This document shows positions 1 through 64,000 of a stretch of DNA of 64,000 nucleotides, piece by piece (position 1 is the stretch's first letter; the number at the start of each line of letters is the position of its first letter). Made by a program: the position numbers and the translations under genes. The notes below the pieces were generated by a model that saw only the letters and a program-made list of their open reading frames with translations, did not search any database and was not told where the DNA came from. The DNA comes from Chloroflexota bacterium (GTDB lineage Bacteria; Chloroflexota; UBA11872; VXOZ01): NCBI GenBank assembly GCA_963662335.2, contig CAXXVD010000001.1, positions 544,001 to 608,000 on the forward strand, given 5' to 3'.

Positions 1-2
1 AA

Positions 3-125
3 GCTGAACGCCAAGCACTGGAAATGCGCATGACCATTCGCCTGGGCACGATGATGGTGATTGTGGCCGGCTTGCAGATTGCTTTTCTCGTGTTCCTCTT
101 GGCGCTCCTCGGTGTCCTACCGTGA
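3..125 (+). CDS. 3' end of a small coiled-coil plus C-terminal TM protein (CCDC90/DUF1640-like), truncated by window start
   Basis: Hand translation: AERQALEMRMTIRLGTMMVIVAGLQIAFLVFLLALLGVLP*; LEMRMTIRLG followed by a hydrophobic tail resembles DUF1640-type C-termini. Confidence 0.55.
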   Translation, partial: AERQALEMRMTIRLGTMMVIVAGLQIAFLVFLLALLGVLP

Positions 126-239
126 CCGGGCAACGCAAGTGAGGAATGCCCGCCTCCGGAGTCGCGAGCCCCCTGTGGACTGTGCCGAGCACTATTACTC
201 TCTTGTGCCGGGAAGTCCTACGCCACCCATCACGGTGAT

Positions 240-986
240 TCAGAGTGAATCGCCGCCGTCCACGTCGAGAGTCTGTCCCGTGACCCAGGCCGCTTCATCC
301 GCCGCCAGGTAGACGGCTGAGAGCGCCACGTCTGCCGGATGCCCATCGCGTCCAAGGGCTGCCGGCGGCAGGCCGGCGTCTTCCGCGCCGCGCGTATCAC
401 CAATGGACCCGGGGCAGATGCAGTTTACGCGGATGCCGTGCGCGCGGTACTCCCGCGCCAGGGTGCGGGTGAGGCCGACCAGCGCCTCTTTACCGGCCGC
501 GTAGCCAACGTTGGCTTCCCGGCGCGTGCGCCGGGCCGCCGCCACGAAGAGGATCGAGCCGCTGCCCTGCCGCATCATCGGCGGCAACACCGCATGAGCG
601 CAGTAGTAGGCCGTATCGACGTTTATGCTCATGAGGTAACGCCACTCGTCGGGCGCCGTCTCGTGCAACTTCTGCTCGCCATAGGCGTAGTCGCCGAGGT
701 TGTCGAAGAGCACGTCGATGCGCCCCCAGCGGTCAAGCGCCGCATGCGCCATCGCTTCAGCCCCGGCAGGCGTGGCCAGGTCGGCGGTGGCAACCGCGGC
801 CTCGCCGCCACGCTCCCGGATCTCCTGCGCCAGCGCCGCCAGCGGTTCGGCCCGCCGCGCTACCAGCAGCACCTTCGCCCCCTCATGCGCAAACCGCAAC
901 GGCGTCGCGCGTCCCATGCCGCCCCCGGCCCCGGCAATCACCGCCACCTTTCCCGCCAAACGACCCGAACCTGCCCGGTCTTCCAT
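240..986 (-). CDS. Short-chain dehydrogenase/reductase (SDR)
   Basis: GAGGGMG Rossmann motif, YAAGK (YxxxK), VNCICPG, VTGQTLDVDGG. Confidence 0.93.
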   Translation of the reverse strand: MEDRAGSGRLAGKVAVIAGAGGGMGRATPLRFAHEGAKVLLVARRAEPLAALAQEIRERGGEAAVATADLATPAGAEAMAHAALDRWGRIDVLFDNLGDYAYGEQKLHETAPDEWRYLMSINVDTAYYCAHAVLPPMMRQGSGSILFVAAARRTRREANVGYAAGKEALVGLTRTLAREYRAHGIRVNCICPGSIGDTRGAEDAGLPPAALGRDGHPADVALSAVYLAADEAAWVTGQTLDVDGGDSL

Positions 987-1063
987 TCTCTTCTTTCCTT
1001 TAAGAATCTAATTCCTACGCGCTACGACGGCTGGCGGCTGAGGGATGACTTTTTTCCGCAGCA

Positions 1064-1092
1064 CAGGCCCTGCGACCGGCTCAGGACACGTT
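1064..1092. repeat. REP-like family F variant (CAGGCCCTGCG..GGCTCAGGACACGTT)
   Basis: Near-identical copy at 41253-41281. Confidence 0.6.
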
Positions 1093-1304
1093 TGCGACCG
1101 GCGCCGCCTCCCGCGAGCCATGGCTTCACGCCATACCCCATCGTACTCTCGCGGCTTCTCCAGGGCAATCGCGCCTTATCCGAGCAGGACTGCGAGCGGG
1201 CAGTTCTCGTTCCCGCCGGCCCTCAGACACCTGGCGGCGGCGCGCCGGGGCATCTTGTATAATGCGCAGGGACTATTCACCGCATCTTAGAGAAGGATAC
1301 GGCA

Positions 1305-2153
1305 ATGAAGATTGGCATCTTTACCGACGAGGTGCATCCCGACTTCGATACGGGGCTGGGCGTGATGCGCGCGCACGGCATCATGTATGCCGAATTGCGC
1401 ACGATCAACGGCACGAACTTGATGGATCTTTCACCTGAAGAACTGGACGGCGTCGAGCGCTCGCTCGCGCGGAACGGCATCCAGGTGAGCGCCCTGGGCA
1501 CACCCATCTTCAAGTGCCCTCTGGAGGGGCGCGAGCGCAAGATCGAGGGCGACACCTTTGGCGCGCAGGAGATGACCTACGAGGAGCATCTGGCGCTGCT
1601 GCCGCACTGCTTCGCGCTGGCGGAGCGCTTTGGCACGCGGGTCGTGCGCTGCTTCTCGTTTTGGCGGGATGACGACCCGGCAGCGGTGTTTTCCAGAGTG
1701 GTGGAGCGCTTTGGGCCGGCGCTGGACGTAGCCGCCGCGCACGGCTTCGACCTCTGCATGGAGAACGAGCCGTCCTGCTACGCGGGCGTAGGCGAAGAGT
1801 CGCGGCGCTTGATCGAGGCGGTCGGCTCGCCGCGCCTGAAAGCGATCTGGGACCCGGGCAACTGCCTCTGGGACGATGAAGACCCGTATCCCAAGCACTA
1901 CGCGGCCATCAAGCCCTATCTGGCCCACATGCACGTGAAAGACGCCCGCCGGGTGAATGGTGAAGTCGAGGCGTGCCGGGTGGGCAAGGGCGCCACGGAC
2001 TACGCCGGCCAGTTCCGCGCGCTGGTCAAAGACGGCTACGACGGCGTCTATACGCTGGAGATGCACTACCAGGTGGCGGGCGGCCCGCCGGAAGCGGCGG
2101 CGATCGAGTCCGCCCAGGCGCTGCGGGAGATGCTGACGGCGGCGGGCGCATAA
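1305..2153 (+). CDS. Sugar phosphate isomerase/epimerase (xylose-isomerase-like TIM barrel, IolE/AP-endo2 family)
   Basis: Metal ligands in MENE, WDPGN, HMHVKD and TLEMH; RBS GAAGGA. Confidence 0.88.
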   Translation: MKIGIFTDEVHPDFDTGLGVMRAHGIMYAELRTINGTNLMDLSPEELDGVERSLARNGIQVSALGTPIFKCPLEGRERKIEGDTFGAQEMTYEEHLALLPHCFALAERFGTRVVRCFSFWRDDDPAAVFSRVVERFGPALDVAAAHGFDLCMENEPSCYAGVGEESRRLIEAVGSPRLKAIWDPGNCLWDDEDPYPKHYAAIKPYLAHMHVKDARRVNGEVEACRVGKGATDYAGQFRALVKDGYDGVYTLEMHYQVAGGPPEAAAIESAQALREMLTAAGA

Positions 2154-2157
2154 CGTG

Positions 2158-2190
2158 AGGGGCGGCGGCGCAATGCGCCGCCGCCCCTTT
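2158..2190. terminator. GC-rich hairpin between convergent genes, probable terminator
   Basis: AGGGGCGGCGGCG-caatg-CGCCGCCGCCCCT followed by TT. Confidence 0.6.
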
Positions 2191-2222
2191 CCGAGCCGGA
2201 GTGTTGAGGAACGGTGTGGCGG

Positions 2223-2453
2223 CTACTTCCCGTCGATCTCGGGAATGTCCAAATCCATGCCGGGGTAGATGGTCTTCGGGTCTTCGCCGTCGAAGCGCCA
2301 CTTGTTCTTCTGGAAGATCACTTCCCACTTATTGGCATCGCCGTACTCACGCTGCGCGATGTCTTCCAGGGTTTCCCCCGGGCCGACCTTGATCGTCTCG
2401 CGGACGCCGCCGCCTGACTTCTTCTTGCCAAACAATGCATCCAGGAAGCCCAT
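2223..2453 (-). CDS. Small LysM-domain protein (Kbp/YgaU-type LysM, no BON domain)
   Basis: VGPGETLEDIAQREYGDANKWEVIF...IYPGMDLDIP. Confidence 0.85.
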   Translation of the reverse strand: MGFLDALFGKKKSGGGVRETIKVGPGETLEDIAQREYGDANKWEVIFQKNKWRFDGEDPKTIYPGMDLDIPEIDGK

Positions 2454-2772
2454 CGCTCACTCCAATCTGTGCTGAACTACGCCTAGCCCCGGACTTCATC
2501 GTCCGCACAAGAGTATAGCAGCTTCACTCTAGGTTGGCAATGCCGGTCTCGCGTAAATTGAGAAAAGGAGGGCGGCGGTGGCGCCCTGCGCGCTGCGCGC
2601 TGCGCTGTGCCCGCGCGCGGCCCGGCGCTGCTGCCGTCATGCCATTGAACCCCGTAAGCGTCTGGTACCATGGTCGCAGGCGGCTGGGCGCGTACGCCGG
2701 CTGCGGTCTCGCCGGAGCGCCCACGAAGCGCGCCGCGCGTGTGTGGAATGGGACAGGTGGAGGCGAACTGCC

Positions 2773-4485
2773 GTGCCCGACGTATCGTTAGCGCTCAATC
2801 TCTCCGTGGCCGTCCTCGCCGCGTTTCTGGCGGGGCTGGTGGCGCAACGAGTCGGTCTGCCGGTGATTCTGGGATACCTGCTCGCCGGCATCGCCATCGG
2901 GCCGTTCAGCCCCTTGCTGCGCGCCGACCAGCACGACGTCCAGGTGCTGGCCGAGATTGGCGTGATGTTCCTGCTCTTTGCCGTGGGCGCGGAGTTCTCG
3001 CTGCGCGAGTTGCGTCATCTGGGGCGCATCGTGGTCGTAGGCGGCATCGGACAGATCCTGCTGACGATGAGTCTTGGCCCGTTGGTGGGCAATGCGTTGG
3101 GGCTCTCCTTCGCGCAGGGGATACTGCTGGGCGCGCTCATAGCCCTCTCCAGCACGGTGGTGGTTGTCAAGGTGCTTATGACACGGGGCGAGTTGCAGGC
3201 CTTGCACGGCCGCATCGCGCTGGGCATCCTGATCCTGCAGGATATCGCGGTGGTGCCCATGGTCGTCATTCTGCCGGCGGTGGCGGCCGGCGGCGAGAAC
3301 GTGGCGCTGGACCTGCTCTTCCTGGCGGCGAAAGCGGCGGCGGTCTGCCTCGGCGCGTACTTCATCGGCGCGCGGGTAGCGCACTGGCTGCTGACGCACA
3401 TTGCCCACGGCGAATCGCGCGAACTCCTGATACTCGCCGTGGTCGCGTTGGCGCTCGGCACCGCGTTCGTGACCCAGTGGGTTGGCCTCTCGCTGGCGTT
3501 CGGCGCGTTTCTGGCCGGGCTGGTGGTGGCGGAATCTGAACTGCGCACGCAGGTGGTGGCGGAGGTCGTGCCCCTGCGCGACCTCTTCGCCTCGCTCTTC
3601 TTCGTCTCCGTCGGCATGTTGCTGGACCCGGTGTGGCTCTGGCACAACCTGGGCGCGGTCGGCATCGCGCTGGCTGCGGCCGTGCTCGGCAAGATAACCA
3701 TTCTGATGGTATTGCTCCTGCTGCTGCGCGTGCCGCCCCACGCCGCCGTGCGCAGCGCGCTGAGCCTGGGGCAGGTGGGCGAATTCTCTTTCGTCCTGGC
3801 CCAGATCAGCGTGGGAGCGGGCGCGCTGCCGGCCGCCATCTTCAACCTGTCAATCAGCACCGCGCTCATCAGCATCATCCTGACGCCGTTCCTGCTGCTG
3901 CTGGAGCCGCAGCTCTTGCGCGTGCTTGGGGCTTTGCCAATCATCGGGCCGCGGTTCGCGGAGCCGGATACCGCGCCCTCGTGGATGGGCCTCTTTCGCG
4001 ACCACGCGGTAATCTGCGGCTTTGGGCGCGTGGGCCGGGAACTCGCCGAGGCCCTGGACGCGCAGAATGTCAACTATGTTGTCGTGGAATACAACCCGCT
4101 CACCGTGCGTGAACTGCGGGAGCGCGGCATACCGGTGGTCTACGGCGACGCGGGCAGTCCCGCGGTGCTGGCGCACGCCAGCCTGGAGGAGGCGACGCTC
4201 TTGGCGGTGCTCGTCCACGATGACGTGGCGGCCGAGATTGCCGTGCGCCACGCGCGCATGCAAAACCCGGCGCTGGACATCATCGCGCGGGCGAGCAGCC
4301 GCGAAGCAATCCAGAAACTCCGCAACGCCGGGGCTTCGGAGGTCGTCCAACCGGAGTTCGAAGCCGGGGTGGAGGTGATCCAGCAGGTCTTCCTCCGGTA
4401 CGGCATTCACGGCGATGAGTTGGAGCATCTGGTCGGCGACCGCCGCACCACGTTCTACCGGCACTGGGAATCCCCGCAGAGATGA
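2773..4485 (+). CDS. CPA2 cation:proton antiporter with C-terminal RCK/TrkA-N domain (KefC/YbaL-like)
   Basis: Many TM segments, LQDI, LGQVGEFSF, ICGFGRVG; GTG start at 2773 after GGAGG is preferred over ORF start 2578. Confidence 0.92.
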   Translation: MPDVSLALNLSVAVLAAFLAGLVAQRVGLPVILGYLLAGIAIGPFSPLLRADQHDVQVLAEIGVMFLLFAVGAEFSLRELRHLGRIVVVGGIGQILLTMSLGPLVGNALGLSFAQGILLGALIALSSTVVVVKVLMTRGELQALHGRIALGILILQDIAVVPMVVILPAVAAGGENVALDLLFLAAKAAAVCLGAYFIGARVAHWLLTHIAHGESRELLILAVVALALGTAFVTQWVGLSLAFGAFLAGLVVAESELRTQVVAEVVPLRDLFASLFFVSVGMLLDPVWLWHNLGAVGIALAAAVLGKITILMVLLLLLRVPPHAAVRSALSLGQVGEFSFVLAQISVGAGALPAAIFNLSISTALISIILTPFLLLLEPQLLRVLGALPIIGPRFAEPDTAPSWMGLFRDHAVICGFGRVGRELAEALDAQNVNYVVVEYNPLTVRELRERGIPVVYGDAGSPAVLAHASLEEATLLAVLVHDDVAAEIAVRHARMQNPALDIIARASSREAIQKLRNAGASEVVQPEFEAGVEVIQQVFLRYGIHGDELEHLVGDRRTTFYRHWESPQR

Positions 4486-4507
4486 TTCCGGCTCATACTC
4501 CTCGGTT

Positions 4508-4541
4508 CCCTCTGCCGCGGGAGAGGGTTAGGGTGAGGGGG
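4508..4541. repeat. REP-like family E (CCCCTCACCCTAACCCTCTCCC), reverse copy
   Basis: GGGAGAGGGTTAGGGTGAGGGG; related copies at 10617, 45425, 49902, 56578 and 56697. Confidence 0.75.
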
Positions 4542-4579
4542 AATCTCTACATCCTCCACCCCACAGCGCGGCTTGGCGG

Positions 4580-5080
4580 CTAGGCGTCCCGCCAGAGTTT
4601 GCCGCGTTGCTTCACGTTCTCCAGCAGCGCTTCATCGAAGGGCGGCGGCGTGGGATACCCCTCCGGCTGCGGCGGTCTCCAACCCAGAATGAGCAGCACG
4701 GCGGGGTTTGTGTAGTAGGCGCTGTACGTCTGATGGAGCAGCGCACGGAAGAGTTCCGGCTGCGCCGCCTCTACTGCGCGCAGCGCCGCGTCACGATCAG
4801 AATCCGAAAGCGAGAGAAACGCAACGTGCGGGGACGCTTCGCCGCCGGCGGCTGCTGGCGCGCGTTCGCCGGCCGCTGCTTCGACGGCGTTGAGAGCGGC
4901 AAGGATGGGGCGGCGCAGGGCGGGGCGCTCTTTGAGGAAGCTATCCACCGTCTGGGCGCACCCGGCGTCGCCGGCGCCCGGCATCTCGTCCTGGGACGGA
5001 ATCAGCCGGTTTTGCATTGCTGCCAGGAGCGCAACTTGATGCGCGGCAAGGATTTCGCCGTCTTGGCGTTGTTCGCTCAT
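4580..5080 (-). CDS. Gluconate 2-dehydrogenase subunit 3 family small subunit
   Basis: RLIP..MPGAGDAG, FLSLSDSDRDAAL, YSAYYTNP..LGW; TAATG overlap with the upstream GMC gene. Confidence 0.82.
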   Translation of the reverse strand: MSEQRQDGEILAAHQVALLAAMQNRLIPSQDEMPGAGDAGCAQTVDSFLKERPALRRPILAALNAVEAAAGERAPAAAGGEASPHVAFLSLSDSDRDAALRAVEAAQPELFRALLHQTYSAYYTNPAVLLILGWRPPQPEGYPTPPPFDEALLENVKQRGKLWRDA

Positions 5081-6693
5081 TATGCTACCTCACGGAGATT
5101 ATGCTTCAGCCAGGCGGAGACGTAAAGGGCAAGCGCCTGAATGGTGCTGGTAGGATTGACCGCGGCCCCGGTGACGAAGATGCTGCCATCGATGATGAAG
5201 AGATTGGGAACGTCGTGCGCGCGGCCAAAGCGGTCTACCACCGACGCGGCCGGGTCATCGCCCATGCGCGCCGTGCCCATCAGGTGCCAGCCCGCGTTGC
5301 GGGCAAGCTCCTGGTGCATGATCTCGGTGGCGCCCGCGGCTTCCAGCAGTTCCCGCGCCCGCGCAATTCCGAAGTCTAGCGCCCTGCGGCTATTCTCGCT
5401 GACGGTATACGAGATTTTGGGCGCCGGAATGCCGTTGCCGTCCGTCAGAGTCGGGTCAAGCGCCACGCGGTTGTGCGCTTCGGGCAGGTCTTCGACCATG
5501 ATGGCGATGGCCAGCATGTGCGCGCTGCGCTCGCGGTGCACGCGATGATGGGCGTCCCCCCAGGGCACCGCCTCACCGGGGAAGTGTCCGATGGCGGTTG
5601 AGAGCGGGCCGCTTTCGCGGCATAACTGTATCTTGATGCCGCGCACGAAACCCCGGCTCAAGTCAGTCTCGTAGAATTCGTGGCAGTGCAAGAGCAGACC
5701 GACGGGTCCCGCATGGCCGTCGACCCTATCGGGAAAGACACCGCTGACGAAGGCGATCGGGTGAAACATGAGGTTGGCGCCGACCAGGCCGTTGGAATTG
5801 GCGAGGCCGTGCGGAAAGAGACTGGAAACGGAGTTCAGGAGCAGGCGCGGCGTGCCGACGCCGTTGCAGGCGACGACGACGACCCGCGCGCGTTGCTGGG
5901 CGATGCCGCCTTCCGCCGTGTAGTAGACCACGCCGCTGGCGCGGCCGCGCCGGTCAACCGTGATTTCGCGCACGCGGGCGCGGGTGATGAGGCGCGCGCC
6001 CTTGGCCACCGCCGCCGGCCAGTAGGTCACGTGGGCGCTGGACATCGCGCCGCGCGGGCAGCCCATGTCGCACGGGCCGCAATAGTTGCACACCTGCCGC
6101 CCGGCGCCGAAGGGCGCGGTGATGAGGGCATTCTCGGTCGGCCACCAATGCCAGCCCAGCTTGTCCAGGCCGCGCACGTACACTCTGGCGGCAGCGTCGA
6201 GGCCAAGCGGCGGCGTCTGCCGGGGCAAACGCGGCGGACCGCTGGGATCGCCTTCCAGCCCCGATACGCCAATGTTGGCGTCGTTCCGCTCATAGTACGG
6301 CTCCAGGTCCCAATACGTCAGCGGCCAGTCGTCGGCCACGCCGTCCAGCGACTTTACGCGGAAGTCCGACGGCCGAAAGCGCGGAAAGTGGCCGCTCCAA
6401 TGGACCGTGCTGCCGCCGACGGCGTTGAACATCAGCGGCACGATGGGCGTATCGTCGTTGTTGAGCGGGTAGTCCTCCGGCCGCTGCCGCACGTTCGGGT
6501 CTTTGGCGAAGTCGGTCTGCCGGTGCAGTTCCCAGTCCGGGCGGTGGTGCGGGTAGTCGGTAGGATCGAGCCAATCGCCCTGCTCCAAACAGACCACGTC
6601 GAGCCCGCCGGCAGCCAGCGACCACGCTGCCGCCGCGCCGGCAGCGCCGGCGCCGATGATCAAGACGTCCGCCGCGTCATGGTTGGACGCCAA
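5080..6693 (-). CDS. GMC-family FAD oxidoreductase (copy 2)
   Basis: IIGAGAAG, VGGSTVHW, CNYCGPCDMGC, HLMGTARMG, NPTSTIQAL. Confidence 0.93.
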   Translation of the reverse strand: MASNHDAADVLIIGAGAAGAAAAWSLAAGGLDVVCLEQGDWLDPTDYPHHRPDWELHRQTDFAKDPNVRQRPEDYPLNNDDTPIVPLMFNAVGGSTVHWSGHFPRFRPSDFRVKSLDGVADDWPLTYWDLEPYYERNDANIGVSGLEGDPSGPPRLPRQTPPLGLDAAARVYVRGLDKLGWHWWPTENALITAPFGAGRQVCNYCGPCDMGCPRGAMSSAHVTYWPAAVAKGARLITRARVREITVDRRGRASGVVYYTAEGGIAQQRARVVVVACNGVGTPRLLLNSVSSLFPHGLANSNGLVGANLMFHPIAFVSGVFPDRVDGHAGPVGLLLHCHEFYETDLSRGFVRGIKIQLCRESGPLSTAIGHFPGEAVPWGDAHHRVHRERSAHMLAIAIMVEDLPEAHNRVALDPTLTDGNGIPAPKISYTVSENSRRALDFGIARARELLEAAGATEIMHQELARNAGWHLMGTARMGDDPAASVVDRFGRAHDVPNLFIIDGSIFVTGAAVNPTSTIQALALYVSAWLKHNLREVA

Positions 6694-6736
6694 GCGTGCG
6701 CTCCTCAGCCGGCGACACCGCGTGCAGCCGGTGTGC

Positions 6737-8353
6737 TCACGACGCCACCTCGCGGAAGTTCTGCTTCAGCCAGTCGGAGACGTACAGCGCCAGGGCCTGA
6801 ATGGTGCTGGTAGGATTGACGGCGGCTGAAGTGACAAACAGGCTGCCATCGATGATGAACAGATTGGGCACGTCGTGGGCGCGTCCGTGACCGTCCACGA
6901 CGGAATTGGCGGGATCGTCGCCCATGCGCGCCGTGCCCATCAGGTGCCAACCCGTCTCCCGCGTGAGCGGTTGGTTCATTATCTGTGCAGCCCCGGCGGC
7001 GTCCATGAGGTCCCGCGCCCGCGCGATTGCGTAATCCAGATTCCTTCTGCTGTTCTCACTAACGCTGTACACAATCCTCGGCGCCGGTATGCCGTTGCCG
7101 TCCGCCAAAGCCGGGTCGATCTCCACACGATTGTGCGCCTCGGGCAGGTCTTCGATCATGACGCCGATCGTCAGCGAGTGCGCGCTGCGCTCGCGTTGTA
7201 CGCGATGGTGTTCTGCGCCCCAGGGGACCGCTTCACCGGGAAAGTTGCCAAGCGCAGTGGAGAGCGGGCCGCTTTCGCGGCCCATCTGGAGTTGAAAGCC
7301 ACGCACGAAGCCTCTGCGTGTATCGGTCTCATAGAATTCCTGACAGTGAACAACCATGCCGAGCGGCCCCACGTAAGCGTCTGTTGGCTCGCTGAAGACG
7401 CCGGTCACAAACGTCACGGGGTGAAACATGAGGTGTGTGCCGACCAGGCCGTTCGAATTGGCGAGTCCGTGGGGGAAGAGACTGGAAACTGAGTTGAGCA
7501 GCAGACGCGGCGTGCCGACCCCGTTGCAGGCGACGACGACGACCCGCGCCCGTTGCTGGGCAATGCCGCCGTCCGCGGTGTAGTAGACCGCGCCGTTGGC
7601 GCGGCCGCGGCGGTCTACCGTGATCTCGCGCACGCGGGCGCGGGTGATGAGGCGCGCGCCCTTGGCCACCGCCGCCGGCCAGTAGGTCACGTGGGCGCTA
7701 GAAATGGCCCCGCGCGGGCAGCCCATGTCGCACGGGCCGCAGTAGTTGCACTCCTGCCGCCCTTCGCCATAGGGCGCGGTGATGAGGGCGTTGTCCGTCG
7801 GCCACCAGTGCCAGCCCAATTCTTCCAGGCCGCGAACATAGGCTTTGGTGGCGGCATCGAGACCGAGCGGCGGCGTCTGGCGCGGCGTGCGCTCCGGATT
7901 GGCAGGATCGCCCGCGAGGCCCGACACACCGACGTTGGCGTCGTTTTGCTCGTAGTACGGCGCCAGGTCCCAATACGTCAGGGGCCAGTCGTCAGCGACG
8001 CCATCCAGCGTCTTCACCCGGAAGTCCGAGGGCCGAAAACGCGGAAAGTGGCCGCTCCAATGGATGGTGCTGCCGCCAACGGCGTTGAACATCAGCGGCA
8101 CAATGGGCGTGTCGTCGTTGTTGAGCGGATAGTCTTCCGGCCGCTGCCGCGCGTTGGGATCTTTGGCGAAATCGGTCTGCCGGTGCAACTCCCAGTCGAC
8201 ACCGGCGTGGGGATAGTCCGCGGGCTCGACCCAGTCGCCTTGCTCCAGGCACACGACGTCCAGGCCGCCTGAGGCCAGCGACCAGGCCGCCGCCGCGCCG
8301 GACGCGCCGGCGCCGATGATCAATACGTCCGCTACGTCATGCGCTTGCGCCAC
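6737..8353 (-). CDS. GMC-family FAD oxidoreductase (copy 1)
   Basis: Same motifs as its neighbour; GTG at 8353 preceded by AAAAGGAG. Confidence 0.93.
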   Translation of the reverse strand: MAQAHDVADVLIIGAGASGAAAAWSLASGGLDVVCLEQGDWVEPADYPHAGVDWELHRQTDFAKDPNARQRPEDYPLNNDDTPIVPLMFNAVGGSTIHWSGHFPRFRPSDFRVKTLDGVADDWPLTYWDLAPYYEQNDANVGVSGLAGDPANPERTPRQTPPLGLDAATKAYVRGLEELGWHWWPTDNALITAPYGEGRQECNYCGPCDMGCPRGAISSAHVTYWPAAVAKGARLITRARVREITVDRRGRANGAVYYTADGGIAQQRARVVVVACNGVGTPRLLLNSVSSLFPHGLANSNGLVGTHLMFHPVTFVTGVFSEPTDAYVGPLGMVVHCQEFYETDTRRGFVRGFQLQMGRESGPLSTALGNFPGEAVPWGAEHHRVQRERSAHSLTIGVMIEDLPEAHNRVEIDPALADGNGIPAPRIVYSVSENSRRNLDYAIARARDLMDAAGAAQIMNQPLTRETGWHLMGTARMGDDPANSVVDGHGRAHDVPNLFIIDGSLFVTSAAVNPTSTIQALALYVSDWLKQNFREVAS

Positions 8354-8538
8354 GCGCCCGCTCCTTTTGACCGGCATTGGGCAGGGATATCTGGGTTGAT
8401 TCTGGCGGCAAACCGTTGCGATGTCAATCAAGGCTGCGGCCGGGTCAGCGTGAAGTGTTGGGCAAGGTGCTATAGTGGTCTTGCTCCGCGCCGAATTTGA
8501 CGATTATGGCGAAGGCGATGGCACGAAGGAGAGCGCGC

Positions 8539-9417
8539 ATGGAACGCCGTACGTTGGGCACCACCGGCATCGAAGTCTCGGCCTTTGGGCTGGGCACCTG
8601 GGAGCTTGGCGGATTATGGTGGGGGCCGATTACCGCCGAGGACGGCGCGGCAATCCTACGCCGCGCGCTCGAACTGGGCGTTACCACCTATGACGCTTCC
8701 GACGCCTACGGCAACGGCCGCTCGGAGGTCATCCTGGGCGAGGCCTTTCGCGGGCGGCGTGAAGAGGCAGTCATCGTAACGAAAGCCGGCTACCTGGTGG
8801 GCATCGACGGCGCGCAGACGCTCTTCCTGCAGCGGGACGCGCCGCAGCCCCAATGCTACGAGCCGTGGTACCTCCGCCACGAGTGCGAACTGAGCCTGCG
8901 CCGCCTGCAAACCGACTACATCGACGCGTACCTGCTCCACGACCCGCCGGTGGACGTGGTGCAGCGCGAAGAACCCTGGGAGGCCCTGCGGGAACTGAAG
9001 CAGGCCGGCAAGGCGCGCAGCATTGGGATATCGTCCTCGGTTGCGGCCTGCCTGGAGGCGGTGCGGCGAGGATACGCGGACGTGGTGGAAGTCTCGTACA
9101 GCGTGGCGCTGCCAGAGGCGGCGGCGGAACTCTTCCCGCTCTGCGCGGAAAGAGGCGTCGGCGTGCTGGCGCGTTCGCCGTTCGCCTCCGGGCGTCTCTT
9201 CCAGGACGCGGCGATGGTCGAGCGCCTGACCGAAGAGCTTGTCAAGCCGCCAATCCAGTCCCTCCACGAAGCCGCCATCAAGTTCGTGCTCGCCCACCCC
9301 CACGTCGCTTCCTGCATTACCGGCGTGATGAACACGGCGGAACTGGAAAGCAACGCCCGCGCGGCTCAGCCGCCGTATCTATCTGCTGAGCAGCGCGCAC
9401 TGGTAGAGTCACAGTAA
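8539..9417 (+). CDS. Aldo/keto reductase
   Basis: LGTTGIEVSAFGLGTW, YDASDAYGNGRSE, SLRRLQTDYIDAYLLH; ATG 8539 after AAGGAG. Confidence 0.92.
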   Translation: MERRTLGTTGIEVSAFGLGTWELGGLWWGPITAEDGAAILRRALELGVTTYDASDAYGNGRSEVILGEAFRGRREEAVIVTKAGYLVGIDGAQTLFLQRDAPQPQCYEPWYLRHECELSLRRLQTDYIDAYLLHDPPVDVVQREEPWEALRELKQAGKARSIGISSSVAACLEAVRRGYADVVEVSYSVALPEAAAELFPLCAERGVGVLARSPFASGRLFQDAAMVERLTEELVKPPIQSLHEAAIKFVLAHPHVASCITGVMNTAELESNARAAQPPYLSAEQRALVESQ

Positions 9418-9542
9418 ATCCGGGCGGCTTCATTCAATCGACCGCAGGACGCCGCCGGCTGTCTGGTGCAGCGACCCTCTTTCGTCTGGTACAGTTTCTG
9501 ACAACACCCATTTGCAGAAGGCACGAACGCGGGAGACAACAC

Positions 9543-10331
9543 ATGAGCGAACAGGCGCCGTCGGATCAGGACGTGCGGCAGCATTTTACGGAGCGGGCGG
9601 CGACGTATACCGGCGGGCAGGGCGACACGGTGGAAGCGATGGTGGAGATGGCCGCGCCCGGGGCCGGAGCGAAGGCGCTGGACGTGGCCACCGGCACGGG
9701 GCTGGTGGCGTTTGCCCTGGGCGCGGAGATTGCGGGGAGCGGCTACGTGATCGGCGTGGACTTTACCGCCGCCATGCTCGCCCGCGCCGCCGAGCAAGAG
9801 GAGGCCAATGGCACGGACCGGCGTGGCGCGCGGATCGCTTTGGCCGCCGCCGACGCCACCCGGCTGCCGTTCCCGGACGGCACGTTCAGCATCGTGACCT
9901 GCCGCTTTAGCGTCCACCACTTCACCCACGCCGTGCCCGCCATGCAAGAAATGGCGCGGGTGCTCGCGCCCGGCGGACGGCTGGTCATCGGCGAGTTCGG
10001 GATGCCGGAGGACGCGCAGAAGGCGGCGTACTTCAACCGCATGGAACGCCTGCGCGGGCACTCCCACGTGCAAGCGTTCAGCCCCAGCCAGTTGCAGGCG
10101 ATGATGGCGGACGTGGGTTGTCCCGTGACGGAAACGCGGCTGCTGGAGCGGCAGATGCTGGCCAGCGAGTGGCTGGAAACCGCCAATACCTCCGATGAGA
10201 ACCGCGAGCAGGTGCGCACCATGCTCTGGGAGGGGCTGGACGACGACCCCTACGGCCTCTCGCCCCAGCGGGAGGGCAATGACCTGCGCCTGACGCGGCA
10301 TGAGGTTGTCCTGAGCGGCCGCCGCGCGTAG
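9543..10331 (+). CDS. Class I SAM-dependent methyltransferase (UbiE/Methyltransf_11-like)
   Basis: LDVATGTG motif I, ADATRLPFPDGTF, EMARVLAPGG. Confidence 0.9.
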   Translation: MSEQAPSDQDVRQHFTERAATYTGGQGDTVEAMVEMAAPGAGAKALDVATGTGLVAFALGAEIAGSGYVIGVDFTAAMLARAAEQEEANGTDRRGARIALAAADATRLPFPDGTFSIVTCRFSVHHFTHAVPAMQEMARVLAPGGRLVIGEFGMPEDAQKAAYFNRMERLRGHSHVQAFSPSQLQAMMADVGCPVTETRLLERQMLASEWLETANTSDENREQVRTMLWEGLDDDPYGLSPQREGNDLRLTRHEVVLSGRRA

Positions 10332-10803
10332 GGTCGCGACGTGTCGTGGGTTGCGACAACCCGTGGGTCACGACGTGTCGTGACCCCACGAACGGTCTCA
10401 CATCCTTGCCGCAAGGATTTCCCCCTCACCCCAATGATGGCGCATTAACGTAGCGCGGGGGCTTGTCCCCCGCCGGAGCTATTGCGACTGACACGCACAG
10501 ATGGAACTAGCAGTCTCACACAGCCTGCCCCATACCTGATACGGGGTTACAAAGCTGCGCCACCGGGGATGTTGTACGCGAGTCTTGCCATTGTTCCGTT
10601 TAGTTCGACACCATTACCCCTCACCCTAACCCTCTCCCCAACTGACAGTAGTATGTATTCAATAGCCAACTCAACGTGTCATTCCGAACGGAGCGTAGCG
10701 GAGTGTCGAACCCTGTTCGCGGAATCTAGGGCGCAGCCTTAGATTCCGCGCTGCGCTCGGAATGACATTTACATACCCCTGTGAGCCTCTCCCCAGTAGA
10801 GGG
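10328..10803. repeat. Intergenic mosaic of REP-like families G (10328-10390), C (10449-10473), E (10617-10803) and B (10678-10767)
   Basis: Each motif recurs elsewhere in the window. Confidence 0.8.
10641..10785. mobile_element. Candidate MITE, 145 bp, inserted in a family-E repeat
   Basis: Flanked by 10-bp direct repeat CCTCTCCCCA (10631-10640, 10786-10795); 16-bp terminal inverted repeats match at 13/16. Confidence 0.6.
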
Positions 10804-10829
10804 AACGGTTGCAGCGCTTTCTCCCCAAC

Positions 10830-11978
10830 ATGGACCCCCTATCCTGGATCGAAGTCAGTCGCGGCGCGCTGCGGCACAATATCGCCGCGTTCAGGGAGCG
10901 GCTGAGCCCCGGCGCCGCGCTATTGGCCGTGGTCAAGGCCAACGCCTACGGCCACGGTTTGGACGTGGTTGCCAGTGCTATCGCCGAAGACGTTGACTGG
11001 TTCGGCGTCAACACGCTGGACGAAGCGCTGGCGCTCCACACCGGCGGTCTCAACGTAACTCAGGACGCCCGCGCGCTGCCGGTGCTGATAATGGGGTACA
11101 CGCCGCCGGGCCAAGCCGCCGCGGTGGCGCGGCATGGCTTCCGGCAGGTGATTTTCGACTACGAGTCCGCCGCGCGCCTGGCGGCAGAGGCGGCGGCGCA
11201 GGGCGTTTCCGCCGCCGTGCACGTGAAGATCGAGACCGGCACCTACCGCCTGGGCGTGGCCTGCGACGAGGCGCTCGCTTTCGTGCAGCGGTTGCGCGCC
11301 TTGCCGAATCTTCACGTGGAAGGCATCTACACCCACTTCGCCACGGCGGAAGATACGGCGGATGACTCGTATTTTCGCTTGCAGATGAGCCGTTTTTCCC
11401 AAGTCCAGGCGGCCCTTGAACAGGCCGGAATCCACGTGCCCTACCAACACATGGCGGCCAGCGCCGCGACCATGGTCGCGCCCGCCGCCCACGGCACGCT
11501 GGCGCGCATCGGCATCGGCCTCTACGGACTGTGGCCCTCGTTGGATACGCAGATTGCCATGACCGAACGCGGCGAGCGCCCGTTCACGCTGCGTCCGGCG
11601 CTGCGCTGGCAGACGCGCATCGTGCAGGTGCGCTCCGTGGCGCGCGGCGAGACCGTGGGCTACGGCCGCACCCACCGCTTGCGGCGCGATTCGCGCTTGG
11701 CGGTAATCCCGGTCGGCTACGCGGACGGCTACGACCGCAAACTTTCAAACCAGGGCGAGGTGGTGGTGCGCGGCAGGTTGGCCCCGGTCGTCGGGCGCGT
11801 GATGATGAATATGACAATCCTCGACGTGACCGGCGTGCCGGCGGCGCAGGTTGGCGATGAGGTGACGCTGCTCGGGCCCGGGCTGCCGGCGGAGCGCCTC
11901 GCCAGCCACGCCGGGACGATCAACTACGAAATCGTAAGCCGCATCAACCCGGACCTGCTGCGCATCGCGGCGCCTTAG
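10830..11978 (+). CDS. alr: Alanine racemase
   Basis: AVVKANAYGHG PLP lysine, HVKIETG, GYADG, GTINYE. Confidence 0.96.
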   Translation: MDPLSWIEVSRGALRHNIAAFRERLSPGAALLAVVKANAYGHGLDVVASAIAEDVDWFGVNTLDEALALHTGGLNVTQDARALPVLIMGYTPPGQAAAVARHGFRQVIFDYESAARLAAEAAAQGVSAAVHVKIETGTYRLGVACDEALAFVQRLRALPNLHVEGIYTHFATAEDTADDSYFRLQMSRFSQVQAALEQAGIHVPYQHMAASAATMVAPAAHGTLARIGIGLYGLWPSLDTQIAMTERGERPFTLRPALRWQTRIVQVRSVARGETVGYGRTHRLRRDSRLAVIPVGYADGYDRKLSNQGEVVVRGRLAPVVGRVMMNMTILDVTGVPAAQVGDEVTLLGPGLPAERLASHAGTINYEIVSRINPDLLRIAAP

Positions 11979-12044
11979 CGGCGCGCGCAGTGTGTCTCAG
12001 GCGCTTGGGGGCAGTGTAACTCGGCAATTGCCGCGGTGCCGCTA

Positions 12045-12067
12045 CGCAGGTTGCAAACCTGCGCTAC
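12045..12067. repeat. REP-like family D (GTAGCGCAGGTTTGCAACCTGCG)
   Basis: Copies at 25626, 25781, 33128, 51530 and degenerate 61758. Confidence 0.8.
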
Positions 12068-12121
12068 CGGCGACGCCGCTCCCGCGTTTACGCTGGTGGT
12101 GAACCGGAAGGCGGGCCCGGC

Positions 12122-13018
12122 CTACGCCGGTTGTTCAGCCCCGCGGCGGGAGAAGATGTCCCAATCCACCAGCAGGCTCGCGGCGATGAAGATTGAGGAG
12201 TACGTGCCGGTGGCGGTGCCGATCAGGAGCGCCAGCACGAAGTCCTTGATGGCCAGGCCGCCGAAGAGGTAGAGCGCAAAGAGCGTAATCAGTAGGGTGA
12301 TGGAGGTATTGAGCGAGCGGTCGATCGTCTGGTTGACGCTGAAGTTTACCACCGTGGGCAGCGGCGCGTGGGCGTACTGGGAGCGGTTCTCGCGCACCCG
12401 GTCGAATACCACGATCGTGTCGTGCACCGAATAGCCGATTGCGGTGAGAATGGCCGTGATGAACATAGAGTCGATCTCTTTGTTCACCAGGAATCCCAGC
12501 ACGGAAAAGACGCCCAGCACCACCAGCACGTCGTGCACCAGGGCGCAAATGGCGCAGACGCCGTAGCGGAAGGGTTGCGGCACACGGCGGAACGCCCACG
12601 TGATGTAGACCAGAATGCCGACTGAGGCCACCAGCACCGCCAGTATCGCCCGTTGCGTCAGTTCGCGGGCAATCACCGGCCCCACGGCCTCGAAGCGCAA
12701 CTCCTCCGCCGCGCCGTGTTCTTCCTCCAGGGCGGCGCGCACGGCCCGCTTCTCTTCCAGCCCAAGTTCCTTGGAGCGGATGATCACCGAGCCTTCACCG
12801 GTGGCCTGCACCAGCGGCTCGCCCAAGTCATGCTCCAGGTAGACGAGCTTGATCGCCTCGGTCGGCGGCGTAGCCTGGAAGCGCAATTCGTAGATGGTGC
12901 CGCCGGAAAAGTCGATGCCAAGCTGCAAGCGAAAGATGATGAGCGAGAGGATGCTCGGCGCCAGTATCAGCGCGGAGGCGACGTAGGCCCACTTTCTGCG
13001 GCCAACAATGTCAAACAT
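12122..13018 (-). CDS. secF: Protein translocase subunit SecF
   Basis: GIDFSGGT, HDVLV, IGYSVHDTIVVFDRVREN, GTYSSIFIA. Confidence 0.97.
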   Translation of the reverse strand: MFDIVGRRKWAYVASALILAPSILSLIIFRLQLGIDFSGGTIYELRFQATPPTEAIKLVYLEHDLGEPLVQATGEGSVIIRSKELGLEEKRAVRAALEEEHGAAEELRFEAVGPVIARELTQRAILAVLVASVGILVYITWAFRRVPQPFRYGVCAICALVHDVLVVLGVFSVLGFLVNKEIDSMFITAILTAIGYSVHDTIVVFDRVRENRSQYAHAPLPTVVNFSVNQTIDRSLNTSITLLITLFALYLFGGLAIKDFVLALLIGTATGTYSSIFIAASLLVDWDIFSRRGAEQPA

Positions 13019-13150
13019 GTGGTTCTTCTATCCTGTTTCGCCTGTGGGTGAGTTTGTCATGTTTCTCTGCGCGTGGTGTGCGGCACGGCAGGCATTCAGT
13101 CTGGCCGCGTGACCCGACGTTCCCGCTCATTCTGTGCCAATTCCTACTCT

Positions 13151-13280
13151 GCCCTCGCGGCGAAGTCGCCGCCCTTCCGGCGCAAGTCCCGCCCTTCCGG
13201 CGAAGTTTCCGTCATTCCGGCGAAAGCCGGAATCCATCTTCGCCACGCATACCCTAGATTCCGGCTTTCGCCGGAATGAC
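13151..13280. repeat. 20-nt degenerate tandem array (13151-13210) running into a family-A REP doublet (13211-13280)
   Basis: Units GCCCTTCCGGCG.. at 13151, 13171 and 13191, then GTCATTCCGGCGAAAGCCGGAATCCA...GATTCCGGCTTTCGCCGGAATGAC. Confidence 0.85.
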
Positions 13281-13474
13281 GGAGGCGGAACTCTCCGTGC
13301 ATGGTATGCAGGTTTGCGTTCCCCGCATCTCTAATCGCGCTGGCGTCTTCATCGCAGTACCGTACAATATATCCCAAATCCGCGCCGCCTGAAATCCAAT
13401 TGCCGTACGGCCTCCGCGCGCATTCAGTGCGGCCTGGCGCTAACGGCCTCTTGCCGCTCCAGTCGCGCGGTCTC

Positions 13475-14491
13475 TTACTCCTTCAGTTTCAGCGTCTTGA
13501 GCAGGCGGCTATACAGGGCGCACTCTTCCGCAAAGATGTAGTGCGGCGAGGTAACGGAGACGCTCACGCAGCCGGCCTGCCGCAGGCTGGTGACCGCCGC
13601 CAGCACGTCCCGCGACTTCACCTGCACGGTCACGGCAAACCAGTTTTCTTCCCGTTCTTCTCTGGCAAAGACCCGCGCAACGGTTGGGCCCAGCAAGCCG
13701 CTCACCTCGGGAAAGGCCGCCAGCGTGGCCGCCACCGCCGCCGCGGATTCGCCCTGGATGTTGGCGGTGAGCGTCGAATACGGTTGGGCGCGGCGCGAGG
13801 CTTCCACGAACTCCAGGATTTGCCGCAGCGCCTGCCGCTTCTCCGCGCTGGCGCGCAGCCGTTCGCGGTTGCCGATCAAGCACGCCTGGGTAGACAGTAT
13901 CACGCCGTGTTCGATCATCTTCAGCCGGTTGTCCTTGAGCGTCCCGCCGGTGGAGACCAGATCGACGATGATGTCCGCGTAGCCCAGGGTGGGGGCGGCT
14001 TCCAGACCGCCCTCGGCCTGCACCACGTGGAAGTAGGTGATGCCCTGCTGGAAGAGAAACCGGCGCGTCAGGATAGGGAACGTGGTGGCGATGCGGAGCA
14101 CCCGGCCGCGCTCGCGAAACTCCAGCGCCACTTCGGCCAGATCGGTCAACGTGCGCACGTCGATCCAGGCCTCTGGCACGGCAATTGCCAGCCGCCCCTG
14201 AGAGTAGCCCAAGTCTTCCGCCACCACCACCAAATCGTCGCCTTCCTGCCGCATTTCGGAGAGAATGTCGAAACCGGTGATGCCGGCGTCGGCGTCGCCG
14301 TCGCGGATCTGCTCCACCAGTTGCCACGCCCGTTGGAAGAGCGCGGTCACGTCGGCTACCGCCGGCAGCGCGGCTTCGTACGCCCGCGAGTGGGGACGGG
14401 CAACGCTCAGGCCGCACTGCGCCAGGAACTCAAGGGTCTGCTCCCCAATGCGGCCTTTGCTCGGCACGAGGAGGCGCAGCGCTTCAGCCAT
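13475..14491 (-). CDS. hisG: ATP phosphoribosyltransferase, long form with C-terminal regulatory domain
   Basis: LLVPSKGR, DAGITGFD, IATTFP, DIIVDLVSTGGTLKDNRL; start overlaps the upstream stop. Confidence 0.93.
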   Translation of the reverse strand: MAEALRLLVPSKGRIGEQTLEFLAQCGLSVARPHSRAYEAALPAVADVTALFQRAWQLVEQIRDGDADAGITGFDILSEMRQEGDDLVVVAEDLGYSQGRLAIAVPEAWIDVRTLTDLAEVALEFRERGRVLRIATTFPILTRRFLFQQGITYFHVVQAEGGLEAAPTLGYADIIVDLVSTGGTLKDNRLKMIEHGVILSTQACLIGNRERLRASAEKRQALRQILEFVEASRRAQPYSTLTANIQGESAAAVAATLAAFPEVSGLLGPTVARVFAREEREENWFAVTVQVKSRDVLAAVTSLRQAGCVSVSVTSPHYIFAEECALYSRLLKTLKLKE

Positions 14492-16085
14492 CGACTTCAT
14501 CCCAGACGCCGAGCGCCTGCGCCACGTCGCTGAGCGGCAGAGATTGTTCGGTTCCCTCCGCGAGATTGTGGAGAGTCGGACGCGCCGCGCCGTCCTCAAC
14601 CAGCAGGAGGTAGGGGATCTGCCGGCGGTTGGCGTAGCTAATGCGCGCGCGGGGAGCGCGTTGGCGCAGGTCGAATTCCGTTTGGATGCCGCGCTCCCGC
14701 AGCCGTTGCGCCGCGCGCATGGCGGCGTGGGCGGCCGCGGGCGCCGTTGCCGCCACTAATACCTGTGTTCGCGGCGGCGCGGGCAGGGCAGTTCCTTGCC
14801 GCGCCAGCGCCAAGCCAAGCCGCTCCAAGCCAAAGGCAAAGCCAACCGCCGGGATCGACTTGCGGCTGCCAAGCGCTTGCACCAGTTCGTTGTAGCGGCC
14901 GCCGCCGCACAACTGGCTCTGGCCGGATTCAGCGTACACTTCGAACACCACGTCGGTGTAGTAATGGAGACCGCGCCCCAGGGCGAGTTGCACCTCTATC
15001 TGCGCATCCTCGATACCGTGCGCGGACAACGCGCCGATCACGTCGGCGAGGCGGTCCAGCGGCCGGTCGCCCAGGCCGTACCCGGCCAGAAAGTCCCGCG
15101 CGCGCGCCAGCACCTGGCCCGGCGGACCCGCAAGTTCGTGCAGGCCCTGAATGAACGCGAAGGCGCGCTCCAGCAGTTCATCCTCAGCGGAGGCGCGCTG
15201 CTTGCGAAACATGCGGCCCAGGATAGCATCCGCCGGTCGGCTGCCGTTCAACTCGATACCCATCTCCGCCAGCGAGGCGCGCAGTGTAGCCTGCGCCTGC
15301 GCCTCATCGCCGGTCACATCGTTCTCCTCTGCGCCGACCTGCACTCCGGCGCCGGTCACCCCATTCTCCCCACCACCGGCCGGCGCCCCTTCTCCCGTTC
15401 GCGCTGAGCCTGTCGAAGCACCCATTGGCGCGCCCGACTGCCGCGCCGGATGGATCTCCGCCAACCGTTTGCGCACGTAGTCCAGGCCGCGCCCGGGCCG
15501 CCCCACGTCTTCCATGCTATCCAGCAGGAAGTGCCGCAGGCGCGTCGAGAGCCCCAAGCTGCCCAGCAGTTCCAACAGAATGCCCACGTGGCCGATCACC
15601 AGCCGGTACTTTTGAATGCCCAGCCGCTTGAGAGTCCAGCAGGCCAGGGCGATCACTTCCGCGTCGGCGGCCGGGCCGTCGCTGCCAAATAGCTCCACGC
15701 CGGCCATCGAGAACTGCCGGTAGCGGCCGCGCTGCGGTTTCTCATAGCGAAACGCGGGCCCGGCGTAGGCGTAGCGCAGCGGGAACGGCGCGTTCCGGTC
15801 GTTGCTCAGGTAGTAGCGCACGATGGACGCCGTGAATTCCGGGCGCAGCGCCAGGCGGCGGCCGCTGAAATCTTCGAACGTGTACATCTTGGAGATGATC
15901 TCGGCGCCGGACTTGCGCAGGTAGAGATCGGTCTGCTCCACCAGCGGCACGTCGATTGGCGTATAGCCGGCAAGCTGGAACGCGGCGAGCACAGACTGGC
16001 GTAGCTGCGCCTGCGCGTGGGCCTGCTGGGCACCAAGGTCCAGCATCCCCCGGACGGAGTCGACGGGACGGGTGGCTAGCGGCAT
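14484..16085 (-). CDS. HisRS-fold protein: HisZ (ATP-PRT regulatory subunit) or histidyl-tRNA synthetase paralog, with a low-complexity insertion
   Basis: VRGMLD, LRPEFTAS, FRYEKPQRGRYRQF, RGLHYYT, GGGRY, GFAFGLER and an anticodon-binding-like C-terminus; coupled to hisG. Confidence 0.85.
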   Translation of the reverse strand: MPLATRPVDSVRGMLDLGAQQAHAQAQLRQSVLAAFQLAGYTPIDVPLVEQTDLYLRKSGAEIISKMYTFEDFSGRRLALRPEFTASIVRYYLSNDRNAPFPLRYAYAGPAFRYEKPQRGRYRQFSMAGVELFGSDGPAADAEVIALACWTLKRLGIQKYRLVIGHVGILLELLGSLGLSTRLRHFLLDSMEDVGRPGRGLDYVRKRLAEIHPARQSGAPMGASTGSARTGEGAPAGGGENGVTGAGVQVGAEENDVTGDEAQAQATLRASLAEMGIELNGSRPADAILGRMFRKQRASAEDELLERAFAFIQGLHELAGPPGQVLARARDFLAGYGLGDRPLDRLADVIGALSAHGIEDAQIEVQLALGRGLHYYTDVVFEVYAESGQSQLCGGGRYNELVQALGSRKSIPAVGFAFGLERLGLALARQGTALPAPPRTQVLVAATAPAAAHAAMRAAQRLRERGIQTEFDLRQRAPRARISYANRRQIPYLLLVEDGAARPTLHNLAEGTEQSLPLSDVAQALGVWDEVDG

Positions 16086-16107
16086 AGCGGGGTAATTGCC
16101 TATGGTC

Positions 16108-17490
16108 CTATGGTTCCGTTGCGGGACGCGGCGGCGCCTGGCGGGACGCGGGCGGCTGCTCCTGGGCTTGCGCCACGCCGTAGAGCCACGGATGGTCCCG
16201 CAGTTGCGGCAGGCGCACCACCAGGTAGAGGAAGGTGCGCGTGACCGTAATCGCCGTGAACATACTAATGATGACGCCAATCGCCAACGTGACGGCAAAG
16301 CCGCGCACGATGCCCGTGCCAAAGTAGAAGAGCACCGCGCAGGTAATGAGCGTGGAGATGTTGGAATCCCGGATCGACGTCCACGCGCGCTCGAAACCGA
16401 CTTCCAACGCCGAGCGCAAGGTGCGGCCCCGGCGCAGTTCCTCTTTCAGTCGCTCGAAGATCAGGATATTCGCGTCCACGGCCATGCCTACGGAGAGGAT
16501 GAACCCGGCGATGCCCGCCAGCGTGAGCACCACCGGCCACAGCTTGAAGATGCCGAGCACGAGCAGCGCGTAGATGAGCAGGGCAACGACGGCCACCAGG
16601 CCGGGCAGGCGGTAGTAGATGAACATGAAGACGGCTACCAGTACCAGGCCGATGATGCCGGCCCGCAGGCTGCGGTCAACGGATTCTTGGCCCAGGGTGG
16701 GGCCGACGGTGCGGTTCTGCGCGATTTCCAGCGGCACCGGCAGCGCGCCGTACTTCAGCTTGATGACGATGTCCCGCGCCTCTTCCAGGGTAAAGCTGCC
16801 GGTGATGCGGCCGCGATTCGAGATGGGGCTGGAAATGGTGGCGGCGGAAATGAGGATATTGTCCAGCGTGATGCCCAGCCAAGTGCACGGCTGGCCGTCC
16901 CGCGCGCAGACGTTCTGGGAGGTGAAGACTTCGAAGGTACCGGCGCCTTCGTCTTTGAGTTCGAAGTTGATTTGCGGCAAACTGCGCTCGTCGAAGCCGA
17001 CTTCGGCGGACTTGACCTGCGCGCCGGTGAAGAGCCGCGTATACTGCTCGCCTTCCACGAGGCCGCCGACCGGCACCGGCGGCACTGCGCTCTTGCCAAG
17101 ATCGACGAACGCGAGTTCACCGGTTTCGCGGAAGAGCGCGATGGCTTCATCCGGATTATCCACGCCGGGGAGTTCGACGATGATGCGGTCGGTACCCTCT
17201 AGCTGCACGATCGGTTCCGATACGCCCAAAGCGTCAACCCGCTGGGCGATGATGTCGCGCGTGGCTTCCATGTGGTCGGCAGTGATCTCCTGGCCCTCGG
17301 AAGGCGTGGCCCGCAGCACCACGTGCAGCCCGCCCTGGAGGTCGAGGCCCAAGTGGTAGCGGAGGTCGCGCACCAGGCGCGCGCCGCCAATACCGACGTC
17401 CAGGCCGGGATTGTCAGGCCAATTGACGTAGCCCGCCGACACGACGAAGACGACGATGAATGCCAGTGTGACCAGGTAGCGTCGGTTCAT
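16108..17490 (-). CDS. secD: Protein translocase subunit SecD
   Basis: LGLDLQGG, LKYGALP, VGPTLG, GMAVDANILIFER; ATG 17490. Confidence 0.97.
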   Translation of the reverse strand: MNRRYLVTLAFIVVFVVSAGYVNWPDNPGLDVGIGGARLVRDLRYHLGLDLQGGLHVVLRATPSEGQEITADHMEATRDIIAQRVDALGVSEPIVQLEGTDRIIVELPGVDNPDEAIALFRETGELAFVDLGKSAVPPVPVGGLVEGEQYTRLFTGAQVKSAEVGFDERSLPQINFELKDEGAGTFEVFTSQNVCARDGQPCTWLGITLDNILISAATISSPISNRGRITGSFTLEEARDIVIKLKYGALPVPLEIAQNRTVGPTLGQESVDRSLRAGIIGLVLVAVFMFIYYRLPGLVAVVALLIYALLVLGIFKLWPVVLTLAGIAGFILSVGMAVDANILIFERLKEELRRGRTLRSALEVGFERAWTSIRDSNISTLITCAVLFYFGTGIVRGFAVTLAIGVIISMFTAITVTRTFLYLVVRLPQLRDHPWLYGVAQAQEQPPASRQAPPRPATEP

Positions 17491-17497
17491 CGGCCGC

Positions 17498-18577
<1,080 letters not shown>

Positions 18578-18763
18578 GATGCTCTACCCACTCCTTGCTT
18601 TGTGGGGGCCGGTCGTTGCTCTTTCGTGTAGATATAATTCAGCATTCTCCATTATAGGCAATTGCGGCGGTGAATCCCAATTGAGACCGCTGCTCAACCC
18701 CGCGATTGCTCTGAGGATGACTGCGCCAACTCCGTCATTGCAATGTAAATGGTGCGGCAGCCT

Positions 18764-18793
18764 CCGTCATTCCCGCAAACGCGGGAATGACGG
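18764..18793. repeat. Family-A REP, collapsed single hairpin
   Basis: CCGTCATTCCCGCAAACGCGGGAATGACGG between thyX and recA. Confidence 0.75.
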
Positions 18794-18902
18794 TCGATGA
18801 CCGTCCCACCTTTTCGTTCCCTTGGGTGGCCGTCGCACATTGTCTTTCGCTGCCGCGGGCCGCCATGGTGGTTCTCGCGCAAGCCGCGCCCTTGCGCGGC
18901 GG

Positions 18903-20456
18903 CTACCGCGGCATGGCGGTGTGCGGCAGCACTTCGGCGGTCCCGTCCTTGAAGGCGTCCCGGCCGCCGCACGCCACGCCCACGTGGGGGTGGACGCGCT
19001 GTACCGCAGACACGATGGCGTCGGAGACGTTGCGGATGTCCCACTGTGCGTGGCGGTCGCTGCGAATGCGCGACATCTCCACGATTTCGCGCGCGTTGAG
19101 GTCGGCCAGGATGCGGAGATTGTGCCCGTTGGCCAGCAGGATTTCGGCGCGCCGGCCGGCGCCAAGAGCCTGATAGGCTTCCTCAAGCGCGTCGAGCGCG
19201 CGCCGGTACTCGTCGGCGAAACCGGCGTTGCGCACGAGCGGCGGCAGGGTGCGCCCGTGGACGGGGCTGTGGGCCTGGGAGATGTCGGTCTTCATGCGGT
19301 GGCGGATGAATTGGTGATAGGCCGCTTCCGACATGACCAACTCGAACTGATAGTGCAGGAGTTCGAACTCGCGGAGCAGCGTGTCGTGGGCGTGCAAGCC
19401 CCGGTAGGCGGCGCGGATGATCTGGCCTACCTGATCATCGCCCAGGCGCGCCGCCGCCTGCTGCGCGGCGGTGTGCGTCATGCGGCTGGTGTGAAAGAGC
19501 AGGGCCGCGGCCAGGCGGCGCTCGCCGTCAGGGTCGTAGTGGACGAGGCGCACCGGGTCATCGGCGGCGGGCGGCTGCACAGCCGTGCTCTTGCTATTCT
19601 CTTGCGCTTCTGGATGGATTCCCGCTTTCGCGGGAATGACGGATGAATAGTCGGCTATGACGGATGTATCGGCGGGAATGGCGGAATCATCGGCGGGAGT
19701 GATGCCGAGCGCCGCCGCTGCCTCTTGCACCGCGTCCAGGCCGCTCTGTGGATACGGCAGCGCGCGGATGTACTTCTCCGGAAAGAGCGAGGGCGCGACC
19801 GGCTGGAGTTGGGCAAAGAGTTTCTCGCCGGTTTCGCGAAACTCCGGCAGCGGCGCGGAGAGCAGCCGCGTGACTATCAGGGCGAAGGCGCGGGCGTTCG
19901 TCGTCACCCCCACCTGGGTGGTCTGCGCCAGCGGCAGGACGTAGCGCGCGTCCTCGGTGGCGCGGCGCTCGGCGGAGGCGCGCCTCATGCGCGGGAATTT
20001 CTCCAGCAGATAGGCGGCGCAACCGGCGTAGATGGCGCGGTAGGCGGCGTGGCTTTGGCTCACCGCCTCCTCGAACACGCGCCGCGCCGTGCCGCGCCGG
20101 TAGGCTTTGGGCAAGTAGAACTGGCGGGGCACCTCTTCGAACGGGATGTAGCGCCCGCTGTGCTGGGTGTAGGCCGCCAGCCGGTGCCGTACGATCTCCA
20201 GCGAAAGCAGGCGGGGGATGTCCCAGACGGCGGCGCTGAAACAGCCGTGTTCCGCCACGCTGTTATGGCCGTATTCGTAGACGACCCGCCGGTTGCGCTG
20301 GCGCGCCAGGGCCGTATTGTCGCGGGCTTCCTTGATAAGTTGCGGCACGGGCGTGGGGTCGCGGCTGATGCGTGCCATGCCCGCCGTAATCGCCTCAGGA
20401 TTCTTTGCCGCCCGGCCGACGATCCGTACGCGGGGCGTGTATGACCACTTGACCAC
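18903..20456 (-). CDS. thyX: FAD-dependent thymidylate synthase with two tandem ThyX domains
   Basis: GHNSVAEH, RHRLAAYTQHS (RHRx7S), EDARYVLP; second domain RHRMKT...AQWDIR; start GTG 20456 uncertain. Confidence 0.88.
   Translation of the reverse strand: MVKWSYTPRVRIVGRAAKNPEAITAGMARISRDPTPVPQLIKEARDNTALARQRNRRVVYEYGHNSVAEHGCFSAAVWDIPRLLSLEIVRHRLAAYTQHSGRYIPFEEVPRQFYLPKAYRRGTARRVFEEAVSQSHAAYRAIYAGCAAYLLEKFPRMRRASAERRATEDARYVLPLAQTTQVGVTTNARAFALIVTRLLSAPLPEFRETGEKLFAQLQPVAPSLFPEKYIRALPYPQSGLDAVQEAAAALGITPADDSAIPADTSVIADYSSVIPAKAGIHPEAQENSKSTAVQPPAADDPVRLVHYDPDGERRLAAALLFHTSRMTHTAAQQAAARLGDDQVGQIIRAAYRGLHAHDTLLREFELLHYQFELVMSEAAYHQFIRHRMKTDISQAHSPVHGRTLPPLVRNAGFADEYRRALDALEEAYQALGAGRRAEILLANGHNLRILADLNAREIVEMSRIRSDRHAQWDIRNVSDAIVSAVQRVHPHVGVACGGRDAFKDGTAEVLPHTAMPR
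19615..19705. repeat. Family-A REP half plus 21-nt tandem array, in frame in the thyX inter-domain linker
   Basis: TGGATTCCCGCTTTCGCGGGAATGACGG, then GGGAATGACGG-like units at 19632, 19653, 19674 and 19695. Confidence 0.88.
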
Positions 20457-20555
20457 GGTGAGGTCTCTCGCTCTTTGCGCAATAGTGCCAGCTAACGGAC
20501 ACAAGAAGACCCCGGCGCTGGGATGAAGCAACAATCAGCGCGGGGCCTGAATCTC

Positions 20556-20825
20556 CTACTGCGACTCTTCCTGCTTGCTGACCTGCATGAAGTAGATGTC
20601 GAGTACACTCTCGATCCGGAAGACACGATCACTCAAGCGTTCGATGAGCCCTTCCATGTGAGAAACACGCTCGCCGAGACGAGATAAGCGCTCGCCGAGT
20701 TGGGAAATGCGCTCGCCCAAGCAGTGCTCAACGCCGGAGATGCAAGTCTCGCAAGCGCCAAAGCAACCCGGCAACCGCCACAATAGCCGCGCTAGCAGGC
20801 GCCCAGTCCCGTGATGTTCTTCCTA
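20556..20825 (-). pseudogene. Frameshifted paralog of the small TM/coiled-coil gene at 27987-28196
   Basis: DWAPASAAIVAVAGLLWR in one frame, then ETCIS..LGERVSHMEGLIERLSDRVFRIESVLDIYF in another; no intact start. Confidence 0.72.
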
Positions 20826-20932
20826 ACCTGCTTCCTCTGCGCTGCATTCTACCATGCTAGGCCCATGCGGTCACTGTGCACGCTGCACCTCAATCGCGCG
20901 GAACCCTTCATCCATGTGCAGCTACCAGACCG

Positions 20933-22279
20933 TTACGGAACCGGAGTTGGCGAAGCGGGCGCCGTCTCTGCCGTCGGAGTTGGCGAAGGAGTCGGTGTTT
21001 CGTCCGTCGGAGTTGGAGTGGCAGTCGGTACAGGTGTCGGCGTGGGCACGGGCCACACGACTACTTGGAGTTCTGACGGAGCGATATCTTCAACTTCCAC
21101 CTCGGGCGGCAGACTGACGCTCGGTTGCAGCGCATAAGCGCCCACGCCTACTCCGCTCAAGTCCAAGGAGACCATCACGTTGCCGGCTTGGAGCGTGCGC
21201 AGCACTGGCGCCGGCCCGCTGAGCGTGACCGCAACGGTAGCAGGAGTGATTTCAGCTCTCATTCCTGGCTGCAGATTTTTGTACGTCACAGCGACCTGAG
21301 TCTCAGCGCTCGCCACGATTGGCAAAATCTCTACGAGTACTCCAACCTGAGTGGCACTGGAGATGCCGACCCCAGGCGGTCTTCGTAGATCTGCTATTGT
21401 CGTAAACGTCCGCGTGGCTTCTGCGATGCTGATAGCCTCGGTAGACACAAAGCTCAGATTTTCAAGTTGCTCGGGTGGGCCGAATAGTGTTGCAATGGCG
21501 GGTCTCACAAGGTAGCGCGACACCCAATATCCTGGCGCCGGTTGTCCCACAATATTGATGCGGACGGGCACGTCTTTATAGGTTTCAATTTGCTCAACCG
21601 GCACCGTAACCTGTACCACGGGAGGATCGAGTTGCACGCCGCTCACGTCTTCACCTTGGGCATCACGCGGTATGGCCCGCTGCGTGAGGCTGACCGCACT
21701 CTGCGCGTTATCCACCTCTATCCGCAGCCAAGCCGCATCCACGAGATCCACTTTGGAGGCCGGCCCAATCACCTTCACGATGTCCGGCAGCAGTTCGGCC
21801 GGTTGAAAACCGTAGCCACGGGGTGGAGCGCCGACCAGTTCCACCCGCACCGGTACCTCTTTTTCCTTGCGTTGGTCCAGCGCTATGGTCACCGAATCCG
21901 GTTCAGCGGCAATGATGCGGATGCGGGAATCTGATCTCTCAGTATTGATGGGAAGCTCATGCAGACCGACACCGACCGCATAGAGATCCACCACCACGCG
22001 AAAGTCGTCCGCCTTCAGCGAGTCCCATATATCCCGCGGCGCGGCAATCCGCAAGCGCACCGTGCTGGGTGAGACGCGACTCAGCACTAATCCATCGCCC
22101 AAGCGGCTGGTCTCCACCGGGATATCCGCTTCGAAGAGGCCCTCTCGCTCCGGATTCCGTTCCGCTGTGAACACGACCCACAAGACGACCGATATCCCCA
22201 GAGCAAAGAGAAACCGCACGCCTAGGGTGTGCGTGAAGAAGCGGCCGAGGAGCAGTATGAGCGAACGAATTCTGTTCAT
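20933..22279 (-). CDS. cdaR: CdaR/YbbR-domain diadenylate cyclase regulator with PT-rich tail
   Basis: N-terminal TM helix, repeated YbbR-like modules (KEVPVRVELVGAPPRGY, KDVPVRINIVGQPAPGY); follows cdaA. Confidence 0.88.
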   Translation of the reverse strand: MNRIRSLILLLGRFFTHTLGVRFLFALGISVVLWVVFTAERNPEREGLFEADIPVETSRLGDGLVLSRVSPSTVRLRIAAPRDIWDSLKADDFRVVVDLYAVGVGLHELPINTERSDSRIRIIAAEPDSVTIALDQRKEKEVPVRVELVGAPPRGYGFQPAELLPDIVKVIGPASKVDLVDAAWLRIEVDNAQSAVSLTQRAIPRDAQGEDVSGVQLDPPVVQVTVPVEQIETYKDVPVRINIVGQPAPGYWVSRYLVRPAIATLFGPPEQLENLSFVSTEAISIAEATRTFTTIADLRRPPGVGISSATQVGVLVEILPIVASAETQVAVTYKNLQPGMRAEITPATVAVTLSGPAPVLRTLQAGNVMVSLDLSGVGVGAYALQPSVSLPPEVEVEDIAPSELQVVVWPVPTPTPVPTATPTPTDETPTPSPTPTAETAPASPTPVP

Positions 22280-22286
22280 GTCAGGG

Positions 22287-23156
22287 CTACTTTAACACTC
22301 TACGCTCACTGGAGGAGCGTGAACCGGAGCGAAACGGCAGCCACGGCAGCATGCTGGAGCCCCGCTCCTCGCTGAAGAGGCTATTGAGGTACGTGCGCAG
22401 TTTCTCTTCGTCCAAGTGCCGGAGCAGCGCGCCGCCCCGCGCCACCGAGATGATGCCGCTCTGCTCCGAGATGGCGATGGCGATGGCGTCGGTCATCTCG
22501 CTCACGCCCACGGCGGCCGCGTGGCGGGTGCCTAGGCCCTCACCCGGCGGCACGTTTTCCGAGAGCGGCAGCATGCACGAGGCAGCCACGACCCGCCCGC
22601 CGCGTATGACAACGGCTTTGTCGTGCAGCGCTGAGTTTGGATAGAAGATGGCCAGTAGCAACTCTTCGCTCACTTGACCGTCGATGCGGTGGCCGGTCTC
22701 AACGAGATCCGCCAACCCAGTTTCACGTTCGATCACGATGAGACCGCCCCAGTGATTTGCCGAAAGACGGACGGCCGCACGCGCCACCACGTCCAAGGCG
22801 CGGGAGACGTCTTCACCGATGGGTATATAGCGGGCCAGCGGGTGGGTGCCTTGCCGTCCGACTTGCTCCAAGAAGCGGCGCAGTTCCGGCTGGAAGATGA
22901 TGGGAATGGCGATCACCAGGGCGGAGAGCACGCTGCGCAAGAGCCAATCGAAAACCAGGAGTTGCAGGGTATTGCCAATGATGAAGGCAACCACGAGCAG
23001 CACCGCGATCCCGCGCACCAACTGGTCTGCCAGCGTCCCGCGCACGATCGTGAAGATGATGTGAATGATGGCGGCGACGAGCAGAATGTCGAACGCCGCG
23101 CTGTAGTCCAAGCTGGAAAGCAGCCAGCGGAGGTCTTCTACTATCACAGGTATCAC
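22287..23156 (-). CDS. cdaA: Membrane diadenylate cyclase
   Basis: 3 TM helices, IFQPELRRFLE, LHDKAV (DGA variant), GTRHAAA (RHR variant), SEQSG. Confidence 0.9.
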   Translation of the reverse strand: MIPVIVEDLRWLLSSLDYSAAFDILLVAAIIHIIFTIVRGTLADQLVRGIAVLLVVAFIIGNTLQLLVFDWLLRSVLSALVIAIPIIFQPELRRFLEQVGRQGTHPLARYIPIGEDVSRALDVVARAAVRLSANHWGGLIVIERETGLADLVETGHRIDGQVSEELLLAIFYPNSALHDKAVVIRGGRVVAASCMLPLSENVPPGEGLGTRHAAAVGVSEMTDAIAIAISEQSGIISVARGGALLRHLDEEKLRTYLNSLFSEERGSSMLPWLPFRSGSRSSSERRVLK

Positions 23157-23245
23157 AGGTCACCTCGCTGAGCGCGTGTCTCTCCTACCGCATCCCGGTT
23201 CGCGCCGGCCGGAGGCTGGCTGTGGCGGGGGATAGGAGCTTAGCT

Positions 23246-24190
23246 CTAAGCGGTTCGAGGATCCCCGCCAACTAAGAGCGCCAGCAACACCGCCTTCTGG
23301 GCGTGGAGGCGGTTTTCCGCCTGATCGAACACGACCGACTGGGGTCCGTCCATCACCTCGTCGGTGATCTCCATGTTGCGGTGCGCGGGCAGACAGTGCA
23401 TCACGATTGCGTCCGGCCGCGCGTGGCGCAAGAGGTCCGCGTTCACCTGATAGGGCGGGAAGACGCGCTCGCGCTCAGCGGCCTCCGCCTCCAGTCCCAT
23501 GCTTACCCAGGAATCCGTATAGATAACGTCCGCGTCTTGCACAGCGGCTACCGGATCCGTGAGCGCCTCGAGCCGCGCGCCTGATTCAGCTGCGAGCCCG
23601 CGCGCCCGCTCGATGACGTCGTCCGGCGGTAGATAGCCCGCCGGGCAGCCTACCGCTAGATGGTAGCCGAGCATGCCGGCGGCGAAGAGCAGCGAGTTGG
23701 CCACGTTGTAGCCGTCGCCAACGTAGGCGAGTTTGCGTTGCGCCAAGTCGCCCTTGTGCTCCTGCATGGTGAGAATATCCGCCAAGGCCTGGCAGGGATG
23801 CGCGTAATCCGAGAGACCGTTGATGACGGGAATGCCGGCGTGCGCCGCCAGGGTTTCCAACGTTTCGTGCGCGAATACCCGCGCCATGATGACGTCCACC
23901 CAGCGTTCCAGATTCCGCGCCACGTCCGGCACGGTCTCGCGCACGCCCATCTGCAAGTGCTCCGCGGCGAGGTCCACCACCTGGCCGCCCAACTGCTGCA
24001 TGCCAATGGCAAAGGTGGCGCGGGTGCGCAAAGAGGGTTTTTCGAAGATCATCGCCAGCGTAAAGCCGGACAGCGGGAGATCGTCGGCGCTGCGTTTCGG
24101 CTGCCGCTTCAACACCCCCGCTAAATCGAGTATCCGCTGGATCTCAGACGCGGTGAGGTCGGCGAGCGTAAGGAGGTCTTGACCTTTCAA
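23246..24190 (-). CDS. argF: Ornithine carbamoyltransferase
   Basis: FEKPSLRTR, HPCQALAD, YTDSWVSMG, MHCLPAHR, QAENRLH. Confidence 0.96.
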   Translation of the reverse strand: MKGQDLLTLADLTASEIQRILDLAGVLKRQPKRSADDLPLSGFTLAMIFEKPSLRTRATFAIGMQQLGGQVVDLAAEHLQMGVRETVPDVARNLERWVDVIMARVFAHETLETLAAHAGIPVINGLSDYAHPCQALADILTMQEHKGDLAQRKLAYVGDGYNVANSLLFAAGMLGYHLAVGCPAGYLPPDDVIERARGLAAESGARLEALTDPVAAVQDADVIYTDSWVSMGLEAEAAERERVFPPYQVNADLLRHARPDAIVMHCLPAHRNMEITDEVMDGPQSVVFDQAENRLHAQKAVLLALLVGGDPRTA

Positions 24191-24604
24191 GTCCGGCCGC
24201 TTCTTTCATCATAGAGACGGGAAATCGACAGTGAAGATAGGGTCATTGTAGCAGTTGCAGCCTACTGACACAATTGAGATAGGCCATCCTGGCAAGGAGC
24301 GTGGCGCTCTCAGCGGCAATGTTGGAGACACGCCCATACGCCGCCTTCAGCGCCGGCCGCAGCGCTAGTCATAACCGCCGCCCTCGTCCTACCGTCTGTG
24401 CTACCATTAGCCATGAGTCTTTTGTAAGACTAGTCCCGCACTTCGTTACTCGAGTAGCCCCTTCACTTCAATGTGACACCGTAGTGGTCAAGTCCCCGCG
24501 TTACGACGCGCAAACGAGGAGCGGACGCGCGGCGGCAAGAGAACAGCGACCGTGTCCGGGCGCTGATACACGAGAATACGTAACTCGGGGAGGCTGCACA
24601 CGCT

Positions 24605-25591
24605 ATGAAAACCCAGGCGCTTGTATTTCCAGAAAGAGACCGCTGCGTTACCGAGGCCGCGACCCTGCCCGACGCGCCCGGCCCCGGCGAAGTCCTGGTG
24701 CGCAACCGGCTCTCGCTGATCAGCGCGGGCACGGAACTTGCCATGTTCACGCAAACGCACCGGGGCTTTGCCGAACCGGACTTCGGCTATGCCTCGTATC
24801 CGTTCCGGCCGGGCTACGCGGCGGTGGGCGAAGCGCTGGCGGTGGGCGACGGCGTGAGCGACGTGACGCCGGGCACTCGGGTGTTCAACCGCAAACGCCA
24901 CGCCTCCCACACGCTCGCCAACCGTGACGACCTGCTGCCGGTGCCGGAAGGCGTTCCCGACGCCCACGCGCCGTTCTACGCCATGTTGCAAATCGCCATG
25001 TCGGCGCCGCGCCAGGCGCCGGTCACCTTTGGCGAGAACGCGCTGGTGCTCGGCATGGGTCTGGTGGGCAATCTCTGCGCGCAGCTATGCCGCCTGGCGG
25101 GCGCGGGACAGGTGGCGGCGGCGGACCTGGCCGCGCCGCGGCTGGCGCAGGCGCGGGCGTGCGGCGTAGACGTGGCGTTCGACTTGAGCGAAAAGCCGCT
25201 GGCCGAGTGGCTGCCGGAACTCGGGCCGCGTGGCGCGAATTACGTCGTGGAAGCGGTGGGCAGCGGACCGACCATCGATCTGGCGCTGAAAGCCGCCGCC
25301 CGCCACGGCCGCGTGGTGCTGCTGGGCAGCCCGCGCGACAAGCTGGAACTCGATCCCTATTTTGACGTGCACCGCACGGGCCTGCGCGTGATTGGCGCGC
25401 ACGCGAGCACCGTGGATGACGCTACCCGCGAACGGGATATCCCCTTCCTCTGGTCGCTGCTGGCGAGCGGCCGCATTAACGTGGAGCCGCTCATCACCCA
25501 CGTGCTGCCGTATACCGAGGCGCAGACTGCCTACGAGGGCCTGCGGGACCGCAAGGATGAGTACCTGGGCGTGCTCTTGGAATATCCGTAG
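24605..25591 (+). CDS. Medium-chain (zinc-binding-family) alcohol dehydrogenase-like oxidoreductase
   Basis: SLISAGTE, YPFRPGY, LGMGLVG, EAVGSG. Confidence 0.85.
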   Translation: MKTQALVFPERDRCVTEAATLPDAPGPGEVLVRNRLSLISAGTELAMFTQTHRGFAEPDFGYASYPFRPGYAAVGEALAVGDGVSDVTPGTRVFNRKRHASHTLANRDDLLPVPEGVPDAHAPFYAMLQIAMSAPRQAPVTFGENALVLGMGLVGNLCAQLCRLAGAGQVAAADLAAPRLAQARACGVDVAFDLSEKPLAEWLPELGPRGANYVVEAVGSGPTIDLALKAAARHGRVVLLGSPRDKLELDPYFDVHRTGLRVIGAHASTVDDATRERDIPFLWSLLASGRINVEPLITHVLPYTEAQTAYEGLRDRKDEYLGVLLEYP

Positions 25592-25625
25592 CGGCGCGAA
25601 TTCAGTCGTCGCGTCTGCGGGCGGA

Positions 25626-25803
25626 CGCAGGTTGCAAACCTGCGCTACCGGAATGCGCCTGCCTGGGATTGGCGGTATGGCGGTATGGGCACGACATGTC
25701 GTGCCCATACCCTGGCCGGTAGCGATAGGCGTCGGCACGACACGTCTTGCCCCTACTGCAACCATCACCGGCTCTCTCTGGTAGCGCAGGTTTGCAACCT
25801 GCG
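25626..25803. repeat. REP mosaic between convergent genes: D (25626-25648), G (25682-25711, 25731-25756) and D (25781-25803)
   Basis: Perfect 30-bp palindrome GGTATGGGCACGACATGTCGTGCCCATACC flanked by inverted family-D copies. Confidence 0.82.
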
Positions 25804-25824
25804 CCTCCGCGCCGGGCCGGGCGG

Positions 25825-26988
25825 TTAATTCACCCGACGCCCCTTGCTATCGAAGACGTGCTGGCGGTGGGCGGGGATCTCCATGTAGAGCAGCGTTTCC
25901 GGCTCGTGGTGTTCGGTTTGCGGGCGTTGGACGCGGTACGAATGACGGCCCACCCGCACCGTCAGCAGCACGGCGCGGTCGCTCAGCAGCGGCTCCACGA
26001 TTTCCACCTTGGCCGGAATCGTGTCCTCCTCGTTCTCGGAGCGCAGCGCCACGTCGGTGGGGCGGATGCCGATGGTCACCCGTTCGGCCTGGTACTGCTG
26101 GAGCACGATTGGCGGCGGCGCGACCTTGCGATCGTGCACGTCCACGTACTCCCGGTGCACCACGCCGGGCAGCAGGTTCATGGCCGGCAGCGTAATGAAA
26201 TCGGCCACCATCAGGTTGAGCGGCCGCTCGATAAGCTGTTGGCGGGTATCCACTTGCAGGATCTTGCCGTCGTGCATCACCGCGATGCGCTCGCCCATGG
26301 TGAAGGCCTCGGACTGGTCGTGGGTCACGTAGACCGAGGTAATGCCGAAACGCTGCACCAGGCGCTTGATCTCCACGCGGGTGCGGGCGCGCACCTTGGC
26401 GTCCAGGTTCGAGAGCGGCTCGTCGAAGAGAAACGTGCGCGGATCGCGAATGATGGCGCGGGCGATCGCCACGCGCTGCTGCTGGCCGCCGGAGAGTTTC
26501 GGCGGCTTCTGGCTCAGCAGCGTTTCGAATCCCAGCCCCATGACCCGCGCCGTGATGCGCACGCGATCGGGAATCTCGTGCTTGCGCTGGTGCATCTGGA
26601 AGAAGAAGCCAAGATTGTCCTGCGAGGGCCAGTGGGGATAGAGGGCGTAATCCTGGAAGACCATCGCCACGTTGCGGTCCTGGGGGCTGACGGTGGTCAC
26701 GTCTTCGCCGTCGAAGAGCACCTTGCCGCTATCCAGGGTCTCAAGGCCGGCCAGGATGCGCAGCAGGGTCGTCTTGCCGCAGCCGGAGGGCCCCAGCACG
26801 CTCAACGACTCGCCGTCGTCGATCTGAAGATCTATGCCGTTGAGAGCGTAGATCAGGTCTTCTTCCGTAGCGGCCACCACCGCGTCGGCGGCTTCGCCGC
26901 CTCGGAACCGCCCAACCAGGCCCTTCCAGGAAAAGGGGCTTGGCCGCTTGTAGGTCTTGATCGCGCCCTCTAGCGTGAGGCTGGCCAT
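25825..26988 (-). CDS. MalK/MsmX-type sugar ABC transporter ATP-binding protein
   Basis: [43 protein letters not shown]-terminal TOBE-like region. Confidence 0.93.
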   Translation of the reverse strand: MASLTLEGAIKTYKRPSPFSWKGLVGRFRGGEAADAVVAATEEDLIYALNGIDLQIDDGESLSVLGPSGCGKTTLLRILAGLETLDSGKVLFDGEDVTTVSPQDRNVAMVFQDYALYPHWPSQDNLGFFFQMHQRKHEIPDRVRITARVMGLGFETLLSQKPPKLSGGQQQRVAIARAIIRDPRTFLFDEPLSNLDAKVRARTRVEIKRLVQRFGITSVYVTHDQSEAFTMGERIAVMHDGKILQVDTRQQLIERPLNLMVADFITLPAMNLLPGVVHREYVDVHDRKVAPPPIVLQQYQAERVTIGIRPTDVALRSENEEDTIPAKVEIVEPLLSDRAVLLTVRVGRHSYRVQRPQTEHHEPETLLYMEIPAHRQHVFDSKGRRVN

Positions 26989-26998
26989 CGCATCCTTC

Positions 26999-27781
26999 TC
27001 ACGTCTCGCTCTGCGCCGCATCGTCAGCGCCGCGCTTGGCCTCGTACCGCTCCAGGAGTTCGTCCAGCAACATTATGTGCGCGTGGGCAATGAGCGAGCC
27101 GGCCACCGTCGGATAGGCGAGCACGAAGAGCGGACGAATTGGCGAAAACAACAGAAAGGGAATAATGAGAACGATCACGTGCACGCCAAACATGCACACG
27201 GTTACGCCCAGGTTATCCAAGGCCAACAGCACCGCGTTGCGAAACGTCTGCGGCACGGAGGTGTCGAGCCGGATCATCACCGAGAACACGTACGGCTGAA
27301 TTGCCACCCAGAACACGATGCCCCAGAGGAAGAGAATGCTGAGCAGCGGCAAGAACGGGTGAATCTCAGAGGTGAGATAGAACCAGGTATTGAGGGCGAG
27401 GGCCGCCAGGAGCAGAAAGTTTACCGCCCCAATGAGGTAGCCCTTGATGAAGTGCGCGCGCAAGCTCCGGACATACGACTTCATGTCCACGGCTTCGCCT
27501 TCCAGCGACCTGGCGGCGTAGTCGTAGATGGCGGCGGTGGCGGGCCCCGCCAGCGCCAGGCACACCAGCGATACGGCGACAACGGTGATGCCAATGAGGA
27601 TCGGTGGCGTGTCCTGGGTCTCCTCGCCGTTGCCCGGCAGCAGCGACGGCAGGTAGACCATGATCGAGAAGACGAAGGGCAAGCAGAGCAGCGACCAGAG
27701 GATGTTGCCCCGGATGATGGTGAAGAACTCATAGTAGTGCATGACCAGCGCCCGGCGCCAGACAGTGTATACGAGCATCAC
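26999..27781 (-). CDS. YesL/DUF624-like integral membrane protein
   Basis: NILWSLLCLP, GPATAAI, FRNAVLLAL; several TM helices; adjacent to MalK-like ATPase. Confidence 0.72.
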   Translation of the reverse strand: MMLVYTVWRRALVMHYYEFFTIIRGNILWSLLCLPFVFSIMVYLPSLLPGNGEETQDTPPILIGITVVAVSLVCLALAGPATAAIYDYAARSLEGEAVDMKSYVRSLRAHFIKGYLIGAVNFLLLAALALNTWFYLTSEIHPFLPLLSILFLWGIVFWVAIQPYVFSVMIRLDTSVPQTFRNAVLLALDNLGVTVCMFGVHVIVLIIPFLLFSPIRPLFVLAYPTVAGSLIAHAHIMLLDELLERYEAKRGADDAAQSET

Positions 27782-27986
27782 CGCGTTATGTAGTCCTTTG
27801 TGCTAGGTCAATCCGTTGCGTAGGCGAGGCGATTGGCGCGCTTAGGCACAGCGTGAAGCGCAATAAAGCGAACTTAACGGCGGGTCTAACTACCCGTACT
27901 CCAGCGCTAAGAGCGCACTGACCCGCGAAACACTCCACCATGAACCGCTTGCGCCGCTTAGTTCGGCGTGAGACTTCAAGACCGCC

Positions 27987-28196
27987 TCACGTCTCGTCCC
28001 GCTTGCCGGCCTGTATGAAGTAGCTGTCCAACACCGTTTCAATGCGAGACACCCGGTCGTTCAGGCCTTCGATAAGGCCCTCGAGGCGGGATACGCGTTC
28101 GCCAAGATGCGAGATGCGAGTCTCGAAACGCCAAATCAGGCCGGCAAACGCCACAACGACCACGATGGTGGTTGCCCAATCGCTCAGGTTTTCCAT
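27987..28196 (-). CDS. Small protein, 69 aa, with N-terminal TM helix and heptad coiled coil
   Basis: RBS GAAGGGG; heptads RISHLGE RVSRLEG ... RVSRIET; degenerate paralog at 20556. Confidence 0.75.
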   Translation of the reverse strand: MENLSDWATTIVVVVAFAGLIWRFETRISHLGERVSRLEGLIEGLNDRVSRIETVLDSYFIQAGKRDET

Positions 28197-28390
28197 CAGC
28201 TGCCCCTTCCGTTCTCACCTTTCTCACATATCGAATATAGCATGAAACCCCAAAGACCGCTATTGCTCGGCAACACGCTTGGCCATGTCAAGCTGCGCCT
28301 GCGGGCGGCCCTCTGGCAGGCTGGACTGCCGCCCAATGTACGCGCCGCGCGCAATCGCATACGCAGGCAGCGAGAGGCAACATTCATACT

Positions 28391-28424
28391 GCGGTAGGGG
28401 CACGCCATGGCGTGCCCCTACCGC
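28391..28424. repeat. GTAG-type REP family G, perfect 34-bp palindrome
   Basis: GCGGTAGGGGCACGCCATGGCGTGCCCCTACCGC. Confidence 0.85.
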
Positions 28425-28465
28425 GACGGCGCGCGCCAACACGCCAATCTCCGTCGCTGCGACCG

Positions 28466-29686
28466 CTAGCCCGCGGCGGCCGCCGCGCCGACCGTGCCGG
28501 CGACTTTCGCCATGCTCGCCTTGATGGAAGCGGCCACGTAGAGCACGTCGTCGTCGCTCATCAGCGGATGCAGCGACGGGCAAAAGAGGCGGCGGCCCAG
28601 GTCGGTGGATACCGGCACGTCCTCCGGCGTGTGGCCGAGCTTGTTCAGGATGGAATCGTAGTCCGGCAGCGCGGCGTTCATGACGCCGCTGCCCACGCCG
28701 TACTCGGACTGCATGATCTCATTCACCTTGTCGCGCGGCTCGCCGGCCCACTCCGGCGCCAGCATCACCGTGTAGCCGTACCACACGTGGTCGTAGCCGT
28801 CCGGCGTCTGCGGCACGATGACGCCGGGCGCGCCGGCGAGATGCTCCGAGAGCAGCAGCGCCCGGTCGCGCCGCAGGCCGTTCATCTCGTCAAGCCGCGC
28901 AAGCTGGATTCTGCCGGCCACGGCTTGCAGCTTGGTCAGGCGGTAGTTGCTGCCCCAGCCCTGCAGACCCCAGCCAAAGGAGCGGCTGCTGTTGATGTAG
29001 GCGGCGTAGTCGTCGTCATCGGTGGTCACCATGCCGCCTTCACCGAGCGTGGTCATGTTCTTGGTGGTCTGGAAGCTGAAGATATTCATCGCGCCTCTCT
29101 TGCCGACGCGCGTGCCCTTGTAGCCGCCGCCGGCCGCGCGCGCCGCGTCGCCAATCACCGGCGGCGGGCCGTGCACGGGATGCGGATGGCGCTCGGCAAT
29201 GTCGGTCAGCGCGTCCATGTCCGCGGAGAGGCCGTTGTTGTGCACCGGCAGGATGGCGCGGGTGTTGGCCGTCATGCGGCGTTCCACGTCATTGGGATCG
29301 ATGTTGAACGTGTCACCGTGGCACTCGGCCAGCACGACCTTCGCGCCCACGCCCACGACCGCCTGCGCGGTGGCAATATACGTAATGGCCGGCACGATTA
29401 CCTCGTCTTCCGGGCCGAGATTGAGGGCCTGCATCGCGCCGTCCAGGCCCGTGCCGCACGAATTCACGGCAAAGGCGTACTTGACGTCGCAGTACTCGGC
29501 GAACTCCCGCTCGAATTCAGAAATGTCGTTGCCGGTAAAGCCCACCTTCCAGTCCATGCTCTCGCGCAGCGCCTGCGTCAACGCCGCCACCTCTTCCTCG
29601 TTGTACCAGCCGCCCAGGGCCGGCAGAAAAGGCAGTTTCCGCTTTTCGCCGTTCAAGACCGCTTGTTCTTCACCAGTCAATGCCAT
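28466..29686 (-). CDS. DegT/DnrJ/EryC1/StrS PLP aminotransferase
   Basis: AVNSCGTGL, EVIVPAITY, FSFQTTKNMTTLGEGG, GSNYRL. Confidence 0.93.
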   Translation of the reverse strand: MALTGEEQAVLNGEKRKLPFLPALGGWYNEEEVAALTQALRESMDWKVGFTGNDISEFEREFAEYCDVKYAFAVNSCGTGLDGAMQALNLGPEDEVIVPAITYIATAQAVVGVGAKVVLAECHGDTFNIDPNDVERRMTANTRAILPVHNNGLSADMDALTDIAERHPHPVHGPPPVIGDAARAAGGGYKGTRVGKRGAMNIFSFQTTKNMTTLGEGGMVTTDDDDYAAYINSSRSFGWGLQGWGSNYRLTKLQAVAGRIQLARLDEMNGLRRDRALLLSEHLAGAPGVIVPQTPDGYDHVWYGYTVMLAPEWAGEPRDKVNEIMQSEYGVGSGVMNAALPDYDSILNKLGHTPEDVPVSTDLGRRLFCPSLHPLMSDDDVLYVAASIKASMAKVAGTVGAAAAAG

Positions 29687-29787
29687 GCTGTTGCTCCTTG
29701 TGTGAGGAATGCCGATTGGTCTACTTACGCTATACGATGCACCAAAAGTGAAGATTTGACAAGGAATGAGGTCGCGCGGCCATCAAA

Positions 29788-29896
29788 TGTCATTCCGAGC
29801 GCAGCGAGGAATCTAGTGCGTACATCCTCAGAGATTCACCGCAATAAGGGCATCGTGCTTTGCGCCAAGCGGCGCGGGACAAGCCCCCGCGCTACG
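29788..29896. repeat. REP family B (29788-29814) and family C (29872-29896)
   Basis: TGTCATTCCGAGCGCAGCGAGGAATCT; GGGACAAGCCCCCGCGCTACG. Confidence 0.8.
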
Positions 29897-29932
29897 CCAA
29901 GACGGCAGCACAGAGCAACCGCTTCCGGGCGC

Positions 29933-32599
29933 TCACCGCGCGGCGGTGATAGCTTCCCGCAGGAGTTGCGCGCCCTTGGCGAGGGCCGCATCCAACTTGG
30001 CCGGGTCGCGGCCGCCGGCCTGGGCGGATTCGGGACCGCCGCCGCCGCCGCCGCCGGCGGCTTGGCCGACGGCGCGCACCAGGTTGCCGGCGTGGACGCC
30101 GCCCGCAGTGAGGTCTTTGGTGGCCATGATGACGAACAGCGGGCGGTCGTTGAGGAGCGTGCCCAGCAGCAGCGCGCCGGAACCGCCGAGGCGGTCTTTC
30201 ACCCGGTCGCCAAGCTCGCGGAAGGTCTCCACGTTGGGCGCGTCCACCTTGCCAACGACGAGCAGCGCGCCGCCGATGTCCTCAGCCGTGCCGACGAGTT
30301 GCTCCACCTGCTGCCCCGCCTGGCCGCGTTCCAGGCGCGCAATCTGCCGCCGTTGCTGGGCGTTTTCCTCGCGCAGCGCGGCGGCGCGGGCCGCAAGCTC
30401 TTGCGGCGGCGTCTCCAGGGTGGCGGCAAGGTCGAGCAGCAGGGCGTTCTGCGCTTGCACGTGGCGCACGGCGGCCGCCCCGGTGAGCGCCTCGATACGG
30501 CGCAGTCCCGCGCCGACGCTGGATTCGCTTTGAATTACAAATAGCCCAATGGCGCCTGTAGCCGCCACGTGCGTGCCGCCGCAGAGTTCCTTGCTCGCGT
30601 CGCCGATGCTGAGCATGCGTACGGTCTCGCCGTACTTCTCGCCAAAGAGCGCCTGCGCGCCGGCGGCCACCGCCTCCGAGGTCTCCATGTGCGCTATCTC
30701 AGTCAAAAGATTTGCCTGCACATGGTCGTTCACGCGCCGCTCGACCTCGTCGATCTCTTGGCGCGTGAGGGCATCGGGATGGCCGAAGTCGAAGCGCAAG
30801 TGGTCCGGCGCGACCAGCGAGCCGGACTGCTGCACGTGGTCGCCGAGCAGATTGCGCAAAGCGGCGTGCAGCAGATGGGTCGCCGTGTGGTTGCGCGCGG
30901 TGTTGGCGCGGCGTTCCGCGTCTACGCTGGCCGTGACCGCAGCGTCGGCAAGCAGCGCGCCCGCTTCAACCCGGCCCTTGTGGACGATGAGTCCAGGCTG
31001 CGGCGAAAGCGTATCTTCCACGCGAAAGACGCCGCCGGCGCTCTCGATGCGCCCGGTATCGCCCACCTGCCCGCCGCCCTCGGCGTAGAAGGGCGTGCGG
31101 TCGAGGATGATCAGGCCCTCTTCGCCGGTCTCCAGCCGGCCGGCGCGCTCCTCGCCCTGCTGGATGCCAACGACCACGCCGGTATCGGTGGTCGTTTCGT
31201 AGCCGGTGAACGCGACACCGGCAAAGTCCGACGGCAGGTTCTGCACGATCTCGAATTGCGCGCTCTGGCGGCTGCGCTCCTGCTGCTCGCGCAGGGCCGC
31301 CTGGTAGGCGTCTTCATCTACGCCGATGCCGCGGCCGTCCGCGACTTCCCGCGTGAGTTCGATGGGAAAGCCGTATGAATCATGCAGCAGGAAGGCGTCC
31401 GCGCCGGAGAGCGTCTTGCCGCCGGTTTGCGCCGCATTGTCCAGCATAGTGGTGAGAATGGGCAGCCCCTGGCGCACGTTGCGCAGGAAGTTCTCCTCTT
31501 CCTGCGTAATCATGCGCAGGATGAAGTCCTGGCGGGCGGCCGTCTCCGGATACGCCCCACCCATCACCGCGATGACGGTCTCGCCCAGCGCCGCCAGCAT
31601 GGGTTCGCGGCGGCCAAGCAGGTAGACGTGGCGCATGGCGCGGCGGATCAAGCGCCGCAGCACGTAGCCGCGGCCGGCGTTGCCCGGCAGCACGCCGTCG
31701 CCAATCAGAAAGACGGCGGCGCGGGTGTGCTCGCAGATGATGCGGAGGCTCACGTCCTGCTCGGCGCGCGCGCCGTAGGCGCAGCCGAGCAATTCGGCGG
31801 CTTGTTGGACGAAAGGCAGGAACGCGTCCGTATCGTACGGCGTGGCGACCCCTTGCAGCGCCACGGCCCAGCGTTCCAAGCCGGCGCCGGTATCCACGCC
31901 CACGTTCGCCAAGGGCGTAAGCGCATCGGCGCGCAGGCCGCCGCCGCTGACGTCGGCATAGTATTGGTTGAAGACCAGGTTCCAGATTTCCAGGAAGCGG
32001 CCGCAGGGGCAGGCCGGGCCCAGGCAGTCGTGCCCGTCGGTGTTCGGCGCCAGTTCCAGGTGGATCTCCGAGCACGGCCCGCAGGGGCCGGCATCGCCGG
32101 TCGGCCCCCACCAGTTCTCGATCCAGCCCGGATAGCGCACGATGCGCTCCGGCGGCACGCCGACGGCCAGCCAGGCGCGCTCGGCGTCCTCATCGGGCCC
32201 CAGGTCGCCCTCGCCGCCGAATACCGTGGCCCACACCTGCTCTTTCTTGAAGGGAAAACGCTCGGTCACCAGTTGCCAGGCGAACGCGACCGCTTCTTCC
32301 TTGAAGTAATCGCCAAAGGCAAAGTTGCCCAGCATCTCGAAGAGCGTCAGGTGCGACTGGTCGCCCACCTCTTCGATGTCGTCGGTGCGCAGGCACTTCT
32401 GCACGGTGGCGATGCGCGGGCGCGGCGGCTCGGCCAGGCCAAGGTAGTAGTCCTTGAACTGCTGCATACCGGCGCTTGTCAGCAAGACGCTGGGATCGCC
32501 CTGGGGAATGAGCGACGACCCCGGCATGACCAGGTGGTCTTTTTCCGCGAAATAGTCGAGATAGCGTTGGCGGATTTCATCGGTGCGCACGGTATTCAA
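29933..32599 (-). CDS. alaS: Alanine--tRNA ligase
   Basis: HLTLFEMLGNF, GPCGPCSEI, VDTGAGLER, NHTATHLLH, ELCGGTH, GGGGG DHHA1 tail. Confidence 0.98.
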   Translation of the reverse strand: MNTVRTDEIRQRYLDYFAEKDHLVMPGSSLIPQGDPSVLLTSAGMQQFKDYYLGLAEPPRPRIATVQKCLRTDDIEEVGDQSHLTLFEMLGNFAFGDYFKEEAVAFAWQLVTERFPFKKEQVWATVFGGEGDLGPDEDAERAWLAVGVPPERIVRYPGWIENWWGPTGDAGPCGPCSEIHLELAPNTDGHDCLGPACPCGRFLEIWNLVFNQYYADVSGGGLRADALTPLANVGVDTGAGLERWAVALQGVATPYDTDAFLPFVQQAAELLGCAYGARAEQDVSLRIICEHTRAAVFLIGDGVLPGNAGRGYVLRRLIRRAMRHVYLLGRREPMLAALGETVIAVMGGAYPETAARQDFILRMITQEEENFLRNVRQGLPILTTMLDNAAQTGGKTLSGADAFLLHDSYGFPIELTREVADGRGIGVDEDAYQAALREQQERSRQSAQFEIVQNLPSDFAGVAFTGYETTTDTGVVVGIQQGEERAGRLETGEEGLIILDRTPFYAEGGGQVGDTGRIESAGGVFRVEDTLSPQPGLIVHKGRVEAGALLADAAVTASVDAERRANTARNHTATHLLHAALRNLLGDHVQQSGSLVAPDHLRFDFGHPDALTRQEIDEVERRVNDHVQANLLTEIAHMETSEAVAAGAQALFGEKYGETVRMLSIGDASKELCGGTHVAATGAIGLFVIQSESSVGAGLRRIEALTGAAAVRHVQAQNALLLDLAATLETPPQELAARAAALREENAQQRRQIARLERGQAGQQVEQLVGTAEDIGGALLVVGKVDAPNVETFRELGDRVKDRLGGSGALLLGTLLNDRPLFVIMATKDLTAGGVHAGNLVRAVGQAAGGGGGGGPESAQAGGRDPAKLDAALAKGAQLLREAITAAR

Positions 32600-32813
32600 T
32601 GCCTCACAAAGTGCTCAGGAATCGCCGCGTAGCGGCGAGTTTTGGGTAGTAATCCTATTGTAGCGAATGTTGGCGGAATCGGCAGGTTGCAGCGCGGAGG
32701 CGAGCATGAACCGTGGGCTTGCGCGGGCGCCTTCTCTTGACACACTGCGTAGCGGCTGTCGTAGCATTGAGGAAATGGGCTTTAGGCCTTAAGGAATTCC
32801 TAGAGAGCATACC

Positions 32814-33071
32814 ATGCGCATCTATGAGACTCAGTTGACCCAGAAGGGCCAAGTGACAATCCCGGCCGGGATACGAGTGCGATTGGGCATCGAGCCGGGA
32901 GACGTCGTGCGGTTTGTGGCAACGGCGGAGGGTGTGCGTATGCTTTCTGCGCAATCCCCAGTTGATCGGCACTTTGGCGCGGCGGCGGTCTCGGGCAAGA
33001 CCCTATCGTGGCGTGAAGAACGGGCTGCCTTCGAAGAATGGGTAGCCAACGACGCCGACGTAGAGGCGTGA
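32814..33071 (+). CDS. AbrB/MazE/SpoVT DNA-binding protein (antitoxin-like), no adjacent toxin
   Basis: TQKGQVTIPAGIRVRLGIEPGD. Confidence 0.88.
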   Translation: MRIYETQLTQKGQVTIPAGIRVRLGIEPGDVVRFVATAEGVRMLSAQSPVDRHFGAAAVSGKTLSWREERAAFEEWVANDADVEA

Positions 33072-33156
33072 CATGTAGAACGGCCCCGCGCGGACAGCGC
33101 GGTTGCAGTCGGGCCCCACCAGGTCTGCGCAGGTTGAAAACCTACGCTACCGGGAA

Positions 33157-34869
33157 TCAGTCCCGAGGTATCACCGGCAGTGTGATGCGCGAGGGGTGGA
33201 CGGCGTCGTGGAGCACGGTTTGGCGGGCGGTGACCATATTCGCGTCCGCGTAGCCGTCGCCGCCGGTGTTCAGGTTGCGGTCCCAATTGGGGAAATCGCT
33301 GCTGGTTACGTCCAGGCGCAGGCGGTGGCCGGGTTGGAAGACGTTGGCGATGGGGTTCAGGGCAATGGTGAACTCGTAGACCTGTCCCGGCGTGAGCAGT
33401 TGCGGCGCGGCGTAGCCGTTGCGGTAGCGGGCGCGCACGACGCCGTAGCAGAGGTTTTGCGCAAAGCCGTTGGGGTGCACGTCTACGAGTTTTGCCATGA
33501 AGTCGGTATCCACGGCGCTGGAAGCCGCGAACAAGCGCACAGTAGGTTCACCCGTAACCTCCAACGGCGCTGACAGCGGTTCGGTCTGGTAGACCAGCAC
33601 GTCCCGGCGCGAATCCAGTACCCGTTGGTCGAAAACGCCGTCCTGGTCGTGCATCAGGTGCACGGAGGGCACCGGATCGCGGGGATCGTAGACGAATTGA
33701 TCCGGCGTTTCTTCAACTGACCGAGCGGGAGAAAGACTGCCGTCACCCTGGGGCGTCTGCGCGGCGCCGCCGCTGTGCAGGAAGTAGTCGGTGTATTGGG
33801 TACGCGCCAGCGGCCACTCTTGCTCGTCGCGCCAAACGTTGTCACCCAGGATATAGAGCCGGATCGGCCCCTCGTCCATGATGCCGGTCTCGCGGCCCTT
33901 CAGCCAGTAGTCGAACCAGCGCAGCAGCAGGTCGGTCTGCTCCAACTGGCCGTCCGGCCCAAAGTCCAGTTCGCCTTCGTAGGCGTGCAGCGCGCTCGTG
34001 TGCCCCCAGGGGCCGATCATCGCGCGCTGCCCGGCGCGGGCCGCCGGCGTAGCGGCCTGTTGCGCCATCAGGGTATAGCCGTCGATGGCGCGCACGAAGC
34101 GGTCGTACCAACCCGCGCGGTGGAAGACCGGCACGCGCACGTCAGGGTAGCGGTCTTGCCACTGGAAGGTGTCCACACCCGCTTCGGTCATCAGCACACG
34201 GTAGTGCGCCGCCTGCTCAGGGCCGCCGAACTGCTCAGCGGGAATGTCCTTGCGCGGCAGAAACCAGAGCCACTTGTGGCGTTCGCGCTCCCAGAGTTGG
34301 TCCGCCGTCTCCTTGTCGTGCGTGCCGGCCAGGCCTTTCTTGCGGCGAATGTCCGGCGCGATGGTGCACATGGACCAGGCGAAGCGGCGGCCGGGACGGA
34401 AGTGCGGTTCGAAGTCGGTCAACCGCTGGGTCATGCCCTCGGCAAAGACGCAGCGCAGGCTGGGGGCCGCGCTGAACGCGGCGCAATATGAGGTGAAGCC
34501 GCCGTAAGAATTGCCGAAGATGCCCACCTCGCCGGTCGTATCCGGCAGGCGCGCGCACCACTCCACCGAATCGTAGCCGTCCTCGACGTCGGGATAGCCA
34601 AAGGCGAAGAGCGGCGTAAACTCGCCGTCCGAGGCGTAGCGCCCGCGCACGTCCTGCGCCACCACCACGTAGCCGGCCGCGGCCAGGGCTTCTTCGGTCG
34701 GCGACGGGCTGCCGTCCAGCGTGCTCTTGTTATACGGCGTGCGGGTGAGAATAACCGGAAACGGCCCGTCCGCTTGCGGGCGGTAGACGTCCGCGCGGAG
34801 CGTGACGCCGTCGCGCATGGGGACGGCAACGTCTGATTCCATCTGAACGTTGTACGGCGGTGCGGCCAT
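33157..34869 (-). CDS. CocE/NonD family hydrolase (peptidase S15)
   Basis: MRDGVTLRADVY, RTPY, QDVRGRYASDG, GNSYGG nucleophile, GWYD, GPWGH. Confidence 0.94.
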   Translation of the reverse strand: MAAPPYNVQMESDVAVPMRDGVTLRADVYRPQADGPFPVILTRTPYNKSTLDGSPSPTEEALAAAGYVVVAQDVRGRYASDGEFTPLFAFGYPDVEDGYDSVEWCARLPDTTGEVGIFGNSYGGFTSYCAAFSAAPSLRCVFAEGMTQRLTDFEPHFRPGRRFAWSMCTIAPDIRRKKGLAGTHDKETADQLWERERHKWLWFLPRKDIPAEQFGGPEQAAHYRVLMTEAGVDTFQWQDRYPDVRVPVFHRAGWYDRFVRAIDGYTLMAQQAATPAARAGQRAMIGPWGHTSALHAYEGELDFGPDGQLEQTDLLLRWFDYWLKGRETGIMDEGPIRLYILGDNVWRDEQEWPLARTQYTDYFLHSGGAAQTPQGDGSLSPARSVEETPDQFVYDPRDPVPSVHLMHDQDGVFDQRVLDSRRDVLVYQTEPLSAPLEVTGEPTVRLFAASSAVDTDFMAKLVDVHPNGFAQNLCYGVVRARYRNGYAAPQLLTPGQVYEFTIALNPIANVFQPGHRLRLDVTSSDFPNWDRNLNTGGDGYADANMVTARQTVLHDAVHPSRITLPVIPRD

Positions 34870-35028
34870 GGGGTGTTTCCTCGCTGCTGAAGGTCGATTG
34901 ACGTGAGCGGCGGCGTGTTTCCGGTTGTTTACCGGGTTCAAGGCTCAATGATATAGTAGATAAGCCTCACGTCCAACCCGCGCACGGCGACTGCCGTCCT
35001 CACCTCCGCGCACTACGCGAGCGCCGCC

Positions 35029-35691
35029 ATGAAGCTTTCTATCCTGATTCCCGTCTACAACGAACGCGATACCATCCGCGCCGTCCTGGAGCGGGTGGAG
35101 GCCGTGCCGCTGGAGAAGGAAATCATCGTCGTGGACGACGGCTCGACGGACGGCACGCGGGAGGCGTTGGAATCGCTGCGGGACGAGCGCTTTCACCTCA
35201 TCTTCCACCCGGAGAACGAGGGCAAGGGCGCGGCCATTCGCACGGCGCTGACGGCGGCAACCGGCGACGTGGTGGTCTTCCAGGACGCCGATCTGGAGTA
35301 CGACCCGGCGGACTTCGCGGCCATGTTGGAACCGATCGCGCGGGGCGAGGCCAAAGTGGTCTACGGCGTGCGTTCCCTGCACCGCCAGGAGTCCATCCGC
35401 CGCCTGGGCAACCTCTTCCTTTCCCAGGTAACGCGGCTGCTCTTCCGCGTGCCGCTGCACGACATGGAGACCTGCTACAAGATGATGGCCAGAGAGGTTG
35501 TGGCGCAGTTTACGCTCGAGTCGACCGGGTTCGAAATGGAGCCGGAAATCACGGCCAAGATCCTCAAGCGAGGCTACACGATCGTGGAAACGCCGATTTC
35601 CTACGCGCCGCGCCGCGAGCGCAAGCTGAACATGTGGACCGACGGCCCGCGTGCCCTCTGGACTCTGCTGAAGTACGCCCTCCTGGGCTAA
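35029..35691 (+). CDS. GT2 glycosyltransferase (DPM1/polyprenol-phosphate sugar synthase-like)
   Basis: IPVYNE, VDDGSTDGT, NEGKGAA, QDADLEYDP, DMETCYK. Confidence 0.93.
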   Translation: MKLSILIPVYNERDTIRAVLERVEAVPLEKEIIVVDDGSTDGTREALESLRDERFHLIFHPENEGKGAAIRTALTAATGDVVVFQDADLEYDPADFAAMLEPIARGEAKVVYGVRSLHRQESIRRLGNLFLSQVTRLLFRVPLHDMETCYKMMAREVVAQFTLESTGFEMEPEITAKILKRGYTIVETPISYAPRRERKLNMWTDGPRALWTLLKYALLG

Positions 35692-35767
35692 GGCCCGCCG
35701 CGCGTCCAGAAGATTGACAATTGCGGCTTGCAACGTGTGGTACACTAATCGGTGGTGGCCCTATTGC

Positions 35768-35865
35768 TGTCATTCCGAGCGCAGCGAGGAATCTAATGCG
35801 TAACGCGGGGGCTTGTCTCTCGCTCGCATTGGACTTTCAGCGTAGCGCGGGGGCTTGTCCCCCGC
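35768..35865. repeat. REP family B (35768-35794) and two family-C copies (35799-35823, 35841-35865)
   Basis: Direct match to the motifs seen elsewhere. Confidence 0.8.
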
Positions 35866-35927
35866 CGATGGCCAATAGGGCAGCGCAGCCTGGCCTCACG
35901 ACGATTCTTCAGCGTTAGGGGCGAACC

Positions 35928-37259
35928 ATGACGCGGCGAGAGTTGCTACGCGCGGGAAACGGCCTTGCGGGCGCGGCGGCGGTCTTGCGCGGCGCGCCGT
36001 TGCTGGCGTGCGGCCAGCGCGGCCCGGACGCGCCCACGCCGGTGCCGGAAGACGTCACCGTTACCATGGCCGTGCGCGCCGGCGAGCGGGTGCAAGCGGT
36101 GTTGGAGAAGGCCCTGCCCGCCGTCCGGTACGGCTTTGCGCCCGGCGCCGTCAGCGGGATGCCGACTATCCGGGAGATTCCGATTGTCGCCACGGCCGGG
36201 CGCTCGTTCGCCGCCGGCGTGCGCCAGCGGGCCGCGGCCGGTGAAGCGCCCGACGTGGTCTGGTTCAGCCAGCGCGACGACCTGCCGGCGGTCTTGCGCG
36301 GCGACCTGCTGCGGCCGCTCAACCCGTTTCTCGATAACGACCCCGACAACACGCTCAAGGGCTACCATCCCGAATCGCTGCGCGCCTTGCGGTATTGGGG
36401 GCGGCAGATGGCGTTGCCCGCCGCGCTGGGCACGCTGGCGGTGCGGTGCGACACCGACGCGCTCTTTGCCCGCCACGTCGCGTTGCCGCAATCGCGCTGG
36501 ACGTGGGCTGAGTTTTCCGCCACGGCCGCCGCGCTCACCCACCCCGCGAACGGCGGCACGGTATGGGGCTTTGGCGCCACCGCCTTTCCCGCGTGGCTGC
36601 TCTTCATCGTGGGCGCGGGCGGGCGCGCGGCGGACCTGGACGCCGGCGCAACCGGCCTCGATCAGCCTGATGCCCGGGTGGGCCTGCAATTCTGGCTGGA
36701 CCTCGCCCAGCAACATCATGCGCTGGAGGGCGGCACGCGCCAAACTTTGGAAAGCGTCCTGCAGCGGCGGACGGGCGGATCGCGCGCGCCGCTGCGCTTG
36801 TCGCTCATCAACTGGCAGAATGAAGAACCGGCGTCCTGGCCGTTCGTCTACGTGGGGCCGCCGCGCGGGCCGGCCCAGTCCGTGCCGCTGCTCGTGAGCG
36901 ACATGGTTGGCGTCAGCGCCCAGGGCGGCGATCCGGCGGCGGCCTACGCCGTCGCCAAGCCGCTGGCCGCGCAACTGGGTTCCAACTTGCTGGTGCCGCC
37001 GCGCAACAACGCAATCGAGTTCATCCGCCGTCCCGACCGCAGGCACGCGGACCTGGCGCTGGGACTGGACCGCGCCGACGTGGTGCTGCGCAGCCTCTCC
37101 TATAGCGTGGGCACGACGCTTTCCCTGTATAATGATCTAGGGTTGACGTTGACGGAAGAGATGGCGCTGCCCGCGCTGGGCGGCCGCCTGGCCCCCGCCG
37201 CCGCGTTGGAACGCGGCGCGGCCGTAGTGCGGGAGTGGCTCGGCCCGCCGCCGCGGTAG
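35928..37259 (+). CDS. Extracellular solute-binding lipoprotein (sugar SBP family), Tat-type signal
   Basis: MTRRELL, LLAC lipobox, GEAPDV, LRPLNPF, WTWAEF, WGF. Confidence 0.8.
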   Translation: MTRRELLRAGNGLAGAAAVLRGAPLLACGQRGPDAPTPVPEDVTVTMAVRAGERVQAVLEKALPAVRYGFAPGAVSGMPTIREIPIVATAGRSFAAGVRQRAAAGEAPDVVWFSQRDDLPAVLRGDLLRPLNPFLDNDPDNTLKGYHPESLRALRYWGRQMALPAALGTLAVRCDTDALFARHVALPQSRWTWAEFSATAAALTHPANGGTVWGFGATAFPAWLLFIVGAGGRAADLDAGATGLDQPDARVGLQFWLDLAQQHHALEGGTRQTLESVLQRRTGGSRAPLRLSLINWQNEEPASWPFVYVGPPRGPAQSVPLLVSDMVGVSAQGGDPAAAYAVAKPLAAQLGSNLLVPPRNNAIEFIRRPDRRHADLALGLDRADVVLRSLSYSVGTTLSLYNDLGLTLTEEMALPALGGRLAPAAALERGAAVVREWLGPPPR

Positions 37260-37334
37260 GCAGGGGCATGGACGAAGAAGACATGTGTGTGAGTCTGGGC
37301 AATTCGCGGTGTAGCCGGACATGAGCGCCAAGAA

Positions 37335-37378
37335 GCGGGGGACAAGCCCCCGCGCTACGGCTTCGACAAACTCAGGGG
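37335..37378. repeat. REP family C plus partial family F
   Basis: GCGGGGGACAAGCCCCCGCGCTACG then CTTCGACAAACTCAG; another C copy at 38884-38908. Confidence 0.75.
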
Positions 37379-37403
37379 CGGGTTTGCGCATAGTGAGGAA
37401 ACG

Positions 37404-38816
37404 ATGACGCGACGTGAGTACATGGGAGCGCTGGCGGCCGTGTGCTGCGGCGCGCTGGCGCTGGCCGCGTGCGGCGGCGGGCCGGGGCGCGCCCCGGCGC
37501 GGCCCGAACTGGAAGGCAAAGCGCCGTTCCAGGATGCGCCGCGCGGCTCCGGCGGCAGCCAGTCGGCCGAGCCGGTCACCCTCACGTTCGCCTTCATGTC
37601 GCGCTTGGCGGGCATCTCTACCCAAGCCAACAATACCATCAGCGCCTGGCACGATGAGCGCATCGACGGCCCCACTCCGCGTTCCCAGTTGGAGGCCGTA
37701 GAGATTCGCCGGCCCAGCGGCAAATCGTGGCGCGACGCCTTTTGGGAGTTCGTGGTGGCGCGGGACGCCGCCGGTGTCCCGCTGGACGTCGCCTGGATGC
37801 ACGCCGCCCTGGATTTCCCCCGCGCCTTCACGCACCAGATTCTCTCACCGCTGGACCGCTACGCCAAGACCGACGAGAGCGAACTCCTCGACTCCTTTGT
37901 GCCGAACGCCCTGCAACTAGCCCGCTACCAGCGCCAGCTCATGGCCGTGCCGGTTGCCGTGCTGCCGGCCATGGTGATGTACAACGGCGCGAAGTTCGAC
38001 GAGTTCAAGGTTGCGCCGCCGCAGACCGGCTGGAATCGCGAGGACTTCGTCTTCACCGCCAAGTCGTTGACCCGCGACCTGGACGGCGACGCGGCCATAG
38101 ATTTCTGGGGGTACGCCGAGTGGAGCGTCCCCGGCTGGCTGCCGTTCGTGCTGCAGGAGGGCGGCGACGCCGTTGACTTGGATACCGGCGCCATCAAGAT
38201 CACCGAGCGGCCGGCGTTGCGCGGCCTGCGCTTCTGGCAAGACATCGGCCGCCGGCACCAGGCGATGCCCCACGGCCCGGACATCGATTCCAATGCCCTG
38301 CGCGGCACCGTGAACGGCCAGCGCTTGCAAGCGGCGATGATCTTTACGCCGTTCTTTGCGCGCCCCCGCGCGGACCGGATGCATGCCGTAATCCCGAAGG
38401 ACGACCGGGGCGGCACGCCGCTGGGTCTGCAAGAGGCGCTGGTGATGCCCGCCGGCAGCCAGTACGGCGACGCGGGCTACGCTACCATGCTCCGCCTCGC
38501 CCATCATATCGGACAGACGCGCTTGGTGCCGGCCGTTGCCGAGGCGCAGGGATTCATTGCCAAACCCACCGGCCAACACTCATCACTGCTCTTGGAGCCG
38601 GCGGCGCGCGACGTGCTGCTGGACCTCCTGGTGCACAGCGTGCCGAGCCACCTGGCAACGGGCACGGTACTAAGCTGGCAGTTCTTTAGCAACCTCACGC
38701 TGCCCCTGGCGCGCGGCCAAATCTCAGTCGAGGAGGCGGCGCAGAACACCCAGGCGGCGATCGAGGAATACCTCACCCCCAAGCCGCCGCCAACGCCGGT
38801 ACCGGAGCAGGCGTAG
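37404..38816 (+). CDS. Extracellular solute-binding lipoprotein (sugar SBP family), Tat-type signal
   Basis: MTRREYM, LAAC lipobox, LSPLDRY, MYN, WNREDF, DLDGD..IDFWG. Confidence 0.82.
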   Translation: MTRREYMGALAAVCCGALALAACGGGPGRAPARPELEGKAPFQDAPRGSGGSQSAEPVTLTFAFMSRLAGISTQANNTISAWHDERIDGPTPRSQLEAVEIRRPSGKSWRDAFWEFVVARDAAGVPLDVAWMHAALDFPRAFTHQILSPLDRYAKTDESELLDSFVPNALQLARYQRQLMAVPVAVLPAMVMYNGAKFDEFKVAPPQTGWNREDFVFTAKSLTRDLDGDAAIDFWGYAEWSVPGWLPFVLQEGGDAVDLDTGAIKITERPALRGLRFWQDIGRRHQAMPHGPDIDSNALRGTVNGQRLQAAMIFTPFFARPRADRMHAVIPKDDRGGTPLGLQEALVMPAGSQYGDAGYATMLRLAHHIGQTRLVPAVAEAQGFIAKPTGQHSSLLLEPAARDVLLDLLVHSVPSHLATGTVLSWQFFSNLTLPLARGQISVEEAAQNTQAAIEEYLTPKPPPTPVPEQA

Positions 38817-38948
38817 CCCCATCGTGGTTGCCGGATGCGGCGCGGGCGTCGGGGCTGTTCATGCTCGCCATTGCGGCGAAGAGGCGGGGGACAAGCCCCC
38901 GCGCTACGAGTTGCCGATCGGCCCTGGATCTGGCGTCGGTGCGGGCGT

Positions 38949-39113
38949 CTAGAATTGGCCCAGCAGGTCGCCAATCGCTTCCAGCGCGTCCTCGATGAAC
39001 CCGCCGCTCAACTCGTAGGCGTAGAGGAAAGCGATGATGAGCGTGGCCACCACGAGGGCGTAGAGGATGAGGCGCAGCAGCGAGCGGTTCCGCGTCCGCG
39101 GGCGAGGTACCAT
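38949..39113 (-). CDS. Small single-TM hypothetical protein (54 aa)
   Basis: ATG 39113 after GGAGGAGG; basic N-terminus plus hydrophobic helix. Confidence 0.65.
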   Translation of the reverse strand: MVPRPRTRNRSLLRLILYALVVATLIIAFLYAYELSGGFIEDALEAIGDLLGQF

Positions 39114-39133
39114 GGCTGAATGCGCCTCCTCCG

Positions 39134-39571
39134 TTAGGCGAATGACACGAACTCGGGCTGGCACGCGACGTCTTTCATGCCTTGCCAGAGCGGGTGCGCG
39201 CTGGGCAGGCGCGTGGCCGTGCCCTGGCGCGTGGCGTAGGCGTGGGTGGTTTGGCCGCAAGCCAGCAGACCGGACGCCGCCTCCGGTTCCCGCACGCGGT
39301 AGCCGAACACGACCTTGGCGCGGCTGGCCGCCATGAGCGCCGTGCGCACGCGCAGGGAGGCGTCGTAGCGGGCGGCGGCCAGGAAGCGCGCGCGGCACGC
39401 CACCACCGGCAGGTAGATGCCCTCCGCCTCCAGGTCCCGGTAGCGCAAACCCAACGCGCGCATCAATTCCACTCTGGCTACTTCGAACCACGTGAAGTAA
39501 TGGCCGTGGTACGCCACGCCCATGGCGTCGGTTTCGGCATAGCGAACGCGAATCGGGACGTCAAGTGTCAT
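39134..39571 (-). CDS. Hot-dog acyl-CoA thioesterase (YbgC/FadM family)
   Basis: RVRYAETDAMGVAYHGHYFTWFEVAR; real start ATG 39571. Confidence 0.92.
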   Translation of the reverse strand: MTLDVPIRVRYAETDAMGVAYHGHYFTWFEVARVELMRALGLRYRDLEAEGIYLPVVACRARFLAAARYDASLRVRTALMAASRAKVVFGYRVREPEAASGLLACGQTTHAYATRQGTATRLPSAHPLWQGMKDVACQPEFVSFA

Positions 39572-39686
39572 GCGCTGCGGCTTTACTATTTGGCGGCTGT
39601 GTGCCGCCGGCTCCGGCTGCCGTCCAGTATAGCGCATGAGGCGCGCGCGACCAATGAGCGCCGCCGGCCGTCGAGCAACGCCATCT

Positions 39687-39850
39687 GTCATTCCCGCGAA
39701 AGCGGGAATCCGTATTCTCCCCGGTCGCCCTGGATTCCCGCTTTCGCGGGAATGACGGAAAATGTGCCCGGGAATGACAGAACATGTGCCCGGGAGTGAC
39801 GGATAATGCGCCCGGGAATGATAGAAAGTACGACCGGGAGTGACGGAAAG
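39687..39850. repeat. Family-A REP doublet (39687-39756) followed by a 22-nt tandem array
   Basis: GGGA(A/G)TGA units at 39748, 39770, 39792, 39814 and 39836. Confidence 0.88.
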
Positions 39851-39886
39851 TGCGCGACGCAGAGAAGTGCTACACTTAAAGGCACT

Positions 39887-41074
39887 ATGCTCACGAATTC
39901 TCTCACACGCACGTCCAAGCCGCAGCGCGTCGTGGTCGCCATGTCCGGCGGCGTCGACTCGTCCGTGGTGGCCGCCATGCTTGCCGAGCAGGGGCACGAG
40001 GTGATCGGCGTCACGCTCAACGTCTGGCAGAAGGGCATGGTGGATACCCGCCTCCACGCCTGCTGCTCCGCCAGCGCCACCCACGACGCCCGGCGGGTGG
40101 CGGACCGCATCGGCATCCCGCACTACTCGCTGAATTTCCGCGAAATCTTCGCGAAGGAAGTGATGGCGCGGTTCGTGGCGTCGTACGCCGCCGGCCGCAC
40201 GCCGAACCCCTGCGTGGACTGCAACCAGTACGTCAAGTTCGCGGCCTTTCTGGAGCGCGCGCGGGCGCTTGACGCCGACTACCTGGCCACCGGCCACTAC
40301 GCGCGCATCGCGCACGATGCCGATTCCGGGCGCTATCGTCTGCTGCGCGCGCTGGATCCACAGAAGGACCAGTCCTACGTGCTCTACATGCTCGGGCAGC
40401 GCCAACTGGCGGGCACGCTCTTTCCCATGGGCGCGCAAACTAAGACGGAAACCCGCGCGTTGGCGCGGCGCTACGGCCTGCACGTGGCCGACAAGCCGGA
40501 CAGCTACGAGATTTGCTTCGTGACCAGCGACAACTACCGCGAGTTCTTGGAGTCGTGGCAGCCCGGCATCGCGGCCGCCGGCCCCATCTGCTACAAGGAC
40601 GGGCGGGTGCTGGGGGAGCACGACGGCATTGTGAACTACACCGTCGGCCAGCGCCGGGGGCTGGGCCTCACCTGGCCCCGGCCGCTCTACGTGATTGCGC
40701 TGGACCCCGAGGGGAACCGGGTATTCGTCGGCGAGCAGGAGGACCTCTACGTCCACGCGCTGGAGGCGATTGACGTGCACTGGACGGCGGATGCGCCGCC
40801 CAGCGAGCCGGCGCCCGTGCATGTGCGCACCCGCTACCGCATGGAGGCGGCGGCGGCAACCGTGGCGCCGGGCGCGGACGGTGAAGCGCGCGTGGAGTTC
40901 GCCCAGCCGATCCGCGCGGTGGCCCCGGGCCAGGCGACGGTCTTCTACCAGGGTGACGAGGTGCTCGGCGGGGGGCGCATCGACCGCGCGCTCAGCCCGG
41001 CGCGGGAAGCGCTGGCGGACGCGGTATCGCCGTTTGCTGCGGCGGCGAGAGATCTCGCCCCGGCGTCGGCGTAG
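39887..41074 (+). CDS. mnmA: tRNA-specific 2-thiouridylase
   Basis: AMSGGVDSS, TPNPCVDCN, ATGHYA, KDQSYVL, YTVGQRRGL, APGQ. Confidence 0.97.
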   Translation: MLTNSLTRTSKPQRVVVAMSGGVDSSVVAAMLAEQGHEVIGVTLNVWQKGMVDTRLHACCSASATHDARRVADRIGIPHYSLNFREIFAKEVMARFVASYAAGRTPNPCVDCNQYVKFAAFLERARALDADYLATGHYARIAHDADSGRYRLLRALDPQKDQSYVLYMLGQRQLAGTLFPMGAQTKTETRALARRYGLHVADKPDSYEICFVTSDNYREFLESWQPGIAAAGPICYKDGRVLGEHDGIVNYTVGQRRGLGLTWPRPLYVIALDPEGNRVFVGEQEDLYVHALEAIDVHWTADAPPSEPAPVHVRTRYRMEAAAATVAPGADGEARVEFAQPIRAVAPGQATVFYQGDEVLGGGRIDRALSPAREALADAVSPFAAAARDLAPASA

Positions 41075-41337
41075 GATTTAGTTGCTCCTCCGGGGGTGGC
41101 TGCACCGTCGGCGTCGACTCGGGTATCGGCGTTTGCATCGGCCCGCGCTCGCTGACGGCTTCGCGGGCGGAGAGTCTTTCGCGTCCCACATTTTGCCCTG
41201 CTCGCACCCGCGCTACGATAGTTCTACTCACCCCCCAGCCTCCCCACTGATGCAGGCCCTGCGGCTGGCTCAGGACACGTTGCAGCCTGCGCCGGGACTG
41301 GTACCTCACGGAGTCTCGCCCGCGTAGCCGCGCTATA

Positions 41338-44300
41338 ATGAGCGCCAGTAGAAACGCAAGCACTGCGTCTCCCATGCCGGCAGGCGCGCGCCCGCCCACC
41401 GCGCGGCGACGCCGGTTCCCCAGGAGCGAATCTCCCATCGTGGCGCGCATCCTCTTCTTCAGCGGCTATCTTCTCGTGCTCGGCGCGGCCACGCTGGCGT
41501 TGGTCGGCTATCGGTTCTGGTTCGAGACCGGCGTGGCGTACGGGCGCGAGTCGGTGTACCCCATTCGCCACGCCGACGTGTATCGCTACGGCATCAACAC
41601 GCGCTTCGACCAAGATCCGGATTGGGAACGGATCGAGCGCGGCATGGCGCTGCTGGAGGAGGCGGGCTTTCGCTACATCCGGCAGCTCATTCCCTGGGAA
41701 GACATCGAGCGTCCATCCAAGGGACGGTATTGGAACGAGTATGAGCAGGTAAGCTCCTGGCTGAAGTACGACCGGCTGGTTGCGCTGGCAAAGCAATACA
41801 ATCTGACGCTCATCGTGCGCCCGGAGCGGCCGCCGGCGTGGGCGTACGCCGACGGCGCGCGGCCGGAGGATGGGCGTCACCAGGGACCGCCGGCGCGGCT
41901 CGAGGACTACGGCGACTTCGTCTATGCGTTCGCCCAGCGGTATCGCGGGGACGTGCACATCTTCCAAATCTGGAACGAACCCAATCTCCATGGCGAATGG
42001 TGGCCGCACAACCCCGATCCGGCGGCCTACGTGGCACTGCTGAAGGTTGCCTCCCAGCGGATCCGACAGGCGAATCCGGAGGCGATCATCGTTGCCGCCG
42101 TGCTGGCGCCAACGACGGAGACCGGCCCGCGGAACGTTAGTGAGTTGCTCTTCCTCGAGGGCATCTACGCCCACGGCGGCGCGCCGTACTTCGACGTGGC
42201 CAGCACCGCGTCCTACGGTTTGTGGTACGCGCCTGGCGACCGCTATATTGCGCGGCACCGCACGAACTTGGCGCGGGCGGCGCTGGTGCGGGAGGTGATG
42301 GTACGCAACGGCGACGCGGCGAAACCGGTGTGGGCCGGCGAGTACGGCTGGGTCGCGCTGCCGCCGGATTGGCAAGGCAACCCGTCGCTGTGGGGCAACG
42401 TGTCGGAGGAAACCCAGGCGCAGTATACGCTCGCGGGGATGGAGCGCGCCCAACGCGAGTGGCCGTGGCTGCCGGTGATCAACCTCTGGCACTTCTACTG
42501 GCCGGACGCGCATCCCGACGACCCTACCCAGCACTTCGCCGTGGTGGACGCGGATTTCGCGCCGCGCCCGGTGCTCACCGCCCTGCGCACAGCCATGCGC
42601 GCGCCGCCCGCGCTGGGTCCCGGCTACCACCAGGAGTCGCATCCGGCCCTGGCGTGGGAAGGGGCGTGGCTGGACATTGGCGACGCGCGCTACGTGCTGG
42701 GGCAGGCGCGGGGCAGCCCGCTGGGGGGCGCAAAACTCCGCTTCCGGTTTCGGGGCACGGCGGTCTCGCTGGTGGTGCGCCGGGGGCCGGATACCGGCAT
42801 TGCGCTGGTGCGCATAAACGGCTCGCAGTCGCTGGCCCACCGCTTGGCGAAGGACGCCGGCGGCCAAGCGACGCTGGACCTCTACGCGCCTGACGACCGC
42901 TGGCAGGAAGAGGTACTGCTGGCGGACCGGCTGCCGGACCGGGAACACGTGGTCGAGATCGAGATCACGGGCCGGCGCAATCCCCAGTCGAGCGCTTCCG
43001 GCGTAGACATCGACGCCGTGGTCGTCGTGCGCGAGCGCCCCTTGTGGCCCTACGTGGTCGTGGGCGGCCTCTACGCGGGATTCCTTGCCGCCGTGGGCTG
43101 GGTGATCGCCGGTTGGCTGCGGCGGCGCGCGTGGCCGCGCCGGCTGCTCCACACGGCGGTCGGCTGGACCGCGAGCGGAATCTGGCGGCACGAAGCGGCG
43201 CGGTGCGCGTTGCTCCTGCCGCTGGCGGCGCTGCTCTGGCTCGCGCCGGGCGCGGCGGCGCAGTACCTGCTGCTGGCGCTGCTTGGTCTCGCCGCGCTGG
43301 TCTGGCCCCGTGCGTTGCTCTACGTCGTGGCGGCGTTGTTGCCGTTTGCCGTGCTCGTGCCTGCCGCCGGCGGCCTGGCGCTGCCGGTGAGCGAGATGCT
43401 GGCCGTATTGCTCACCGGTTCCCTGATTGCGCACGCGTACCTGCAAGGACGCTGGCCGGTGGCACGGCGCGTCTTCTTCTGGTGGGCGGTCGGTCTGCTC
43501 GCAATTGGCGCGGTCTCGCTGCTCTTTGCCCACTACGGCGTCTTTAGCCTGCGCGAATTGCGGCAGACGATTCTTGTGCCCGTATTGCTGTTCATAGTTG
43601 CCTGTTGGCTCCTGGAGAACCGGCAGCAGGCCTGGCGGTTGGTCCAGGCGTTTGTGGCGGGCGCGGTGGTTGCGGCCGGCGTGGCGCTGCTTGGGCCGCT
43701 GGTCGAATCCCTGGCAGGCGCCGGTTCAGGGCTGCGGTTTACGGTAGAAGCGGAAGGCGTGCGGCGGCTCACGGGCTTCTATCCCTCGCCCAACCACCTG
43801 GCGCTGATCGTGGAGCGCGCCCTGCCGTTCGTGGTGGCCGCGGGCGCGTGCAAGCTCTGGCCGCGGCGCGTGGCCTGGCCGCTGGCCGCCGTGCTCGCGC
43901 TGGCGCTGCTGGGCAGCTTCTCCCGCGCCGGTTGGCTGGCCGGCTTCGCGCTGCTGCTCTTCTTCATCTGGACGCTCTGGCCGGAGCGCCGCCAGCGGCT
44001 GCAATTCGTGGGCGGGGCGCTCGTGGCCGGCGCGCTGCTGCTGGCCGGCGGCGTCACCCTGGGCCCGGAGCGCGTGCGTTCCGCGCTCAGCGTGGAACCG
44101 GGAACCACCACGCACATGCGCCTGTTGCAAGGCCAGTCCTCGCTCCGGATGGCGGTGGACTACCCGCTCACCGGCGTCGGGCCGGACAACTACCTCTACG
44201 TCTACGCGGACTACCTGCACCCGGACGCCGGCAGCGAGCCGAACCTCTCGCACCCGCACAATCTGTTCCTGGACTTCTGGCTGCGGCTGGGGCTGGCGGG

Positions 44301-44580
44301 GCTGGTCTTCATCGCGGCGTTTCTCGCGCGCTTCTTCCTGCTGACGCACCGCCTGGCGCGGGGCAGCGGCGAACGGGCGGTCCGCGCTTTGGCGCTGGGC
44401 CTGGCCGGCAGCCAGCTTGCCGCGGTCACCCACGGCCTGCTGGACAACTACTACTTTCTGCCGGACTTGGCGAGTTGGTTCTGGTTGACGGCCGCGCTGT
44501 GCGCGCTGGTGTACGCGACACGCCCCGGACGCCCGCAATCCGCAGCGGCCGCCGGCGCGCCCGCGCTGGGAGCGCGTTGA
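41338..44580 (+). CDS. Fusion: clan GH-A glycoside hydrolase (GH5/GH39-like), beta-sandwich and O-antigen ligase/Wzy_C membrane domain
   Basis: IWNEPN acid/base, WAGEYGW nucleophile; YPSPNHLA, SFSRAGWL, GVGPDNY, SHPHNLFLDFW; start uncertain. Confidence 0.85.
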   Translation: MSASRNASTASPMPAGARPPTARRRRFPRSESPIVARILFFSGYLLVLGAATLALVGYRFWFETGVAYGRESVYPIRHADVYRYGINTRFDQDPDWERIERGMALLEEAGFRYIRQLIPWEDIERPSKGRYWNEYEQVSSWLKYDRLVALAKQYNLTLIVRPERPPAWAYADGARPEDGRHQGPPARLEDYGDFVYAFAQRYRGDVHIFQIWNEPNLHGEWWPHNPDPAAYVALLKVASQRIRQANPEAIIVAAVLAPTTETGPRNVSELLFLEGIYAHGGAPYFDVASTASYGLWYAPGDRYIARHRTNLARAALVREVMVRNGDAAKPVWAGEYGWVALPPDWQGNPSLWGNVSEETQAQYTLAGMERAQREWPWLPVINLWHFYWPDAHPDDPTQHFAVVDADFAPRPVLTALRTAMRAPPALGPGYHQESHPALAWEGAWLDIGDARYVLGQARGSPLGGAKLRFRFRGTAVSLVVRRGPDTGIALVRINGSQSLAHRLAKDAGGQATLDLYAPDDRWQEEVLLADRLPDREHVVEIEITGRRNPQSSASGVDIDAVVVVRERPLWPYVVVGGLYAGFLAAVGWVIAGWLRRRAWPRRLLHTAVGWTASGIWRHEAARCALLLPLAALLWLAPGAAAQYLLLALLGLAALVWPRALLYVVAALLPFAVLVPAAGGLALPVSEMLAVLLTGSLIAHAYLQGRWPVARRVFFWWAVGLLAIGAVSLLFAHYGVFSLRELRQTILVPVLLFIVACWLLENRQQAWRLVQAFVAGAVVAAGVALLGPLVESLAGAGSGLRFTVEAEGVRRLTGFYPSPNHLALIVERALPFVVAAGACKLWPRRVAWPLAAVLALALLGSFSRAGWLAGFALLLFFIWTLWPERRQRLQFVGGALVAGALLLAGGVTLGPERVRSALSVEPGTTTHMRLLQGQSSLRMAVDYPLTGVGPDNYLYVYADYLHPDAGSEPNLSHPHNLFLDFWLRLGLAGLVFIAAFLARFFLLTHRLARGSGERAVRALALGLAGSQLAAVTHGLLDNYYFLPDLASWFWLTAALCALVYATRPGRPQSAAAAGAPALGAR

Positions 44581-44602
44581 GCAGCCATTGGCGCGGCCTC
44601 GA

Positions 44603-44678
44603 TGTCATTCCAAGCGCAGCGAGGAATCTACGCATGCCGCGCACGAGATTCTTCGTCGCTGCCCTCCTCAGAATGACA
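44603..44678. repeat. REP family B doublet
   Basis: TGTCATTCCAAGCGCAGCGAGGAATCT...AGATTCTTCGTCGCT..CTCAGAATGACA. Confidence 0.8.
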
Positions 44679-44800
44679 GCTAGAGACTCCGCATGGGCGG
44701 AAGTACGCGCGGTATTGCATATCCGCGTGGTATGAGTCCAATCCCACTGATTCCGTCTTTGTCCCAATGCGGAGTCGTGTGGTATTGTAAAATCAGAGCC

Positions 44801-45205
44801 ATGAAGACGATTACGGTCGCGACCGCGCACGCCACTGAACTGGTAGACATCACCAGCGACCTTCACGACGCCGTGGCGGAATCCGGCATACAGGAAGGTG
44901 TCTGTAGCGTCTTCTGTTTGCATACTACGGCAAGTGTAATTGTCAACGAAAACGAACCTGGGCTCACGCAGGACTTCGAGTCCGTGGTGCGCGACTTGCT
45001 CCCGCAGGGGCGCTACCGGCACGACTGCGTGGATAATAACGCGCGGTCGCACCTCACCGCCGGCATCGTGGGGTGCAATATCATGATCCCCGTGCATCGC
45101 GGCCGCCTGGTGTTGGGCACGTGGCAGAGCGTCTTCTTCGTGGAACTCGACGGCCCGCGACCCCGGCGCTCGGTGGCGGTGCAGATCGTGCCCTGCGCCG
45201 GCTGA
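44801..45205 (+). CDS. yjbQ: YjbQ/UPF0047 family protein
   Basis: HTTASVIVNENEP, YRHD..DNNARSHL, LGTWQSVFFVELDGPR. Confidence 0.92.
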   Translation: MKTITVATAHATELVDITSDLHDAVAESGIQEGVCSVFCLHTTASVIVNENEPGLTQDFESVVRDLLPQGRYRHDCVDNNARSHLTAGIVGCNIMIPVHRGRLVLGTWQSVFFVELDGPRPRRSVAVQIVPCAG

Positions 45206-45230
45206 ACCTGCGCCACTCTCCCGCACTCGC

Positions 45231-45382
45231 CCCTCTTCCGTTCGCCTCGCCCCTATTCCACTCGCCTTACCCTCTTCCGTTCGCCTTACCCATCTTCCGT
45301 TTGCCTCACCCCACTTCCGTTTGCCTTGCCCCTATTCCGCTCGCTTTGCCCCTCTTCCGTTCGCACTGAGCCTGTCGAAGGG
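45231..45382. repeat. 20-nt degenerate tandem array (7 units) running into a family-F element (45357-45382)
   Basis: TTCC(G/A) at 45236, 45256, 45275, 45295, 45315, 45335 and 45355, then CCGTTCGCACTGAGCCTGTCGAAGGG. Confidence 0.88.
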
Positions 45383-45424
45383 CGTCGCCCGGCGCACGCC
45401 GGCGGCAGACCGTTCCGGCATCAT

Positions 45425-45592
45425 CCCCTCACCCCGGGAATCCTTTCCAACAACCCCTTCCCCCTCAAGGGATAAAGTTGGGATAGGGGTCAAATGGCTT
45501 GACTTCATGGCACGTGTAGCTGGACTGGCGCCTCTGGATTCCGGCTCTTGCCGGAATGACAGAGTAACGCAAATATCTCCCTGGGAGAGGGA
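45425..45592. repeat. Composite of family E, family-A half and a TIR-like end
   Basis: Same order as 56578-56726. Confidence 0.65.
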
Positions 45593-45609
45593 GTATTAGC
45601 GATGCCGCC

Positions 45610-47883
45610 TCATTGCAGGACATGGGCCACGTCGAACAGGATAAAGAACGCGGCCAAGCCGAGGATGCCGCCCCAATAGAGCCGCAGCCGCAGTTCGAAG
45701 TGCCGGCAGAGCCACGCCCAGCAGTAGAGGACCGCCCCTTGCATGGCCAATACCAGAACCAGCACGACCGCTAAGAAGAAGATATGGTTGTTGAACTCTC
45801 GCCATAGCGCCATAGACCAAAAGTCGAGCCCCAGGAGGAAGGCGGGGTCTTGCGGCCAGATCGCCACGCCCAGCAGCGTCCAGGGCGGATGGCCGAGCAA
45901 CGCGGCTGAGACGTCCGCTTGCGGCGCGAAGAGTTTGGCGGCGTCCGCCGCCAGCGCCCAGAGGTGCGCGAAGAGGGGCGAGAACGGCGCCGCAAAGAGG
46001 GAGAGCACGTTCTCCTTATCCATCGCGTCCAGCGTGGGCAGGGCGTAGTAGGCCTGTCCCACGCGCCCGGCCAGGAACGCGCCGTTTTCCGGTATCTGGG
46101 GCAGAATCTGCGCGCGCAGCAGGTCGAAGTACGCCGTGAAGTCCTTGGCCACCGCGATGATCTGCACGCCAATGCCGGCCGCGCCCAGCGCTAGCGCCGC
46201 GCGCAGTTCCCGGACACCGTTGTCGAAGAGCGCCTTCTCCAGGATTGGCGCGGCCATGATGAGGCAGAGGGGGACGGCCGGAACCAGAAACCGCGGCCCC
46301 CAGCCGCTGCCGCCGTACCAGTCGCTCGCGCCGCTGTACACCAGGAGATAGAGCAGCGGGATGCCGATGAAGGGCAGCGTCCACCACTTGTGCCGTCCCA
46401 CGAAGAGCAGGCTGCCAAAGAGCGCCAGGATGAGGGGCGGCGCGTAGAGCAAGACGCTCTTCCCCGGACTGAGGAGCGTGCCGAACAGGCCGATCCAGAG
46501 CGGGAGATCGAGCCAGGCGGTCGCGCGCTCGGCCAGGTCACCGGCCGCCGGCGGCTGCGCGTCGAATCCCAGCGCGAGCACGGCCAGCGCCGCCGCGCCA
46601 AGCACGGCAACGGGGGCCAAGAACGCCGCGGTGCTCGTCACGGCCCAGGCCAGACGGCGCAAGACGTGCTGGGCGCTCTGCAGTGAGACGAGCGCCGGCA
46701 CGAACGCCAGCACAACGAGATTCAGCGCCGTCGTAAACTCGATCGCAATGCCGCCAAAGAGCGCGCAGCCGGCAACCGGCAGCCAGGCGACCTGCCGTTC
46801 CTGGAGGCCGCGCAAGAGGAAGTAGACCGTTCCCAGCAGCGCGAGCGCGATGCCCGGCTCCGCAAAGTCGTAGGTGGCGTACGGCCAGGCGAGGGTGGCC
46901 AGGCCGTAGAGCATCGTCACGGCGAGGGCAACCTGGCTGTGGTACCCCAGGCGGCGGGTGATGAGGAATACCAGCACCGCGTTCAGGGCGGAGACCCAGG
47001 CCGCCGTGAAGAGCGCGAACAGACGGATGAAGAAGTCGCTGTTCGCCTGCTCGGACCAGACGTTCCCGCTCGCGCCGATGAGGAGCGGCGCGGAGGCCCC
47101 GGCGTCGATGAGGTTCAGGGACGTGATGTGCAAGCTGCCTTCGTCGGCCAGGTACTGTATCGTGGCGCTCTTTACGGTCAACGTCTGCGGAAAGTCGAGT
47201 TGCGAGACGTAGACGTGGGACCGGGGGAGGCCGATGCGGCCGGCCGCGGCGTTGGCGCGCTCGTGCGCCACGGCGCCGCCCATCTCCGGCCGGTCGTACG
47301 CCCAGTCCGCGGTATCGCGTCCGGCCAGCATCTGGCCGTAGAATCTGCCGGTGGGAACGGTATCCAACGTGATGGTGGCGATGCGCATGCCGTCCTCGAG
47401 CGCGCGCGCATCCGCCAGATAGGAAAATATCACCAGACCCGAGGCGCGCACCTCATCAAGCGGAATGTAGACCGAATCGCGGGCGCCGGGCGCGCCGCGC
47501 GGCGCGAGCGCGGGATACGCCGCGACGCGGTAGTCGCGCCCCTCGTGCCGGAACGTGTCCTTTTGCGGCAACAGCGGCTCGACGACGGTCCCGAGGAGCA
47601 AAGCGGGCTGCATGAGCAGCGGCAGGCCGATCTCCCACCCCTCCAGGTCGCGGTACCGTTCGCCCGCAAACGTCTGCCGCGGGTCGAGAAGGAGGCTGCG
47701 GCCCACGTCGTAGGCGTCGCGTCCTTGCGGACTGTACGCATGGCCGCCGGCCGTCAGGGCGTACAGGAGCAGAAAGAAGAGGAAGAGGACGCCGAGCAAG
47801 CGGCGCGTGTGCCCCGGCGCGTCTTCCAGAGAAGGGTGTACGCTCGTGAGCGGCGCCGCGCGGGTGGAGTGGAAGCGCTTCAT
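45610..47883 (-). CDS. Polytopic membrane protein, probable GT-C fold glycosyltransferase with inserted extracytoplasmic domain
   Basis: LYGLATLAWPYATYDFAEP, LLSPGKSVLLYAP, WYGGSGWGPRFLVP. Confidence 0.65.
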   Translation of the reverse strand: MKRFHSTRAAPLTSVHPSLEDAPGHTRRLLGVLFLFFLLLYALTAGGHAYSPQGRDAYDVGRSLLLDPRQTFAGERYRDLEGWEIGLPLLMQPALLLGTVVEPLLPQKDTFRHEGRDYRVAAYPALAPRGAPGARDSVYIPLDEVRASGLVIFSYLADARALEDGMRIATITLDTVPTGRFYGQMLAGRDTADWAYDRPEMGGAVAHERANAAAGRIGLPRSHVYVSQLDFPQTLTVKSATIQYLADEGSLHITSLNLIDAGASAPLLIGASGNVWSEQANSDFFIRLFALFTAAWVSALNAVLVFLITRRLGYHSQVALAVTMLYGLATLAWPYATYDFAEPGIALALLGTVYFLLRGLQERQVAWLPVAGCALFGGIAIEFTTALNLVVLAFVPALVSLQSAQHVLRRLAWAVTSTAAFLAPVAVLGAAALAVLALGFDAQPPAAGDLAERATAWLDLPLWIGLFGTLLSPGKSVLLYAPPLILALFGSLLFVGRHKWWTLPFIGIPLLYLLVYSGASDWYGGSGWGPRFLVPAVPLCLIMAAPILEKALFDNGVRELRAALALGAAGIGVQIIAVAKDFTAYFDLLRAQILPQIPENGAFLAGRVGQAYYALPTLDAMDKENVLSLFAAPFSPLFAHLWALAADAAKLFAPQADVSAALLGHPPWTLLGVAIWPQDPAFLLGLDFWSMALWREFNNHIFFLAVVLVLVLAMQGAVLYCWAWLCRHFELRLRLYWGGILGLAAFFILFDVAHVLQ

Positions 47884-47958
47884 AGTAGCGATAGTAGCAG
47901 GGCGCGGCGCGCGCTAGCAACCGCCGCGCGCTCACGCGCGGTGGGGCGAGAATCCCCT

Positions 47959-49251
47959 CTACGCCGGTGCGGGATGAGTGGGAGCGGTGGCTGCCGCCAG
48001 GCGGTCGAAGAAGTCGGGGAAGGTCTTGGCGACGCACCCCGGATTGCCGATGGCCACGCCGGGCAGCCGCAGGCCGATGAGCGCGAAACTCATGGCGATG
48101 CGGTGGTCGTCGTGGGGGTCGATGGTAGCGCCGCGCTTCACGCCCGGCTCGATGCGCAGGCTGTCGTCGCGCTCCGTGACGGCGACGCCCAACTTGCGCA
48201 GTTCTTTCGCGGTGGCGCTAACCCGGTCGGTCTCCTGCAAGCGGGTATGGGCGATGCCGCGAATCACCGTGGGCCCGTCGGCAAAGGGCGCGAGGGCGGC
48301 CAGGGTCATGAACGTATCGGAGAGCGCGCCCATGTCCACGTCCACGCCCCGCAGTTGGCCGGGGCCGGTCACGCGCACGTAGTCGCCGCCCTTCTCCACC
48401 GCGCAGCCCATGGCCGCCAGCACGTCCACGAACGCCAGATCCCCCTGGGCGGACCCGGCGCCGAGATTCTCCACGCGCACCGTGCCGCCGGTGAGGGCCG
48501 CGGCCCCAAAGAAGTAGGAAGCGGCGGAGGCGTCCGGCTCCACGTCGTAGACGCGGGCGCGGTAGCGTTGTCCCGGCGCGACGCGGAAGCGGCGGTCGCC
48601 CTCAGACGTGGCCGTCACACCGAAATCGGCCATGCTCTTCATCGTCATCGCAATATATTGGCCGTGGATCAGCCGACCTGCCACCGTGAGGTCAAGCCCG
48701 GCGCGCATGTACGGCGCGGCCATGAGCAGGGCGCTGAAGTACTGGCTGCTCTGGTCGCCGGCCATTTGCGCAGCGCCGCCGGGCAGTCCGTTGGCCGCGA
48801 TCTCGATGGGCGGACAGCCGTTTTCAAACCGCGCCCGCGCGTTGCCGCCCAGTTGGCGCAGGCTGGCGAGCAGCGGTTCCATGGGGCGCTCCCGCATCCT
48901 GGCGGTACCGTCCACCCGGTAGCGGCCGGCGCCAAGCGCGGCCAGCGCCGTGAGAAAGCGGGCGCAGGTGCCGGAATTGCCAACGGAGAGGTCGGCGCGC
49001 GCGGCGGGAATCGCGCCGCCTTGACCCTCTACCGTGAACGTGTTGGCGGCCTCATCGGTTGCCACCGGAATGCCGAGCGTCCGCAGCGCCGCGCACATGT
49101 AGACCGTATCGTCGCTGAAGAGCGCCTGGCGCAGGGTGGAAACGCCATCGGCGAGGGCGGCGAGGATGAGCGCCCGGTTGGTGTAGCTCTTGGAGCCGGG
49201 CAGCGTCACGGTGGCGTTGACGGGGTGGTCGATGGGCGCGATGCGTTTCAT
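47959..49251 (-). CDS. aroA: EPSP synthase
   Basis: LPGSKSYTNR, GNSGT, SSQYFSALL, QETDR, DDHRIAM, KTFPDF; ATG 49251. Confidence 0.97.
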   Translation of the reverse strand: MKRIAPIDHPVNATVTLPGSKSYTNRALILAALADGVSTLRQALFSDDTVYMCAALRTLGIPVATDEAANTFTVEGQGGAIPAARADLSVGNSGTCARFLTALAALGAGRYRVDGTARMRERPMEPLLASLRQLGGNARARFENGCPPIEIAANGLPGGAAQMAGDQSSQYFSALLMAAPYMRAGLDLTVAGRLIHGQYIAMTMKSMADFGVTATSEGDRRFRVAPGQRYRARVYDVEPDASAASYFFGAAALTGGTVRVENLGAGSAQGDLAFVDVLAAMGCAVEKGGDYVRVTGPGQLRGVDVDMGALSDTFMTLAALAPFADGPTVIRGIAHTRLQETDRVSATAKELRKLGVAVTERDDSLRIEPGVKRGATIDPHDDHRIAMSFALIGLRLPGVAIGNPGCVAKTFPDFFDRLAAATAPTHPAPA

Positions 49252-49796
49252 GGCGGGGCGGCCTCTCCCAGTCCCAGACCCTGGATGACGCGGTTGAGAT
49301 AGTTGAAGAGCGCCGTTTGCGCGGCGATTTCCACGACGGCGGCGTCGCTGAAGCCCAGGCGGCGCAGCCGCGCCACGTCCGCGCGCGTGACGGACGCGGG
49401 CGCGGTGGTGAGTTGCGCCGCGTACTCCAGCATGGCGCGGTCCGCCGCCGCCAGCGGCGCGGCCCGAAAGTCCCGCAGCACCTGCGCCACCAGCGCCTCG
49501 TCCCGGGTGCGGTGCAGCAGCAGGCGCGCGTGCAGTTCCTGGCAGAGCGCGCAGCCGTTGATGGCGGAGACGACCGTGGCGATCAGTTCGCGCTGCGCGC
49601 GCGTCAGTTCGCCGGGGCCGTAGGCAATTGCCCGGTGCAGTTGGGCCAGCGGCACGATCGCCCCCGGCGCCAGGCTGTGCAGGCGCAGGAAGTCCGGCGC
49701 CCGGCTGCGCGGCCGTTCGCCGAGAAGCTGTTGGTACGCGGCGCGCAGCGCGCCTTCCGCTTCCTCCTCGCCAATTATCCGCACCCAAGCGTTCAC
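49248..49796 (-). CDS. AhpD/carboxymuconolactone-decarboxylase family peroxidase-related protein
   Basis: QRELIATVVSAINGCALCQELH (CxxC..H), FNYLNR; ATGA overlap with aroA. Confidence 0.9.
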   Translation of the reverse strand: MNAWVRIIGEEEAEGALRAAYQQLLGERPRSRAPDFLRLHSLAPGAIVPLAQLHRAIAYGPGELTRAQRELIATVVSAINGCALCQELHARLLLHRTRDEALVAQVLRDFRAAPLAAADRAMLEYAAQLTTAPASVTRADVARLRRLGFSDAAVVEIAAQTALFNYLNRVIQGLGLGEAAPP

Positions 49797-49974
49797 GTAT
49801 TCCTGCTCTCCGGAGACTGTCTCCCATTGCCGCCACCCCGGCGGATGGCGGAGTCCGGTGCCACCTTTACAACGGTCGCTGCGTTACTTTCACCGCCATG
49901 CACCCCCATCCCGGCCTTCCCCTTGAGGGGGAAGGGGCCATGCAGAATTCTCCCCGGCAACGGCTGAGTCGCGC

Positions 49975-51024
49975 TCAAGTGGCGGCGGCTTCCATCTCGG
50001 CCGTGGCGGCCGGCACTTCCCGCCCCACGGCGGCGGCCACTTTGCGCACGGCGTCCATGATGTCGAAGAAGCGCGCGGGCGTCACGCTCTGCGCGCCGTC
50101 CGAGAGGGCTTGCTCCGGATTCGGGTGCACCTCGATCATCAGGCCGTCGGCCCCGGCGGCCACTGCGGCCAGCGCCATCGGCTTCACCAACTCCCACGTG
50201 CCGGTCGCGTGGCTGGGATCGATGATCACCGGCAGGTGCGATTGTTCTTTCACCACGGGAATCGCGCTCAGGTCCAGCGTGTTGCGGGTAGCGGTCTCGA
50301 ACGTGCGGATGCCCCGCTCGCACAGGATGACGCGCATGTTGCCCGCGGCCATGATGTACTCGGCGGACATGAGCCAGTCTTCGATAGTCGCCGACATGCC
50401 CCGCTTGAGCATCACCGGCTTGTCCGTGGCGCCCACCTCCCGCAGGAGCGTGAAGTTCTGCATGTTGCGGGCGCCAATCTGCAAGACGTCCACGTATTCG
50501 GCAACCAGCGCGACCCGGCGGGGGTCCATGACCTCGGTGACCAGCGGCAGACCCGTGGCGTCGGAGGCGATGCGCAGCAGTTCCAGCCCCTGGACGCCCA
50601 TGCCCTGGAAGCTGTAGGGCGAGGTGCGCGGCTTGTACGCGCCGCCGCGCAGCGCGTGCCCGCCGGCCTGCTTCACGGCCTCTGCGGTAGCGACGATTTG
50701 CTCCTCGCTCTCCACGCTGCACGGCCCGCCAATTACGCCGATCTCATTGCCGCCGAGCGTCGCGTTGCCGATCTGGATGAGGGTATCGCCGCCGCCCTCG
50801 GCGCGGGCCGCGAACTTGTAGGGCTTGTCCACGGGTACCACCATTTCAACTCCCGACATGCCTTGCACCTGTTCCAATATGCCGGGCGGCCGCGTGCCGA
50901 TGAGCCCGATCACGGTCTTGTTGACGCCTTGGCTCGCCGTTGACTGCACGCCGCTGTCCTCAATCCGTTGCCGGACAGCGGCTATCTGTTCCGGCGTGGC
51001 GTCGGTGCGCATTATGACTATCAC
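49975..51024 (-). CDS. aroF: DAHP synthase type I-beta with N-terminal ACT-like regulatory domain
   Basis: [41 protein letters not shown]; GTG 51024 after AGAGGAG. Confidence 0.96.
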
Positions 51025-51156
51025 GTTCTTTCTCCTCTTTTCCCAAGCTACGGTTGCGCCGTGGCGCTTCGTGGCTGCTGCTGTTGGCTGTACGCTGAAC
51101 TCGGTCTGCTGAATCTTCCGGCCTGCGGTCGTGCGGTACGCTTGCCTCCTCTTCAC

Positions 51157-51192
51157 AAAAGAAAAAGCAGAAAGCGTTTGTCACTTTCTGCT
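51157..51192 (-). terminator. Intrinsic terminator (attenuator) in the aroF leader
   Basis: Minus strand AGCAGAAAGTG-acaaa-CGCTTTCTGCT followed by TTTTCTTTT. Confidence 0.88.
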
Positions 51193-51248
51193 ATCGCCGG
51201 AGGGTGTTGTCTGCGCTCGCGTCGTTCGTCGGGACACGACGCATCTGC

Positions 51249-51308
51249 CTAAGCCGGACCCTCCGGCTCAATAAACAGATAATAGTACGCGAAAGCGCTG
51301 TGTAACAC
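51249..51308 (-). CDS. Phe/Tyr-rich leader peptide MLHSAFAYYYLFIEPEGPA
   Basis: GTG start preceded by AGGGAAA; 5 Phe/Tyr codons in a 7-codon span; sits between promoter and terminator. Confidence 0.82.
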   Translation of the reverse strand: MLHSAFAYYYLFIEPEGPA

Positions 51309-51364
51309 CCGCTATTTCCCTGATCTGCGCTGCCGTGCCGGCAGCGGTGCGTGAAACTGACGGA

Positions 51365-51394
51365 ATGGTAGCAAAGGCCGTGGGGATGTGTCAA
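51365..51394 (-). promoter_or_regulatory. Sigma70-type promoter of the aro operon
   Basis: TTGACA-N18-TACCAT with extended TGn. Confidence 0.72.
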
Positions 51395-51445
51395 ATGCGG
51401 GCCGTCCGCGCCTGTCCTTGCGATGAAAGGAGCGCGGCGGCCTCC

Positions 51446-51552
51446 GTCATTCCCGCGAAAGCGGGAATCCATCTAGAGTGCCCGCGAAGATGGATTCCCG
51501 CTTTCGCGGGAATGACGGTCGGAAGGCCGCGCAGGTTGCAAACCTGCGCTAC
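51446..51552. repeat. Family-A REP doublet (51446-51516) plus family D (51530-51552)
   Basis: GTCATTCCCGCGAAAGCGGGAATCCA...TGGATTCCCGCTTTCGCGGGAATGAC. Confidence 0.85.
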
Positions 51553-51588
51553 CGGAATCGCACCCGGCGCACCAGACGTTGCCCGCCG

Positions 51589-52215
51589 TTAGGGAGTTGG
51601 GCCGGGCAGGAGCCAGCGAGAGAGGTTGGGCGCGGCGTCGGCGCACGGTTGCAGCAGCAGGTCGCGCCGCAGGTGGGATCTGCCGCCCGCGGGTTCGCTA
51701 TCGCCGCCCCGCACGGCCAGGCAGAGGCCGGTATCCTGGGCGCGGATTTCCCCGTCGGCGCTAAAGGCGAAGCGCTGGCTGGGCGCGTCCGAGCACGCGC
51801 GGACGTAGAGCACGCCGTCGCCCGCCTCCAGGCACACGTCGTAGGCGTCCATGTAGAACTGGCCCGGCGCGGGATGGTTGAAGATGAAGAGTTCGTCGTC
51901 GGCGCGCGGCTTGCACGTGTGGGCCTGCAGGGGGCTATTCAGATTGAGATTATTGCCAAAGCCGGCCACGTCCACGCAGTAGTATTCCGGCTCGTCCAGC
52001 GGGTCTTGCAGCATGATGAGGCTCTCGGCGGCGGGCGTGGGGACCACGTCCGCTGGCGCGGGCGAGGCGGCCGCGGTCGGTTCCGGCGCGGGAGTGGACT
52101 GCGCCGCCGCCGTCGGCTCCGGCGTGGTCGCGGCCGCCGTCTCGGAATCTGCCGGGGACGCGCAGCCGCTCACAGCCAGCAAAGCCGCGAATAGGATCAT
52201 CCAACGAAGGGTCAT
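51589..52215 (-). CDS. Lipoprotein with Pro/Thr/Ala linker and ricin-B-type beta-trefoil domain
   Basis: VSGC lipobox; YCVDV..QAHTCK, VCLEA..RACSD..QRF, LCLAV..QPCAD..RW. Confidence 0.75.
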   Translation of the reverse strand: MTLRWMILFAALLAVSGCASPADSETAAATTPEPTAAAQSTPAPEPTAAASPAPADVVPTPAAESLIMLQDPLDEPEYYCVDVAGFGNNLNLNSPLQAHTCKPRADDELFIFNHPAPGQFYMDAYDVCLEAGDGVLYVRACSDAPSQRFAFSADGEIRAQDTGLCLAVRGGDSEPAGGRSHLRRDLLLQPCADAAPNLSRWLLPGPTP

Positions 52216-52764
52216 AGTGCCCTCGTGCCCACACGCACTGCTCATGGGTTTACTCTGTCGCTATTCTACACCACGCACGAGGAATCGGTTAGCGCACCGG
52301 AGACGGCTGTACAAGCCCCCGCGCGTCATCCGCGCGGTCTCCGCGCGGCGCCATTGTGTCCGCCGCGTAAGCGTTGTGTGAACGTTTGATGAACGACCGG
52401 CGCGCGGCCCGGCGCGCCCAGGAAGCCGCGCAGCGCCTTATATGCCGCCAGACCGCGCCGTTGACGGCGGTTTGGAACCGCTGCGGCGCGCTCGCGCCGA
52501 TCCCAGTCATAGCGCCAATTCCCCGCTTCTTTATCCGATTGTTAACGCGCGCCGGCGGCGCGTTGACCCCTTTAAGGTCCCCGTGTTAATTTTCGCACTG
52601 TTGAGTGAAATCGCTCTGTGCCGCGCCGGGCCGCAATCGCGTACGCTTGCGCTGGCCGGACGCCGCACGACCCACGGCGCAAAGAGGGCCAGTCGCGCCG
52701 TGACCGGCGGCCCGGGTGCGCGGAACGGAGCTCTGTCGCAGTGAGCGCCATAGGGAGGATTGCA

Positions 52765-53790
<1,026 letters not shown>

Positions 53791-53842
53791 GGGACAACGA
53801 CGCCAGGAAGCTGGCGACGCAGCACTGAAAAGAGGAAACGCG

Positions 53843-54784
53843 ATGGCTGAGGACGTATCTCCGTTCTCGCGCTATCCCTCGCGCAACGACATGACCAGGC
53901 GGGCGAGCCGCAACGTGAAAGAGGAAGCGATTCACTATGCGCTTCTGGCTACGGCAACGCTCTCGATCGTCACCACCGTCGGCATTCTCGTTTCGCTCAT
54001 GGGCGAAACGCTGTTCTTCTTCAGCGAAGTGTCGATTGTCGAGTTTCTCACCCAAACCGAGTGGACACCGCTCTTTGCCATCAAGAAGTTCGGCATCTGG
54101 CCGCTGGTGACGGCCACGGCGCTGGTGGCTTTCATCGCGCTGGCGGTGGCCATTCCCGCCGGCCTGCTCATTGCCATCTACCTCAGCGAATTTGCCAGTC
54201 CCCGCGCGCGGGACGTCATCAAGCCGGTGCTGGAAGTGCTGGCCGGCGTGCCTACCGTAGTCTACGGCTATTTTGCCCTTACGTTGGTTACGCCCATTCT
54301 GCAAGAGTTCATTCCCGGCATGAGAATCTTCAACGGCTTGAGCGCGGGGTTGGTCATGGGCATCATGATCGTGCCCATGGTCGCCTCGCTGAGCGAGGAC
54401 GCCATCGGCGCGGTGCCCCAGGCCCTGCGCGAAGGAGCGTACGGCCTGGGCGCGACGCGCTTCGAGGTGGCGCTGCAAGTGGTGCTGCCGGCGGCGCTCT
54501 CCGGCATCGTGGCGTCGGCGGTGCTGGCGCTCTCGCGGGCCGTGGGCGAGACCATGATCGTCTCGATCGCGGCGGGCCAAAACCCGACCTTCACCCTGGA
54601 CCCCCGCGTGCCGATCGAGACCATGACGGCCTACATCGTGCAGGTGAGTTTGGGCGATACGCCCTTTGCCTCGCTGGAGTACCGCACGATCTTCGCCGTA
54701 GGCGCCATGCTCTTCTTCTTGACCTTTGCCATGAACATCTTCGCGCACTGGTTCGTCCGCCGCTTCCGGGAGGAATACGACTAA
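53843..54784 (+). CDS. pstC: Phosphate ABC transporter permease
   Basis: [35 protein letters not shown]. Confidence 0.96.
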
Positions 54785-55681
<897 letters not shown>

Positions 55682-55703
55682 CCTGCGAGAGGAAATTAGC
55701 CAT

Positions 55704-56573
<870 letters not shown>

Positions 56574-56577
56574 GTCT

Positions 56578-56768
56578 CCCCTCACCCTAACCCTCTCCCA
56601 GCGGGAGAGGGGACAAGACCGGCCGCCCTAGATATATAGCTGTAAAAGTGCCTCTGGATTCCGGCTTTCGCCGGAATGACGGATTTACGCAAAGGTCTCC
56701 CTGGGGAGAGGGCCGGGGTGAGGGGGCAACTCTGCCGCATTAACGTAGCGCGGGGGCTTGTCCCCCGC
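56578..56768. repeat. REP mosaic between convergent genes: E, A half (56655-56680), TIR-like end (56685-56699), E and C (56744-56768)
   Basis: Direct motif matches. Confidence 0.8.
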
Positions 56769-56792
56769 CGGCGCACGAAGCTCGAACACCGC

Positions 56793-57779
56793 TTAGGACT
56801 GCGCCAGGCCATCCACCAGCGCCACGATTGCCTTGCCCAGGCCCTCCAGGTCGTAGCCGCCCTCCTGCACCGCGAGGATTGGCACGCCGAGCGCGGCCAG
56901 CGCTTCGCCAATCGCCTGGTAGCACTCGTCGGTGAGCGAGAACGCGCCGACGGGATCGCCGGCGCGGGTGTCGAAGCCGCTGGAGAGGACGAGGTACGCG
57001 GGCGCGTACCAGGCAATCTTCTCCAGCGCCTGCGCGAACGCCGCCAGGTACGCCTCGTTCCCGGTGAACATGGGCAAGGCCAGGTTGAGCGTATAGCCCG
57101 CGCCCGCGCCGGCGCCGGTCTCCTCCGGCCAGCCGCTGAAGCGCGGATACGCCCAGGCGGGATGGCCGTGCAGGCTGACGTAGAGCGCCTCGTCGGTTTC
57201 GTAGAAGATTTCCTGCGTGCCGTTGCCGTGGTGAAAGTCTATGTCCAGCACCGCCACCCGGCCGTGGGCCTTGAGCGTGTGGGCGGCCACCGCCGCGTGG
57301 TTGAGGTAGCAATAGCCGCCGTACTTGTAGCGGCCCGCGTGGTGTCCCGGCGGCCGTTCCAGAGCGTAGACGCGCGCTGCTCCTTCGCGCAGCAGTTCCG
57401 CGCCGGTGAGCGCCACGCACGACGCCAGCCACGCCTGCGCCAGCGTATTGCCCGCCAGCGGCGTATCCGGGCTGATGGTGTAGGGAGTTTCCAGCACCGA
57501 CTCGCCGTCGGTCCGCGCCAGGCGGCGGGTGGTTGTCTCCAGAAATTCGATGAGACTGGCGTCGTGCACCGCGGCGGCCGCGTCGAACGGATACTCGCGC
57601 GGCTCGACGAAACTGGCGGCGTGTCCGGCCTGGCGCAGGGCGTCGGCCATTACCTCCACGCGCTCAGGGACTTCCGGGTGAGCCACCACGATGTTGCGCG
57701 ATAGCTCGATGCGCGGCGCGTGGGGTTGGTGGCGCGGCGTGTATACGATGGGCAGCGTGCGCGGGGCGGTGGTCGGCAT
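56793..57779 (-). CDS. Histone-deacetylase family amidohydrolase (acetylpolyamine amidohydrolase-like)
   Basis: RPPGHHA, GGYCYLN, DIDFHHGNGTQ, GFD, QEGGY. Confidence 0.93.
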   Translation of the reverse strand: MPTTAPRTLPIVYTPRHQPHAPRIELSRNIVVAHPEVPERVEVMADALRQAGHAASFVEPREYPFDAAAAVHDASLIEFLETTTRRLARTDGESVLETPYTISPDTPLAGNTLAQAWLASCVALTGAELLREGAARVYALERPPGHHAGRYKYGGYCYLNHAAVAAHTLKAHGRVAVLDIDFHHGNGTQEIFYETDEALYVSLHGHPAWAYPRFSGWPEETGAGAGAGYTLNLALPMFTGNEAYLAAFAQALEKIAWYAPAYLVLSSGFDTRAGDPVGAFSLTDECYQAIGEALAALGVPILAVQEGGYDLEGLGKAIVALVDGLAQS

Positions 57780-57803
57780 AGGTAGCGTTTCTCTTGGCGC
57801 GAG

Positions 57804-59093
57804 CTAGGATGAGCCGACCGCGTACGGGCGCAGCGCCGGCCAGTACTTGCGCGGCAGCGTGCCTTCGATCACGGTGCCGTCGGCGCGGTGCTGCTCGCGG
57901 CGGATGCGGCCTCGCTGGTGGAAGAGGCTGACCAAGCGCCCCTCGGCATAGGGAATGCGCACGCGCACGTCAACCGAAAGCTGCGCGTCCAGCGTGCGCG
58001 CCACCGTAGCGAGCAGAGCATCCAGGCCGTCGCCGTCGCGGGCGGAGATGAGGACGGGATTAGGGTAGTCCGCCGGATTTGGCGCGAGACCCTCCAGCCG
58101 GTCGATCTTATTGAGGGCCGTGATGATCGGTTTGTCGTCGATGCCCAGGTCGGCCAGGGTCTCATAGACCGCCGCCGCCTGGCGTTCGCACTGGGGATGG
58201 CTGACATCCACCACGTGCAGCAGCACGTCGGCGGCGTGGATTTCCTCCAACGTGGCGCGAAAGGCCGCGATGAGCGTGGGCGGCAGGTGGCGGATGAAGC
58301 CCACGGTGTCGCTGAAGACCGCCTCCAGGCCGTTGGGCAGCTTGACGCGCCGGGTGGTGGGGTCCAGCGTGGCAAAGAGCTTATCCTCCGCCAGCACGCC
58401 GGCTTGCGTCAGGGCGTTGAGCAGCGTGCTCTTGCCGGAGTTGGTATAGCCCACCAGGGAAATCACCGGCACGTCGTTGCCGGTGCGCCGGGCGCGTTGG
58501 CGGGCGCGGCGGGCGCGCACCGCGTCCAGCCGCTCCCCCAGGTGCGCGAGCCGCTGGCGGATGAGCCGCCGGTCGGCCTCGATCTGCGTTTCGCCGGGGC
58601 CGCGGGTGCCGATGCCGCCGCCCAGGCGCGAGAATTTCACCCAGAGCGTGGAGAGGCGCGGCAGCAAGTACGTCAGTTGCGCCATTTCGACTTGCAACTT
58701 GCCCTCGGTGGTCTGCGCGCGGGTGGCGAAGATGTCCAGAATCAGCGCCGTGCGGTCGAGCACCTTGACGTCAAGCTGCTCTTCCAGGTTGCGCTGCTGG
58801 CTGGGTGTGAGGTCGTTGTCGAAGATGGCCAGGTCGTAGGCCTGCTCGCGCCGCAGCGCCTTTAGCTCCTCCACCTTGCCCTTGCCGATGTAAGTGGCGG
58901 TGTCCGGTTTGCGCCGCCGCTGGGAGCGCGTCTCCACCACGAGCGCGCCGGCCGTCCGCGCCAGGCTGGCGAGTTCCGCCAACGACTCCTCAACCGGCCA
59001 TTGCTCGGCAGCGCCGCCCAGCGCGACGCAGACCAGCACCGCGCGTTCCGTCCCGCGCCGGGGATCAATGCCGTGTTGTGCGAAATCGAGCAC
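57804..59093 (-). CDS. hflX: Ribosome-splitting GTPase HflX
   Basis: [41 protein letters not shown]. Confidence 0.98.
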
Positions 59094-59276
59094 GAATCCT
59101 GCCTCGCCTACTACCTGCGTATGCCCACGCTACGCGGGCGCACCCATTGTACCACAGGGATTGCGCCCATTGAGCGGTTAAACTTTGGGGCGTCATGCGG
59201 CTGCGGCGCGTGCGGCGCCGCGAGGCGCAAGTCCACAGCCGAGGTGCGGCACTTAATGTCCCCTGAGCGCGAAGAA

Positions 59277-59590
59277 GCGGGGGACAAGCCCCCGCGCTAC
59301 GGCTGCTGAGCGAGAAGTGATTGCGAGGCTTCCGCTTGGGACGAAATGAAGAGACACCCGGGTGTCTTGCTTTGTCAGGTGAGAGGTTGCAGCGGAGCCT
59401 GTCTCATTCGCGTTAACAGTATACCACCTTGACGGCAGACTCACATTTCTAAGCCTAAATCACCCTCTCTGGGGGGAAAATCTTGCGCACTGCGCCAAGT
59501 TGCTATACTTGCCGCTTGGCCAAGCGCGCGCTCACCCGACGCACGGCCAAATCACGTCAACACGCCGTAGCGCGGGGGCTTGTCTCCCGC
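59277..59590. repeat. Two inverted family-C REPs (59277-59301, 59566-59590) bracketing about 265 bp of unique sequence
   Basis: ..CCCCCGCGCTACG ... CGTAGCGCGGGGG.. Confidence 0.7.
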
Positions 59591-59707
59591 CTCTTGGCGC
59601 AACCAGGCAGACACGCACTCGGACAGGACGCCGTACCTCGCCGCCGTCCTGGGCGGCAGCGCCTTTTGGCTAAGGCGGGAACAACCGCATCCACTAGAGG
59701 AGGAAGC

Positions 59708-61690
59708 ATGAGCGCAAGCGCCAACCGGACCTACCGTGTCGTGAGGCGGCAACTGCGGGCGCACCTGCACCTGCTGGCGGGCATTGTCGCGCTCGTGATC
59801 GTCAGCACCGGCGTGAGCCTCGTCTCGCCGCTGCTGGTCAAGCGGCTCATCGACGAGGCCATTCCCGCGCGGGACGTCTCGCTGATCGTGTTACTGCTCG
59901 TCGGCATCGTCCTCTTTCCGCTCGTCGCGATGACGCTGGGAGCGGTGCAGAACTACCTGCGCGCCGGCATCGGCGAAGCGGTTTCGCAATCGCTCCGGCA
60001 GGCGCTCTTCAATCATCTCTTGTACGTGCGCATGCGCGATCTGGAGCGCATCGCCAGCGGCCGCATCATCCGCACGATCATGAAAGTCTGCGGTGAGATC
60101 GGCGAGATGTACGTGGCCAACGAGTTGCTGCCGGTTTTTACCAACGCCGTGCTCTTGCTGGGTACGTTGGGCGTCATGTTCTTCCTGAATATTCGCCTGC
60201 TGCTGGCAAGCCTGGTGGTTCTGCCGCTCTCCTATCTCTTTGCGCAATGGATGCGCAATTACGCGGAACGCCTTGACCAGGAGTTCATTCAGAACAGAGA
60301 GCGCGGCATGAACTACCTGCAAGACGTTGTCCCGGGCATGCGCACCGTGCGCGCCGGTACCGCGCAGCCGTATGAAACGGCGCGGTGGCTGGAGTGGCTC
60401 AAGGCGGACTGGCGGCTCAAGGCAAAGAGCATCACGTTCCACAACCTGGTGCGCACGCTGCCGCTGGACCTCATTCAGACTGTCGCGGTCGGACTGGTGT
60501 ACGGCTACGGCGCGTACGAGGTGATGAGTGGGAGATTGAGTATCGGGGGCTTGGTGGCCTTCATCATCTACGTGCCGCGCGCCTACACGGCGCTGGAAGC
60601 CATCCTCTCCGGCCACATCAGCACCGGCCAGGCCAAAGCCGCCGCCGAGCGCATCGACTCGCTGCTCGCCCTGCCGTGCGAAGAGAATCCGCCCGCCGCG
60701 CCAGACGCCGTGCGCGGCTTGCCCCTGGGCGTGGGACGGGCGGAGCGAGCGACTGACACCAATGACGGAGGCCAAGCTGCGGCGACATCGCTTTCGAAGA
60801 CGGTCTCGCGGAAAGAGATTTCGGCAACAGGCGAAGCCCCATCCGTACGTACTTCGACAGGCTCAGCACGAACGGATGGCGGCGCTGCCAGGGAACCCGG
60901 CGGAGTTGGCATAGCACTCGGTGGAGTCAGCAAAGTCCCTGGCGGAAATGGCAAAGGCTCCGGCGGCGCTGCCATAGAGTTCGCAAATGTCTCGTTCGAC
61001 TACGGCCGCGACGGCTTTGGCTTGGAAGAGGTGTCGTTTCGCGCCGAAACCGGAGAGTTCATCGGCGTCGTCGGGCCGAGCGGCGGCGGCAAGAGCACCG
61101 TCATCGACCTGCTGCTGCGCTTCTACGAACCCCGCTCCGGCGCGATCCGCGTAGACGGCGAGGACATAGAGTCGCTGCCGCTCTCGAACCTGCGCGGCAT
61201 GGTCGGCCTCGTGCCCCAGGACGTCTTCCTCTGGAACGACACTATCTACGCCAACCTCGTGTATCCCGTGCGCGACGTGCCGCGAACGCGCGTCATCGCG
61301 GCGGCCAAGGCGGCGCAACTCCACGACTTCGTCCAGTCGCTGCCCCGGGGCTACGACACGCCCGTCGGCGAGCGCGGAGTGGCGCTTTCCGGCGGCGAAC
61401 GCCAACGCCTGGCGCTCTGCCGCGCAATGCTTGCGCAACCGCGCATCCTCCTGCTGGATGAGGCCGCGTCCGCCCTGGACGCGCTCACCGACCAAAAGGT
61501 GCGCGCCGCCCTGGAATCGGCACGGCAGGGACGCACCACCATCGTGGTGGCGCACCGGCTCATCAGCGTGATGCACGCCGACAGGATTCTGGCGCTCGAC
61601 CAGGGCAGGCTGGTGCAAGATGGCGCGCCCCAAACACTGCGCGCCCAGCCGGGTCTCTTCCAAGACCTCTACCAGGCGCAGAAGCTGTGA
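59708..61690 (+). CDS. ABC exporter (fused TMD plus NBD, MsbA/MdlB-like) with long TMD-NBD linker
   Basis: TM domain; GPSGGGKST, LSGGERQR, LLDEA, VAHRL; ATG 59708 after GAGGAGG. Confidence 0.93.
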   Translation: MSASANRTYRVVRRQLRAHLHLLAGIVALVIVSTGVSLVSPLLVKRLIDEAIPARDVSLIVLLLVGIVLFPLVAMTLGAVQNYLRAGIGEAVSQSLRQALFNHLLYVRMRDLERIASGRIIRTIMKVCGEIGEMYVANELLPVFTNAVLLLGTLGVMFFLNIRLLLASLVVLPLSYLFAQWMRNYAERLDQEFIQNRERGMNYLQDVVPGMRTVRAGTAQPYETARWLEWLKADWRLKAKSITFHNLVRTLPLDLIQTVAVGLVYGYGAYEVMSGRLSIGGLVAFIIYVPRAYTALEAILSGHISTGQAKAAAERIDSLLALPCEENPPAAPDAVRGLPLGVGRAERATDTNDGGQAAATSLSKTVSRKEISATGEAPSVRTSTGSARTDGGAAREPGGVGIALGGVSKVPGGNGKGSGGAAIEFANVSFDYGRDGFGLEEVSFRAETGEFIGVVGPSGGGKSTVIDLLLRFYEPRSGAIRVDGEDIESLPLSNLRGMVGLVPQDVFLWNDTIYANLVYPVRDVPRTRVIAAAKAAQLHDFVQSLPRGYDTPVGERGVALSGGERQRLALCRAMLAQPRILLLDEAASALDALTDQKVRAALESARQGRTTIVVAHRLISVMHADRILALDQGRLVQDGAPQTLRAQPGLFQDLYQAQKL

Positions 61691-61725
61691 TTGCCCGGGA
61701 ACGAAGCGTTGTCTCAGCAAGGAAG

Positions 61726-61780
61726 AGGGCAACCACAAGGGTTGCCCCTACCCTCTGGTAGCGTAGGATTGCAACCAGCG
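61726..61780. repeat. GTAG-type REP (AGGGCAACCACAAGGGTTGCCCCTAC) plus degenerate family D
   Basis: Hairpin ending in CTAC. Confidence 0.7.
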
Positions 61781-61909
61781 CCGCGCGTCGCCCGTGTGCG
61801 CGCGATGCAAGCGCAGTTGCGCACTTGCCCGGTTGCCGCAGCCGGATGCGGGCGCGTATAATCGCCACAGGAACCCACCGCTGCGTACGATGCGAGAAGC
61901 CGCTTTCCC

Positions 61910-62926
61910 ATGCGCGTTTTGATTACGGGCGTTACCGGCTTTGCGGGCAGCCATTTGGCGGATACGTGCCTGGCGCGCGGGGCTGAGGTGTGGGGCTTGG
62001 CGCACGCGCCGGGGCCGCATCCGCATCTGGCGCACCTGGGCGAGCGCGTGCGGCTCTACAAGGCGGACATTACCGCTGAGGCGAGCGTGCGCGCCACGCT
62101 GGCGGCTATCGCGCCGGATTGGATCTTCCATCTGGCGGCCCAGGCGCACGTGCCGGCGGCGTGGCAGAATCCCGCCGCGACCTTGAGCACCAATATCCTG
62201 GGACAACTGCACGTCATCCAAGCCATGCGGGAGCACGCGCCGGCGGCGCGGCTGCTGACGGTGAGTTCCAGCAGCGTCTACGGAATGGTGGAAGAGGAGG
62301 CCCAGCCGGTAGACGAGGAGACGCCGTTGCGTCCCGCCGACCCCTACGCGGTGAGCAAGGTGGGACAGGAGATGCTGGCGGTGCAGTTTGGGCAGAGCCA
62401 CGGCCTAGACAGCGTGCGGGTGCGGCCGTTCAACCACATTGGGCCGCGCCAAGCGCCGGATTTCGTCATTGCCCGCTTCGCGCGGGAACTGGCGCGCATG
62501 GAGGCGGGTCTGCGGCCGCCTGTGCTGCGCGTGGGCAACATGAGCGCCAAGCGCGACTTCACCGACGTGCGCGACGTGGCGAACGCCTACTGGCTGGCGC
62601 TGGAGAAGGGCGCGCCCGGCGCGGTGTATACGATTGGTTCAGGCGTTGCGCGCTCGATTGACGAGATGCTGCAGCTCATGCTGGGTCTCACGCAGGTGGA
62701 CGTACAGGTGGAAACCGATCCGGCGCTCTTCCGGCCGGGCGACGCGCCGGTTCTGCAGGCGGATCCGCGCGCGTTCCAGCGGCAGACCGGCTGGCGCGCC
62801 AAAATCCCCCTGGAACAGACCTTGCGGGACACCCTGGACTACTGGCGGGAGCGGGAGTGCGCGGAAGATGGATTTCCGCGAAAACGGGAATCACCATGGC
62901 CGCCCGCTGGCCACAAGAGGGAGTGA
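61910..62926 (+). CDS. Extended-SDR nucleotide-sugar enzyme, GDP-4-keto-6-deoxy-D-mannose reductase (Rmd)/GDP-mannose dehydratase family
   Basis: ITGVTGFAG, HLAAQ, YAVSK, RPFNHIGPRQ, RDFTDVRD. Confidence 0.88.
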   Translation: MRVLITGVTGFAGSHLADTCLARGAEVWGLAHAPGPHPHLAHLGERVRLYKADITAEASVRATLAAIAPDWIFHLAAQAHVPAAWQNPAATLSTNILGQLHVIQAMREHAPAARLLTVSSSSVYGMVEEEAQPVDEETPLRPADPYAVSKVGQEMLAVQFGQSHGLDSVRVRPFNHIGPRQAPDFVIARFARELARMEAGLRPPVLRVGNMSAKRDFTDVRDVANAYWLALEKGAPGAVYTIGSGVARSIDEMLQLMLGLTQVDVQVETDPALFRPGDAPVLQADPRAFQRQTGWRAKIPLEQTLRDTLDYWRERECAEDGFPRKRESPWPPAGHKRE

Positions 62927-62937
62927 AAACGCACGCG

Positions 62938-63049
62938 TATCTCTCCGTTCATACTTCGACAAGCTCAGCACGAACGGAGAGATATGCGTGCGAAGTTGCT
63001 ACACGTTTAGTCCGCCGTTCACCCTTCGACGTTGCTCAGGGGGAACGGC
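62938..63049. repeat. Two family-F hairpins (62938-62984, 63014-63049)
   Basis: TCTCTCCGTTC-ATACTTCGACAAGCTCAGCAC-GAACGGAGAGA. Confidence 0.8.
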
Positions 63050-63113
63050 TAGATTTCGCTGTTTTCAGATTGATGACGGGACTTGAACTGCGAGAAGGAG
63101 CGCCTGAGACACG

Positions 63114-64000
63114 ATGGAGTCTGCACCAATCACGTTTGGCACCGACGGCTGGCGCGCCATCATCGGCGCGGACTATACGGTCGAGAACGTGCGCCTCCTC
63201 ACGCAGGCGGTGGCGCAGCACTGGCTGGCGGCGCATCCGGCGGAAGCCGAACGCGGCCTCGTCGTAGCCTACGACACCCGTTTCAACGCCGAGATGTTCG
63301 CGGCGGCGGCGGCTGAGGTGCTGGCCGGCAACGGCATTCCCGCCGCGCTGACCCACGCGCCCACGCCCACGCCGGTCTTTGCCCACGCCATCGTGCACCG
63401 GCAGGCCGGCGGCGGCATTACGCTCACGGCCAGCCACAATCCGTTCGACTACCAGGGCTACAAGGTGCGGTCGGCCTACGGCGGGGCCACGCCGCCGGAC
63501 GAACTGGCGCAGATCGAGCGGATCGCCAACGGGTTGCATTCGCGTGACGTGCGTTCGCTCACCCTGGCCCAAGCCGAGCAACAGGGGCTTTATAGGGAAT
63601 TCGATGCCGCGCCCGCGTATCTGCGGCACATTGGCGAACTGGTCGACCTGGGCGGCCTGCGCGCCTGGGACGGCACGCTGGTGGTGGACGCCATGTACGG
63701 CGCCGGCCGCGACTGGTTCAGCAACATCCTCCAGGGCGGCTCGCTGCGGGTCTACGACCTGCACAACGAGCGCAATCCTATGTTCCCCGGCCTGCACAAT
63801 CCCGAGCCGATTCCCGGCAACCTGCACGACCTCTTCAGCATCGTGCGCCAGATGGGGGCGCAGGTGGGCCTGGCAACCGACGGCGACGCGGACCGCCTGG
63901 GCGCGTGCGACGAGCGGGGCGCGTTCTTGAACCAACTGACCGTGATGTCGCTGCTGGCGCTCTATCTGCTGGAAGCGCGCGGCCTGCGTGGGCCGATTGT
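63114..64000 (+). CDS. Phosphoglucomutase/phosphomannomutase, runs off the window end (absent from ORF track)
   Basis: Hand translation: MESAPITFGTDGWR..AYDTR..TASHNP (catalytic Ser)..DGDADR (metal loop). Confidence 0.94.
   Translation, partial: MESAPITFGTDGWRAIIGADYTVENVRLLTQAVAQHWLAAHPAEAERGLVVAYDTRFNAEMFAAAAAEVLAGNGIPAALTHAPTPTPVFAHAIVHRQAGGGITLTASHNPFDYQGYKVRSAYGGATPPDELAQIERIANGLHSRDVRSLTLAQAEQQGLYREFDAAPAYLRHIGELVDLGGLRAWDGTLVVDAMYGAGRDWFSNILQGGSLRVYDLHNERNPMFPGLHNPEPIPGNLHDLFSIVRQMGAQVGLATDGDADRLGACDERGAFLNQLTVMSLLALYLLEARGLRGPI

What the first reader, a model, noticed from the sequence alone, without database searches (positions are those of the whole stretch)
19565..19710. thyX linker holds a REP half plus the only array with a 21-nt period
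Seen: 7-aa repeats GITPADD SAIPADT SVIADYS SVIPAKA GIH between the two ThyX domains. The period is 21 here versus 20, 22 and 20 in the intergenic arrays. Inference: the array-forming process also acts inside genes and selection retains only frame-preserving periods, generating new peptide repeats.
Basis: partly seen in the sequence, partly recalled or inferred. Interest (0 to 1): 0.7.

Follow-up and report, generated by a model that had tools for sequence, protein, structure and literature searches.

The report
In-frame REP repeat array in thyX
A small selfish DNA hairpin (a REP element) and 21-base tandem copies of its front half sit in frame in the floppy linker of the thymidylate synthase ThyX, adding about 26 harmless residues; this is a clear, still-changing example of a phenomenon already known in other bacteria.

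Summary
Window 19614-19706 (minus strand) encodes GITPADDSAIPADTSVIADYSSVIPAKAGIH between the two Thy1 domains of a tandem ThyX. It has a 21-nt period (TRF; lag-21 identity 0.62; 0 of 5000 shuffles reach it). It holds a complete CGTC-tagged REP hairpin (19615-19641), not just a fragment, plus three degenerate copies of the REP's tag-side half.

The insert is lineage-specific. The linker is exactly 40 aa in 15 of 17 genus genomes, 66 aa here and 82 aa (six half-units) in the sister species. Contigs from four public runs carry an exact extra 42 nt (two units).

Genome-wide I found 41 such arrays with periods of 14-38 nt. In 39 of them, half-units lead into one complete REP. Of the 39 intergenic arrays, 10 have periods divisible by three. 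Both genic arrays do (21 and 30), as does a probable enolase N-terminal array in relatives (21).

In-frame REPs are already documented (Di Nocera 2013; Rickettsia RPEs). The one-sided half-REP array layout was not in the papers I read. Interest is moderate.

The parts
18903..20456 (-). thyX coding sequence for a tandem (two-domain) ThyX. The probable GTG start is at 20454-20456; the longest ORF runs from TTG at 20534.
   Evidence: ORF. Pfam Thy1 PF02511 with two stretches, E 1.2e-51. The conserved N-terminus of 17 genus orthologs begins at V-V-K-W-S-Y. thyA (PF00303) was not found in the 96%-complete genome.
19554..19751 (-). Inter-domain linker, from PQSG to VRLV. It is 66 aa here and 40 aa in 15 of 17 genus genomes.
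   Evidence: for linker lengths. AlphaFold2 gives pLDDT below 50 for residues 255-295 of the 515-aa form, but the model is mediocre overall (mean pLDDT 65.6).
19615..19641 (-). Complete CGTC-1-type REP: CGTC tag, 8-bp stem ATTCCCGC, loop GAAA, second stem arm, CCA tail. In frame it encodes part of SVIPAKAGIH.
   Evidence: Exact pattern match, where 13 window matches compare with 0.82 expected. Hairpin fold -13.6 kcal/mol. Family features.
19643..19663 (-). Half-REP unit h3, next to the REP (core 19651-19663, 10 of 13 identical to the REP 5' half). Encodes part of SVIADYS.
19664..19684 (-). Half-REP unit h2 (core 19672-19684, 12 of 13 identical to the REP 5' half). Encodes part of SAIPADT.
19685..19706 (-). 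Half-REP unit h1, the most distal (core 19693-19705, 10 of 13). Encodes GITPADD and may overlap the ancestral G-I-x of the linker.
19630..19671 (-). The 42-nt segment (two units) that is present twice, in tandem, in contigs of four public runs.
   Evidence: table 5 (joint 19671 to 19630, 'goes back 42') and table 8 (records 6, 12, 17 and 25; 0 other letters in X1 and on the duplicated piece in X3).
39688..39855 (.). Intergenic comparator: an inverted REP pair followed by five 22-nt half-REP units on the tag side.
   Evidence: Absent from the orthologous site of sister species G011.
13158..13285 (.). Intergenic comparator: 20-nt half-REP units leading into an inverted pair of the ATTCCGGC REP variant.
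18763..18793 (.). A REP hairpin tagged on both sides, about 110 nt downstream of the thyX stop codon.

Best explanation
A CGTC-tagged REP, a small non-autonomous palindromic repeat with about 210-230 copies in this genome, inserted in frame into the disordered, sequence-variable linker between the two ThyX domains. This happened in the common ancestor of this species and its sister.

Next to the REP, a 21-nt segment covering its tag and left stem arm was tandemly duplicated. The same one-sided process has built about 40 arrays elsewhere in the genome, always as half-units leading into one complete REP.

No thyA was found in this genome, so ThyX appears to be its only thymidylate synthase. Only duplications of 3n nucleotides without stop codons can therefore persist in this gene. 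Copy number has since drifted: 3 half-units here, 6 in the sister species, and 5 in contigs of public runs. Older units have decayed by point mutation.

The product is 26-42 extra Pro/Ala/Ser/Ile-rich residues of linker with no evident function.

Shown here: REP identity, lineage-specific presence, copy-number differences, the one-sided array layout, and 3n periods in all genic cases. Inferred: the order of events, selection as the filter, neutrality of the peptide, and the duplication mechanism. I suspect hairpin-associated slippage or a tag-side nick, but did not show either.
For: **REP identity.** The element has the CGTC tag, an 8-bp stem starting with AT, a 4-nt loop and a CCA tail. The genome holds 220-234 such hairpins. 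Of 208 tagged copies, 176 have the CCA tail. They form 44 tags-outside inverted pairs, 0 tags-inside pairs and 4 head-to-tail pairs. This matches the CGTC-1 description in Di Nocera 2013.

**Insertion.** The linker is 40 aa in 15 of 17 genus genomes, 66 aa in G000 and 82 aa in G011. G000 and G011 are sisters in the ThyX tree (support 100/99). Both carry the REP in the same phase, followed by ...GGAATCCATCC.

**In-situ change.** G011 units 4-7 are 14-18 of 21 identical to each other and 11-14 of 21 to the G000 half-units. Contigs of 4 runs carry an exact 42-nt duplication.

**Same process as intergenic arrays.** Of 41 arrays, 39 end in a complete REP, while only 4 of 118 inner units are complete. 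thyX has the same layout.

**Frame filter.** Genic periods are 21 and 30, while 10 of 39 intergenic arrays have 3n periods. The enolase-upstream array has period 21 in 6 genomes by TRF, at 1.9-6.6 copies.

**Tolerance of linkers.** REPs also sit in frame in the inter-domain linkers of a PmoA-like gene and an ABC transporter. The ThyX linker has pLDDT below 50.

**Sole thymidylate synthase.** PF00303 (thyA) was not found.
Against: The statistics rest on 2-3 genic loci (hand-computed Fisher P of 0.08 and 0.025), and related genomes are not independent.

The G000 half-units are no more similar to each other (10-13 of 21) than to G011 units (8-14 of 21). So growth within the G000 lineage is not shown by unit similarity. 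It rests on the 42-nt duplication, and that comes from contigs of a single study (at most 3 samples), which may include the sample the window was assembled from. A collapsed repeat in the assembly therefore cannot be excluded.

The length difference between the two species' inserts is 48 nt, which is not a multiple of 21, so other indels also occurred.

No enzyme is known for CGTC REPs. The one IS200-like (RAYT-like) gene in the genome is flanked by a different REP family. Array orientation shows no link to the sign of local GC skew (12/11/9/9), so the mechanism remains open.

Gene calls were my own codon-usage heuristic, not a gene finder.
Confidence: 0.8

Rival explanations
1. The REP and a ready-made 21-nt array arrived together as one block. 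No array formation happens inside genes; differences between species come from later deletions.
For: Intergenic arrays with 3n periods exist (10 of 39). They include 21-nt arrays whose units begin like the thyX unit (C2:692111; the enolase-upstream unit). A pre-formed 21-nt block could therefore have landed in frame.
Against: The spacer parts of the units differ between thyX and those arrays. The exact 42-nt duplication in run contigs is a gain at this site. G011 units share lineage-specific spacers. The orthologous intergenic array at window 39747 is absent in the sister species, so arrays arise or vanish locally.
Confidence: 0.12
2. The heptad repeat is a native, selected linker feature that tunes domain spacing or provides a binding site, and its likeness to a REP is secondary.
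For: The peptide is Pro/Ala-rich, as natural linkers are. G011 keeps an even longer version.
Against: It is absent from 15 of 17 genus genomes, whose linker length is fixed at 40 aa. The DNA contains an exact copy of a roughly 220-copy genomic palindrome. The unit cores match the REP 5' half at the DNA level. The same REP peptide appears in unrelated genes.
Confidence: 0.04
3. The element acts at the RNA or DNA level inside thyX, for example as a GNRA-capped hairpin that slows translation between the two domains or protects the mRNA. It is retained for that reason.
For: The RNA hairpin is stable (-13.6 kcal/mol, 0 of 200 shuffles fold as well). Di Nocera 2013 discusses roles of REPs as RNA elements (section 15 read).
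Against: Most relatives lack it. The same hairpin is scattered at about 220 sites regardless of context. No expression data were available.
Confidence: 0.04

Closest known systems
Intragenic CGTC- and GTAG-tagged REPs (Di Nocera, De Gregorio, Rocco 2013, BMC Genomics 14:522, PMC3733652; passages and section 15 read)
   Same: The REP anatomy matches the CGTC-1 family: CGTC tag, 8-bp stem starting with AT, 4-nt loop, CCA tail, mostly tags-outside pairs, and no flanking transposase. The paper reports REPs lying entirely within ORFs, singly, as pairs or as clusters encoding up to 43-82 aa.
   Different: Here the array is made of 5' half-REPs (tag plus left arm) with a fixed 21-nt period leading into one complete REP, not of whole REPs or pairs. 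The paper calls clusters of CGTC elements rare, and the words 'half', 'truncated' and 'slippage' do not occur in it. The host is Chloroflexota; I did not check which five phyla the paper names for CGTC repeats.
Rickettsia palindromic elements (RPE) inserted in frame in protein genes (Ogata et al. 2000, recalled; cited in PMC3733652, which equates RPE-6 and RPE-4 with CGTC-1 and CGTC-4)
   Same: A selfish palindromic repeat tolerated in frame within genes that likely encode functional proteins, adding a peptide segment.
   Different: As recalled, RPE insertions are single elements of fixed length. Here a short tandem array varies in copy number between sister species and between the assembly and public runs.
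Tandem REP and REPIN clusters of Pseudomonas fluorescens SBW25 (Bertels and Rainey 2011, PMC3116915; passages read)
   Same: REPs occur in ordered tandem arrays that need a second formation mechanism besides transposition.
   Different: Those units are whole REPs or REPINs with their flanks, with REP spacings of 72 and 112 bp (a 184-bp next-neighbour peak), in extragenic space and belonging to RAYT-associated GTAG-type families. Here the units are 14-38 nt half-REPs.
Neisseria dRS3 repeats (classed as CGTC-1 in PMC3733652)
   Same: Same ATTCCC-N8-GGGAAT hairpin core and the same superfamily. They are found in large clusters.
   Different: As I recall, not checked here, those clusters are mosaics of other repeat units bracketed by dRS3, not tandem half-hairpins. 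They are not reported as in-frame peptide repeats in the text I read.

Membership tests
CGTC-1 REP family (Di Nocera 2013) | CGTC tetranucleotide tag at one end, not base-paired | tested here: met
   The thyX copy reads CGTC directly 5' of the stem on the coding strand. 208 genomic copies carry the [CT]GTC tag.
CGTC-1 REP family (Di Nocera 2013) | 8-bp stem with A-T in the first two positions and a 4-nt loop | tested here: met
   ATTCCCGC / GAAA / GCGGGAAT, with perfect pairing. Loop variants are listed.
CGTC-1 REP family (Di Nocera 2013) | Short unpaired tail, consensus CCA | tested here: met
   176 of 208 tagged copies end in CCA, the thyX copy included.
CGTC-1 REP family (Di Nocera 2013) | Mostly tags-outside (HH) pairs; tags-inside pairs rare; head-to-tail pairs negligible | tested here: met
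   44 HH pairs, 0 TT and 4 HT among 208 copies.
CGTC-1 REP family (Di Nocera 2013) | No dedicated flanking tyrosine transposase | tested here: met
   The single PF01797 hit (45.2 bits) has no CGTC-type hairpin within 3.2 kb. Its flanks translate to motifs of a different G/C-rich repeat.
ThyX (Thy1, PF02511), tandem two-domain form | Two Thy1 domains in one polypeptide | tested here: met
   Two matched stretches, 175.6 bits. Two-domain relatives at 30-35% identity occur in Syntrophales and other groups.
ThyX (Thy1, PF02511), tandem two-domain form | Flavin-dependent thymidylate synthase activity | not testable with these tools
   Only sequence evidence is available. An RHR motif is visible in both domains in the ORF.
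REPIN / RAYT system (Bertels and Rainey 2011) | REP family flanks its own single-copy RAYT gene | tested here: not met
   The RAYT-like gene is not flanked by this REP family.

The most novel reading that the evidence does not exclude
CGTC-type hairpin repeats may undergo a previously undescribed, strictly one-sided tandem duplication. Copies of the tag plus left arm, with array-specific periods of 14-38 nt, pile up on the tag side of one intact hairpin. This layout holds in 39 of 41 arrays here and such arrays occur in 17 of 301 sampled Chloroflexota genomes. The asymmetry would point to a site-specific nick or stall at the tag by an unknown factor. Inside genes the same process, filtered to 3n periods, would act as a generator of variable heptad or decapeptide linkers and N-terminal extensions in ThyX, a PmoA-like protein and enolase.
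Probability: 0.3. Interest if true: 0.6.

Novelty: new variant of a known kind. Interest (0 to 1): 0.38.

Why it matters
This locus shows, with outgroups that date it, how a selfish intergenic hairpin repeat can enter a gene for what is apparently the genome's only thymidylate synthase and keep growing there as a frame-compatible tandem repeat. The result is new, variable peptide sequence in a linker. The wider pattern of one-sided half-REP arrays offers a handle on how CGTC REPs, which have no known transposase, change and spread. In-frame REPs themselves are already documented, so the thyX case on its own is a good example rather than a discovery.

Tried and rejected
- **Replication-strand bias.** Array orientation against the sign of local GC skew gave 12/11/9/9. 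There is no signal, and the skew itself is noisy in this five-contig assembly.
- **A RAYT for this REP.** The only PF01797 hit is not flanked by CGTC REPs.
- **Exact-core pattern search for arrays in relatives**. It works for young intergenic arrays but would miss both degenerate genic arrays of G000, so I did not use it for period statistics.
- **Peptide search with the G011 linker**. It finds many 21- and 24-nt arrays, but it is biased towards open 3n arrays by construction, so I did not use it for statistics. It did lead to the enolase locus.
- **glyA-upstream 18-nt array** (L021). It is in frame and open, but lies about 90 codons upstream of the conserved SHMT N-terminus, so I counted it as intergenic.
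- **AlphaFold2 of ThyX**. The model is mediocre (mean pLDDT 65.6), so I used it only for the low-confidence linker. I did not run a fold search.
- **Earlier notes of this scan.** Nothing for this genome or this sequence.
- **Expression.** No RNA holder is listed among the public runs.
- **Coverage in the laid runs.** No single contig spans the whole 701-nt stretch, and contigs break at the REP.
- **Literature.** Three lexical searches and passages of two REP papers gave no description of half-REP arrays. That is not proof that none exists. I did not open the supplements of PMC3733652, whose Additional file 3 lists intragenic REPs.

Full report
**What is at the coordinates.** The minus-strand ORF 18903..20534 is a ThyX with two Thy1 domains (PF02511, two stretches, E 1.2e-51). 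The conserved N-terminus of 17 genus orthologs suggests a GTG start at 20454-20456. Between the domains the ORF reads GITPADDSAIPADTSVIADYSSVIPAKAGIH, encoded by 19614-19706. TRF reports 19630-19702 with period 21, 3.5 copies and 73% matches. Identity at lag 21 is 0.62, against 0.40 or less at all other lags from 15 to 30, and 0 of 5000 shuffles reach 0.62 at any lag.

**What the repeat is made of.** On the coding strand the last unit is CGTCATTCCCGCGAAAGCGGGAATCCA (19615-19641). This is a perfect 8-bp hairpin with a GAAA loop (pattern match with 0 mismatches; RNA fold -13.6 kcal/mol, 0 of 200 shuffles as stable).
- The genome, laid as G000 (3.23 Mb, 5 contigs, 64.5% G+C), holds 220-234 such hairpins.
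- Of 208 copies with the tag, 176 end in CCA.
- They form 44 tags-outside inverted pairs, 0 tags-inside pairs and 4 head-to-tail pairs.
- All 17 genomes of the genus carry the family, with 22-130 exact-type copies each, and the reversed-pattern control gives 0.

This is the anatomy of the CGTC-1 family of Di Nocera et al. 2013 (PMC3733652; passages and section 15 read). That family has a CGTC tag, an 8-bp stem starting with AT, a 4-nt loop, a CCA tail, mostly HH dimers and no dedicated transposase. Consistent with the last point, the only IS200-like gene of G000 (PF01797, 45.2 bits) has no CGTC hairpin nearby and is flanked by another G/C-rich repeat.

Upstream of the complete REP, in gene direction, lie three degenerate copies of its tag plus left arm. 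Their cores are at 19651, 19672 and 19693, exactly 21 nt apart, and are 10, 12 and 10 of 13 identical to the REP 5' half (read). So the 'REP half' of the finding is a whole singleton REP, and the array consists of half-REPs.

**The insert is lineage-specific.** ThyX orthologs were found in all 16 other genomes of the genus. From PQSG to VRLV the linker is exactly 40 aa in 15 genomes, although its sequence is highly variable. It is 66 aa in G000 and 82 aa in G011. G011 reads GVIPANTPNPPDSPSDTPTDPAVNPANPTVIPAHTAVNPANSAVIPAKAGIH, which is six 21-nt units plus the same REP in the same phase. G000 and G011 are sisters in a ThyX tree built without the linker (support 100/99). One insertion in their common ancestor, followed by divergence in copy number, is the simplest history. 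The record titles of relatives place the genus in uncultured Chloroflexota.

**Is the array still changing inside the gene?** G011 units 4-7 resemble each other (14-18 of 21) more than they resemble the G000 half-units (11-14 of 21). The G000 half-units are as diverged from each other (10-13 of 21) as from G011 units (8-14 of 21), so unit similarity alone is weak evidence for G000.

More direct evidence comes from public runs. In each of four runs (one study, at most three samples) a contig of 1761-1762 nt carries 19617-19671 followed directly by 19630-20000. This is an exact 42-nt, two-unit, in-frame tandem duplication relative to the window. X1 has 0 other letters on both pieces, and X3 has 0 on the 54-nt duplicated piece and 1 on the 371-nt piece. 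Depths are like those of neighbouring contigs. These runs may include the sample the window came from. The result is therefore either a copy-number polymorphism or a repeat collapsed in the assembly. In both cases an exact 42-nt duplicate inside the gene marks a recent in-situ duplication.

**Genome-wide comparison.** Using TRF, a core filter (GTCATTCC with at most 1 mismatch, at least 2.5 copies, period 14-45) and a codon-usage test of both flanks, I found 41 arrays in G000.
- 39 are intergenic, with periods of 14-38 nt. Ten of these periods are divisible by three.
- Two are genic: thyX (21 nt) and a PmoA-like gene at C1:429876-429975 (30 nt, whole REPs).
- A one-sided Fisher test done by hand gives P = 0.08.

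The layout is strikingly uniform. In 39 of 41 arrays the unit at the 3' end, in REP orientation, continues into a complete REP, whereas only 4 of 118 inner units are complete. The arrays therefore always lie on the tag side. thyX follows the same layout. Several REP variants that share the GTCATTCC core behave alike. The 20-nt array at window 45226-45364, from an unrelated repeat family, also runs into a longer terminal element (by eye).

Arrays with at least three exact cores occur in 17 of 301 sampled Chloroflexota genomes (11 of 171 genera), with 0 matches to the reversed control pattern. The orthologous site of the window's 22-nt array is only 106 nt in sister G011 and holds a different repeat, so arrays come and go quickly.

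**Other genic cases.** Of 234 hairpins, 4 lie in frame with strong coding signal on both sides: thyX, the PmoA-like gene, a fused ABC transporter and a large membrane protein.
- **PmoA-like gene.** Of 14 orthologs I could read (from 17 loci), 9 including G000 carry a REP-like peptide at the same inter-domain site, 4 carry none and 1 is ambiguous. Only G000 has three tandem copies.
- **ABC transporter.** The linker between the membrane and ATPase domains holds a single REP in G000, G011 and G016, and none in the other 14 genomes.
- **Enolase.** A peptide search led to this locus. In 15 of 16 genus genomes read, a REP (MDSRFRGNDG-type) and up to about 6 seven-residue units of 21 nt lie upstream of, and in frame with, enolase, open back to an ATG. 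TRF gives period 21 in six genomes at 1.9-6.6 copies. G000 has lost this array and starts at a new ATG. Many genomes have a GTG three codons before the conserved REVLDSRG, so translation of the array is probable, because conserved residues lie upstream of that GTG, but not certain. Counting this as a third genic locus gives a hand-computed P of 0.025, with the caveat that the loci were not sampled blindly.

**Mechanism.** What is shown is the end state and its polarity. Units consist of a few flank bases plus the tag and a variable part of the left arm and loop. The sequence before the first unit resembles the spacers (window 39747 array). This is what repeated tandem duplication of a segment straddling the REP's tag-side boundary would give. 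Why only that side is affected is unknown. I found no association with GC-skew sign and no candidate enzyme. Within genes, the 3n restriction follows if non-3n duplications frameshift the gene. thyX appears to be the only thymidylate synthase, since PF00303 was not found in a 96%-complete genome. Genes hold only 2 of the 41 arrays, so most genic insertions are presumably lost whatever their period. The survivors all sit in inter-domain linkers or at termini. The ThyX linker is predicted with pLDDT below 50 (residues 255-295), in a model of only moderate quality.

**Comparison with what is known.** In-frame REPs, including pairs and clusters encoding up to 82 aa, are described for both REP superfamilies (Di Nocera 2013, section 15). 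Rickettsia RPEs are the classic case (cited there; Ogata 2000 is recalled, not read). Earlier reports of this scan also filed in-frame REP arrays in other genomes as a known kind. Tandem REP and REPIN clusters in Pseudomonas consist of whole elements with much longer spacings (Bertels and Rainey 2011). I found no description of tag-side half-REP arrays in the texts I read or in three lexical searches. That is a limited search, and I did not open the supplements of PMC3733652.

**Verdict.** The thyX case is a clean, datable and probably still polymorphic example of a known phenomenon. The one-sided half-REP array layout is the part that may be new.

Noticed in passing
L209-L223 (enolase loci of 15 genus genomes); G000:C2:371400-371750: A REP (MDSRFRGNDG-type) plus 0-6 seven-residue units of 21 nt lie in frame upstream of enolase, open back to an ATG, in 15 of 16 genomes read. 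Copy number differs between species. G000 has lost the REP and starts at an ATG inside a decayed unit. This is probably a variable N-terminal extension of enolase.
   Followed up: partly
G000:C1:429876-429975 (L022 877-976; L134): Three tandem whole REPs (30-nt period) lie in frame between the N-terminal and PmoA-like domains of a 428-aa protein. Orthologs carry one decayed REP, a short remnant or nothing at the same site.
   Followed up: partly
G000:C1:306983-307000 (L154/L156): A single REP lies in frame in the membrane-domain to ATPase-domain linker of a fused ABC transporter. It is shared with sister G011 and is also present at nearly the same site in the non-sister G016, which suggests a recurrent landing spot.
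   Followed up: partly
G000:C1:494165-494182 (L155): A REP-like hairpin lies in frame (PPSFPRTREAIR) in a loop of a large membrane protein. Orthologs were not compared.
   Followed up: no
L103 (G000:C2:167303-170566) and G000:C3:95105-95295: A second G/C-rich REP family (translated as GGQAPAL / GDKPPRYG) flanks the only IS200-like (RAYT-like) gene. It also forms a 49-nt array of 3.9 copies at 97% identity. The sister genome has a GTAG-tagged copy at the site where G000 has the CGTC array.
   Followed up: partly
window 45226-45400: Seven 20-nt units of a different repeat family run into a longer terminal element (...ACTGAGCCTGTCGAAGGGC). This is the same 'half-units then full element' layout as the CGTC arrays.
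   Followed up: no
window 20556-20783 (minus strand) and 20942-21016: An unrelated 21-nt repeat (2.8 copies) lies inside a 75-aa ORF with heptad-like ERxSxLG units. A 33-nt repeat overlaps the Pro/Thr-rich C-terminal end of the ORF at 20933-22279.
   Followed up: no
window 39660-39875 and L174-L190: The intergenic space here is 63 to 432 nt long in 16 genus genomes (one was not resolved) and holds different repeat families in different species. It is a hot spot for repeat turnover.
   Followed up: partly
L021 (G000:C1:480917-480985): An 18-nt half-REP array (3.8 copies) plus an inverted REP lie upstream of glyA, open and in frame with it for 559 codons, but probably in the 5' untranslated region.
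   Followed up: partly
window 18763-18793: A REP carrying the GTCATT...AATGAC tag on both sides lies about 110 nt downstream of the thyX stop. Seven such doubly tagged hairpins exist in the genome.
   Followed up: no
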